Shown: in pieces, positions 1 through 64,000 of the stretch
Layout: each line of letters begins with the position of its first letter
Position numbering within the stretch: position 1 is the stretch's first letter
From: Narcine bancroftii
Taxonomy: Eukaryota
Direction of reading: 5' to 3'
NCBI RefSeq assembly: GCF_036971445.1
Contig: NC_091475.1
Coordinates: 26,660,001 to 26,724,000, forward strand
Length of the DNA stretch: 64,000 nucleotides
The notes under the pieces: generated by a model
What the model was told of the DNA's origin: nothing
What the model saw: only the letters and a program-made list of their open reading frames with translations
The model's database searches: none
Position numbers and translations under genes: made by a program

Positions 1-1632
1 CCACGATGCTGTCTGAGGGATGAACATTGTCTAGAACCTTTCTCATCAGTTCTCGAATCTTAGTAAAAGGTCTCAATCTGAAATGCTATCTAACCTTTTC
101 TACCCACGGATGTTGCCTGGCCCACCAATTCCCTTCTGCTGCTCATTTCTTACTCAAGATTCCTGCATCTGCAGCTTTTGTGTTTTTCAAAGCTTTTCTT
201 CTTCTCTTCAATATAGTGCAACCGTATCATGCATATTAATCTTAGAATGTAGTTTAATTTTCTTTTCAAAAATGGCATCACTGCTAGGTTGAAACTCCCC
301 TAATACTGCAAGAATGGGGATGTTTCTGAGTGGGACTTAATGCTAAGACTTTCTGACTGACAGACGTTACCAACAGAAATAGTGGAGTCCAGACAATTAA
401 GCCACAGCTTTAAAAGGACAAATTAGAGTGCACATTGATCTGGATAAAATCAAATTCCAGGTAATTCTCAAACATGACTCTCTTCTTGGAATGTCTGATT
501 ATTTCTGATGAGATCAAACTTATTTTTAAGATCAATATGCTATTGGCTAAATGGTGCTAATCACGTTAGAGGAATAGTTTTGAGGATAGTGAAGCTTGAA
601 ATACAATCAGTATAGATCAGATGACTTAAAAAGGGACACAGTAAGGATAAATACTTCACTTACTGTGCTGCAGAACAACAGTCTCAACTGAAAATTTCTC
701 CAGCCAGTAACCATGTTAGTCCACAGTCCCAATTTCCAAGTTAATTAAAGGAATCATTTGACATCCTTATGTACACACTTATTCAAATGATATGTTTCAT
801 AATCTCATCATTTCCTTCCTTATTCATGCTGATACATTAGGCTACAAGTCTACACAGCCAATAACAATAGTCTTAACTAAAGTAGCTTTGATGTTGTGAA
901 TCATTTTCAGTATAATTTATGTCAGACAGAAGTTATGGGAAAAGGACTGGAACAAGACATGTTCTGAAGTGCAACATCATGTTGCAGTTTCCAGAGAATT
1001 AGGCATGTTGAAATGTGAGTCAGTGATTCTGACACTGACATAGGGGGAGGGTGTGGGGAAAAGGGGGACGGTCGGGAGAGGATGAGCAGTGTTGTTGATG
1101 GTGAGAGAGGTGCTGCAGAACAGCCAATCTCAACGGGAGCCTTACGCCACCACCCCCACCCACCCCCGGGGCCACAGCACATTTCATTAAAAGTTTTGCT
1201 TTCTTTTCACCTCACATATATAGTTGGTAGGAAAGAAGTAAGGAAGGAACCAAATCATGACTGCTTTACAGGGAAGGTGGTCCATAACTTTGAGCAGAAT
1301 CCTTAGAGGATTCCTGTGGAATGTGAATGGAAGAACTGAAACAGGGGTCTAATCTTATTTGGAGGCAAAATGAGATACTGCAGTGATTAGATTGAAGAAT
1401 TTGGAGGAAATATGATAGAAATTAATTGGTTATATTATATGTTATGTATGTTGGAAATGGGGAGAGTGCAAGGTGATTTACTGGAATAATTTATGAAAGA
1501 CTGGATGATGACTTTGAGTTCTTCACCAGAATTACTATTCTGGTCAAATCTCAATGGATATCACAGACAGATCTGAACTTTTCCACATAAAGGTAAAAGT
1601 TCCATTATTGTCATGTAATACTACATTTGGAA

Positions 1633-2715
1633 CAGTGCTTCTCAACCTTTCCCTAGGCCCATTTTAATTTTTCAAAAAACGTACGCACCACCATTAGCAG
1701 AAAAAAGTTAGATAATCAAAATAAGTTTTAATTAAATCATTTACTGCAAGTGTATTTCAATGCAATTAAGGTCAGGAATACACTGGAATGAAGACATATT
1801 TCATATTCAACTACTACTTCAATATGTCAACCATCTCAAACACATATTCAACAATTGTCGCTTCAGTGGGAACTTTGCCCCTGACGCTAGCTGCAGATTT
1901 TTTTGATTCAAGGGACTAATTTTGTTAGTTTCAACCTTAAATCTACACATTTTGTAATTTCCAGTCGGGTTTTCTTAGCTTGTATCAAATCACTAACAGC
2001 TCTGAAGCCACATTCTACTAAATAAGATGATGGAAAATATATCAATACTTCCCTTGCTAAAGTAGTCGAGTTTGGATATTTCTTTTCAATCTCGTTAAGA
2101 CAGCCTCATCATGGTTCCTTTCACTTTGAACAGAGTTTTCACAGATTCATCATGTTGCAACTCAGATAACTCCTCTTGGTATTGCACTGGAATTTCAGAT
2201 AAATCCACCAGCAATGAATGAGTTAACCAAGAGGGAAAATCCATTGCCCTTAAATCACAAAATCTATCATTGAAGTCGGAAACCAAAATTTTCAAATGGT
2301 CAACAATGACCATTGTTGCAGCATTAGTTACCTCACATTTATTCAACCAATAGAATTGACTGAAATTTCTTGTTGAGATCACTTGGAATCCTCGTGGCCA
2401 ATGAGATAATTTGGAATGAATGATAATAAGACCGGTCATAAAATATTTAATTATCATGTTAACCAAGGATAAGAACAGTGAAAATAAGAGAAACAACAGA
2501 GAAACATGGGAAGAGCAAAAACACGTTATGAAAATAAAAAGAACAAAGTATGGTACTGACAGTTGCCAAGTCACATCTTTCACACCAACCTAACAAGTTT
2601 ATTTTTTCAAACCAACTTTTTAAATATTCCCCAAAATATTCCTACGCCCCACTAAAATATTCTTAAGCCCCACGCCCCACCAAAATATTTCCATGCCCCA
2701 CCTTGAGAATCTATG
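1633..2715 (-). mobile_element. hAT (Charlie/Buster-type) DNA transposon, internally deleted, with transposase C-terminal remnant
   Basis: TIR-like ends CAGTGCTTCTCAACC / CCTTGAGAATCTATG and a degenerate 8-bp TSD (ATTTGGAA / ATTTAGAT). Minus-strand peptide ...FNDRFCDL...QEELSELQHDE...KYPN...FPSSYLVECGF resembles the hAT dimerisation region. Confidence 0.8.
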
Positions 2716-3893
2716 ATTTAGATTGTAACATACATGAAATTCTTTAACTTTGTCTACCATAAGGAAGACAGAGTCTCCATTTTGACCAGCGTCCCTCACA
2801 GAATGAGGCCCCAGTGAGGGACTAACTCTCGACCCCTCAAACTTGCTATAGTTCCACTGCCACAAACAATGGTAAATGGAATTGGATTGTGAAAGACAAT
2901 TGAGCAAAAATCCTTGTTTTCAGAATGTTATGACCTGCTCCCTCTTTTGGAAACATGTTTAATTACATCTTAGATTGACTGCCAAAGTGGCATTTTTGCT
3001 CTCCATTCAAGTAACTGAGAATCAGACTACTTTTTCACTACATTACAAATTTAAGATGACCTTATTGCTCTGGATGTAGCGTTCATAGATAGATTGTCTC
3101 ATGAGGGCTTGAGAGAATGATGCAGCAGATAAAATAACAAATTATTCTTAACCTGTTGGGGCAGTAATGTCAAGATGGGAATCGGAGTTCTGGAGTTCAG
3201 GATCACCTTCAGAATCTAGGCTGCTCCAACTTCTGGTCCCTGTCAGGCAGAGACAGTAATAATAATGTAACCCTGAATTAGTGCTGAGTCTGATTTGTCC
3301 TGCCCAATGTCTACAACTCATCCATTATTGCACAGATTGTCTTTTGGTCTTTAATCAGATCCATCATGATCACAACCTCCTACTATCCTGTTAAAAGTCA
3401 CAATTGATCTTGTTACTCCCTGTTTCCTAGTAATAGTTTGCCACATCTATCCTGTTAACTGTCGCCACTTTCCTGAGCTTCATACCTTTCAACATGTTAG
3501 GAATATGCTTTCTGATGGTGTTAGGACAAATTATGTGACTTCTCTACCAGAGCAGCTCTAAATCAAGCATTTACATGTAGTGATTTTGGACCATTGTTTT
3601 AGATTCATATTTAATAAAGCTGATTTATAGTTTATATTGCTGGTTGCAGACTTTGGTAGAGTATTTCATTTGCTATTCTAAGAGCAAAATTCAATTCTGC
3701 AAGATAATGTGCATTTCTGTTAAATCTCTATAATGCATTACCAAATATTCTCCACATAGAAATCCACTGCAGCAAAGAAGGGCTCAATTATGGGAATAGT
3801 CTTTAGCAATTGAGATCTAAAACAGATTAGAGACCAGGTACACACCTTCTAATGTAACAATAGGAAGGTTGCTCACCTAAAACAAACAGCAAT

Positions 3894-4992
3894 TCAGAAT
3901 CAAAATCAGAATTTATTGTCATGAACAAGTAATGAAATTCGTTGTTTTACAGCAGCGTCATGGAGCAAACATTCATATTATAACCATCTTACAACATGAC
4001 TATAAGAAATTAAAAATAATAGGGCATGAAAAGTAAGGCAGTCCCTTTGGTTCATTGATTATTCAGGAATCTGATGACCATGGGGAAGAAGCTGTCCTTG
4101 TGCCGTTAAGTGCTCATCTTTAGGCTCCTGTACCTTTTTCCCGATGGTAGCAGAGTGAAGAGGGCACAGCCTGGATGCTGGTGGTGGGGGTCTTTGAGGA
4201 TACAGGCTGCTTTTTTAAGACACTGCTTCTTTCTTTTTTTAAAATTTTTTATTTTTCACACCATAAATCACATTAGCCATGATATACACTATTTCTTTTT
4301 CACACATATACAGTGACTTTAAGACACTGCTTCATTTAGATGCCCTTGATAGAGTGAAGTCTGGTGCCTGTGATGTCGCAGATCAAGTTAACAACCCTCT
4401 GGAGTTTATTCTTGTCCTGAGAGTTGGTGCCTCCATACCAGGCAGCAATGCAGCCAGCCGGAATGTTCTCCACGGTACACCTGTAGAAGTTTACAAGAGT
4501 CTTCAGTGACTTACTGAATGTCGTCAGACACCTCACTAAGTATAGCTGCTGATGAGCTTTCTTTGTGATCGCATCAACATGGAAGCTACAGGACGGATCC
4601 TCGGAGATGTTGACACCCAGGAATTTGAAGTTCTTGACCCTCTCCACAACTGAGCCATTGTTGAGGACTGGACCGTGTTACCTTGACTTCCTCCTAAAGT
4701 CCAAAATCATTAACTTGGTTTTGATGACGTTGAGCTCAAGGTTGTTGTTGTTACACCATTCAGCGAGCTGATCCATCTCCCTCCTGTACGCTTCCTCATT
4801 ACCGTTTGTGATTCTGCCAACAACTGTGGTATCATCGGCAAACTTGTAGATAGCATTGGAATTGTGTCTGGCCACAATGGGCTAAGCATGCATCTTTGGG
4901 GTGTGCCTGTATTGATGATCAGTGAGGAAACGTTTTCAATTCATACTGACTGTGGTCTTCCAATGAGAAAGTCAAGGATACAGTTGCAAAGG
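3894..4992 (-). mobile_element. Rex1/Babar-type LINE, 3' part, decayed
   Basis: Peptides KFADDTTVVGRIT...LAEWCNNNNLELNVIKTK and MERVKNFKFLGVNISED. 3' tail gacaataaattctgattttgattctga. Confidence 0.85.
4230..4317 (-). mobile_element. 88-bp 3' end of the L1 family at 14426-16856, inserted into the Rex1 element
   Basis: Matches 14437-14517 (ttttcacaccataaatcacattagccatgatatacact...). A-rich tail. TSD TTTAAGACACTGCTTC at 4214-4229 and 4318-4333. Confidence 0.9.
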
Positions 4993-5629
4993 GTTCTTAT
5001 TCAAAGTTGCTTCATTAAGTTTCAATACACATGTGAAATGCAGACAAACATTGCAACCATTTTCACAGGAGGGAATTAAACATGCTTATATTGGTTAGTA
5101 TTCAGGAAACCCTTTCAACTTCAAATGTTATTGTCTTTAATTTTCACTGAAATAGTTTGATTAAACCTGTATTAATATCCTTCAATGCCTTTGACTGATG
5201 GTGCTAAGTATTCTCTCTGTACTGTAATGGATCACTAATCTAGATTATATGCTCAAATTTGGTTTGGATTTGAACCTACAATCCTTCAGTGTCAGAAGAA
5301 TGACTAAGGTTAGGAAGCTTCTCCTAAAACAGCTCTTGTACCATGCCTTTATTATACATACTGCTGCCTTCTACACTTTGCCTCATGAAGTGATCGCCTT
5401 AGCTTATCTCCATGTAGTCAGATCAAAGAATCTCACAAGAATTCATGGAAACAGACTGGGGGCAGTAGGTCGACTGGGTGTAATTTGGTGGTATGGGGAC
5501 TGTGGTGTTATACCACCAGCCTACTGCAGGGGGCAACATCTGTACCTGCAGGAGTTCATTTCCCAAAAAGGCCATGGAGGCTCAGATGCTGACGTGATTC
5601 AAAATACAGACAGGCACCCAGAAGTTCTG

Positions 5630-6095
5630 CCTTTGATGAGGGGCTCAAGCCCGAAACATTGCTTCTGTATTTTTATCTTTGCTATATAAAGTGCACTGTG
5701 GCCCACTGGCCACCTGCCACATTGACCACCGCCAGTGGGCTGATAACGCCTCAAACCGTGCATCTTGGCGCCTCACAGTTTGGCGGGCAGCAGCCTCCTT
5801 TGAAGAAGACCGCAGAGCCCACCTCACTGACAAAAGGCAAAGGAGGAAAAACCCAACACCCAACCCCAACCAACCAATTTTCCCTTGCAACCGCTGCAAT
5901 CGTGTCTGCCTGTCCCGCATCGGACTGGTCAGCCACAAACGAGCCTGCAGCTGACGTGGACTTTTTACCCCCTCCATAAATCTTCGTCCGCGAAGCCAAG
6001 CCAAAGAAAGATAAAGTGCACTATTTGACCTGGTGAGTTTCTCCAACATTGTATTTTTACTTTAATCATGGTGTCTGCAGACGTTCGTGTTTTAT
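5630..6095 (+). repeat. Penelope-derived short repeat with hammerhead-like core, interrupted by an RTE insertion
   Basis: TTGATGAGGGGCTCAAGCCCGAAAC...gacctggtgagtttctcc. The same family occurs at about 95-188, 8055-8165(-), 23700-23910, 28410-28580, 36385-36490, 41570-41660 and 55545-55610(-), and at the end of the Penelope remnant near 26935. Confidence 0.65.
5698..6010 (+). mobile_element. RTE-clade LINE 3' fragment
   Basis: Encodes CHIDHRQWADNASNRASWR...FPCNRCNRVCLSRIGLVSHKRAC. TSD ATAAAGTGCACT at 5686-5697 and 6011-6022. Same family as 29144-30760. Confidence 0.9.
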
Positions 6096-7057
6096 TACCG
6101 AAAGACATAAAGCTGTTATGGAAGTAGAAGGCAAGTGGCAGAGATAGGAATAGTGGCAAAGTATTCGCTGGCTGATGCAGCAGACATTCAATTGAAAATT
6201 ATTCAATAAAACTGCAGTAAATTAATTAAAACATCAATATTAATTAAAATAAAGTTAATGAACATTAAAAATTCATTTTAATGCAGGTTTGCAGCCCCAT
6301 TCAAGTGATTGGAGCCAAGATAGATACACCAGCTTAATTAAATCCAGTCTGACAGTTCAGGTTATTTCTCAAGAACAGGAATTTATCTGACCTCCAGCGC
6401 ATCAGGAATTGTGTGTTGCAGTGCACAAGTGGGCAAGTCTGGAACATGTGGACTTCTCCATTCTCCATGGACCTGCTGTCTCAGCATGACTGGTCTAGTA
6501 AAATGCCAAGAATGTGACAGAGACTTCACCAAAATATCTTAATTGCAACCTAGGATTCCTCTTTAAATCTATTGTCAATACAATTAATAGGGTTTCTTTT
6601 CGTCACCCAGCAGAACCACCTACATGACAGCTTGTGTGCTTAATTAAAAGATACTTCCTGCAGAAGTCTTCGTGATCTTATGAATATGAATTAATTATCA
6701 ACAGGAGCATTTAAACTTGATTGAAAATTAAAGTACTACTCTGGAAGTAAGAGACAATTAATCTCTGACCCACCTCCAAGAACCGATGTACTGCCAGATT
6801 GACTTGTTACATTGAGCAAGAAAAATTCTTTTCGAGGCTGCTCATTCCCTGGAGAATATTCACAAATAATTACATCATTGACCACATTTTAAAGGTAATG
6901 TTGCATTTATACAGTATCCAAGGAGGAAGTGCTACCACACTTTAAAAGGTAGGGTGAAGTGGGCGTTTCATTCATTTTACAGCCAAATTTAAAAAAGTAG
7001 TTCATACTTCTGCTGTCAAATTTGTGGGGATCGTTCTTTAGACAATATTTTTAGTGG

Positions 7058-7275
7058 GTGGCACGGTTAGTATTGGGCTGCGGCAAATTGATGACAGCAC
7101 TAGTGATCCAGGTTCAAATCTGGCGTTGACTTTAAGGGATTTTTATGTTCTTCCCCGTGACCTACCTGTGTTTTCTCCAGGTGCCCCAGTTTCCTCCCAC
7201 CTTCCAAAAAAAAATGTATGGAAATGGTAGGTTAATTGTAATTAGGCAGCAATGGTTTCAAAGACTGGAATCATC
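7058..7275 (+). mobile_element. tRNA-derived V-SINE (HE1-like)
   Basis: GGTGGCACGGTTAG A-box-like and GGTTCAAATC B-box-like motifs, plus the V-core ttctccccgtg...ctccaggtgccccagtttcctccca. Confidence 0.7.
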
Positions 7276-8264
7276 TTCCACCCTATTGTCAAAATTTTAA
7301 AAATATAAATTAGTAATTAACCTACCATCCCCATACATTTTTTTTGGAAAGTGGGAGGAAACTGGGGTTTATATTGGGGTAGGTGAGGGTGGAGCCGGGG
7401 GAGGAGCCAGCCATCTGAACAACACATCGACAAGTGAATTCCAGTTCACTGCACACAGGTTGGATGCTGCCCAGGTACAGCAGACTTTGAGCCACTTCCA
7501 TTCAATGTTCCTCACCCAGCAATGAATGGCAAACAAGATCTTCAACATAGCCTACAATAGCTCCAAATCTCGGTCCAAGATAGACTCAGACTAACTTCTT
7601 ACTCTCAGCTGCCTAAAGAGTGCAAAAAAAAGCAAAAAAAAGTTTAATGTCAAATCAAATAAGGATATATCATAATGCGAATGAAAATCATCCAGGATAT
7701 TGAGCAACTGGAAAGATAAATGATCTCATTGCTCATTGGCTACAATGCTGAAGGCTTCGATACGGAGCATTGTCCTTTGAACATGGCACTTGAAAGTGAA
7801 AATGGATTTGTTTACACCGTAAATAGAGAAGTGGGTGTTGCTTTGTCATGCCGGATGAAATGCTGATTCCTAACAGTTAGCAAAGAGATGCCCTTCTTTC
7901 CTATCTTCACATTAACAATGAAGATTTTCAAAGGGATAATACAAGGAGATCAGTTTCAATCCACCTGCTGTTTTCTTTTTATGCCCTGTTGATATAACTC
8001 AGGTTGCCACTTGCTGCAGGGTTTCACTTGCTGGGGTTAGTTGTAAGAAGTAACACACGAAAGTCTGTAGGCTCCATGGTTGAAGTAAAAATACAATGCT
8101 GGAGAAAGCACTTCCTGTTAGCAAGATACATACCAGTGTTTCAGGCTTGAGCCCTTCATCAAGGGCTGGTTGTAATTTTGGAAGTGGGTGTTTGTGGGAT
8201 TGGATGAGGTGGAGGGCTGGGGGTATGTGTGAAGGCAGTAATTTTTTGAATGATATTCCTGAAA

Positions 8265-8415
8265 TTCCAACCCACCAATTTTCCCCTGCAACCACTGCAA
8301 CCGTGTCTGCCTGTCCCGCATCGGACTTGTCAGCCACAAACGAGCCTGCAGCTGACGTGGACATTACCCCTCCATAAATCTTCGTCTGCGAAGCCAAGCC
8401 AAACAAAGAGAGAAG
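8265..8415 (+). mobile_element. RTE LINE 3' fragment
   Basis: Matches the RTE 3' end (gcgaagccaagccaaa). TSD ATTCCTGAAA at 8255-8264 and 8416-8425. Confidence 0.88.
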
Positions 8416-8583
8416 ATTCCTGAAAGGCATCATTGCCATGAATTAAGCAATATTATCTTTAGGGTATGGTTGACAAGCTGATTCTTCTGAAGCTTTCCGA
8501 TGCTTTTAAAAAAAAATACACAATTTTCTGGTTTATGTTCAAGTGCAGTTGATTATGTTTTCACTGCAGTGTATCATCTATAT

Positions 8584-8694
8584 CGTGTCTGCCTGTCCCG
8601 CATCGGACTGGTCAGCCACAAACGAGCCTGCAGCTGACGTGGACTTTTTACCCCCTCCATAAATCTTCGTCCGCGAAGCCAAGCCAAAGAAAAG
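8584..8694 (+). mobile_element. RTE LINE 3' fragment
   Basis: Matches the RTE 3' end. TSD ATCATCTATAT at 8573-8583 and 8695-8705. Confidence 0.9.
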
Positions 8695-9164
8695 ATCATC
8701 TATATTTCTATGTGCTTCATGGTTTGCTTCTGGAGTCTGAGAGCCAGGCATGGACAAAAAGAGATGTGATTCGCGTCCTGGATAATGTGAACTTAACTCA
8801 TTACAATTATGAATGGATGTAGGACATTACAATTTTTCATTTGCAAAAAAAAAAATCTATTTGACCCAAATCTAAGTATTCAACTGAATTTCATACAATT
8901 ATTATTGAGTACTTCAGAATATTTCATAAATGGACCTGATGTGTTATGGGCGAAATTCATAGATTTCTGTCTTATAAATCAGAATTCTGAACCTGACCAC
9001 TGGACCCAGCAAAATCCGGAAAAAAATTTCAAAGGACAGATCTCTCCACTCCTGGCTATTTAGACAAGAGTCCAGAAGCACTTTATTTGTCTGCCTTTAC
9101 ACATCAGAAGGGTAGAAATGGAGAAAAAATAGAAGTCCTTTGTTTTAAATAATTACTTTTTGAA

Positions 9165-10150
9165 TGTTCAAATTCAAAGTTCATATTAATAGTCAGACTA
9201 CAGACAAGACATCACATGCAACCCTGAGATTCCTTTTCCCGAGTGCCAGACGGAATTTCTACTTGTTGGTAACTATAAACTGAAGTCAAGAAGAAGGATA
9301 TGTGTACAAAAGAGAGATGTAAATTCAGAAAGAGGTGAACAAAGTGACTGTGCAATACAGAAAAACAAACTCAGTAATAAATAATGTGCAAAATAAGAGT
9401 CCTTAAATGAGTCTCTCACTTAATCAGCCAAGTTTTCAATCTCCCCGCTGTAAGATGACTCATCAACTCTTTTTAATGGCATTCTACGGTGAATTTGTAG
9501 TGGTATTATTGTCGTATAAAGCCACACAGTCATAGCTGTAAAGCAAGTATAACTGGAGGCTAAGTACACAACCCTGTCTTACTCCGGAGCTGATGGAGAT
9601 TGTGGAGTTCTCTTGCCAATCTGCATAGATTGGGGTCTGGAGGTGAAGAAATGCAGGATTCAGTTACACAGTGAGGTATGGAGGCCAGGTTTTGCAGTTT
9701 GCTGGTTAGTTTTGAGGGGGTGATGGTGTTGAATACCAAACTGTAGTCAATAAAGAGCACCCTGATGTCTGCATCTTTGCTGTTCAGGTGTTCCAGTGTT
9801 TTGAGTGGAACCAGCAAGATGGCATCTGCCTTAGACCTGTTGATGTGGTAGGCAAATTGGAATGGATCCATATCACCACTCACACTGGAATTCATATGTT
9901 TCAACACCAACCTCTCAAAACACCATCACTTTGGATGTGAGTGCTACTTGTTGGTGGTCATTTTGGCAGATTACCACTCTTTTCTTGGACTCCAGTACGA
10001 TTGAGGGTGGGTACCACATTCTTGTTGGAGCGAGATGTTGAAGATATCTGTGAATACACTGGCAAATTGGTTTTCAGTATTCAGCTGGTACTCGCCTGGA
10101 TTAGATGCTTTCTTTGGATGCACTCTCATGCACATCATCTTCAGATACTG
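9165..10150 (-). mobile_element. Older Rex1/Babar-type LINE remnant
   Basis: Peptides MDPFQFAY...ADAI...LEHL...VLFIDYSLVFNTITPSKL and VFTDIFNISLQ (RT N-terminal region). Confidence 0.75.
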
Positions 10151-11543
10151 ACAGTTAAGGTTCATCAAGGAGTGTGGGGGTGCAGAGTGGTTTTTCCTTG
10201 TTCTGGTGGTCAAATCAGGTCTAGAAAACTGCATTCATTTGAGAGTGAAGGTTTGGTGCCTTCTGTTGCATTGGATTTTGATTTGTTGCCGGTTAGGTCA
10301 TTTGGACCCTTGCCATAACTGTCAGGAGTCCTTCGTTGTTAAATAAATTATATTTTGTTTCCTTGTGATCTTTTCTCTCCTGCTGGTAGTTGTCACACAG
10401 CTGTCCTCTGCTCTCTCTCAGCCTAAAGGCTATTATTCATGTTGAATCTTGTTCCCAGCTTGTCAGCAGTTCTTTCAGCTGTGGCGGGGTTACTAGAGCA
10501 GAGCCAACTCCTGCCCTCACCTAGTGCCTAAAAGTAAAGTCACTTGCTAACAATCAGGATCAGGCACTCTACTTAATTCACCCACCACTCCTCTGCATGC
10601 CCAAGCCTAACTGAGTGGGCCTGAGACTGAGACCAAATGTACTTTGATGTGATTAGCTATCAACAGAGCCAATCATAGCTTAATGTCCTCAACCATCCAC
10701 TGTACAAATGGTGACAACTCATTTAAATATTTATGGCCGTGGAAATCACAAACACATTCTTGGATATTAGCAATTAATACTTGTATGCAAAAATATATTA
10801 GATATGCTTTTCATTCCACTGACACTGAATTCATAAGACCCTATGACAGGATAGTTATTTCATTTTTTAAAAAGTGGAAAGTATCTGCTTCAAGTGTTGT
10901 AAATAAAGACCAGCACCCACAATAATGGATGTAGCTTATAAAGGGCCAATTCAGATAACAACTTTTCAAAATAGCAGTTATATTCCTTTTTGATCTCTTG
11001 GGAAGTCCACTGGAGATAATGCTAATTCACTTGCTCACTGAGTAGCAAGTAAAAGAAATGGTTTGCCTACACTGTTAGTCACTCATACCATTACTTTACA
11101 AGGCACTAAATGTCACAGGTCTGGCACAAGCTGTTCTTTACTTGTTTACAGCTGAACATCTTTAGATCAACTGGGCAAATGTTATTTCTTGACACTTCTC
11201 AGATGAATCAAAGAAAATCCATTTATAATTACAGTTGGAACAATCATAAGTTCTACAATTAACTCTGGATGAAAGTCTACCTCCCCTTACACAATTATTT
11301 TTCTGTCTCGAGGCAGGAAATTCTATATCGTGCAGGTAGACATACATTGTCGGCAAGCAGTACTGACCACAAGTTACATTCACTTCCTGAATTTTCTACA
11401 ACCATTTTTGGCATCACGTGTGGTTTTTTGGTAAAGTAACATGAACTTAATTTTGTAATGGTGCAGGTTTAATATGTGAAGTCTGAAGGGGAAAAATAGG
11501 CAAACAAATCTCTATTTTTAATCAAACATAAGAAATATTGAGC

Positions 11544-11897
11544 GGTTAAGAAATAATATTGAAATATTCGAACAAGTATAGGAGCCTTACATTAAATACA
11601 ATAGCGAAAACCTACCGGGGACAAACATTACCTAAGTTGATGGAAGGAGAAGGAAAGAAAAGAATGGACTCAGTAGAATTTCTGGTGTATTTTTGTTGAA
11701 TGACAACATTGTCTGACTGGCTTAATGCAACCTAGATTGTATACCTAAAATGGATGAGAGGGGGGGGTGGGGGGGGTGGCTTGGGAGGGGGGGGGGTGGG
11801 GGAGAAAAAGTCACTGTATATGTGTGAAAAAGAAATAGTGTATATCATGGCTAATGTGATTTATGGTGTGAAAAATAAAAAATTTTAAAAAAAAGAA
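11544..11897 (+). mobile_element. 5'-truncated copy of the ORF1-only L1 family
   Basis: Near-identical to the reverse complement of 14430-14780. AATAAA plus A-rich tail. TSD AAGAAATATTGAGC at 11530-11543 and 11898-11911. Confidence 0.92.
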
Positions 11898-12009
11898 AAG
11901 AAATATTGAGCCATACTTTCCACTTTTGTTATAATTGTGTCAGACTGCAGCCAGAAAGTAGCCACAAACCATTCACACATTTACAGCTACATAATTTTAT
12001 AAGATAATT

Positions 12010-12267
12010 AAGATTTGCCGACGATACCACAGTAGGGGGTTGTATAAAGGAAGGGGATGGGTCAACACACAGGATGGAGATTGAAAACTGGGCTGAATGG
12101 TGCACCAACAAGAACCTTGTACTCAATGTCACCAAAACTAAGGAGCCACCAGAAACCCTGGCAAATTTCTAGAGGTATGGTGGAAAATGTGCTGATCGAC
12201 TGCATCACGGTCTGGTATAAAAACACCAATACCCCTGAGCATAAAGCCCTCAAAAAGGAAGTGGACA
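12010..12267 (+). mobile_element. Rex1/Babar LINE fragment
   Basis: Peptides FADDTTVGGCI, AEWCTNKNLVLNVTKTKE and VENVLIDCITVWY. Confidence 0.7.
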
Positions 12268-12915
12268 AAATAGTAAGTACAGAAAAAGAACTAGCAACAA
12301 GGGAAGTTACAACAAAAATAAGAGAATTGGCGGACAAAAAAATAAAATACGAAACATTACAAACGTATAAGGTGGAGAAGAACATAATGAAAATAAAGCA
12401 GAAGTACTACGAGCTAGGGGAAAAAATGCACAAAATATTAGCCTGGCAACTTAAAACAGAACAAGCTAAAAGAACTGTATTGGCATCAAGGAAAAAGGAC
12501 AAACAAATTACATATAACCCAACCGAGATCAATGAAAACTTTAAGGAATTCTATGAACAATTATACTGAACTGAGAACGAAGGGAAAGAAGACAAAATAG
12601 ATGAGTTTTTAGCTAAAACTGAACTACAGAAATTGCAAGAAGAGGAGCAAAACAAATTGATAAAACCATTTGAAATAGAGGAAATACAGGATATATTAAA
12701 AAAGCTGCTGAACAATAAAACGCCTGGAGAGGATGGACTCCCAATAGAATTCTATAAAACATTTAAAGAGTTATTAATTCCTCCTCTCCTGGAAGTAATG
12801 AACCAGATAGAAGAAACACAAAACTTGCCAGATTCATGTAAAACAGCAATAATTACAGTAATATCAAAGATGGGGAAAGATCCACTAACACCAGCATCGT
12901 ATAGACCAATATCTT
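12268..12915 (+). mobile_element. L1 ORF2 internal fragment (linker to start of RT), with a premature stop
   Basis: Peptide YYELGEK...LAWQLK...FKEFYEQLY*...KTPGEDGLPIEFYKTF...SYRPIS, typical fish-type L1 ORF2. Confidence 0.88.
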
Positions 12916-12929
12916 AGCAATATGTTAAT

Positions 12930-13611
12930 GCTAACATGCAGGTTCAGAAAGCTGTGAAGAAGGCAAATGGAATGTTGGCTTTCATAAAGAGGGGATTGGA
13001 GAATAGGAAAAGAGACGCCCTTCTGCAGTTATACAGGGCCCTGGTGAGACCCCACCTGGAGTATTGCGTCCAGTTCTGGTCTCCAAACTTGAGGAAGGAC
13101 ATACTAGCTATAGAGGGTGTGCAGCGCAGATTTACAAGGTTAGTTCCAGGGATGGCAGAGTTGTCATATGCAGCAAGGCTAGAAAAACTGGACTTGTATC
13201 CATTGGAGTTTAGAAGGATGAGGGGGGACATGATTGAGGTATATAAAATCATCAGGGGGATAGACAAGGTGAAGTCTGATTACTTGTTCCCAATGATGGG
13301 GGAGACGAGGACTAGAGGGCATAGTTTAAGAATACAGGGTAGGCCCTTTAGAACGGAGATGAGAAAGCATTTTTTTACCCAGAGAAGTGTGAATCTGTGG
13401 AATGCTCTGCCACAGAGGGTGGTAGAGGCGGATTTGCTGACTATGTTCAAAAGAGTGTTAGATAAGACTCTTGTGGGTAATGGAGTTAAGGGTTATGGGG
13501 ATAAGGCTGGAAAGGGGTACTAATGGTAATGATCAGCCATGATCTAAAATGGCAGTGCTGGCCCGACGGGCCAAATGGCCTACTCCAGCTCCTATTGTCT
13601 ATTGTCTATTG
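12930..13611 (+). mobile_element. CR1 LINE 3' end
   Basis: Peptide LYRALVRPHLEYCVQFWSP...RRMRGDMIEVYKI...TRGHSL...FFTQR...WNALP. 3' UTR gatcagccatgatc...ggcctactcc with a (CTATTGT)n tail. Confidence 0.93.
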
Positions 13612-13618
13612 ATTAAAA

Positions 13619-13749
13619 CAGTCGTTTTCAAACTTTTTTTTCCACCCACATATCACCTTAAGCAATCCCTTACAAATCACAGAGCACCTTTGGCATAGGG
13701 AATACTTAAAGTGGTATGTGAGTGGAAAGAAAAAGGTTGAGAACCAATG
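13619..13749. mobile_element. hAT-type MITE, palindromic
   Basis: Ends CAGTCGTTTTCAAAC / GGTTGAGAACCAATG resemble Charlie TIRs, and the body is an imperfect inverted repeat. No clean TSD. Confidence 0.65.
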
Positions 13750-14425
13750 CTGTAGAGCTCTTTCACTGACATTTCCTGATGAGATTATTGAATTGGTGAA
13801 TTTATTGCCCTCCTTCAACCCCTCTACCAGTATATTTTAACCACTACACACTCCCCTTCCACCCTCTCCCTTACAATTTTTCCATTTGATAATATCTCTC
13901 TCTGCTTGCAAAAATCCTTATGAATTGTTCTTTTGACCACTAAATTTACCTCTATTAATTATTATTTTTCTCTGTGACTTGTAAAAGTCATTTGGAAACA
14001 TTACTCCAACCAATCAAAGAAGTGGTGATGAGCAAACAATGAACTGCTCAAGGAACTCAGTGGGGTCAGTCAGCTTCCATGGATAGAAATGGTCAGGACC
14101 CCATCCCTACCTCAAATATTGACTGACCAATTCTATCCACAGAAGCTGTCTGTCCCCCTGAGATGGTTCAGCAGCTCATCCATTTGCTCAAGATTCCAAC
14201 TTTTGAAATATCTGTGTTACACAAGGTACATTCATGCTTTATTGTGTTCCATAGAAAAGCTAACATACAAAACATGAAGTTCATGTATTGGAAACAATCA
14301 CTTAACAAAAAGATGGTTGAAAAATTAACAATCCTTTCTTGTTTAGATGTTTCTCCACCAGGGTCTCCAGTCTAGTGTCTCCTTGACATAACACCCTTCA
14401 ATGTTTCCCGGGCCAGATTCACTTT

Positions 14426-16856
14426 TTTTTAATTTTTTAAAATTTTTTATTTTTCACACCATAAATCACATTAGCCATGATATACACTATTTCTTTTTCA
14501 CACATATACAGTGACTTTTTCTCCCCCCCCCCCTCCTCCCAAGCCACCCCCCCACCCCCCCCCCTCTCATCCATTTTAGGTATACAATCTAGGTTGCATT
14601 AAGCCAGTCAGACAATGTTGTCATTCAACAAAAATACACCAGAAATTCTACTGAGTCCATTCTTTTCTTTCCTTCTCCTTCCATCAACTTAGGTAATGTT
14701 TGTCCCCGGTAGGTTTTCGCTATTGTATTTAATGTAAGGCTCCTATACTTGTTCGAATATTTCAATATTATTTCTTAACCTATATGTTATTTTTTCTAAT
14801 GGAATACATTTATTCATTTAAATTTAGTAGTTTCTTCCTTTTAATTTGGTTATGTATTCCATTAATATTTAAAGTCATATAGTTCAGCGTAGCCCTTTTA
14901 TATTTTGTTTATCTTCTCTTTCCGTTTTTCCATCATTACCTTTCCTCCTTTTCCATTTCTGTTTTCTTATTTTCAACTCTTTATAAGACAACATTCCTAC
15001 AACATCCAACATTTTCCTTATTCTCCTATTTCTATCTTATTTATCCCCAATCTCCCCTTCCCCTCCTGAGTTGTCCTTTATCCCTTGTCGGACAACCACA
15101 TCTCCCCTCTCCATTTGGATTTGCGAATCCACTCGCAAGCGTCAACTGATTTTGCAGTGACCGCTATTTCCCCCCACCCCGCCCCCCCCCAGAAAAGATT
15201 TCACTTTTCTATGTCACAAAGGTCACTCTTTTAATTCCCTCCTTATTCTCTCTATTCCATTACCTTCCCTTATTAATTCTTGTCTATACTATCTATATTT
15301 TCCTCTAAGTACAGATACATTCACGTATGCACATTGTCTCTATTCACTCTTATACCTCTTTACCCGCATACATATCAATCGTGATCATTTTTACTCTCAT
15401 TACCCGTCTTCATCCCTCAGTCTATTTTTGTCTTTACCCACATACATATCAATCGTGATCATTTTTACTCTCATTACCCGTCTTCCTCCCTCAGTCTATT
15501 TTTGTAATTGTTCTGCAAATTTTCGTGCTTCTTCTGGATCCGAGAATAGTCTGTTTTGTTGTCCTGGAATAAATATTTTCAATACCGCTGGATGCTTTAG
15601 TATAAATTTATACCCTTTCTTCCATAAAATCGCCTTTGCTGTATTGAACTCTTTTCTCTTCTTTAGGAGTTCAAAACTTATATCTGGATAAATGAAGATT
15701 TTTTGCCCTTTATACTCCAGTGGTTTGTTGCCCTCTCTTACTTTTTCCATTGTCTTCTCCAGTACCTTTTCTCTTGTAGTATATCTTAGGAATTTTACTA
15801 CAATAGATCTTGGTTTTTGTTGTGGTTGTGGTTTAGAGGCCAATACTCTATGTGCCCTTTCTATTTCCATTTCTTGCTGTAGTTCTGGACATCCTAGGGT
15901 CTTAGGGATCCACTCTTTTATAAACTCCCTCATATTCTTGCCTTCTTCATCTTCCTTAAGGCCCACTATCTTTATGTTATTTCTTCTGTTATAATTTTCC
16001 ATTGTATCTATTTTTTGAGCTAGTAGTTCTTGTGTCTCTTTAGTTTTTTTATTAGATTCCTCCAATTTCTTTTTTAAGTCTTCTACCTCCATTTCTGCTG
16101 CTACTGCCCGCTCTTCCATCTTGTCCATTTTCTTTCCCATTTCTGTTAAGGTCATCTCTATTTTATTCATTTTCTCTTCTGTGTTGTTTATTCTTTTTCT
16201 TAAATCCTTAAATTCCTGTGTTTGCCATTCTTTAAATGACTCCATGTATCCTTTAATAAGAGAAAGTACCTTCTTTATCTTGCCTTTCTTTTCTTCTTCT
16301 ATTTCACTGTACTCTTCCTCTTCCTCTTCTTCTTCCTCTGGGTTGGCCATCTGTTGTTTCTTTGTTGCCCTTTCCTTCTCTTCTTTCTTGTTTCTATTGT
16401 CTTCTGTGGTCTCTTCTTGCTGCAGGTGTTCTGCAGCTGTCGTTGCCGGCTGTGGAGATCGACTCCCCAGCTGGTCCCCCCTCCCGTCGGTGTGTTTTTT
16501 TTCATTCGCATCGCGCATGCGCGAGGAATCGCGCATGCGCGGTTGCGCACTTTTACTCGGCTCAGCGAGCCATTTTTGTAGTCCATTATTTACCGACCTG
16601 AGGGAGCGGGTTTCTCTCTCCGCAGCGGGCCTCTTCGGACAGGTAAGGCCTTCACCTTTTTCCTCCTTTGTCTTCTCTTCCTCTCTTCTTACCGTTGCTT
16701 TCAATTTTTCTTTTTTTGTCGCCATCTTCTTTCCACCTTTATACTCACTTTTCTGTAACTTTTATTTCTGTGGCTTTGTGTTTTCCTTTGTTTTTCCCGA
16801 CTTTTCTGGAGAGGGCTGGAGTTCACCGTCCGGCCACTACTCCATCACGTGACTCC
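14426..16856 (-). mobile_element. Full-length non-autonomous L1 derivative: intact ORF1, ORF2 deleted (HAL1-like)
   Basis: TSD TCCCGGGCCAGATTCACTTT at 14406-14425 and 16857-16876. CpG-rich 5' end, ORF1, spacer, fused ORF2 N- and C-terminal vestige (14690-14896), G-rich 3' UTR, AATAAA and A tail. Confidence 0.9.
15496..16725 (-). CDS. L1 ORF1p (coiled coil, RRM, CTD); true start may be the ATG at 16350 (MANPEEE)
   Basis: 409-aa open frame with a heptad coiled coil and the L1 ORF1 motifs ENYNRRNNIKIVGLKE, IERAHR, PRSIVVKF, IFIYPDIS and HPAVLKI. Confidence 0.92.
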   Translation of the reverse strand: MATKKEKLKATVRREEEKTKEEKGEGLTCPKRPAAERETRSLRSVNNGLQKWLAEPSKSAQPRMRDSSRMRDANEKKHTDGRGDQLGSRSPQPATTAAEHLQQEETTEDNRNKKEEKERATKKQQMANPEEEEEEEEEYSEIEEEKKGKIKKVLSLIKGYMESFKEWQTQEFKDLRKRINNTEEKMNKIEMTLTEMGKKMDKMEERAVAAEMEVEDLKKKLEESNKKTKETQELLAQKIDTMENYNRRNNIKIVGLKEDEEGKNMREFIKEWIPKTLGCPELQQEMEIERAHRVLASKPQPQQKPRSIVVKFLRYTTREKVLEKTMEKVREGNKPLEYKGQKIFIYPDISFELLKKRKEFNTAKAILWKKGYKFILKHPAVLKIFIPGQQNRLFSDPEEARKFAEQLQK

Positions 16857-18414
16857 TCCCGGGCCAGATTCACTTTGAAGTGACTTCCAGCACTTGTGAC
16901 CGTCACAGAGAACCTTCTCCTTAAGCAGCTTATTTGCTTTATTCAGTGCAAGTTAGCTTTATTTATGATGAGCCACTCACAACATTGACTCCCTGATTAT
17001 TCCCACCCCCCCCCCCAATCCCCCAGCACAGTTAGTGGGAACTGTAGGATGCTGAAGTGATCAGGCAGCACAGGTTGGTGGACAGTCTGCATGACCATCT
17101 CTTTATCCTTCTCAGACCTGTTGGATTTGGTAACCCTCCATATTACTTCAGACCTCAATAAAATGGGAAACGTCCAACAATTTGTCAGAGGCTTTGTTAA
17201 AAGAGTACCTGAAGGAATTTGAAGCAGTTATTGGATATAATGGACATTCCCTTGGTCGTGTATTTTAGTTTCGAAAAAACAACCAATCTCATGGAAGTAC
17301 TCAACAGCATCAAAGGTTTTGAACTGGAACATTGACAATATCTTTTGTTGCACTGATGCCTCAGATTCATGCCTCCAAAATGGATTTGTTTAACTGATAC
17401 ATTGGACTGGCTTCAGCTGTTAACTATACTAGCTGAGGTCTGGTCCATACTGGCAGATTCTGATCCAAGTCTATCAGCTCATCCCACCACTAGGCTTGCC
17501 CATTCTTGCTGCAATTTCCAGTTTTAAACTGCAAAGATAATTCCCCAAACCCAGCACCGTGTTTTATGTGTGTTCACCCAACTTCTTAAAACATTTCTAT
17601 TGCTTCAACTTTATTCATCTCCAAACATTGGTTAATCTCACCTAGTAACTAGAACGTGTGCATGAATGGACAGCGAGTATAAATTCCAGGAAACAGAACG
17701 AGGCCATAACACCCAGCCTATTTTGCACATTTTGAGATTCAATATCCAAATTAGCATTGTGTTCCCCAGAGTTCCTATTTAACTTTTTTCCACACAAAGC
17801 TGATTGATTCTGGGAACCTGGTATGGGGGCCAGGACTTGTGAGGGTGTTGATGGCAAGCAGGGTTCCCAAAGGAACCTAAGCATTGACAGCTTCTTAATT
17901 GTATCAGGGATTTGGAACCCAGAGCAGAGGAAGGTGACTCTGGTGCCTCAAGCCAAGTCCCCCATTGGAATGTACGGAAGGCCGTGCATTCCAGGGGCAA
18001 AAAGGAACTCAGGAGACAGTGGCATCACTGAAGGTGGCAGGATTCATGTCTCTGACAGGATTCTCTTCTGCTTCTTTCTTGCCTTGAACTAGTCGCTTCT
18101 CTTTCGCTCTTTTACAGGGCAGTCAAAGGAAAACAAATGTTTTGTATTTTATGTGCATGACATTCTACAATTTTAAGTCTGCTTTGATTTTTATAACTCT
18201 GTTCAGGTAATAAGACTATTATAGCCATGGCAGTTATTTCATTTACAAGGAAGTAATAATTGACAATATATAGAGGAAGCCTGGTTAAATATAAAGTCTA
18301 ACCACGCAGAAGTAAAATAAATGGTTACTGATCTTCCTCCTGGTGAAATGGAGGTGTTTTAATGCTGAGAATTAATAATCCCTGTAACCTACATAGTAGT
18401 TTTTGCTAATTCAG

Positions 18415-19155
18415 ATCAGATACGATTTATTGTTGTGGAATAAAACCGAAATGTAATATTACATGAAATTGCCTTTTGTCTACTGTAAGGCAGACAATCA
18501 TTCATCATTACATTAGCATTATCCAGTGCCCTTTACAGTCTGAGAAAGAGAAGCAGAAGAGAGTCCCCTCAGAGTTAACGAGTGTCCGTGGGATTTACCT
18601 CCAGGGCTCCCGCAGCCTCTGCAGCCGCGCAAGACTCCAGTTCAGTTCAAACCATTGTCAACCCAAGCCTAGATCCAAACCTCCAGCACGACGTGGAAGC
18701 CTTCAGCACCCAGGGCCCTGCGGGAGCCCTCCTTGCTCTCAGCATCCTCTCAAAACCCGATTCTGATACATGGTTCTTATGAGCTAGTCACATGGCAGCT
18801 CGCAGCCACGTGGGAGCCCTTTGACTTCAAGTCGCCAGTGTGGTGATATGTAATTACACCACTAGGTTACCAGGGGTCATCCTGGTGACCTTGTGTATAT
18901 AAAGCAGTCCAGAGCTACAGTCTAGCCTTCCAGGTTTGTCTTGCAGAGAGACAAGACCTCTTAGTGTACATATTAGTTTAATAAAGCTGCCTTATACTCG
19001 CACTGCTGCTGTGGTTATTGTCAGTACAGCCAGCAGCATGTGCGGGTTCCTCAACTGCAAGTCACCAATAGCTCACCACCTGTGTGCATCTTCCAGTCAC
19101 AGAACCCCTTGTTGGTCTATCACCGTGGTCACCATTCCTAGGGTCATCTCTTCTG
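18415..19155 (-). repeat. Non-coding interspersed repeat family with LINE-like 3' tail, split by a solo LTR
   Basis: Shares tttattgt...gtaatattacatgaaatt...ctgtaaggcag...agagaagca...gagtcccc...cagagt...gagtgtccgtgg with 56335-57180 and 57205-57490. Weaker copies at about 1590-2830 and 17780-18165(+). Confidence 0.6.
18839..19028 (+). mobile_element. Solo LTR (190 bp)
   Basis: TG...CA ends, 5-bp TSD GCCAG (18834-18838 and 19029-19033), TATATAAA near 18896 and AATAAA near 18980. Confidence 0.85.
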
Positions 19156-20589
19156 CAAGGCAACCAACACATATTTCCTTCAGAAATACCAGAGTAATGC
19201 CATGCAAACAAATGAAGTTTGTATGATAACTTCGAAAAGATTTAGGCTCAGAAGTGTTGAACTACATTCAGGTGTACTTGGTTGAATGTTCATCCAATTG
19301 GTTTAGTACAAGTGTAACAAAGTTGTATTTCAAATATACCTACCATGGGATATAAAGCACCTCTGGATACTGAAACTAATATTTTTTTTATTAGCTACTT
19401 TAAGATTTATGCTGTTAATAAATACAGTGAAAGATGATGTTTTGTCAGAGCCTGGGGACTCTATGAAGTATGATCCAGTGATAGACACACTGGAGATTAT
19501 TTGAACAAAAAAAAACCTAGGTTAGGGTTGCATGATAAAATTTAAAATTTTTCAAACTTAACCTTGATTTGCCTTGACTAAGCCCACTTCTGGTTTTAAA
19601 GGATGTGGGACAAGGTTTCGAGGGGGAGACAGTTTCCCATTCTTGGGAAGACATTTCCACCAGTCTCTGTTACTAAGAAATATGCCTTCTTTCAATTTAA
19701 AATGGTTTGTATTTGTGATCTAGTGGCTGGGTTTTCCTTGTCTTGAGAAAGCTCTGCAGATAAAAGGAGATGAGCAAGGCCAGATCAATGTCTGCTGTTT
19801 CTTTTGAGTCCCTTCTCCTTCTGATCCAGAGATCTAAGCACAGAAACACTTACCAACTGGGACTGTGCTTTAGCTGCATGTTAATAGCTTTGAGCTGCCA
19901 ATGCTACCTGCTCAACAAACCCACTGCTCATCATTGAAGTTGGCTTTGCGACCATTCCTTTATCAAAGTTGTAGATTTTTTTGAGAAGATGGGAGTTAAA
20001 ATAAAACTCAAAATCTGACCACTTCTTCATCTTTATTTGGCATAACACCCCTGAACAATCCTGTCATTTGTCATTCAATTTCTCATGTCTCTTTCTTAAA
20101 ATAAAATTTGGTTACCATTATTTATTTTCTTCCACCATTCATTTCTAATTTAGTTTACACAACGGCCTGGATTTCTGGTTGTCTTTTTATTTTGCAGGTC
20201 TGGATTACTTGAAAAGGCCAATGGAAATTTGTTTTGCAGTCAGAGGTTTACTTGGACCAAGTTTGCTGAGTAATGTTAATCTTCTCCATCATGACCCTAA
20301 ACCTGATTGCAGTGTTCTTGTGTAATGCATCATATTTGCAGAATAACATTGCCAATGGCGTTTTGGAGGAAACCTGCTCTCAGACACGTCACACTGAAAT
20401 CTAGGTGGTTGATTGCTCAATTATATTAATTTGTTCGTTTCATGAGTTGAACTATTTAAAAACACATTGCAGAAAAATTTTCACTGGGTCAGAGACATCC
20501 TGAAATCAACATTCCAAGTGTTTTAATGCTGAGAACTTCCTGTTGTGGTTTTGTCACATTCACCTTAATACCATACTGAGTTTACTGAT

Positions 20590-21812
20590 CTAAAGTAAAG
20601 ATCCGGACCCACTGCAATTCACCTAACATCACAATCGCTCCACAGCTGATGCAATATCGCTGGGTCTCCACTCATCTCTAGATCACCTCAAAAACAGCAA
20701 TACATACATATGGCTGCTCTTCATCGACTACAGCTCAGCCTTCAATACCATTATTCCCTCAGTGCTGGTCAAGAAGCTACAAACTCTAGACCCCACCCTG
20801 CAACTGGATCCTTGACTTTTTCATTGGAAGACCACAGTCAGTACAAATCGGAAACAACGTCTACTCCTCACTGATCATCCACGTAGGTGCACCCCAAGGA
20901 TGCATGCTTAGCCCACTGTTCTCCTCATTATACAGCCATGACTGTGTGGCCAGGCACAATTCCAATGCCATCTACAAGTTTGCTGATTACCTCATAGTTG
21001 TCGGCAGAATCACAAAAAGCAATGAGGAAGCGTCCAGGAGGGAGACAGATCAGCTCGTTGAATGGTGTCCCGACAACCTTGTGTTCAACATCACCAAAAC
21101 CAAGGAGATGACTGTGGACTTCAGGAGGAAGTCAGGGGAACAACGATCCTCATCAAGGGCACAGTAATGGAAAGGATCAAGAACTTCAAATTCCTGAGTG
21201 TCAACATCTCTGAGCATCTGTCCTGGGGCCTCCATGATGGTGCAATCACAAAGAAGGCTTGCCAGCGGCTATACTTTGTGAGGTGTCTGAGGTGGTTTGG
21301 TATGATGCCAAAGACTCTCTTAAACTTCTACAGGTGGACCGTGGAGAGCATTCTGGCTGGTTGCAGCACTGCCTGGTATAGAGGCACCAACTCTCAGGAC
21401 AAGAATAAACTCCAGAGAGTTGTTAACTTGGCCTGAGACATCACAGGCACCAGGCTTCACTCCATCAAGGACATCTACAAGGCGGTGTCTTAAAAAAGCA
21501 GCCTCTATCCTCAAGGACCCCCACTACCCAGGACATGTCCTCTTCATTCTGCTACCATTGGGGAAAGGTACAGGTGCTTAAAGATGAGCACTCAACGGCA
21601 CAAGGATGGCTTCTTCCCCGCTGCAATCAGATTCCTGAATAAACAATGAACCAAAGACACTGCCTTACTTTTTGTCCACAATTATTATTTTATTTGATTT
21701 TTTTTTTATAGTAATGTTGTAAAATGGTTATAATATGAATGTTTGCTCTATGACGCTGCCGCAAAACATCAAATTTCATGACTTGCTCATGAGAATAAAT
21801 CCTGATTCTGAT
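20590..21812 (+). mobile_element. Rex1/Babar-type LINE, 3' half, decayed
   Basis: Peptides [34 protein letters not shown]...KFAD and MERIKNFKFL. Tail gagaataaatcctgattctgatt. Same family as 3894-4992. Confidence 0.88.
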
Positions 21813-22294
21813 TGCAGCAAGTTGCCTTGATGGTTCTTGACCCCTTTTACCAGAATAGGAAGGATCCACCAGGGGTCTTGTGAACTGCAGTCCACTGATC
21901 TCTGTTGGTTAGCTTATAGATAATGGGTAGACAAGGTTACATTAAATTGCTAAACTTTCTAAAGCAGAACAGTCAACCTGCACAAGGTTCACTCATTTTC
22001 TTTGGTTTCAGTGGCATAGAGAGGTTACTGTCATTGGAACAGTGCTTTAACATTTATTGATGTTTTCACGTACAACTGGAAGAGCAAAATAAGCAAAAGA
22101 GAAACATAAAAAAAATTAAACGCTTCAGAAATATTTTAAAGCATAAATGGCCAAGATTACTCAAGAAACATGATGTGTATAAGGAAAACCTCATCCTTGG
22201 TTGCTTATTACAAGTCTTAGCATCAGTTATTTACTAAAATCAATGGAACCAAATGGCAAGAAGTAAATTTATCCAATATCCTCAAAGATAGTTG

Positions 22295-22530
22295 GGCCAG
22301 CAGAGTTAGTGTAGCAGTTTGCGTGGTGCCTGGAGTTCAAATCCAGTGGTTGGGGGGGGGGGGGGTGCACGTGCATATTTCCCATGTCTTCACGGGGGTT
22401 TTTTTTGCAGGTTCTCCGGTTCCCTCCCACCCTTCAAAAACATACAGGGGTTGTCAGTCAATTGGTTGTAATTATACAGCACTAGGGTTGTGGGCCAGAA
22501 GGGCCTGTTACCATTATTATTGTCTAACTT
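22295..22530 (+). mobile_element. V-SINE copy
   Basis: GGAGTTCAAATCC B-box-like motif, core ctccggttccctcccacc, and gggccagaagggcctg tail. Confidence 0.6.
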
Positions 22531-22677
22531 TTAAAAAAAAATTTAATTAAAAAAAAATATTAATTAAAAATTTTAAAAGTGTATATTTCTCCCCCAAGGA
22601 GATCTGGATCTACCCAATTTTCACATATGCTGGCTATGCTATGAGTGGAGATGGGCCGCAAAGCCAACATGAGCAAT

Positions 22678-23116
22678 ATAACCATATAACCATATAACCA
22701 CTTACAGCACAGAAGAGGCCAGTTCGGCCCTACTAGTCCATGCCGTAACAAATCCCCACCCTCCTAGTCCCACTGACCAGCACCCGGTCCATACCCCTCC
22801 AGTCCTCTCCTATCCATGTAACTATCCAGTCTTTCCTTAAATGTAACCAATGATCCCACCTCGACCACGTCTGTCGGAAGCTCATTCCACATCCCCACCA
22901 CCCTTTGCGTAAAGAAATTTCCCCTCATGTTCCCCTTATAATTTCCCCCTTCAATCTTAAACCATGCCCTCTAGTTTGAATCTCCCCCACTCTTAATTGA
23001 AAAAGCCTATCCACATTTACTCTGTCTGTCCCTTTTAAAATCTTAAACACCTCGATCAAGTCCCCTCTCAATCTTCTACGCTCCAGAGAAAAAAACCCCA
23101 GTCTGCACAACCTTTC
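22678..23116 (-). mobile_element. CR1 LINE 3' end
   Basis: Peptide LGFFSLERRRLRGDLIEVFKIL...TRGHGL. (ATATGGTT)n tail at 22678-22699. Confidence 0.9.
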
Positions 23117-24098
23117 TATATTTCCAGGAAGTGGGCAACCTGGTGAACGTCAAAAGCATTCCATTCTGTAAAATATGGCAAGAGGACTGGCCACTATGAT
23201 TCTTCCCCTTGTGTGAGTGAAGAATGGGGGTAACCATTGTCTGTGCCTGACTGACCAGAGGAAGGGTGCGGTGCTTGTTCTGGATGCTATCCTTCTCAGT
23301 CACAATCTTATTTTCCCTTTCATTGTAGATCTCATTTGCAGGAGGACCTCTTTCAACTAACATTCACAGTATTTCCCAACCCACCAGCCTCATTGCCAAT
23401 GCCTTCAGGGTCTCCGATAGAGATTCTGACCAAATCATTCCTAGTTCCTTAAGACAACTGAATCTCAATGCTCCCATTTCTCTTGACTCCCTGTGATCCC
23501 AATGTTACCATCCCCTTTTGCTCCCCAGCTTCCTGTTCCAGCTTGCTCCCAATTGGTCACTCACTGCACACCTGACTTCCCATTCTATGGTAGCAGTTAG
23601 CCACATGTGCAATGCAACTATGCTGCTGGAGAACCTTACACAAGCCTGAGTCCTATGCAGTGTCACTTTGAGATTTTCTGGCACTGTGGAATTTCTGAAC
23701 CAATGTGGAGAAACTTAGCAGGTCCTGCAGCATCCATAGGGGGCAAATATTATAACCAAAGTTTTGGGCTTGAGCCCTTCATCAAGGTATAATTTTCTCC
23801 AGCAATTATGTGTAATATCTTTGCCTCCTATTGGCACTGTAGGACCTGCTGAGATTCTCTAGAACTTTGTCTATTTACTACAATCAACATCTGTAGACTT
23901 TCCTGTTTCACTGATAATTAACACAGCTGCTCGTTGGACATTACAAAATTCAAACCTTAATTAATTCAATTCAAGGTTGGTTTTGCAAGTCTTTTCTCAT
24001 GATATATTAGAGAATGAAATGACTGTGGCTCTAATTGGATTGATGGTGAAGCAAAGGAAAATTAATTGTACTGTGAAGTATGCATCCAATTAGAAATA

Positions 24099-24453
24099 GG
24101 CCTTTTTTCCACTGTCATCCCAGAGAATTGACCGTGCAGTGTCCCGGGATAGGAAGCCATTTGTGCCGTTTCCACTGAGTCACTTTTAACTGGGACACTG
24201 ACTGCTTTTCCTCTGAACACAACTCATCCCTGGGAATCGGAGAGTCTACCTTCAAATGGAATGGAATGGATGGAGGTTGTCCTTTTTCTACTGGTTTAAT
24301 CAGCATGCCAGTGTCAGTTGATGCCGGGGATATGAGTAGGGATAGAGGCCGTCGATCCCCAGGGTGATTTAACATCATTCGACACAGGCGCGCTGATCGT
24401 TTTCCTTTTCTACAGGACCTTAACCGGTTAATTCCCCATTAATTCCTGGGATG
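24099..24453. mobile_element. Probable PIF/Harbinger-type MITE remnant
   Basis: Begins GGCCTTTTTTCCACTG with repeated internal TTTCCACTG-like motifs. TCATCCCAGAGAATT (24116) pairs with AATTCCTGGGATGA (about 24440-24453). Confidence 0.45.
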
Positions 24454-24887
24454 AACATATACAACAGCCTGACCAAAATTTAATTCTCCAACTAATTCTT
24501 GCAGCTCATTATTCTGCTGTCCCTAGACCTTGAAAATTTTCCTTCTGTATTAGAGACATCATATTTGAATGTAGTCTGATCATATTTTTAATATCCTTAC
24601 GTGACTTCAAGCACCATCTCCGGATTATAGCACCATTTGTGAAGTAATTATAACGTCATTTTATCATCACAAATTGGTTTTGCATTTATTAGACATCCGC
24701 ACACTTTACAGACTTGTGCACACCAGGAGACATGGAATCAGCTATGTTAGACCATTTTGCCAGTTTACATTAACCCCATTTGCCTGCATTAGGTCCAAGA
24801 CATTCCATGCTCTGCCTTTCTTCTTTGTCAAAATCTCAAAAGCTTTCTTTGTTAACATCAGACTGCTTTCTGGGATCTATGTTAAAT

Positions 24888-25660
24888 AGCATTGTGAGGT
24901 TTTGCAATTTGGAAGGACAAAGAAAGAAAGTTCATTTAGGTTAAATGGTCAGGCACTGAGGAGTGTGGTAGAACAGAGGGATTTGGGAACACAGATATAT
25001 AATTCCCTGAAAGTGGCATCACAGGTGGATAGGGTTGTAAAGAGAGCTTTTGGCATATTGGCCTTTTTAAATCAAAGTACTGAGTATAGGAGTTGGGATG
25101 TTATGTTAAAGTTGAATAAGACATTGGGTGAGGCCAAATTTGTAGTATTATGTGCAGTTTTGGTGTCTTAAGTGCAGGAAGAGATCAATAAGATTGAACA
25201 AGTGCAGAAAAGATTTACTTGGCTGTTGCTTGGACTTCAGGAACTGAGTTACAGGGAAAGGTTAAACAGGTTAGGACTTTATTCCCTGGAGCGTAGAAGA
25301 ACGAGGGGAGATTTGATAGAGGTATTTAAAATTATGAGGGGATAGACAGAGTAAATGTAGATGGGCTTTTTCCACTGAGTGTAGGTGAGATACAAACTAG
25401 AGGACATGGGTTAAGGCTGAAAGAGGAAAAGTTTAGGGAGAACCTCTTCACATAGAGAGTGGTGGGAGTGTGGAACGAGCTTCCAGCTGAAATTGTGAAT
25501 GCGGGCTCAATTTTAACATTCAAGAAGAATTTGGATGTGTACGTGGATGGGAGAGGTTTGGAGGGCTATGGCCTTGGAGCAGGTCAGTGGGACTAGGCAG
25601 AAAAACTTTCAGCACAGACTAGAATGGCCAAAGGGCTGGTTTCTGTGCTGTATTGTACCA
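24888..25660 (+). mobile_element. CR1 LINE 3' part, decayed
   Basis: Peptides VLQFGR...EQRDLG...QVDRVVKRAFGILAF and GDLIEVFKIMRGIDRV...TRGHGL. Confidence 0.88.
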
Positions 25661-26004
25661 CGGTTAGCTGCAAGGCATTTACAGTTGATATATATGTTAT
25701 CTTCTTTCTCTAAAGTTTTCATGTATATCCACAAAGATTGAAAATCATGAATACACAAGAAACAACACCAATAATATTTATTTTCATGTTTTGACAGTTT
25801 CACTGATTCGGAGGAAAAATTACCATTAACTGTCTGCAAACATTTCCATGGACTATTTTGCTCATGCTTTGCTTTCACATAATTTGTAATGGTTTTGTGT
25901 TATCTCCCTGGAAATGGATCTAACATTTCTCTCATTGCTGATCCAAATTTCCATGAAATAATCCCATTCTATTTCTTTGTTTACTGTTGAAAATAACTAA
26001 GACG

Positions 26005-27032
26005 CATCTTCCTTCTTCAAACAATGTAGCATCCCCTCTACCACCATCAGCCCGGCCCTCACCTACATATCCTCCATTACCCGCACATCTGCTCTGGCCC
26101 CTTCTGCCCCCACAAGGATTACCCTTGTCCTCACCTACCTTGGCAACAGCTTCCGCATCCAACACATCCTCCTCCGCCATTTCTGCCACCTAATACATGA
26201 TCCCACCACAAGATACCTATTTACCTCTCCTTCCCACAGGACCACTCCCTCTGTGACTTCCTCATGCACTCCACCCTCCCCACCAATTGTCCCCTTGGCA
26301 CCTACCCCTGTGACCACAGGAGGTGCTCCACTTGCACCCACACCTCCTTGCTCACCACCATTCAGGGCTTCAAACAGTCCCTCCAAGTGAAGTAACATTT
26401 CACTTGTGAATCTGCAGAGGTCATCTACTGCATCCAGTGCTCCTGTTGTGGCATCAGAAAGACTGGATAGAATCTGGGATATCGCTTCATTGAGCACCTC
26501 AGCTCTGTCTGCCACAATAGTGTGGATCTCCCAGTGACCACCCATTTCAATCCCCCTCCCCATTTCCTTGCTAACATGTCTATTGTGTACTGTCAGTCTG
26601 AGACCTCTTGGAATTTGGAGCAACAATGCCTCATCTTCCATCTGGGCACCCTACAACTGGTTGGTATTAACATAAATTTCACCAGTTTCTGTTAAACCCC
26701 CCTCCCACCCCACCCCCCCCCCCCGTTTCCTTTGCTCTAGCTCTGTCTCTCTTCCCTTTCCCCTCTGTCTCTTTTTACAGTCAAAAATCAATTTTCATCT
26801 TTCCTGTCATCATATCCAATTAACACCTTTTGTCTGTTGGTCTGTACTCCTCACTCTCCCACTCTTCCCCCCCCTCCCCCCACCCTTTCTTGCCTCAGTC
26901 TTTAATACAGATGTCTGTATTTTTCTCTCTCATTCCTTGAGGAAGGGCTCAGGCCCTAAACATCAGTAATATATTTTTTCTCCCATGGACATTGTGAGAC
27001 CGGCAGAGTTCCTCTAGCATTCTGTGTTTTGA
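26005..27032 (+). mobile_element. Penelope-like element 3' part (GIY-YIG endonuclease remnant + pLTR)
   Basis: Decayed peptide GTYPCDHRRCSTC...HFTCESAEVIYCIQCSCCG...RFIEHL, then a pyrimidine tract and CCTTGAGGAAGGGCTCAGGCCCTAAAC. Confidence 0.8.
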
Positions 27033-27699
27033 CAGTGTTTGGGCAATACTTGGCTGACATGTGTCGCAAATGCATTTAAACAACAAATTTCATGACCTGT
27101 TCATTAGAATAAATTTCCATTTTGATTCTGAACATTTGCAGTGTGAATTGAGCTAACTACCATATTGCTAAAGGCACTGGCACATCTAAGGCTGTCATCT
27201 GCTGGTATTATCAAGAGCAAAGAGATTGTGATATTAATGAACACACAGTGCTTGCTTGACGCGCAAGGTGCCAAATTAATTTAGCACCGCAACCTGTGCC
27301 ACATGTTGAAGAGAACAGCAATTAGGAGCTGTGACCCTTCCTTCTCCACCATCCACAAATCTGCAGTATTTAGAGGCAATATCAGTCATAAGCCAGCTTG
27401 TTGCTGATTGATTTCTACTGTGTTAGTAAAATAGTATTTGATCAGATTTGTTTTGAGTTTGTAGATGCAACAAAGGGTAGAACTGAAGTACCTCATGTTG
27501 CCAACAAACTTCCACCCCTATTCCCAGACGTCAGAGTTTCAATCTGCATTCCTCTCTGCATGCAGAATGAGGTGAGGTCACAAGAGTAGGACAAATGGGG
27601 AAGGGAGAGAAGGAAGGGGAGAATGGCTACAAGCAGCAGCCCACACCCACCTTCGTAATGTGACTGAGATACTTAAACAGACCTCTACTAGTAACATTT

Positions 27700-28290
27700 C
27701 ATGGTTAGCGTAGCGGGGGGGTCAGTGGAACACTGTTCGAGTGCCAGCGACCAGGGTTTGAATCTGGTGCTGTCTGCAAGGAGTTTGTACATTCTCCCTG
27801 TGTCTACATGGGTTTCCTCCACGTGCTCCGGTTACCTCCTACTGTTCAAAACATACAGGGGTTATAGGTCAATCGATGTACCATAATTTTTCGTGTATAA
27901 TGCAAAAAATTTTGTACTGAAATTAGAGTTCAAAGTTGGGGGGGGGGTCACATTATACATGAGGTTATTATTTTAACAATTTTTTCTGCCAGGTTTAATG
28001 ATAAGTAAGATTATCACCAGCCGCCTACATTGAAGGCAGCACGACTAGGTTGGGGGGGGGGGGGGGTGGAGAAATGGCAGCCTGAATCGGGTTGGGGGAG
28101 AGACGCTAGTGCGACTTGGGTGGGGGAGGGGAGGGGGGGTCGTATTACACACAGGGGTAACATTTTTCTCCCTTTTTCCCCTCAAAAAAAGGGGGTGTCG
28201 CATTATACAGAAAACATAATATAAACAAATATTTATGGTAATTGGGCAGCATGGGCTTGCAGGGCGAAAGGGCCTGTAAATGTACTGAGT
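27700..28290 (+). mobile_element. V-SINE split by a MITE
   Basis: V-core ggagtttgtacattctccctgtgtctacatgggtttcctcc. The sequence resumes at 28241 (attgggcagcatgggc). Confidence 0.7.
27881..28238. mobile_element. Tc1/mariner (Tc2/pogo-like) MITE
   Basis: TA|CCATAATTTTTCGTGTATAA ... AATATTTATGG|TA, with TA duplication at 27879-80 and 28239-40. A related element lies at about 35546-35870. Confidence 0.7.
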
Positions 28291-29143
28291 CTTAATTAAA
28301 TTAAAATTAATTCCTTTGGGTTTATCTAAGCTAGCGACAACCCAAGAGAAACTTGTGATCTGGTGAGTCACATGCTGCATCCAGGAATATAATAGCAAAA
28401 CAAGAGAAGTGGTCACAGTAAAACACAATGCTGGAGAAACTCTGCAGGTTAAACAGTGGACTTTATATAGCAAAGATAAAGATACAGAACCAACATTTCG
28501 GGCTTGCTGTTTGACCTGCTGAGTTTCTCCTGCCTTGGTTTAACTTCAACCACGGTGTCTGTAGACTTTCGTGTTTTATTTGTGGTTAAAGTCACAATGG
28601 ACATGGAGTGTCATTTGCGCAGCACCCTTCTTACTGGAGCAGGAGGTGCATGTGATCGATCTCTATTCTTTGTGCGCCTTTGCATAATGCAGCACATGGG
28701 TCCTTTCTATTCCAGCAGAGCTGAACACAATTCATTTCCTGCTAGTAAAGAGTAGGATGGCATGACAGCAGTAATGTGAATCCAGAATATTAAATCAGAA
28801 TGTACCACAAGCAGATGGGATTGGCTTGCCTAATATCTAGCTGGTGTGTACAGGGTACCTCATGCTGCTCAGGGGTTGTGTACAGGTAAGAGTCATGATA
28901 CTTCATTTTGCAATTATCCTCTGTATCAATGAATTTGACAATCCACAGTAATCTACAATCAGCCAGCAGCTCCATGTACATTTGACCCATGTACCTACAT
29001 CTAAAACTTTGTAATGTCACTGAGCAAGCCACTGATACTTAAAACAGACATGCTGCTAACACTAAAGGGCAAGCACAGTACTCAGAGTGGGTCTTGGCCT
29101 AATGATTGCAGTAAAATTGTGAACACTACAACCCTCACCAAAG

Positions 29144-30760
29144 TCTTCTTCTTTGGCTTGGCTTCGCGGACGAAGATTTATGGAGGGGGTAAAAGTCCAC
29201 GTCAGCTGCAGGCTCGTTTGTGGCTGACAAGTCCGATGCAGGACAGGCAGACACGGTTGCAGCGGCTGCAGGGGAAAATTGGTTGGTTGGGGTTGGGTGT
29301 TGGGTTTTTCCTCCTTTGCCTTTTGTCAGTGAGGTGGGCTCTGCAGTCTTCTTCAAAGGAGGTTGCTGCCCGCCAAACTGTGAGGCGCCAAGATGCACGG
29401 TTTGAGGCGATATCAGCCCACTGGCAGTGGTCAATGTGGCAGGCACCAAGAGATTTCTTTAGGCAGTCCTTGTACCTTTTCTTTGGTGCACCTCTGTCAC
29501 GGTGGCCAGTGGAGAGCTCGCCATATAACACGTTCTTGGGAAGGCGATGGTCCTCCATTCTGGAGACGTGACCCATCCAGCGCAGCTGGATCTTCAGCAG
29601 CGTGGACTTGATGCTGTCGACCTCTGCCATCTCGAGTACTTCGACGTTAGGGATGAAAGCGCTCCAATGGATGTTGAGGATGGTGCGGAGACAACGCTGG
29701 TGGAAGCGTTCTAGGAGCCGTGGGTGATGTCGGTAGAGGACCCATGATTCGGAGCCGAACAGGAGTGTGGGTATGACAACGGCTCTGTATACGCTTATCT
29801 TTGTGAGGTTTTTCAGTTGGTTGTTTTTCCAGACTCTTTTGTGTAGTCTTCCAAAGGCACTATTTGCCTTGGCGAGTCTGTTGTCTATCTCATTGTCGAT
29901 CCTCGCATCTGATGAAATGGTGCAGCCGAGATAGGTAAACTGGTTGACCGTTTTGAGTTTTGTGTGCCCGATGGAGATGTGGGGGGGCTGGTAGTCATGG
30001 TGGGGAGCTGGCTGATGGAGGACCTCAGTTTTCTTCAGGCTGACTTCCAGGCCAAACATTTTGGCAGTTTCCGCAAAGCAGGACGTCAAGCGCTGAAGAG
30101 CTGGCTCTGAATGGGCAACTAAAGCGGCATCGTCTGCAAAGAGTAGTTCACGGACAAGCTTCTCTTGTGTCTTGGTGTGAGCTTGCAGGCGCCTCAGATT
30201 GAAGAGACTGCCATCCGTGCGGTACCGGATGTAAACAGCGTCTTCATTGTTGGGGTCTTTCATGGCTTGGTTCAGCATCATGCTGAAGAAGATTGAAAAG
30301 AGGGTTGGTGCGAGAACACAGCCTTGCTTCACGCCATTGTTAATGGAGAAGGGTTCAGAGAGCTCATTGCTGTATCTGACCGACCTTGTTGGTTTTCGTG
30401 CAGTTGGATAATCATGTTGAGGAACTTTGGGGGACATCCGATGCGCTCTAGTATTTGCCAAAGCCCTTTTCTGCTCACGGTGTCGAAGGCTTTGGTGAGG
30501 TCAACAAAGGTGATGTAGAGTCCTTTGTTTTGTTCTCTGCACTTTTCTTGGAGCTGTCTGAGGGCAAAGACCATGTCAGTAGTTCCTCTGTTTGCGCGAA
30601 AGCCACACTTTGATTCTGGGAGAATATTCTCGGCGACACTAGGTATTATTCTATTTAGTAGAATCCTAGCGAAGATTTTGCCTGCAATGGAGAGCAACGT
30701 GATTCCCCTGTAGCTTGAGCAGTCTGATTTCTCGCCTTTGTTTTTGTACAGGGTGATGAT
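29144..30760 (-). mobile_element. RTE-clade LINE, 5'-truncated, RT domain to C-terminus, one frameshift near 30380
   Basis: Peptides YRGITLLSIAGK...GFRANRGTTD...FVDLTKAFDTV, GVKQGCVLAPTLF, LFADD, FTYLG, QLRWMGHV and a terminal CxxC...H. (GAA)-type tail. Confidence 0.95.
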
Positions 30761-31249
30761 AGAGCAGGCAAAAAAGAGAGCAACTAAGTCGGTGTTATCT
30801 GCAAAAAACAAAGCCACAATGATTAACAGTTTTTCTTCTCTCATCATCTGGCATGACAGTCACAGTATCTATCTAGCCACAATGTAAAAATGAAAACCAC
30901 CATGAAATAACATTTTAAATTAAAGCCTAAAACAATGTCATATGTACATGAAAGTGTCTCGTTGTGCATGTTGCCTGTGTGCCATTTCCTGTTCTAGAGC
31001 AGCAGCTCAGTTTTACTTCAGTATTGCTGCATGCAGTGGTAGACAGCAGAGGCATTTCAGGAGGACCTCACATTGCTGTGGCTCCAGAAGCCTCTGTTTC
31101 AGACTGTGCCATCTGCATGAAAAATAGTACTTTGGATGAGGTGGATGGCAACTCAGAGCAAGGGTGGAGTGAATCAAGTAAGCTATCACCATGAGAAATT
31201 CATGGAAATTTACAGCACAGAAGGACACCATTAATCTGTCAAGTCCACT

Positions 31250-32640
31250 GCTGGAAAATTCATCCTCTCTTCCACACCTGCCCAAATCTGACTGGCACAG
31301 CAGTCCTTATAACCTGTGAGAGCAGAAACTGCTGGAGTACTGTAACATTCCTGTTAATGTAATGCACACTATGAACACAGCAATCTGGCCTTCCACTGCA
31401 GCATAGACATTTGCTGACTGGATGAGGATGGGCTATCAGACTTTGGATCATCAGATGTGTTCATGAAGTGGCCCAGCACTTTTATGGTTGTAGGGATGTT
31501 TTTAAAATTCGACAAAGCTTTCTGCTGAGCCTTCCTGACATTCCATGTAGACCTTTTTGCAGTCTAGCCATTGCATTGGCAGTGAAGAGGATCAGGGTAC
31601 CATCATCTATAATAATTTCCACCCTGCCACACTCCCCAGACTCATTAATGACTACCACTATCTTCTCCTCGAGGATAAGGTGATACTGGTATATTTGTTC
31701 TCAGTCCATATTCTGCAGCTGGCAATTATTCATCTAATTTTTTCTTCTGTACGAGAGTAAAAGGTATTTGCAGATGGCGTGTAAGGTGAGCATACCCATT
31801 AGTATTCTTCTGTAGGTCACCCCAGGAGAGGACTCTTATCATATACCTTGTGTACAACTATGTTCCCCGGGAGTAAACACCAGTGGTGTCATTGTCCCCT
31901 TGTTCTGACTGCTGGACACTTGTGCCTGGTGTTTCACTGTGTACATCCTGCCACCAAATGAAATGTTAAATTTAATGGTGTCAGCATTTATTTGCAGATC
32001 TAATTAAATTAGTTTCTTCTGCACAAAAGTGCATTAAAAAAATTAATATTATATTGATGCATTCTTCCAGTTCCTGGAGACTTTGTCTCTTTTGATGGCA
32101 CAAACAATGCTGGGCACTTCAGGCATTTTATCCTGGAATATTTTGTGTGATGAAATTACCCCATTAGGTACAATCTTCTGTGAGTTTTAATTGTCAAGTA
32201 AGATGGGCACAGGGATGAAACAAGTCCAATTCAGTGACCTTCTTTCCTGTCAGTTCACCACGTACATCTTGAGATGCAAGTCAAGGATATTGTTTGTCAC
32301 CTCTGCGAAGGATCAATATACAACCGCCACAGCCTCATTCAGTCTCATTTGCCATAGGTAGCTCCACGGTGAGGGGTCACTCAGTCACACTTTCACCAGT
32401 AACCCTTGATCTCCTGTTGTTCTGCTTTTATTTCACTTTCAATGCATACAGAACCTGTCTGGGTTTGCAGTAAACAGGTTTAGCACCTTGTTTGTGAACA
32501 TGATGCTCTTTAGAGCCTCAAACATATCTTCATAGTGGGAGTTTTTACACAGGAATTTTGGAATTATTCTGAAAAAAATGAGCATACCTGTGTCTCGATG
32601 TGGTCGATTACACAAGGACACTTTTAGAGTACTTTTACAA
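31250..32640 (-). mobile_element. Heavily decayed Ty3/Gypsy pol remnant
   Basis: Manual translation gives broken motifs in the expected order: YEDMFE..., DKQYP*LASQDVRGELTGKKVTELDLFH (cf. YPLPRIEDL...FTKLDL), GVISSHKIFQDKM (cf. FGVSSAPAIFQ) and TANAMARL (cf. ANADALSRL). Confidence 0.5.
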
Positions 32641-33888
32641 CCTTCCTGTGTTGCAGAGTTTATCAGAGGGGGAACGTTGTATTCATTAGGTCTGTTTCTT
32701 ACGGAGAGGCTGCAGTCATTTTATATTGCAGCTGCTCCATAAAAATAATGGGATGGAACTTCCATAAAAAATTCCATCCCAATATTTTAACACTGCCACT
32801 GGAGCAGAAATTTTCCACTGTTCAGTGACTGTGCCTAATAAAAGCTATGAAGAGATTCTCTTCCACACCTACCCAAATTTGACTGGGATTAATCCATCCA
32901 CTCTCCAATTGAAGATTGCACCAAAGCCAATGGTGAATACCAGTGAACAATAAGGCAATGAAGACCCATTCTGTTCAATGAAGGAAGGCCTTGAGAAACA
33001 ATAATCCCAAATCTAACTAAAATCACAAAGCAAATAAATCAAAAGGCTGGAAACACCAACATTTATTGAAAGAGAAACAAAGCTATCATTTCAGATTAGT
33101 ATGGCAAAGAGTATGTCTTTAATAAACTATGGTCCAGGTTGCCATGGGGATATATTATAAACAAGATCATTTAGCCATCAGGTTAATGTGGAAATTGGAG
33201 GGATTAAATCTGAACAATGAAGGCAGTTAAAAAAAATGGTGAAATGCAGAACTCTGACACGTCCAATGCGTCAGACAGTGGAATAGTGAGAAAGAAAGTC
33301 AATAGCACAAATGGTCTATCCAGTTCTGAAGTGTACAGAAACAAGAAAGTGAATTTACTAAAATTTTACAATTTAAAAGAGACTGGAAGGCTGCAACATT
33401 GCACAGTTGTCAAGGTGCTATTCCTCACGTTTACCTTGGGCCTCTTTGTAACAGTGCAGAAAGCCACAGGCAGGTAGGTTGGTGGGAGGGGATGACAAAT
33501 CAAAATGGCAGGCCGTTGAAATTAAGACAAATGCTCCAAAAGTAGTTACCCGATCTACATTTGCTTCGTCCAATGTACAGGAGACAATATTACAAACATT
33601 GAATTCTGATTGGAACTGCAAGGGGCAGTTTCCTTCATGACTCCCTCGTCCACTCTTGCATCTTCACCAACCACTCCTATTCATGCAGCATTTCTCACAC
33701 AACCTTTTCCCCTTCCACTTATCTGGACCCAAACAGACCTTCCAGTAATTTACTTCCCTTTTTCAATTTGGTTTATGCAACACACAGGAAACCATAATAT
33801 AAACACCTTGCGTTGGCCATAGCATTCATATTGTGGTTTCCTATGTGTTGTAGAAACCAAACACAGACTGTGTAACTGCTTTACAGGG

Positions 33889-34109
33889 TGTAATGCGCAT
33901 CAAAAGAACCAAAGACTTGTTGATCCAAACCAAGACTTTTATTAACTAAAAGACTGGAGCATATCACAGAATGACCTGGTCTGGCTGGGAGCAATCCTTT
34001 AAGACCTGCCAGGAGGTGTGGCTACACTCTCAGCCAATCACAGTCATCCGACACTACCATCTGTACATATGTACATATACACATTGGTGATAGAATCTGT
34101 ACTATCACA
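33889..34109 (-). mobile_element. Solo LTR (221 bp) inside a Penelope-like remnant
   Basis: TG...CA ends, 5-bp TSD CAGGG (33884-33888 and 34110-34114), and minus-strand AATAAA at 33938-33943. Confidence 0.85.
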
Positions 34110-34269
34110 CAGGGCACTTTCTTTTCCACTCTAAACTACCTGTCTGTAGCCTCCGGAACTGTTGTAATGTGGCCCAATGAGAGCTTGAGGAACAGAAACT
34201 CATCATATGTCTGCGTATTGTTGTAGCCTTCTTTAAATATGGTTGTGATGTATTTACAGTAATTGCATT

Positions 34270-36340
34270 TTTCCCTCAATCTCCTGTCTCCCTCTACACC
34301 TTTTTAGTACCTGCCCAAAAGCCTTCGAAAAGCTGTGATAGTATCTACCTCCACTACCTTTTTGGCAACTTTCTAGATATTCACTACCATTTACAGTATA
34401 TGAATTCCTAGCCCTTAGATCTACTTTGAAGATTTCCCCTCTCATCTTAAACTGCTATCTCCTAGATTCTATCAATCCTATCTGTCCCTTATAAAATTCT
34501 AAAACTCTAAAAGATACTTGTCAGCCTCCTACATTCTAGTGAGAGTTCCAACTCAAATCTCTCCTTATAACTGCAGTTCTCCCCCCCTCACCCCATTCCA
34601 GGAAGCATCCTGGTGAATTTCTTCTGCACTTTCTCTATTGTCACTATATCTGTGTCATGCCCAGAAATGTACACAAAACTGTACATGAAGAAAGGTTGCA
34701 AATAGAGTGGGTGATTGTGCCATCAAACCAACTCGGGAAAAGACAATGTTTTGTCCAGCTGTAACAGAATGTTCCAACTCTTACATCCAATGCTTAGGCT
34801 TATGGACCCCCCCCACCCCCCACCCCGTCTCTCCACCATTTGCTATTTACATTTTCAAGAATTTGACCTCCCAAAATTAATTAGTTCACACTCGTCTGTA
34901 TAAATTTATTCTGCCATTGCTCCATCTAATTTTCTAGCTGATGTTTTTTCAGATGGTTCCTTAGACAACTTTTTAAAAAAACTATATAGGATTCTGACAA
35001 TTTTCATGTCATCTGCAAACTAACCCCTTGCATTATCATTAAAATCACATATCTATTACAAATAACAAAGATTCCAGCAACTATCCCAAATTCCCAGTGA
35101 GAAAAAACCCTCCCCACACCTATTCACCAGGACCCTCTGTCTCTTATCACCTGGCCAATTTTGAATCCAATGGAGCCACACCTCCGTCTTTTACTAGATC
35201 CCAGTTCTACTGAATGTCTGGCACCCTTTAATCTTCAGGTCCCAAACTAATCCATTCTGCAGCCAAGTCTTCACGATGGCTATCAAATCATATTTAGTTT
35301 TCGGCGTACTTGTTTTTAATGTTACATTCGTTTAGATAAAGAGCCTTTAGTTTTGTTCTTTGAATCTTTTTGTAATCTCTAGTCTTTTGATTCTCACGAA
35401 TTTAAGGCAACCTTTTCCCGAGTTGGTTTGATGGCACAATCACCCACTCTAATTGCAACCTTTCTTCATGAAGGAGGACCATGCAAACCATGTGTCCAAA
35501 AGTTCTTGGAAACTCATCAAAATGTGTACACTCACATTTAAGGTACCACATATCTTCATGTTATAGTTGACCCAGTGTAAAAGTCAAGCCCCCTTTTTTT
35601 GGCCCCAAATCACTATTTTCCGTATATCCCATATGAAAGTTGATCCCCTGTTTTGGACCCGACTGACCGCCCACCTATCCTAGCTCCTGATGTTCTGACC
35701 GTGGATCCTCGCCCCAATGCCTTGACCGTGGGTCCTAGCCTTGGCTGTCCGCCCACCGGAGCTCCAGGTGCCCTGAACGGTGCAGGTACTCACCATGGTC
35801 AAGAGTAGTATCCATATAAATTTGACCTGAAAAATTGGTCCCAAAACTCAATTAGAACACGGGTCTATCTTTCTCCTTGCATTTCACACCACTTTTGGTC
35901 ACTTGTATCCTTTTCCACAGGCCATGTCATCAACTTTTTGTTACATCATCACTTATGTTGTTACACTATTTAAAGTGTGCTCCTTAACATTGCTCCTCAG
36001 TTCAGTAATGCATAGGTCCCTTCTATGGTTTTCAACAGCCATAATTTTCCTTCCACAGAACTGCCACAAATGATTTGTTTTGAACGACTTCATAATTTCT
36101 CGTCTCCCCTGACTTATTAACGGTTCCAAACTGATAACTTTTCACAAACTCGGATGATACCTAGTCGCTTCCTGTTAAATGAGATCTTGATTATCCTGTG
36201 GGGCGCAGTTAATTCTTCCAATGCTGCATGAATAGGGAGTTCTATTTCCACCAATAGGATCCTCTCTTCTATCATTGTCTAGCCTTAAACCTTGTCCACA
36301 CCCTCTACTCTGACATCATAAGTGGCCCAGAACAGTGGCT
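34270..36340 (-). mobile_element. Ancient CR1 remnant (possible ORF1 traces, endonuclease start, 3' pieces)
   Basis: Minus-strand ALYLNE...KYDLIAIVKTWLQ...GGVA at about 35170-35345, and CR1 3' sequence at 34270-34800. Confidence 0.55.
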
Positions 36341-37863
36341 AATGTTAGTGGTATGACAGCTTTTGTTTGATATCTCTCGTGTTCCCCCACACCTTGATGA
36401 AGAACTCAAGTCCAAAACACTGGCGATGTATCTTTATCTTTGCTACATAAAGGCACTGTTTAACCTGCTGTGTTTCTCCAGCATTTGTCTGTGTATTGTT
36501 GTAGCCTTCTTTAAATATGGTTGTGATGTATTTACAGTAATTGTGTGTTTTTTGTAAATATAGCAAGTCAGACCATGCTCCAGGCAGTAATCTCCACATT
36601 TCAGATGTATGAAGTCCTCCTATGCTCTTTTGTAAATGTCAAGATTTCCAATTTAATCTGTCTGGGACTGGGCTCCCATTTGAATGTTCTTCCAGTTGAC
36701 AGTTACTTGGCTTGTGTCTTTATCATCTTTTGCTTCATAAAGGTCTTTTGAAATGGAAAAATAAATGATCAGTCCAAAGAGCAATTACAGATGGACAATA
36801 AATGCTGCCTTCCAGCAATGTCCACATCCTGTGAAATAAATGTAAGTAGATGAAATTCAGCTGCCTGATACATTCATCCTTGATTTATTGTTGCTGCTTA
36901 TTGTAACAGAGAGGCAGTTGGGAGTAAGGATGATGGAAAGAATAATGGGAGTACAGAGTGATGTGGCTAAAAAGGATGGATTAGATTGGAGCATTTTAAG
37001 GAGCTGTTCTCTGAAGCTCTGGCAGTCAGGAGTACTGAACAACATTGATTGTTTTTGACCTGCTTTATTTACCAATGCTCAAGTGGTGATAGGGGTTACT
37101 CCCTCAATGCCACAAAGTTATGGAACATGTCGTAGACAATCTCCAAGCTGGATTCCTGCAATACTCCCCAGGATGGTTTGAGAATGGAAGAATCATTTCA
37201 GCATGCCCCTTGATTGCCTAGTTATCTTTCCTGCAATGGTTCAGTCTGTTAAAAGTTAAGCCCAATGGGCTTATTCTTTGGCAACTAAGACTTAGTCTGA
37301 TGGACTTGGCATCCTGATGGAACAATAGCAGCACAGAAAAATAATGCAGGATATAATCACATTGGACAACAAAGATTTTGGGTGTATTTTATGGACTTCG
37401 GGCTGATGATTGCAAAAATCACTTTAAAATGTCCAAAAGACATGGGGCCCGGTTATGGATATTATCATAATCTTAAGATTTTTTAGTGTTGTTCTGGAAT
37501 TTTGGTGCGGTGTTGTCCCTCTTGAAGTTGGTGTCACATGATTCATAAATGACAACTTTCAACCTTGCTTAGAGGAAGGGGTTTTGATTTTTTTTATTTT
37601 TGGGTTTCTTTTTGTTGTTTAATCTTATTTTATTTGTTACGATTGTCGTCTGTGCTCTGGATTCCTTGTTATGTGAATAGTGTACAATTCTTTATATTTT
37701 TTTCCTTTTTTCTGAATCTTGTACCACATTGTATAATTGTACTGTTCAATTGTTTATATTGTAAAACATTGATAAAAAATATTTTAAAAAGAAAGTTTTC
37801 CTATTATGTACCTTTTTTAAGATATAACTTATTTTTGTGATTTCCAATCATATTTTAAGATGA

Positions 37864-38298
37864 CTTCAAGCATTAAAAACCATGAAGTGCAACATTTCAG
37901 TGAAAATTCACTTTCTGTATTCACGCTTGGACTTTTTCCCTGCTGATCTTGGTGCAGTCAGTGACGGACATGGGGAACGGTTTCACTAGGACATTGCGAC
38001 CATGGAAAAGCGGTATCAGGGCAACTGGAATCCATCAATTGCTGGCCAACTATCGTTGAACACTGACACTGAGTACAAACAAAAATCAGGAGGAAAAAAA
38101 CCACTTTTAGGTCAGTTAAATTAATACAATGTGTCAGTATCATGATGCGATTAAACATGCTAAATTCAAAAATAAGTTAATTTAATGTTTCTCCAAATTC
38201 CTATGTGATACAGCAAATCTGAAATGATCTTTCTGTTCAGCTTGATCCTCAATTTCTTATCAGGAAGCAAAACTTTGGAAAAAAATTGTTGCCCAGTG
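37864..38298 (+). mobile_element. Chapaev3 (CMC) DNA transposon 3' end
   Basis: Peptide KCNISVKIHFLYSRLDFFPADLGAVSDGHGERFH*DIATMEKRYQGNWNPS is the Chapaev3 transposase C-terminus. The element ends ...TTGTTGCCCAGTG (CACTG-type terminus). Confidence 0.8.
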
Positions 38299-38908
38299 TT
38301 TTCATTTGGCAGGCTAACCACCGGAACCCCACTCAATGCACTGTCCAATGTTGCATTTGAACAGTGAGAAAGAGAAAGTCATTCATGCCAGTCCAACAAA
38401 GTAACATTGGTCTCTATTACCTCTCTTGCTCTGCTGAGTTTGCCTGGATATGGAGTTGTCTTTGCTGCCATTGTCATCTTGGTCACATTTTTTGATACCT
38501 TGCTGACTTACTGTTCTAGCCTGTATGGAGCCCACAGCAACAAAGGCTCACACACCATGTTGAAAGTGATAACTGCTGGCATGAATGACAAAGTTCGACG
38601 ACATTCTCATTTGTGAAAGAAAGATGACTCAAATATTGCTTGTCAATGAAGTTTAGGACCGTGAACCTTACCAATTCACTCCATTCACCAGTGCAGCCAA
38701 ACCACATCAAAAAGGCAGCTAAAAACAGTGATGTCTGCAAAGTAATTATCTCAATAGTTAACCGTTCTGACACAGAACAGGCCAAATTCATCCAGAAATG
38801 ACAAGGCAGCAACTAAACACTTTAAGGACACAGATGCTGGATTTCTGGAGAGGTAAGTTACTTGCTTTAATCATCGGCTTTTGAAATCATGTTGTGCTTG
38901 GTCTATCA

Positions 38909-39140
38909 CCGGGGTTCCCAACCTGGGGTACATGTACCCCCAGTGGTCCATTTGCACTTTTCAGGGGATACATTGGGTCTGAGAGAATAACCACTACCGT
39001 ACATTATACTTGGTGTTGTAATCTGCGGTCAGATTGCACAATGTTGTGTTTTTTTTAAATCCTTAATTTTTAGGGGTACACAGGAACCTATAAAAAAATG
39101 CCCAAGGGGTACAGAGGAACAAAAAGGTTGGGAACCCCTG
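38909..39140. mobile_element. hAT MITE
   Basis: TIRs CCGGGGTTCCCAACCT / AGGTTGGGAACCCCTG and a perfect 8-bp TSD GTCTATCA (38901-38908 and 39141-39148). Confidence 0.9.
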
Positions 39141-40322
39141 GTCTATCAGATGCATTTTAAGATGCATTTTCACTTCTCATTTTTATGTTTTGTCAGGTCA
39201 TCAATTCATCTTAGACAGATGGTAAATATATTGATTACACTACCAATATTCTCATGTGTGTTGCTTGGAGTCAGCGTCACACATTACAAAAAAATAAGTT
39301 CATCAGCATAATTTCATAATCTCCTTTCCAGTGGTTCATTGTTAAAAAATTGTGATCTCATCAGCCTAAATGGGAAGTTTACAATAAACAGCTGTAGATT
39401 ATATTAACTAGCTCCACTGCAAATGAACAGTTACAGGCTGTACTGAATACCACAAGGAGTTTAAAATATGTTGCATGAACAACTTCCAATAGAGTTCACA
39501 GTCACTCAGTAGGTGGAAAGAGGCCAGTGCTCTTGCTAAATGTTCTTTGTTCTTTTGTTGGTTATTTTCATCTCCAAATGAAAGAATACAGAAACATTCA
39601 CAGAAACACCAGAAGTTCAAGACATCTGAGCTAGAGCTATTCCCATTACAGAACTCCTTCTGTTTGAATGTGTGATCAGAGACTTGCTCTGGATTCTGGT
39701 TATTATTGGGCTTGCTAAGATCACAAAGCATTGAAGGGTATTTATAAAATATTATTTGTCACTGTGTTTCATTTCTTTATTCCATTGTAGTTAAGAGGTC
39801 TCGGCACAGCAGCTCAGATACTCTGCTTGAGCTCAGAGTTACTTCTTTTGTCCAATGAATAATATCATAAAATAATTGCACATATTTCATGTTTATTCCC
39901 ACACTTCATTATTCACTTGCCTTGCACAATAATATCTTTCTCCCTAACATAAGTGGCAGAATCAAACTCACTTTCTCACTTTATTTTTGCAAGATGAAAA
40001 TTTACAGCAATGTTCCCTTTAAAACACAAGGGAAATCATACATTTTGAATTAGAAGCAATACAAAATGGATTGTTTTTTCAGTAAAGTCACAGTCAGACC
40101 ATATATATCAAATTTTGCAGACATACAAAATCAGATGCAAATTGCAATGGCTGGAGTTCATTTAATACTCTCCTGAGGCAGCAATTTTGCTTTCTTTACA
40201 CTTCAGATGATATACACTTCAAAATTCTGGACCAAAAAAGAGCATTAAAGTAGGTGTGGGGGTGGGAACGTTTGGCACAAAGTTCTATTTCAAGAATAGA
40301 ATCGGGCCCATGCTTGAAAATA

Positions 40323-40534
40323 CAGTAAAACCCCTTGTATCTGCCACCTTTGGGGATTGATAGATGCCGGATAAGTGAATTTACCAGTTGCTTCAGGTTG
40401 TGCGATCGGTGAACTAATGGCGAGACGTGTGGATTTTAAACTTTGTATTTTATACCTATTTATTTTCCACAATTCTTTTGCTTCTTGCTTGAGGCTGCCG
40501 ATTGCTCGAATTCTGGATAACAGGGATTTAACTG
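40323..40534. mobile_element. pogo/Tigger-like MITE
   Basis: Inverted ends TA|CAGTAAAACCCCTTGTATC ... GATAACAGGGATTTAACTG. Confidence 0.65.
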
Positions 40535-42385
40535 GATATGCAATTGTGGAGCTAGTGGAGGAAATCTATAATGAGGATCATGGGAGCAGAGGGTAGAAGA
40601 GGACTGTGGGGGTAAAGAGAGAATAGGGCTTTGAGCCAGGAGATGGTAGATTGCAGGAACAGCCAGGGCATCAGAAGAATTATCAATGGAGAATGAAGCA
40701 GTGAAAGGCACCAGAGAATCGGATAAAGGAGGGGTGGAGATGCACTCGGGCTGGAAGGATTTGGAATGGATACCCAAACATAGTCCTGGAAACACAGTAT
40801 GGAGGAGTGGGGGTTTGAGTGAAAGCAAATACAAAGCTGGATTCTTAAAGGATATGTCACTGCAAGAGGATTGCTTTCTCAGACTTACTAGGGAGGGTAA
40901 GGCTGGTGCTCTTGGATTTCTGGAACATGTTGACCCATATACAGATGACCAGGAATATTTGACAATCACATCTAATATCACATCACTCTCTTGGAACACA
41001 AAAAGGTTGTGCTGCACAAAATAACCTTTTGGCCCAAGTTCTTTTGCTGGAGAAATGAATGCTTAATCTGATTCTTAGCAAGATGCACGTTTTCTTTCTC
41101 CAAAAGACTTTCATTTACACATCAGCTCCGGGACACCAAGGCATTCAACCAAACACCTCTCACTCAACCCATCAGTTATCTCAAACCACACCCATGCTAA
41201 AGCTCTGATTTTTAAAAAAACTAGATTACTTGTTAGCTCAGTCCCTTTGAGGACAACTAGATGGGCCATTCACAAAAAAGTAGAGCATGTGTCACAGGTA
41301 CTGCTCATTTGACCCATCCTTGTCACAGGACTCTCACTTCCAAACTTTAATAAGGCCCCTGGCTTCTTCACTCTTAAGATGATCACATGGAATCAGATTG
41401 GATTGCAGCAGGATTGAGAAAACCAAGTCTAAATCAGCACTTAGACATCAGGTGTATCTCTGGTACAAAACCAAATTGACTTCTCTGCAGATAGAAAACA
41501 AATAATTATTGAACCAAGGGCCCCTCTCTGCAACTTAAAACATACTAATTTTCCTTCTCTTTTATTGTTTTGATGGAGGAAGCTTGAATAAAAATATTGA
41601 CTCAGTTTCTCTCCCCATGGATGCTCCCTGACCTGCTGAGTGCTTCCAGCATTTTCTATGCTTTGTCGTGATTCTGTAGTTTTGGTGGTCCTGCTGTTTA
41701 CCCAAATGCCTGGGTTTTATGCAGATGGTATACCTGCACAAACAATCCTGACAGGTTTTAATGCAAAGAACTTAGGCAAAAACATCAAGAATTTACCCAA
41801 AATAAGTGGGGGGGGGGGGGGGGAAGTCATCTTCAAATCCCTTCAAAAAGTTCCCTGCACTTACAGCTTTCCTCTGGATTCCACTAATAGCCACGCACAG
41901 CACCTCTCTCCAATAGAAGTTGCACCAGATGCCGCCTGCTCTCATTTAAAAACTGGCACTCTGCATGTTTAAAGCAGGTGACTGAAAAAATGTACATCTT
42001 AAAAACCTCTCCATAAAAAAATATAAAAATTAAAAAGCAGTAAACACAAACAATAAAAACATCATAAAAATTCATAGACCTTTGTTTGACTTTGTACATT
42101 CTCCATCCACCTAAAGTGTCTGTCAGCCTAAGATTATAGTCACCGGAGGCAAGATGAACTCTTAAGTGTATACGGACAACCGGCGGAGATGTCTCTACAC
42201 ATTTCCCATTTGGCAAGCATCGCTAATGGTCAAATTAAGATGATGACAGTGGATAGTTTCAGATTTCTTGATCATTTTAACATTCCATTTGGATGATCAC
42301 TTGTGTGAACATTTCCCTAGCAACGAAGTATTTCGTTATTTCTGATGCAGTTCCTTCAGCAACAATGGAGTGTTACAAAAATAAT

Positions 42386-42615
42386 TTATTCAGTACATTG
42401 TATCACACTTGCCTCCCCTTCGGTCTTTGGATCAGCAAAGATTGTTTCAATCGGTGTCCAAAGACTATTTTCTTTTGGAGATGTCTGTGGTTTTCCCGGG
42501 TTCCAGTAAAAGTACACAGCAACAATGATAAGAGCAATGAAGATTATAAATGGGTAGACAAATATGAAGTAGAAGAGGGTTGGAGAAGCACATGCCTTTG
42601 AGTAAAGCGTAACAT
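42386..42615 (-). CDS. CD101: Terminal coding exon: transmembrane helix + cytoplasmic tail
   Basis: Acceptor cctttatttctag|AT in phase 1. Reads [57 protein letters not shown]...QCTE*. TAA is at 42386-42388. Confidence 0.9.
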
Positions 42616-45358
42616 CTAGAAATAAAGGACAAAATAAAGTTACAATGGGTAAAGTTCTTTGAAACAACAAATCATAAATCTTATAATCTCACCCTTCCAG
42701 TTCCTGAATACATATTTTCAATCAAGGACATTTTCTATTCGAGATCACCATTAATCATTCAGCGACTAATTATTGTACATCTGATGTGTTTTGTCAGTGC
42801 AGTCCGCATACCAACATATCTGATGAATAAGCCTTATCCACGAGCCCCATCCTTGCAGGATATTATTTGTAAGTTGAGGACGTCAGGGTTGAAAGCGGCT
42901 TGAATCCAGACATTCACTCCCCGTAAAGCCCTGCCTCAGGACAAATGATCCGTGCCATTTGCAGACAAGTCCGCTCAACATCACAGTATTGTGAGATTAC
43001 GTGATAAGCATCATTTGGCATCATTGCAAAATATCCAGATAGCTGGTCCATGCACATCATTCGAATGGAGGACCTGGAACCAAACCAGTGTCCCATGAGA
43101 GAAAAAAAATCATCAGTACTTGCTCGGGGTTTTGAATTGTATCCATCACTACAGAGCAAAGCTCCATGGCTAGTTCATATCATAACGTTTGTATTCGGGT
43201 TAATGTAATGTTTGACTATTGTTTCACCAATAAATAGATGCACAAAACAAGACACTGATGCATTTATACAATCAACACGAAAATTTCACAGAATTCAGAA
43301 CAGCAGTCAACAAACTAATCAAGTATAATCACAGCAGAATGTCCAACAGAGGAAGTTGTGACCAAACTGTATTATAAATCCAGAAACTGACTAGTCTTGT
43401 GGGAGGCTTTGCTCTGAGACAAGACTGGAGTCTCAGTTGAAGCCAGCCAAACAGATGCAGACAGAAAAAGACAGATGTTCAGAAAAAAACCCAGCTGGCT
43501 GGGAGAGTTGGACCTCTCTCTCTTCATGCTAAGCAGGCATTGCTGATCTCGATCCCCAAGAGGTTTATCTGTAACAACTCTCAAATCCTCCTTTGGATCA
43601 GTAGCTTAAACTCTGCCAGGTCCCACTTGTGGAATAAGTTTCACCAGAAATTCAGACAATCAACTAGTTTCTTCAGCAGTACCTTGAACAAAAATCAAGA
43701 TATTCTGACTCGTTTTTTTAAAAAAACATCCTTCAGGACTCCCATTGTCCCAACTCCTTCGCACTCCACTGATTCAACCTTCCCATACACCAGATTCCTG
43801 AACGAATCTCCCCCAATTCACCAATGACTGAAACCCTAACCCCCGCACAACGACCATTTCACACCCAACTTGAACAGGACTAGCATTTCTAGACCCTGTT
43901 ACTAATGAATGGCAATAGTTAACTTTTGTGCTAATCTCTATTCTAATATATAACTATGTTTTCATCTCTAACCTTTTTGTTCTCAACAAACCCCCCACCT
44001 CCACCTCACCTATTAGCTCCAGACCTGGCCTGAATGGAATTGTTTTGAATACTTTGCACTGGAACAATGGACCAAGAAAAGACCTTTTCGAGTACAAGGG
44101 TGATACAATAGTATTTGATGCTTTGGGCCTGCTCAACAGCACCTTTACGAGAAAAATAACAACACCTTCTCAGGAGAAGTTAAGGATGAATGATAAATAT
44201 CGATATTGCCAGCAATGGCCAGGACATTAAAAAGGAACAAGTTTAGGAAGTTTATAAAATTTAAGAAATAAAATCACCTGCTGTTATAATGTCAAGGCAA
44301 TCAGATAACATACTAACAAGTAACTGGCCTAAAGTATTGCCCAATAGCAATGTTATGGAAGAAGCAGATAAAGCAGACGTCAGGGTAACAAGTCAAAGGA
44401 ATCCAGTTGTTTCATTCAAAAGGACTCAATCTGACAGGTAAAGCAGATATCCCTAAGCAGCTATCACAGTAGCAGTTATATTTGATTTACATATGTTGTT
44501 ATTTTCAAGAGTAGACAATCCTTTAATCTGGATCTATTGACAGAACGGTACCTCACCTATAAACATGTCTGCTTCTTCTAGAAGGAGAAAGCTGCACAGA
44601 TAGAAGGTGGGTTTTTTTAAAAAAAAGGCTGAATGTGGGAAAACACCACAAGAACATTGACTAAATCAAAAAGAAAATCATTTCATTGATCAAACCCCAA
44701 GGCAGAATCAAGTCGCAAAATGAAGGAGTTCTATTATCAGGAGTTAGCAAAGCTCCACAATAGGGAGAGACCAAATACAAACCATAGGAATGATTTCTGC
44801 CTAGTTAGAATATCACCCAACAGCATGGACCTTGAATTCTCCAATTTAAGGTAACCAGGTACCTCCTCTCTTCCCTTTTCTCCCCTCTGAACAACTTGAG
44901 TCCTCTCGCACACCCATTCTTTCCAATCCTTCTTCCCCTGTAACCCAGGTATATTCTCCTCCCCAACCTAGATCCACCAGTCTTTCACCCATGTACTCAA
45001 CCCACTGGGTTCTCTATCCCCTCCCCCTACTGTTCCCATCCACTCACCACGATGCTCCAATCTGGTTCCATTCATCACCTTCCTTTCTTATCAGATTCTA
45101 TAATCTATGGCACTTTATGTGTCCATTTATTGCCTCCCTGCTCATTATCTCCACCTGGCTTCTTCTGTCTATCATCCTCTTTCCATCTTAATCCACCTAA
45201 TGGTTGCTAGCTCCCACCTCTTTATACTGGCCATCTCCCCTTCACACTGTCAGACCTGATAGAGTCCTGTCCACAATTCCTTTACCTCCACAGGTGCTAT
45301 CTGACCCACCAAGTTGCTTCAGTAGTTCATGTTTTTGCTCTACATCTTTTCAGTTAGC

Positions 45359-45449
<91 letters not shown>

Positions 45450-48400
45450 GTTTTTTTTTAATGTCAATGATCCTATTATATCTTACTTCCTAGATCAAGC
45501 CCAGTAACATAATTAAAGCAGAGAAGTACCACTGAATATTGAAGTATTCAATGTTATAAAGAGCTCTGAATAATTATGTGCATTACAAGTGGAGATTATA
45601 AAACAAGTAAATCAATCATGTGCCAAAAGCCAATGAAAACGTATTTGGGCCTTGAGTCATGTGTTGGTGGCCCCCAAGGTAATACCAATATTGACAGTAC
45701 TTCAATAATAGAACAGATTGAATGACATGGAACTAACAAGGCCACATAACCAATAAAAACAAAGCCAATGTGATGTAAATTAAGTATGTCAACAAATTGA
45801 GTGAAATACCTGGAATAATCAGAGGGGATTCCAGCGACCTGATACTAATTGGCTTAAAATACTGGGAATAGAGTTCCTACGATTAGCACAGGACTTCTTT
45901 CACCAATATGACCACCCTCTTTCACTTTGCACAATTGCCCCACTAGTCATTTCAGCTCTCTTGCCATCCACTTATCATAGACCTACCTTGAGGTTCTTAC
46001 ATCCTCCCTCCTTCTTTCCTTAACTTTCCTATTCTGATGACAGGTCCTTGACTAGAATTTTAATTCTGTTTCTCTCTCCTTGCCCTGCTGAGTATTACCT
46101 GCACTTTGTACTCATGTAGAAAACCTGGATGATTCACTGGTGGATTGAGTAATGAAGAATGAATAGCAACAGGTAACATAAGTAAAAGGGAGGCAAACAT
46201 TTAAGTCCTAGTGACCATAATATAGCACGATTTAAGATAATTATTGAGGACATAGGTCCGAGATTGGGAAACAAGCAATGCTGAGGGACAAGATTAGATA
46301 CTGCTAAATAAAATGCAGAACATTATTGGCAAACAATGAGCTGAAGCAACAATGGGGAATCTTTAAATAAGTTTTCAGAGCCTAGGAAAGCATATACTGC
46401 TAAAAGATTTAAAATCTAATGAAGCACCATGGGCAAATAAAGATGCAAAAGGAAAAAAAAACAGCAGAGGGAAAAAGCCAAACAATGCACGTTAGGGAGC
46501 ACATGATAAGAGAGATTACAAAAGATTAGAAAAACATTTTTTAATTAACTAGGACTGCAAGGAAGAAAAATGGAATTATCAAAGGATAAAATATTAAATG
46601 AGTGGAAGATTCTACAGACAACAATGAAACGAAATGTTGGGGTACTATTAGGCCACTATCAGATGGACAGATGAAGTCACAGACTGTATTTAGACCATGA
46701 CAGTGACATTAGATCATTACTTTTAGGCTGTATTTATCAGAGAGTTTGATCAGACAAACATGACATTAAAACATGAGATTAAAATTATATTTAAAATTAA
46801 TAGAGGAACATTAATTTTAAAAATCATATGAAGACATTCAAAGATCTTGTTCTGAATGGATTACTTCAATGTTAAAATAATCCAAGGAATAGTTAACAGC
46901 GACACAATTACACATGTATAATAATTAGTTTCAAACAGATGCCAAGGGCCTGAACAATGTGATGTATGAAAAAGGGAAACAGGAAATGTCCAGAGAATAA
47001 AAGTGCTGTTAGTCTAACTTCAGTGATACAAAAAATAATGGAATCTTTCTGAAGAAAATAGAAGCAACCAGAAACAACAACAAAAAACAATTAATGCTAA
47101 TTTCTCACAGAGTTAGGTTCAACTTCAATTAATTCATTGAAATTGCAAAAGTAGAGAAGGCTGCCATTTCAGTTTCTGAAAAGGTTCCATATCCAAACTA
47201 AATGAGTATGGTCAGAGCATGAATAATTAGGGGAGATGAATCAGAATAGATAACTAGCTAGTTACAAGGCAGGCAGATAGCAGTTGGGTTAGACTTTGGA
47301 CTCCCAAATGCAATTTTAAAATTTGGGGATGACACCATGTTGTTTGAATGGGTTAGTGCAAAGTTAGGGGTAATTCACAAACGAGAACCATCTTGCAGAA
47401 TAGACATACAATTTGCAAAAGTAAATGTCTACATATTTATTACGCATTAGCTCTTTCTTCTGAAAGGAAACTGCATATGTTTTTGGAATTTAAATGAACT
47501 CTGAGATTTTACAGAATAAATATTCAAATCACGATCTCTGTCAATAAGACCACAATGAAATTGAACTAAGCTTCTATGTTTCTTTTGAGAGATGGAAGCA
47601 CAGGCATTAAGCTAAATTAGTTTTGAATCTTAGTTAGATTACATTTAGAGTATAATATGCAATTATAAAAGGGAAGATGGAGGTGTCCCAACTGGAAAAT
47701 AAATCCCAACATGGTCAAATGGGCCACTTCTGTGCTTCATGAATCGGTACACAACTTCCTCTTTTTCAATATACATCACAGATTTTTTAATTTGGAAAAT
47801 TAAATTATTCCAAGAAAGAGTTTCTTCATTCAAAGTATGCTTTGAGTATAATTTTATGGTTAGCTAATACACTAAAGCTTATTAAAGATGGGATAAAATA
47901 AGAGAGTTGGCGAGAAAAGCAATAGTACTCAAGGCAGAGGACAATGAAAGCATTTGCCCAGCATTCAGCTACTTCAGAATTTCCCAAAATACTTTTTTTT
48001 GCTGATGAAATACTTACATAGAGCCTGTTATCATTTATAGAATGAATTTTACTCATTTTAGCTAGATGCCAAATGCAGATAAAGATTGCTTTTTCAAAAT
48101 TAAAATAAAATGACAAAAACTAGAAAATAGAAAAAAAATGACAAAAAATAGAAAATAGAAAAAAAAAGACAAAAAATAGAAAATAGAAAAAAATGACAAA
48201 AAATAGAAAATAGAAAAAAATGACAAAAAATAGAAAATAGAAAAAAAAATGACAAAAAATAGAAAATAGAAAAAATAGAAACAGAAAATAAGGAAAATAT
48301 GGAACAGACCAGGTAGCTTCAGAGGAAAGAGAAGCAGAACTAACATTTCAGGTTAAAGACCCTTCATTGCGTCTGGGAAACTGAGAAAACATGTCGGTTA

Positions 48401-51400
48401 AAATTCCCTTTTTTGGATGCTGTCATGATAGTTCTCAACAGATGGGTCATGTTCTAAAAGAGGGAGCTTTTAATGAAATATGTTGATTCTGGTAAAAATA
48501 TTTTATTCATTACCTGATGTTTGAACATGCAGGGTTGTTAGTCCAGACCGATTGCTTCCTTGCAAAGCCCATTGATTCTGGGAGCTCAAGACCCATTCTT
48601 CTACTTCGCAGAAGTAAATACCACTGTCGCTAGGTGCAGCATTCTGTACCATCAGCTTGTAGTTATTGTTGGAAACCTTGGCACTTTGAAATTTTAACTT
48701 CTGAGAATTTGTTTGCAAACTTCCATAGTACTTGAGGATGTTATTACGGTCACTTTGGAGAAGCTTTTTCCACGGTGCCTTAGGATCCACCTCATTCTGG
48801 AAGTACCAAGTCACTGAAAACTGTGACTGTGCCTGTGTTTGGTTAATAATAAGGCACTCAAGTTCAAAAGCAGCATCCTCACTGATCGATTCATGTTTGT
48901 TATCATCAAAAACATGTAGATTTGCACCTGCCGAACCAGCAAAATATAAAGAAATGGTGAAGCCTGCTATGCATCGATAGAAACTGCACCGCATGTTTGG
49001 CCTTAAACATGAGGGAATTGTTACGAGCCCAGAGGACCCCAAAACCCAGCAGCAATAGATATTTGCCAAGACAAATGGTTACTTAAACAAAAGTTGCTTT
49101 TAATTATCTTTAAACATGAAAACATGATCACATTTTATCTTATCACTATTAAGTTACTTAACCCCCTTCTNNNNNNNNNNNNNNNNNNNNNNNNNNNNNN
49201 NNNNNNNNNNNNNNNNNNNNNNNNNNNNNNNNNNNNNNNNNNNNNNNNNNNNNNNNNNNNNNNNNNNNNNNNNNNNNNNNNNNNNNNNNNNNNNNNNNNN
49301 NNNNNNNNNNNNNNNNNNNNNNNNNATTCACAGTCCAATCTCACTTCTCATTCCTCCAAGTTCACTGGTTGCAGGCAATTCTTATACTGTGCACAGAATT
49401 TAACATTTATGAAGTTCACCAGGCTTTGGTGCTAGAAAGGTAAATGGTTACCACTCAGGAAGGTTCTTGTCAGTTTTCAGAGAGAGATTTGTTGTTCATT
49501 GGACACCCACAACTGATTCCTTGTAACCAGCCACTTCAGTGTCTTGCCGAAGAAACTTGCCACCTCAAGGTTTTCAAGATGATAACCTCTTTCTCTCAGG
49601 TCACCACAGAGTTCCTTTTTGTTTCCCTTATTTCAAGTGAAGCATTAGGCAGCAAGTCCTCTCCTCTTGCATAAACCACAAGGGCTTTGACCAGACTGAA
49701 CTAAAATGTGGGTTTTCCACAAGCTTGGCAGCTTGTCCTGTTCCAGTCCCAGCTGTTGCTGCTGACTGTAAAACTGAAGAACTGATCTCTCTCTCTCCCT
49801 CAGAGAAAAAAAGCTGTTCAACTCTCTCTGCTTGCAAACACCACATGACCCTCTTAGAACAGCAAGCTGCACTCCAGACAGCCTGCGGCTCCAAATGACC
49901 CTTCTGATCTCTTTCATCTGTTGCTTTTCAAAACAATCCATTAATGAAGTCTCTTGGGCACTCGCCAAAGTTTTTGCAAAGGCCCCCAGGAGCCGCCCTG
50001 TCTGGCTTGAGCAGAGCTCCAGTATTTTAAATGAGATCTGTTTTGAAGTGTTTGTTTATGACCTACACTAAAAAACCTACCCCAAATATTTCTCAAAAAC
50101 ATATCTATAATCTGTCACAGAATGTAAATCGTAATTTCTACATAGTCAAACCAAAATGTAAACAAATAACCTGGAATAAAATCCAGAAAGTGCACTTTAA
50201 TTAAATGTGAATTGTTTAATTACAAATTTAAAACTGAGAGCACAGAGCAAATAAAGGAAAAAATTGTCTGTCGCAATCATTATGGAGAGCACTGTACATC
50301 ATTGTCCCTGATTCTCATTCTGTCCAATCCTGATATTACCTAAGTAAATCCATTGTAGTATCACAGCTAACAGTAGAGTTAGGGTCTGCACTGCTCCTTC
50401 ATGCTATGCTCTCTATTCATGTTCCTTGTTACTTATTACAATCCAAGTATTCTTTTTTTATCAACATTATGCTTAGTTGATCATTTAAAACTATCCTGTG
50501 GTCCCTTGTGATCTCTATAATTCACCATTATCTAAAAAGATAAAGCAAAAAAAAGAGCTAAAAATTTGCAAACCCAAAAAACCAATCTAATAATGGTGCT
50601 ATGAAGGAGATGTGTAATTGTCTGCTTGTTGCCAACATATCTTGTGCAAGGAATTGCTTGCTTCGAGAATGCCAATTGTAATTTTGTTTGCATAATGTGG
50701 ATTTAGCACAAAATTATTTCAGTTGTCCTGCACATCTACCATTCCTGAACTCCTCGGAATGACTTCGGTATTGCATTACTTTTAAAAAAAAACAACCACT
50801 GCTTGGTTTACTTACAGCAGCCAAGGCTCAGCAATCAAAGATACACCGTTTCATCTTCATGTAAAGTGTGGACACCCAAGCCAGGGGCTCAGGAAAGTCC
50901 ACAAGGTCAGAAACGAGAGACTAAAATAAAGGTGGACAGGGTGATCAATGCTCAGAGAGGTGCCAGTGGGCAACGTGAATGTAATCAAAGACATGGGGAA
51001 AGTCAGGGATTTACAGCCAGAAAACAACATGAAATTAAAATCTAGCTCACCACTCTTTCCTTAATGAAGATAATGAAAAATTCTCTTTGAATGGCTGACA
51101 AGGTGTATTTCTTTTTTAAAATTCTTACACTCCTCTTTCTTCGCTCCACTCCCCTAACTGATTGCATATAATTATTTTTCCACTTTAATACCACAGCTTA
51201 TCCACTTAGGAAACTGATTAACTTACAAAATGCAATTTTGCATATTTCAGAAAACTGGGATAAAGTACACTGCAATGATTTCCCTGGTTTCAACATAGAA
51301 GCTTTATATTTTCCAGGCTACAGTCATGCAGCAATCTTTAGAACCACAAGAGGTAAAAAGTTGTTCCTTTCGAATCTGCGGTCATATTTCTTTTCTCCAC

Positions 51401-54400
51401 AAATGGTCAATATGCTTACGCAACTTAATTGAATAAGTGCAACCTATTCTCTATTGCAGTAAAAGAAACAACGTGCAGCCTTAAAACCAATAAATCAAAT
51501 TTATGAAACTTGATACCTGGTGTATGGATTTCAACAGTTGTCCTTGCTGACACAGCGTCTCCCACGTTGTACCAAATGTTGTTGGGGTCCAAAAGCCATT
51601 CTGTGACATGGCAATAGTAATTCCCTCCATCATTTACATCCGTTTTCTCTATAATTAATTTGTAAAGGTCCTTTGAAGTTTTCACAACTTGGAATTTCTT
51701 CCTCTTCTGATCATTGTTCTGGAATTCCCCATAGTACTGAACAATATTATTACGATCAATATTCAGAATAATGTCCTCTTTTTGTCTCTGTGACTTCGTG
51801 AAGAACCAAGTGACCGAGAACTGAGAATCATTTTGAGTTTGAGCAAAAATTTGACAATCGAGTTCAACCATGTCATTAATCATCTTTCGTGTTGTTGATT
51901 CTTGCTGTGCAAGTTGCAAGAGACTTACTACGAAAGGAGAAAATATTACATGATTATACCTTCATTATATTTTTTTGTAGCATTTAAGCTTATTGCATCA
52001 CTCAAGTCATATTTATTTTGGTTGCATAACAGAGAAGTTGCAACCTGGATCTCTGTTCAATTATTCACAACATTTATTAACAGAAGGGAGAGAAAAGCCA
52101 CTTATCCAAGTTCACTAATTATTCAAAGATAGATGGAATTCTCAACATTTTAGGTAATAGTATTAAATGAAAGAAAGAGAGAGAATGAAGTGTGAAAAAC
52201 TGGCAGAAAGAATGCAGATCAATGAAAACCTTGAACCTGTTGTACCAATCTAGAATTAATTAAATCTGCATTGGGTAATATCATTATTTAATCATCAAAC
52301 TCTTTTTAAAAATAAATCTAACATCCAATTACAAAATGTCAGCTATAAACTGTAAAGACAAAAAAGAACTAGTACCTTACCTGGGGGAAAAACAACAACT
52401 TGCACTATGTTAGACGTTGCACTGGCTTTCATGACCCATTCATTTGGATGTTGCCTTTTCCATAACTCTGCATTACATAAAAACTTCCCAGCTTCCAGGT
52501 TACTGGCTCTGGAAACACGCAGATGGACATTATTGGACGCCGTTTTTTCTACTGTTATTTTCCCTTTGAACTCAACTTCCTTGTCTCCCCACACAATTGA
52601 GGTGTCATAAGAGAAAGTAACAAGATGGTAACTATCATTAGAATTAGCAGGTTGAAATTTCCAGGATACAGACGCTGGTAGATGGCGGAGACTTGAAGGT
52701 TGAATGTAACACTGGATGGAAAATGTACCATAGTAACTTGTAGTTGGTGAACGGGTTATGGCAGTAACTTTCAGTATGCTTTCTGTAAACATTAAAAAAA
52801 GAGAAATTAATGAAACTCACCAGTTCTTTTGAGAATATTCGGCAATCTCAAACTAAACTAATCTGGAGTAAAGCTTTGATGTTTCCAAAGTGAACAATAA
52901 TTGTTGAAAGTAACATCAAATCAGTTCCCTGGGTTCTGAGCTCCCCATCAACAGACAAGCTGACATACCTGCCACTGATTTATGTCGAACTAACTCACTT
53001 GTGCAGATTTCACAGTTAACTCTCCCAGAAGACTTGGCTCTCAGCTGGAATAGAGCTTCCAAACCCCCCACAAATGGTTTGTTTGAGTGGTTTCCGTAAC
53101 TGGAGGGTTCACAGTAAACCCCTCCCATATAAAAACACTAAAGAAATTCTGACTTCCTGATTGCCTCCTCCCCTGCTTAGCCAACTGTTAAAGCTGCAAA
53201 ATACATTATGAATTTGTCAAATGTGTGCAAGATAGTTTTCTTAATCAATACATAGAGGAACCGACTCGGGACGGTGTAATACTGGATCTCCTGTTAGGGA
53301 ATGAGATAGGTCAGGTGCCTGAGGTTAATGTTGGAGAACAAATTGGGTCTAGTGATCACAACTCTATTAGTTTTAGGGTAGTTTTAGGGAAGAGCAAAGA
53401 AGGGCCTAAAGTTGAGGTTCTGGATTGGAAAAAAGCAAATTTTGAAGGAATGAGAATGGCTTTGGGGAGTATTGAGTGGGACATGATTTTTTCAGGAAAG
53501 GATGTAAATGAAAAATGGAGAATATTCAAAGAAGAAATTTTGAGAGTACAGAGTAGATATGTCCCAGTGAGGATTAAAGGAAGGCTGGAAGTCATAGGGA
53601 GCCTTGGTTTTCGAGGAATATTAGAAATTTGGTTAGGAGAAAGAGGGAGGTGTACAAGAGGTATAAACAGCAGGGTGTTGAGAAATTGAAAGAGGACTAC
53701 AAGGAGTGTAGAAAAAAATCTTAAGAAAGAAGTTAGAAAGGCCAAAAAGAAGCACGAAGAGGCTTTGGCAGGCAGAGTAAGAATAAATCCAAAGGGTTTC
53801 TATAGGTACATTAAAAGTAAAAGATTAGTGAAGGATAGAATTGGACCCCTTGTAGATAGGGAGGGTAGGCTATGTGAAAAGTCAGAGGAGATGGGGGAAA
53901 TTTTAAATGATTTCTTTTCCTCAGTATTCACAAGGGAAAAAAATATTGTACCAGTTGAAGTAAAGAAAAATAGTGGGGAGGTCATGAATCATATAAGGAT
54001 AACTGAGGAGGTAGTGATGGCAGTGTTAAAAAAGATAAAGGTGGACAAATCTCCGGGTCCGGACAATGTATTCCCAAGGACACTCAGGGAGACCAGTGTA
54101 CAGATAGTGGGGCCATTAACAGAGATATTTAGGATGTCACTGGTCACGGGGGTAGTGCCAGAGGATTGGAGGGTGGCTCATGTTGTTCCGCTGTTTAAGA
54201 AAGGGTCCAAATGTAAACCTGGAAATGATAGACCTGTGAGTCTGACGTCTGTGGTGGGTAAGTTGATGGAAAGTGTTCTGAGGGATGGCATTTACAAATA
54301 TTTGGAAGAACAGGGATTGATAGGTAGTAGTCAGCATGGTTTTGTCAGGGGTAGATCATGCTTAATAAACCTATAGAGTTTTTCGAGGGGGTTACAAAAA

Positions 54401-57400
54401 AGATTGATGAAGGGAAGGCTGTGGATGTTGTCTATTTAGACTTTAGTAAAGATTTTGACAAAGTTCCCCACAGGAGGTTAGGAAAAAAGGTGGAGGCATG
54501 AGGTATAAATAAGGAGGTAGTGAAATGGATTCAGCAATGGTTGGATGGGAGGTGTCAGAGAGTACTGGTAGAAAATTGTTTGTCAAATTGGAGACCGGTA
54601 ACTAGTGGAGTTCCTCAGGGATCAGTCCTGGGTCCACTATTGTTTGTTATATATATTAACGATCTGGAGGAAGGGGTGGTAAATTAGATAAGTAAGTTTG
54701 CAGATGATACAAAGATTGGTGGTATTGTGGACAGTGAGGAAGAAAACAGTAGCTTAAAAAGAGATGTAGGAAAGCTAGAGGAGTGGGCTGAGAAATGGCT
54801 GATGGAATTTAATACGGATAAGAGTGAAGTGTTGCATTTTGGAAAGGCAAGTGGTAAAAATGTTAATAAAAATGTCATAGCATACAAAAGGATTTAAGTA
54901 ACCTCAAACAATTAAAGAAAAGAATACTCTTTGCCTCATAACTGGTCTTCTCCATAGAAATCAATGGATATATCCCTGTGCCACATACAAGCTGTTGCAG
55001 GTTTACTGAGTGGATTCTGCAGTGTAAATGTGGAGGGTCTCCATAAACACACCCCTTCACCTGCCAACTGTAGTCATACAACCAGTGACAAAAGTTTGCA
55101 GTTTTTTTGCATTTGACCTTGTGCAGAAATACTAATTTTTCTGTATTTCCACACAAAACCAAACTCATTATAAATTAGATGCTTGAACTTTGTTGCCGAT
55201 TTGATGTTATTTTCCTACAATTAGTTTGATTTTAATAATAATCTTCCAAGTAAATCTACAGGATGGTTAGTTAAGTTGTGGGTGCAGCTCCCTGTGACAC
55301 AGGAGGACAAAATACATCACAGGGTAACTTTGCATCTTAACCATAGCTGAGTGAATGACATGTGGAGACAGGGCTTTAATCCAACGATTTCAGGTTACTC
55401 AGTAATTTATTCATTTAAAAATAGTGCATAAAACCCAAATAAGGGTTTTAAATATTAAAAGAAATACAAGAAACCTTTCATTTTCTACAAAAATGCATTC
55501 ATTCAGCTAATTTTAAAATACACCCAAAAACAGGTGGATCTCAAGTAAAACATGAAAATCTGCAGATACTGTGATTGAATTAAAACCACAATGCTGGAGA
55601 AACTCAGCTATTCACAAGAAAGTTCAAATTAAAAACCCACTCTAGGCCTAAGTGAGGACCTTGCAATTCCTTGCATTAAAATTAACTACCACAGATACTC
55701 AATATTGAATTGCTTACCAAGAGATGTAATGGTCACTGCCTCATCATTGCTGATGTACTCCTTGATTAAATCCCACTTTTGGTTGCCATTTACTGCCCAT
55801 TGCATCACTTTGCAAGAATACAGTCCTTCATCTGAAGTCCACGCATTATAAATTCCCAGCGTGAAAATATCCGATCTCACTCTTGCCATTCTGACATCAC
55901 CATTAATGATACGTTTATGATAGGGCTTAGTTGCAACTTGAACACCATAATGGTTCATTTCAATTATATCACTCATTATGCTCTGCTTGTTTTTAAACTG
56001 CCAAATAATAGAGAGTTGGCTGTTGGTGCTTGTTACTGAATGAATGTGGCAGGCAAAATGAAGAAAATCTCCTTCCAAAATCTGAGTGGTATTACTGCTG
56101 ATCACCACCTTAAGATCGGCTTCTATGAAATAACAGAGGGTGGTATTAATATCTCTGGTACTTGTGGCACTAAACTCTTGGTCGAGAAAACCATCAAAGA
56201 TTTCATTTGACAATGTTAGATAACATCACGATCAAAAGGTGAACTTAATATATCAATGATAAACCATCAAATATCAATTGTACTTATGATCAACTAACTC
56301 CAATCTTTTTATAGTTAGGTATCTTTTTACATAAAGATTCAAGATTCAATTTATTGTCATGTAATAAAGACAATGCAATATTACACAAAATTGATTTTCG
56401 TCTGCTGTAAGGCAAAGAGATTCGCCTTCAACTGAAATTGCCTGACGTTCCTCTTACAGTCAGAGAAAGAGAAGCAAAACGAGAGTTCCCCCCAGAGTCA
56501 CTCACTGAGTGTCTGTGGATTTGCCTCCAGTGATCCCGCAACCCCTGCAGCCGCAGAGTCCGGTCCAAACAAACTATCAGCAGCCTGAGCTCCAGATCTG
56601 AACCTCTGACATGATCAGGAACCCTTCAGTGCCCTTGGCACCTTCTCACATCCCAGCTCTGACACCTGGTACCCCTTCTGAGCCATTCTCCAGCAGTCTG
56701 CAGCCCACTGCGAATCCCTTGACCTCAGTAGCCAGCAGCCCACAGTAGGCATGGGTTCTCCACCTCGTCACCAGCAGCCCGCTGTCTCAGCCGCTGAGCC
56801 CCTCACTGGCCGGCTGCCGTGATCACTGTCCTATGGGTCATCTCTTTCACCTCCTTCTTAAAAGGGGGTTGTCCCCTCATTCTCTGGTGCTTTGCACCAA
56901 TCCTCTGCTCCCCAGGTGTCTGAAATCTCTCGAGGCTGCTGCCGATCATAGGTGCTGCCATCTTGGGTGCAACCTGCGGTTGCAATATTTTATAAAACCA
57001 CCATCAGCTCCATTTACAGGCCTTTTAAAGCCTATGTGGAGCTGACAGCGAGACTGGGTGGTTGGACCCTGAAGCGCCGCGGCTCCACTCTCCACAGATC
57101 TGCACCAGCAGTAGTGTTGATGTTGCAGCAGCTCCGACACTGCTGCCATTTTGAATGATAGGCGAAAAATAGATGGAAGGGCAACAAGATAGTAAAAAAG
57201 AGTATCCCGATTCCTTTATCGTCACAAAATTCATTAACTTTCACTTGCTATAAAGTGACACAAAGAGGCGGCACTTCGATAACCCAACGCCCCCATCTAT
57301 AAGAGAAAGATAAGCAAACGAGAGTCCCTTCAGAGACATGGAGTGTCCATGGATTTGCTTCCAGTACTCCCTCAAATTCTGCAGCCTGTCCGCTCCACTG

Positions 57401-60400
57401 GCAAACCCGAGCTCCAAATTATGAGCCACTGATACGATCAGGAAGATTTCAGTGTCCGAGGCCTTTCAGCAGCCCTTCTTGCCATCGGCATCACAAGAAT
57501 ATTAAAACAACACTGTTTCATTACCAAAGATAAATTTTTCCCGTTATGGCTGACCGGAGATCTTATTAAGAACACAATGCATTATTTTTCCTATTATTCT
57601 ATCATAACCATTACAAAAATAAGAAGACTTAATTTTTAAGTTTCTTACTTGGCTGTTGAACAATGACTATAATCTCCTCAGACTTCTTCGAAGAGAATGC
57701 TCCTGTTGCAACTTTCTCACTCTCCTCCACCTGACAGTGGTATTTCCCGCCATCCTCTACTTGAATCTGATAAAGTTTCAGAATATATTCCTTGTCAGTT
57801 TTCTTTCGGACTGCCACCCCTCTTGAATTCTCTCTCATTCCATATTCACCATGCAAGGACAGGACTGCATTCGATCCAAAACGCACTATCTCGTCGTGGT
57901 TCAAGAACCAGGCCACTGAGAAGAAACGATCTACAGTGTTCTGAGCTTTAATTATGCAGGTGATTTCCAGTGATCCCCCAACATCAATATTGACTTCTGT
58001 GGCTTTAATAAGAGCAAGAAAATCTTTTCCTGCAGGGAAATAAAACAAGTCCACTTAGTACATTGGGTATACGTCATAACTTTAGCCTGGCGGAAAACCA
58101 ACATACCATTGCTAAATTTGATGTGCTGTTGAAACAGTGGAATCAAATGTAATGGACATGCACACTCAGAGTCCGAAACATACAGTACAGAAACAGACCC
58201 CTTCAGTGCATCACACGTACCCATCTAAACGAATCCCAGTGATGGCACTGCTTGTCCCACATTGTTTTCGGGGAAGGAATGATGAAGGCTGTCTTTTACA
58301 ATATGAAACTTCACTGAGTTCGCTCCACACACTCACCTGCCCCATTCTAAAAACCTATCTGTTGGACTTCAGACAGTTCCAGTTAATTAATCAGATTAAT
58401 CCAATGCTTATTACAATTTGACCATAATCACCATGTTGAGGGCATAACACAACACATTTAATGATGATGGGAAGCAAAATTTGGAGGCAGATTTGGGAAT
58501 CTAAAAAGCAGGAAACAATGAATGTAAATTTTAATCATTGCAGCTCCTGTTAGCTCTTCCTATCAACCTTTGGGACTCAATATTGGCACATCTCGAACTT
58601 ACTTCTGAATGGTGTAACCTGGTGCTTAAATCTTATGGCAGTTAAAAATGTCAGTAGGTTCCCCCTAGTTAAACGAGAGAGTACTATTGAATGTGAAACT
58701 GATCACAGCAGCAACTGAGGCTTAACAGCAGTGATTTACACTCCATTAATATAATACTGTGTCTCATCAAAGGCCAGTGTCTCTAACTTCAAGAGAGGAG
58801 CTGCATCCAAGACCATTCCCACTATACTTAACCTTTCCAATCCACTATTGTTCCTTATAATCTACCACCATTGCTCACACTCACTGCAATTGCTATTCCA
58901 AGGAAGCAACTCAACTGTAAGCAGGGGGAAAAATATGGGAAATTTTAGAATACATGCAAATATGCGCACGAAAGGTATTAAAGGGGCCTTTAATTGCTCA
59001 TGGTTGCTTCATATGGCCCTTGGAAATATGTTCAATCAAACTAACACATGTAAATTCTTATTTAGGACCATCTTTTTTGTAATAAGGGAAATGCTTTGAA
59101 TAAAGTGATAGATTTCTGCTGCCTGTACAGGTGACTAATGTCAAGGATGTCCAATTCATGTTATTTGAAATCTGAACATCTGTTGGGTGAAGCAGATAGA
59201 GATTAGGTCGGGAACTGCCAGAAAGGTTCTACCCAAATAATCAGAAAAAAGCAATGAGATCAGCAAAGTCGTGCCCCAAGCCTCTCTTTTGTAATTTCTC
59301 AAGGATACCAAAGCTAAAAGAGATAATCAGTGGCAATGATGCCATTCTGAAATCCATACAAGGGTCTGACCTACCACATAAAAATTCTATTGTTTCTCAG
59401 GTTGCACACTATTTCATGATGGATTACCATTATGAATCAGCATGTGTAAAGCTGCACATAAGACAACAGAGCCCTGCAGCACAGCAGTGGGCCTTTCACC
59501 CCATCTAGTCTATGCTGGACTATTATTCTGCCTAGTCCCATTGTCCTGCATCCAGACCATTGTCCCCCATATCCGTCCCATCCATGTACCTATACACATT
59601 TTTCTTAAATGCCAAAATGGAGCCTGTGTTCACCATTTCAGCTGGCAGCTCATTCCATTCTCCCATCACTCTCTGCATGATGTTCCCCATAATGTTCCCT
59701 TTAAACATTTCCTCTTTTACTCTTAACCCATGTCTTCTAGTTCCAAGTGGGACCTTGTCAAAGGTCTTACTAAAATCCTGCAGACGACAGCCACGACCTT
59801 CCCTTCATCAACTTTCTTAGTAAATGAACAGTGGAATTCTTCACCCAAGTCATCTCTGACGCTCAGTGTAACTGCTAATGCATTGCAATTGCTAATTAAT
59901 GCTAATAATTGAAAGGTACAGATGTGATGTTGTTAAGTGCAGCTTTCAACATACGGTTGGTACTGACTGCACTTCGAAGTAAGCAATTCAAAGTGCCATA
60001 AATATTGAGACTTCCTCACATCAGAAAGCCCTAGATAGCCTAGTGAATGAAATAATGGATTCCCGTATTTAGCTCTCTCTATACAAGGGGCGTGAAAGGG
60101 GAATGAGGGAAATTCTGAGACAGAGACTGGGGTAGGGGAGAGGTGAAGATCTAGATTTTTAGGGCAGTGAGGTTAAGAACCTCAAACTCAATTTAGAAAT
60201 GTTGCAAGAAGAAAATCAAGGGTGCTTGAAGACAAAGTATGCATTTTACTTTTTAAGAAAATTAGCTGGCGGCAAGGTTAGGGTAGCAGTTAGTGCCACT
60301 CTGGGGTTCAATTCTGGCACTATCTGTAAGGAGTTTATATGTTCTGCCTGTATCTGCGTGGGTTTCCTCCCACCTTGTACAGGGGTTGTAGATTAATTGG

Positions 60401-63400
60401 GATATTTGGGTGCCCAGGCTCATGCTGTATGACTAAATTTAACATTTAAAATAAAAAGATAAATAGCATCCTACACCCCATAATACCAACCAAGCAATGT
60501 ACTACCTCTCATTTTCCCACTATTAGCATGCTGGTTGTTGAATATGCGAGCCCATGTTTGGATAGACATGTTTAACTTTGCTTTTAGAAATAGTGTTAGC
60601 TGGGCAAGAGCAGCTGAACTGTTTGCTTCCCAAATGTATCCAAGATACATCCCAGATACATCCCAAAATCATCAAGAATGGAGGAATCATCTTATATTCT
60701 GATATCAATCCAGACTGTGGCTTCCAAAACATTTCTGATAGTTTACAAAAAAAGAACTTTCCAATTCCACAGCATCCATTGCCCTTTTCACCTTGGTTTA
60801 TATTCTCTTTAAGACAAAATCTTTGTCTGGAGACTTATAACATTCATGTTGCTTTTTGTTCTTTATTTATTGGAAATCACCAAAGAAATGTGTTACTTTG
60901 AAGGACTAATAAACCACATGCTGCCAGTTCAAGCTGGAATTTCAAGCCACCACTGGCATTAAATTTGGCAGCGAAACTCTATTTCTTGCCTCATCATGGA
61001 TGAGGTTTCCATCATAGGGGATGGGCAATGATGCAATCTCACCCTTCTCTCCTATATGTATAAAAAACATAATAGCATGGCCTAACTTTGGATCAAGTTT
61101 ATACTCTATCACTGATTCTTTCAGCGATAAATCTTATAGCAATACACATAGGGCTAGCTCAGAAAATGACCTTTCTCGATATGATTTCACCATGCCAAGC
61201 GATGCATGTAGAGAATTGGATTGGAGGTCCAGACTGGCAGAGAGGATCACTGTAGTACCCCCTGTCCCACCATCCATCAAAGAGATCTACTGGGTTGTTG
61301 CCTGAAGAGGGGATGCAAAATTGTTGAGGACTCCTTCCACCCCGCGCACATCATCTTTCAGCCACTCCCATTGGGAAAGAGATTCAGGAGTATCAGAGCC
61401 ACCAGGCTGTGAAACAGCTTCTTCCCGTGGGCGGTGAGAATGCTGAACGACAAAAGGAACTGCTCACACTAACACTCTAATATTTACTAAACAAGATCTA
61501 TTTATTTATATGTATATTTGTTCTTCATATATATCATATGCTTTAAATGTTTCTGTCTGGATGTAGCTAGCACTTCAAGAAACTGCAGTTGTATACAGAA
61601 ATACATATAATTATCAATGATCCTTACCCATGCTTTTAACATTCACTGTGACATTATCAGTCCGTCTTTCAGTCAGTTCCTGCCAAGATTTGTCCTGGTC
61701 TTGAATCCACTCGATGCTATGGCAGTAAAACTGCCCCTGCTCAGACTTCTGCAGCTTGTGGATGGTGAGTTTGAAAGAGGTGGTTCCAATCTTGTCCAGC
61801 TGTACATCTCCCGATTTCTGTCTTTGCTTGTACAATTCTCCAGCATGTAGCGTGAAACCTTTTGTTAGAGAGATGACCCTGATATTCTGATTTTCTTTCT
61901 GTAGGTACCATGTGACGGCCACATGTGTGTGGTATGGTGTTTGTTTATATACTTCACAGACCAATTCCAGCGAATCACCTTCTACTTTATTTAGGACTTT
62001 GGGTACCAATGTTGCCCTGAGCGTATCTGGAATAACTGCACAAGAACAAGTTATATTATGATATGCAGACTCCATATTGAAAGGACATAGGCCATATACA
62101 AGAGTGTAATAGTTCCCTGATCTTATTTCTTTTACCTTGAGACATTGACAAACAATTCAGTTTTTCCACTCTGTAATATCCTGAATTGAACAAGAATACT
62201 GCTCTTGGGATTTCAGAAGGTTCTGACTGAAAAGTGCATGGGTATTGGGTAAAAGATGGACTAGGCTGGAATACCTGATTGACTGCACCCATTTGGTCCA
62301 AGCAGTCTCCATGCACATTTTTTCAGTACATTAATGACCACATAAAGCAAGACAAACCTTATTGCTGATTGCTTTTTCAGATTAACAAATGGATTATACA
62401 TACAGATGCTGTACAATGTAGCAGCATTTCTGTCCTTGGGGTTTAATTTTACCAAACACATTGTCATCAGTCTCTGGGACATGGGGAGCTGCAAGCAACA
62501 AACAATAAAGTTTTATACTGTTCTTAATTTGCTTGAGCTGTCTATTCATTTGATTTAGTGGCCAGTAAATGTGCTTGTGGTTTTTCTACCTTTTCCCACA
62601 AATCACTAAAGATTCCTACAAGCAGCCTACCTGCATCTTGCATGATGTGTTGCTTTTTGCTTAATTGAATTTCAAACATTAAATACAGTTAAACATTTGT
62701 GTATTTTGTCATGCTGCTAGGTTTTGTAATTGGGAAATGCAATGTGCTTCATTATGAATTATGGACTCAAATATTGATTTTGCTTTTTAGATATTACCTG
62801 ATAGGCTGAATTTTTCTTTTGACTGCATTAAGAAATATTGGACCTTTTTTTCGTGCTATATATATAAAATTTCATGGGTGTATTGCTCTTGGGATTCAAC
62901 ATTATGTATTCTTTGTTTTCAAATAAGGTTGGTCTTGAGGTGTTACATTTTGAAATTCTTTTGCAGGGTTTTTATTATGTTGCAATTATGCACTGACACA
63001 TATTTAATTGGAAGAAACCGCCTTGCTGCATAATTTCAATAGGAATGGTCACAGCTGAAGAGAAAAGAGAAGTACCTCACCTGTCAAATTCACCAGTGCA
63101 TTGTAGGATCCCCAGTATGTACTTTCAGTGTTGGGGGTGTAGCACTCAAACTCTCCTTCATCACTTTTCTGCAGATTTGTAATATGTAACCGTACAGAGT
63201 CATTTTTGATTCTCTCTATGTAGATCTCCCCTGCTTCAACTCTTCTTTTGTACATAGCATAAGGAAAGTTGGAATTATATGTGCTGATAATCTGGATTGG
63301 CAATGTAGGGTTCCTTGAATGAGTGATAGACCATTCAAAGTTCTGCTCTACAGATTGCTGAATTCCACTCACTTCACATTGAATTGCTATATGACGTCCT

Positions 63401-63458
63401 TCAGCTCGAATTAGGGGCCCTTCTTGTAATTTCACCTTTCTTTGTGCAATACACAGAT
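42386..63458 (-). CDS. CD101: EWI-family IgSF membrane protein, CD101/IGSF2-like (alternative IGSF3-like); 8 coding exons in window, leader exon not found
   Basis: Exons 63081-63458, 61628-62035, 57649-58029, 55718-56122, 52381-52782, 51517-51927, 48514-48927 and 42386-42615 all have AG/GT boundaries. They splice in phase 1 into one open frame of 3029 nt. Seven V-set domains (C...W...D-x-G-x-Y/F-x-C), an EWI motif in domain 2, and a TM segment C-x-S-x-x-LFYFxFxYPF typical of IGSF3/CD101. Seven domains and about 1020 aa with a leader match CD101; IGSF3 has eight domains. Confidence 0.8.
45361..45447. repeat. (AC)n microsatellite, about 43 units
   Basis: Perfect dinucleotide run in the last intron. 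Confidence 0.98.
46200..47730 (+). mobile_element. Ancient decayed CR1 in intron
   Basis: Collinear degraded CR1 ORF2 landmarks (tggggaatctttaaa, ttaggccacta, aaatttggggatgacacc, caaatgggccacttctgtgc). Confidence 0.45.
48105..48285. repeat. A-rich minisatellite, unit about TGACAAAAAATAGAAAATAGAAAAAAA(A), 5-6 copies
   Basis: Tandem copies are directly visible. They explain the spurious Phe-rich ORF 48062-48346. Confidence 0.9.
48514..48927 (-). CDS. CD101: Exon: Ig V domain 7
   Basis: Acceptor ttttgctggttcggcag|GT, donor TCAG|gtaat, 414 nt. Reads FELEC...FSVTWYF...[14 protein letters not shown]. Confidence 0.92.
49019..50119 (-). mobile_element. Solo LTR (about 1.1 kb), contains the assembly gap
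   Basis: TGTTAC...GTCACA termini and a 4-bp TSD GAAT (49015-49018 and 50120-50123). Orientation is inferred from minus-strand ATTAAA at 49099-49104. Confidence 0.8.
49171..49325. other. Assembly gap (155 N)
   Basis: Run of n characters. Confidence 1.
51517..51927 (-). CDS. CD101: Exon: Ig V domain 6
   Basis: Acceptor ctcctttcgtag|TA, donor CCAG|gtatc, 411 nt. Reads VELDC...FSVTWFF...[14 protein letters not shown]. Confidence 0.92.
52381..52782 (-). CDS. CD101: Exon: Ig V domain 5
   Basis: Acceptor tgtttacag|AA, donor CCAG|gtaag, 402 nt. Reads FSIQC...VSWKFQP...[17 protein letters not shown]. Confidence 0.92.
53210..54850 (+). mobile_element. CR1 ORF2 internal fragment (end of endonuclease to RT), intronic, antisense to the host gene
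   Basis: Peptides LDLLLGN...[21 protein letters not shown]...[16 protein letters not shown]...[11 protein letters not shown]...[22 protein letters not shown] and KFADDTK. Contains stops and frameshifts. Confidence 0.93.
55718..56122 (-). CDS. CD101: Exon: Ig V domain 4
   Basis: Acceptor atttcatag|AA, donor CTTG|gtaag, 405 nt. Reads [11 protein letters not shown]...SIIWQF...[12 protein letters not shown]. Confidence 0.92.
56335..57180 (-). repeat. Non-coding interspersed repeat (same family as 18415-19155); a further partial copy lies at 57205-57490
   Basis: Minus-strand 3' end gacaataaattgaatcttgaatctt, plus shared internal blocks. Confidence 0.65.
57649..58029 (-). CDS. CD101: Exon: Ig V domain 3
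   Basis: Acceptor tttccctgcag|GA, donor CCAA|gtaag, 381 nt. Reads [21 protein letters not shown]...[12 protein letters not shown]. Confidence 0.92.
59460..59810 (-). mobile_element. CR1 3' fragment
   Basis: accatttcagctggcagctcattccattc...cttaacccatgtcttctagtt is the reverse complement of the CR1 3' region at 25390-25500. Confidence 0.7.
60268..60430 (+). mobile_element. V-SINE, internally deleted
   Basis: GGGTTCAATTC B-box-like motif and core gtaaggagtttatatgttctgcctgtatctgcgtgggtttcctcc. Confidence 0.6.
61190..61450 (+). mobile_element. Rex1/Babar 3' fragment
   Basis: Peptide AERIT...PSIKEIY...[27 protein letters not shown]...NSFFP. Confidence 0.7.
61628..62035 (-). CDS. CD101: Exon: Ig V domain 2 containing the EWI motif
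   Basis: Acceptor cttgtgcag|TT, donor ATGG|gtaag, 408 nt. Reads VIPDTL...EGDSLELVC...HTHVAVTW...[18 protein letters not shown]. Confidence 0.93.
63081..63458 (-). CDS. CD101: Exon: end of signal peptide + Ig V domain 1 ([20 protein letters not shown]...[12 protein letters not shown])
   Basis: Acceptor ttctttatacag|AT, donor ACAG|gtgag, 378 nt. Motifs QEGPL-x-R-x-EG, EQNFEWS, FPYAMY and [10 protein letters not shown] are typical of EWI domain 1. Confidence 0.93.
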
Positions 63459-64000
63459 CTGTATAAAGAAATACAGAAGCAAATTCAATTCATTTCTTCT
63501 CAAAGGATTGACAAAATCTCAAAGATGAATGGAATTTTATTCTAATAAGCAAGAGAATCAGCTACCCAGTATTCAATTGATATTATTGTTACCTTGATGC
63601 AATTCTTAAAAAATAAGACAACTTATTTTACAAGTGATCACTGCTTACAATAGACAACAAAGATTTTTCTTCCTGAACACTTTTGAATATATTTCATGGA
63701 TTTTGAGCTGTTGGTCACAAAAATCACCTTCATATTTTTTTCGATATAACCTATTTTTGTGATATCCTGTTATATTTTAAGTCTACATAGCACAGCATGC
63801 TGTTTTGGTCAGTCCAAGGATGCCTGGGCATATATGCCTGGCCATGTGCTATGCAAATGTTGTCTTAGGCCTGGGCATGTTTAGTCAGGATAGATACAGA
63901 CAGGCTATAAAAGTAGATCACATATACAGATGCTGTGCACTACAAACTACATCCAGCTGATTGAACATATGCTTCAAGCACACAAAAACGATGAAGTGCA

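Follow-up and report, generated by a model that had tools for sequence, protein, structure and literature searches.

A young half-L1 family without ORF2 in the ray Narcine bancroftii and the ORF1 alleles that it shares with its putative helper

A minus-strand retrotransposon in the window (the whole 64,000-nucleotide stretch of the Narcine bancroftii genome analysed here) is best read as one copy of a young, single-origin HAL1-type family that lacks ORF2 and likely moves by means of the ORF2p of a helper L1 and, likely, its own ORF1p. We assign this reading a probability of about 80%.

Structure of the element and its ORF2 deletion

The element is 2,431 bp long and lies between identical 20-bp TSDs at 14406-14425 and 16857-16876, as foreseen in the original prediction, which had described a 2.43-kb element with a 20-bp TSD, a CpG-rich 5′ end (CpG observed/expected 0.98 in the first 450 bp vs. 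0.41 in the rest), a poly(A) end (the A-rich tail within 14426..14688), and an uninterrupted 409-aa ORF1 (16725-15496). Its parts, and a second copy in the window, are as follows.

16857..16876, no strand: 5′ TSD, 20 bp, identical to 14406-14425
16726..16856, minus strand: 131-bp 5′ UTR, where the CpG-rich region begins
15496..16725, minus strand: ORF1, 409 aa, identified by open reading frame, sequence and fold matches
16508..16550, minus strand: CpG palindrome at ORF1 codons about 59-73 (DNA fold -26.9 kcal/mol, z -5.45)
15357..15505, minus strand: 74-bp tandem duplication across the ORF1 stop, with one unit lost in some copies
14897..15495, minus strand: inter-ORF region kept from the parent L1, 92-98% to parent-type copies
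14819..14896, minus strand: ORF2 stub, 26 codons, start ATG changed to AGG (family marker)
14818..14819, minus strand: deletion junction, where ORF2 lacks 3,590 bp (codons 27-1223)
14689..14818, minus strand: ORF2 remnant out of frame (last 42 codons); 65/86 family copies share a stop within it
14426..14688, minus strand: 3′ UTR with G-rich tract, AATAAA (14446-14451) and A-rich tail, 92-97% to the parent 3′ end
14406..14425, no strand: 3′ TSD, 20 bp, identical to 16857-16876
11544..11897, plus strand: second copy of the same family, 5′-truncated, with a 14-bp TSD at 11530-11543 and 11898-11911

Features by which a HAL1 is recognized and which are present here include an L1 5′ UTR kept together with a 3′ end and A-rich tail, and an L1-type ORF1p with coiled coil, RRM, and CTD; the intact ORF2 that marks an autonomous L1 is missing. 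The 5′ TSD begins with AA after TC (element strand), which is the most frequent pattern in the family, and the 5′ UTR contains the word CACGTG (16846-16851), a putative E-box. The 5′-terminal 29-mer has 5,784 exact matches, related families among them. At element positions 2078, 2113, and 2368, the second window copy has the family-type allele.

ORF1p was identified by a phmmer sequence match to human ORF1p 2ykp (E 1.7e-13) and by a Foldseek match of its fold to 2yko (E 8e-11), while Pfam returned only a sub-threshold match to Transposase_22 (E 0.02). A low-confidence N-terminus (about 1-146), probably disordered, is followed by a long helix or coiled coil (147-247) and by the RRM and CTD (250-406). 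Met126 may be a second start, giving a protein of 284 aa, the usual homologue length, although the reading frame that begins at the first ATG runs uninterrupted in the window element and the long N-terminus is open also in a 70%-identical relative (P0002).

The scar reads as the original prediction had it, with ORF2 reduced to 26 codons headed by AGG (14896-14894) in place of ATG, an out-of-frame join near 14818 (the stub meets the last 42 codons at 14819/14818), and loss of endonuclease and reverse transcriptase, as 3,590 bp are gone relative to parent copies whose ORF2 has both domains (RVT_1 and Exo_endo_phos, both over the cut-off). The ORF2 start is AGG in 81/85 full-length family copies vs. 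ATG in all 47 full-length parent-type copies. Spliced L1 insertions (SpIREs) lack a segment flanked by a splice donor and acceptor (GT-AG). The ends of the segment deleted here share 1 bp of microhomology and are GT-AG on neither strand, and a SpIRE-like splicing origin was rejected on that ground.

A dispersed family nested in an autonomous L1

A genome-wide search with the junction, as the original prediction had proposed, returned 1,783 exact matches and none for the control. We sampled 100 family copies and 60 helper (parent-type) copies, all from contig C1 and in positional order. The join was identical in 99/99 correctly framed family stretches, 85 of the 100 copies were 5′-complete, and TSDs, expected to differ from copy to copy, were distinct in 81 (9-22 bp), with the same lengths and flanking dinucleotides as those of the helper. 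Trees were built from the copies with both ends (85 family and 47 parent-type, 15/100 and 13/60 being dropped) and the window copy; one stretch, L182, falls outside the full-length set and is covered by L227. All 86 full-length family copies, the window copy included, form a single clade (tree support 0.75), with markers present in 82/86, 83/86, and 85/86 of them vs. 0/47 parent-type copies and with a mean pairwise distance of 1.7% (51 copies). A one-off post-insertion deletion, a segmental duplication, or a spliced L1 RNA could account for the layout of a single copy, but for nothing beyond it; the dispersed junctions, the 81 distinct TSDs, the one clade with its own markers, and the ends of the deleted segment refute these origins, which we regard as extremely improbable.

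The family nests, at ~95% identity, within a local autonomous L1 family, and its origin is therefore independent of mammalian HAL1, HAL1B, and RNHAL1; descent from any of these named families was rejected. The junction count, distinct TSDs, single clade, and own markers thus support the predicted independently derived non-autonomous family, and, as judged from its sequence, the element is a member of a new HAL1-type family with a single deletion origin.

The parental L1 is young and 6 kb long, with an intact ORF2 (at least 1,260 aa) in 22/60 sampled copies and with both ORFs intact in 11/47 full-length copies; the same ORF2 start with sequence running on has 2,881 matches. These full-ORF2 copies with the same ORF1 constitute the helper family and therefore do not refute the claim of a non-autonomous family. 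The proposal to assemble the partner from 12268-12915 pointed to the wrong source, since the stretch of ORF2 at 12268-12918 comes from a different large L1 family, an 84% cousin of the true parent (541/647 nt and 175/216 aa identical). Relatives of this fragment are only about 70-78% identical to the window element where the 5′ part and ORF1 align, and the best 40 of 5,094 first-look candidates match the fragment at 95-96%, self-match aside. The helper tree is ladder-like, and its trunk carries 33 nonsynonymous vs. 9 synonymous changes in the N-terminal half of ORF1, which is about the neutral ratio and therefore not alone proof of positive selection.

The sequences indicate that about 1,800 or more family copies arose after the 3,590-bp deletion, which struck one member of the 6-kb autonomous family and founded the lineage, and after the later loss of the ORF2 start codon. 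The copies spread with L1-type TSDs, most of them with the 5′ end kept. Their RNA would be transcribed from that CpG-rich end, bound in cis by its own ORF1p, and reverse-transcribed by helper ORF2p through target priming, i.e., by trans-mobilisation. Among the seven sequence runs listed in a search for expression, which are contigs of presumed or unstated type, none was identified as RNA, a result that weighs neither for nor against transcription.

As far as the sources covered describe them, mammalian HAL1 elements, including rat RNHAL1 and guinea pig HAL1 (PMC5753468, PMC2241872, PMC3627910, PMC8535693, PMC13756887), are likewise L1-derived, ORF1-only products of ORF2 deletion with high copy number, repeated independent origins, a kept promoter end, and a maintained ORF1, and differ little from an L1 that is still active (98% identity in rat). 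Unlike those elements, which these sources place in mammals, the present one resides in a ray, has a separate origin, and still shows a legible scar, stub, and tail; the named proteins nearest to it are from Narcine bancroftii. HeT-A (Jockey clade) and Ag-Sponge (CR1 clade) are also ORF1-bearing non-autonomous LINEs (PMC5786205, in the part covered, which suggests that their ORF1 protein multimerises with that of the autonomous partner); the ray element shares their bipartite, ORF1-present organization but belongs to another LINE clade and is dispersed with L1-type TSDs. In the portion of the literature searched, neither a HAL1 from a ray or shark nor ORF1 exchange between a HAL1 and its helper came up. 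HAL1 elements of fish or sharks may already be recorded in Bao and Jurka 2010 or in Repbase.

Probable maintenance of ORF1

The predicted retention of the family's own ORF1 protein is supported at moderate strength by changes on the family trunk. Of these, 17 fall in codons 1-245, none in codons 246-409 (the RNA-binding half), and 9 in non-coding DNA, two trunk sites (219 and 1491) hinging on the root call. The N-terminal half differs from the C-terminal half (p 1e-4) and from non-coding DNA (p 0.006), the RRM/CTD half vs. non-coding DNA gives p 0.06, and private changes are spread evenly over the regions (0.20, 0.22, and 0.22 per site).

ORF1 is intact in only 25/85 full-length family copies. 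Deletions of 31 and 18 bp and inversions of the loop concentrate in the palindrome at codons about 59-73, and its deletions are present in about half of all copies. When pooled, hairpin frameshifts are clustered in the phylogeny (19 steps vs. 25.1, p 0.002), as is, weakly, the +2 frameshift (p 0.04). Given this clustering, and the 31-bp deletion carried by 12/17 old-type copies, broken ORF1 may pass down side branches.

ORF1 could alternatively be a passenger, in a family too young for decay that receives both ORF1p and ORF2p in trans, as SINEs do. The broken frame in 60/85 full-length copies, the marginal constraint on the C-terminal half, and the clustered hairpin frameshifts favour such a reading; against it stand the uneven trunk changes beside even private ones, the 31-bp deletion, which alone shows no tree clustering (p 0.24; p 0.11) and recurs in helper copies as well, and the fact that none of the 99 frameshifts and stops found became fixed on the trunk across its 26 substitutions, despite the frequency of hairpin deletions. 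We consider a passenger ORF1 quite improbable, and sequence comparison argues, with moderate confidence, that coding capacity is maintained in the source elements.

ORF1 alleles shared with the helper

Ten of the 17 trunk ORF1 alleles match alleles of the autonomous lineage, where chance would give under 1. Single chimeric copies show exchange in both directions, with a helper tract inside a family copy in three cases (L181, L190, L218) and a family-type tract in a helper-type copy in four (L160, L263, L267, L231). One long recombination tract was rejected as a source of the shared alleles, because family-specific markers lie inside it. The family was not established as donor of the acidic tract to the youngest helper, since 12/30 loci of an older sister lineage, in which the ORF2 start runs on, carry that tract.

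Among young family copies, helper alleles were taken up at 9/46 amino-acid-changing vs. 2/51 silent or non-coding sites (p 0.023), and at 8/28 sites in codons 111-245 vs. 3/69 elsewhere (p 0.002, with the codon-111 boundary picked after inspection of the data); inside codons 111-245, amino-acid-changing vs. silent uptake gives p 0.07, and, with linked sites counted together, the 8-10 shared alleles may represent 5-6 events. These contrasts suggest that uptake was likely selective, though they fall short of proof.

The sharing could also be neutral, through gene-conversion leakage or mutation-prone purine repeats followed by drift in a tolerant region, in which case the family and its cis-acting ORF1 would stand. 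Helper alleles do occur sporadically in single family copies in every region, at 0.8-1.4 per available site (background for sporadic alleles 0.07-0.13, CpG recurrences still counted), the region is GAA-rich, and the independent events are few. Leakage is, however, roughly even along the element, whereas trunk uptake is uneven (8/21 amino-acid-changing sites in codons 111-245 vs. 0/13 silent sites in codons 111-409 and 1/36 non-coding sites); moreover, family-specific markers 3-10 nt off are retained and some alleles arrive singly. We judge neutrality somewhat unlikely.

Convergence, i.e., independent point mutations that one and the same host restriction factor favoured in each of the two lineages, appears unlikely. 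The order in which I150V arrived differs between lineages, codon 121 became P in one lineage and A in the other, and flanking markers stayed behind, all as convergence would have it, but direct chimeras exist and the two neighbouring changes at codons 152-153 are more simply obtained by one short transfer. Site by site, transfer and convergence are inseparable in these data; chance identity is excluded under either.

Our tentative reading, for which the odds fall somewhat short of even, is that the proteins of half-L1 parasite and helper co-evolve, by repeated, selected capture of the helper's new acidic-tract and coiled-coil alleles, with tracts flowing back into helper copies. Short tracts would leak between family and helper by template switching or gene conversion, and selection would favour amino-acid-changing alleles at ORF1 codons about 111-245, so that the parasite's ORF1p would follow that of the helper.

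The HAL1 literature covered describes no such allele sharing with a helper. In recombinant mouse L1 families, the ORF1 coiled coil was transferred between families (PMC3600994, in the part covered, where strand-switching and DNA-level models are discussed), and the ray elements similarly exchange coiled-coil segments between related L1 lineages; the mouse partners are autonomous and the segments large, whereas one ray partner has no ORF2 and many tracts span tens of bases. According to the covered text of PMC5381506 on fish, frog, and lizard L1, in which "shark" is absent, full-length progenitors are few outside mammals, and neither a cascade-shaped tree nor an arms race over ORF1 is seen there. 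The ray shares with these hosts the coexistence of several divergent families (the 84% cousin in the window), but departs from that picture in its thousands of 5′ ends, ladder-like helper tree, and fast-changing ORF1 N-terminal half.

The family thus extends to a ray a half-L1 way of life described, in the sources covered, for mammals. Parent, deletion scar, and subfamily ladder are all still legible at <5% divergence, and therefore the need of a HAL1 for its own ORF1p, and the match of that protein to the helper's, can be tested from sequence. The helper family, with its many full-length copies, ladder tree, and fast N-terminal half, looks more mammal-like than the non-mammalian L1 picture published in the source covered. 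If the co-evolutionary reading is true, the captured alleles would serve compatibility within mixed ORF1p trimers or evasion of the same host factor, and a mammal-like L1 arms race would be taking place outside mammals, with a non-autonomous element taking part.

The element and its family

The element lies on the minus strand, from 16856 to 14426; it is 2,431 bp long and flanked on both sides by the same 20-bp repeat.

Features of the element
5′ end, minus strand: CpG-rich
ORF1, minus strand: open frame of 409 codons
Spacer between ORF1 and the ORF2 stub: 599 bp
ORF2 stub: 26 codons of an endonuclease-type start, first codon AGG
ORF2 tail: out of frame, 3′ of the stub
3′ UTR: G-rich, with an A-rich end

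We thus recovered the structure of the original prediction, both its ~2.43-kb length, 20-bp target-site duplication (TSD), CpG-rich 5′ end and 409-aa ORF1, and its 26-codon stub starting with AGG and out-of-frame C-terminal tail. A second, truncated copy of the family lies at 11544–11897.

The ORF1 product is an L1 ORF1p, matching the human ORF1p structure by phmmer (E 1.7e-13). In a model built from a 97-sequence alignment (mean pLDDT 77), a helix at 147–247 and the RRM-CTD follow an N-terminus of low confidence; Foldseek ranks the human ORF1p trimer as its closest structure (E 8e-11). The nearest named proteins are from Narcine bancroftii (70–92%), which makes an electric ray the probable host. 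Under host-gene names (FAM122B, GrpE-like, syntaxin-binding protein 6), public records P0002, P0003, P0004 and P0011 fuse or mislabel this ORF1; P0011 joins a Cys/His-rich N-terminus, which we take to resemble RING and B-box, to ORF1-like sequence. Annotation artefact and exaptation are both candidate explanations for these records.

Searches with the 30-base deletion junction found 1,783 exact matches across the 3.33-Gb genome (control, 0), of which the first 100 along one contig were sampled. The join is identical in all 99 copies compared (L182 was left out), and 85 of these are 5′-complete. TSDs of 9–22 bp, the shortest of which may be chance, were detectable in 81 of the 100, each different and most beginning with AA. 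Dispersed matches with differing TSDs bear out the proposal of a mobile family. Its independent derivation is likewise upheld. The 85 full-length copies and the window copy form a single clade (FastTree support 0.75), with markers carried by 82/86, 83/86 (ATG to AGG) and 85/86 copies and by none of 47 parent-type copies of a young autonomous L1. Mean pairwise distance is 1.7% (first 51 family copies). One deletion event founded the family, which then amplified with L1-type TSDs.

The helper L1 and the deletion

The ORF2 start running into true ORF2 has 2,881 exact matches genome-wide, the first 60 of which served as our helper sample. ORF2 reaches at least 1,260 aa in 22 of these 60, both ORFs are intact in 11 of 47 full-length helper copies, and one natural helper ORF2 carries endonuclease and RT domains, both over Pfam cut-offs; a helper with intact ORF2 coexists with the family. 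Relative to helper copies, the deletion removed 3,590 bp (codons 27–1223), with 1 base of microhomology and ends without GT-AG. Two genomic copies, L233 and L230, have nearly the family's root ORF1 haplotype, yet their reading runs on into ORF2 (as seen in the first bases past the break), and they therefore mark the immediate parent lineage. Within the same L1 lineage, three copies (L141, L142, L175) represent a second, independent ORF2-deleted family with an in-frame join, an intact ATG and a 192-aa mini-ORF2; its junction has 54 exact matches on the sampled contig and others, eight of them spaced ~17 kb apart on the sampled contig near 384.1 Mb.

The undeleted right-break context has 10,843 matches versus 2,881 at the ORF2 start, so long elements are mostly 5′-truncated, whereas family copies reaching the junction are mostly complete (85/99), although the two patterns are not strictly comparable. 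Short length plausibly yields more promoter-bearing offspring, a link drawn for rat HAL1, the half-L1 of mammals, in the sections of PMC8535693 consulted. On one contig, 0/86 family copies but 9/47 helper copies have a neighbour that differs by 6 or fewer substitutions across 2,182 sites (p 5e-5); amplification of the family may have tailed off ahead of the most recent helper wave.

The original prediction looked for the autonomous partner at 12268–12915, which proved mistaken: the fragment (12268–12918) belongs to a different L1 family, 84% identical to the true parent. That ORF2 fragment's family is separate and abundant, its best 40 matches being 95–96% identical apart from the self-match. 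Fragments at 12936–13523, 29202–30847 and 53891–54376 read like other LINE types, presumably CR1-like and RTE-like; a Pfam scan of 12936–13520 gave no match. Segments 5249–6049 and 29014–29571 have translated words in common and resemble copies of a further repeat. Exon-sized minus-strand frames at 48503–48994 and 61614–62075 (also 51425–51883 and 52343–52792), two of which were scanned and match Ig V-set, likely belong to a multi-Ig-domain host gene, perhaps an IGSF3/CD101-like one.

Uneven ORF1 change and exchange with the helper

ORF1 is intact in 25 of 85 full-length family copies, as expected from decay after insertion, and private changes fall evenly over codons 1–245, codons 246–409 and non-coding DNA. 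On the trunk, the path that joins the root with the 43 youngest family copies, change in ORF1 is uneven: 17 changes fall in codons 1–245 (15 amino-acid-changing), none in 246–409 and 9 in 1,031 non-coding sites (N-half vs. C-half p 1e-4; N-half vs. non-coding p 0.006; C-half vs. non-coding p 0.06). None of 99 frameshifts and stops is fixed on the trunk, a notable result given how often the family has lost a palindrome in codons 59–73 (z -5.45) by deletion (5/8 old, 16/35 middle and 21/43 young copies), as helper copies have too. Counting against ORF1 maintenance, pooled hairpin frameshifts cluster on the tree (p 0.002) and 12/17 old-type copies carry a 31-bp deletion (6/17 already in the sample); that deletion alone does not cluster (p 0.24).

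This frameshifting deletion (~16506–16536) lies between 7-bp direct repeats, the last of which is altered in middle and young family copies and in the youngest helper group. It is rarer in the altered groups (3/43 young vs. 4/8 old family copies; 0/8 youngest helpers), and the altered repeat may reflect parallel selection for a stabler ORF1. Almost all subfamilies of family and helper copies contain the loop of the palindrome (16508–16550) both ways round; the 7 undeleted copies of the youngest helper group split 3 to 4. Neither orientation disturbs the frame, and the two differ by a two-codon flip, which reads Asp-Ser or Glu-Glu in the helper. The likely source is recurrent micro-inversion, with assembly artefact a lesser possibility.

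Ten of the 17 N-half trunk alleles also occur in at least 10 of 37 main-line helper copies, versus 1 of 9 non-coding (p 0.036), where chance identity would give <1 shared N-half allele. They include K117E, A127V, I150V, E152D/V153I, S155A, M186I and I189M; S140R is also common to both (14/43 and 13/15), yet below the sharing threshold. A single long tract as their source was rejected, since the family keeps its own markers at codons 173, 177 and 190. Helper tracts inside family copies L181, L190 and L218, and family-type tracts inside helper-type copies L160, L263, L267 and L231, show that exchange between the lineages occurs. Sporadic helper alleles appear in all regions at ~10x background (with CpG recurrences included). 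In young family copies, helper-allele uptake favours amino-acid-changing sites (9/46 vs. 2/51, p 0.023) and codons 111–245 (8/28 vs. 3/69 elsewhere, p 0.002), limits that were set post hoc over linked, non-independent sites.

Relation to known HAL1 elements

Family RNA would be transcribed from its internal 5′ promoter, bound in cis by ORF1p and copied through target-primed reverse transcription by helper ORF2p, steps that are established L1 biology. Less surely, selection might favour a family ORF1p compatible with the helper's or able to evade a host factor that acts on both.

As far as the consulted parts of PMC5753468, PMC2241872, PMC3627910, PMC13756887 and PMC5786205 describe HAL1, the family appears to work like it and shows the features of that polyphyletic class that sequence can reveal, although it is not descended from mammalian HAL1 families. 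Coiled-coil transfer is known between autonomous mouse L1 families (PMC3600994, in part). PMC5381506 portrays fish, frog and lizard L1s as having a small number of full-length progenitors and as lacking an arms race in ORF1, a picture that the helper does not fit. Searches over part of the literature listed no ray or shark HAL1. The family is a real, new instance of HAL1-type elements, and the tracking of helper alleles by its ORF1 would be the part new to a specialist.
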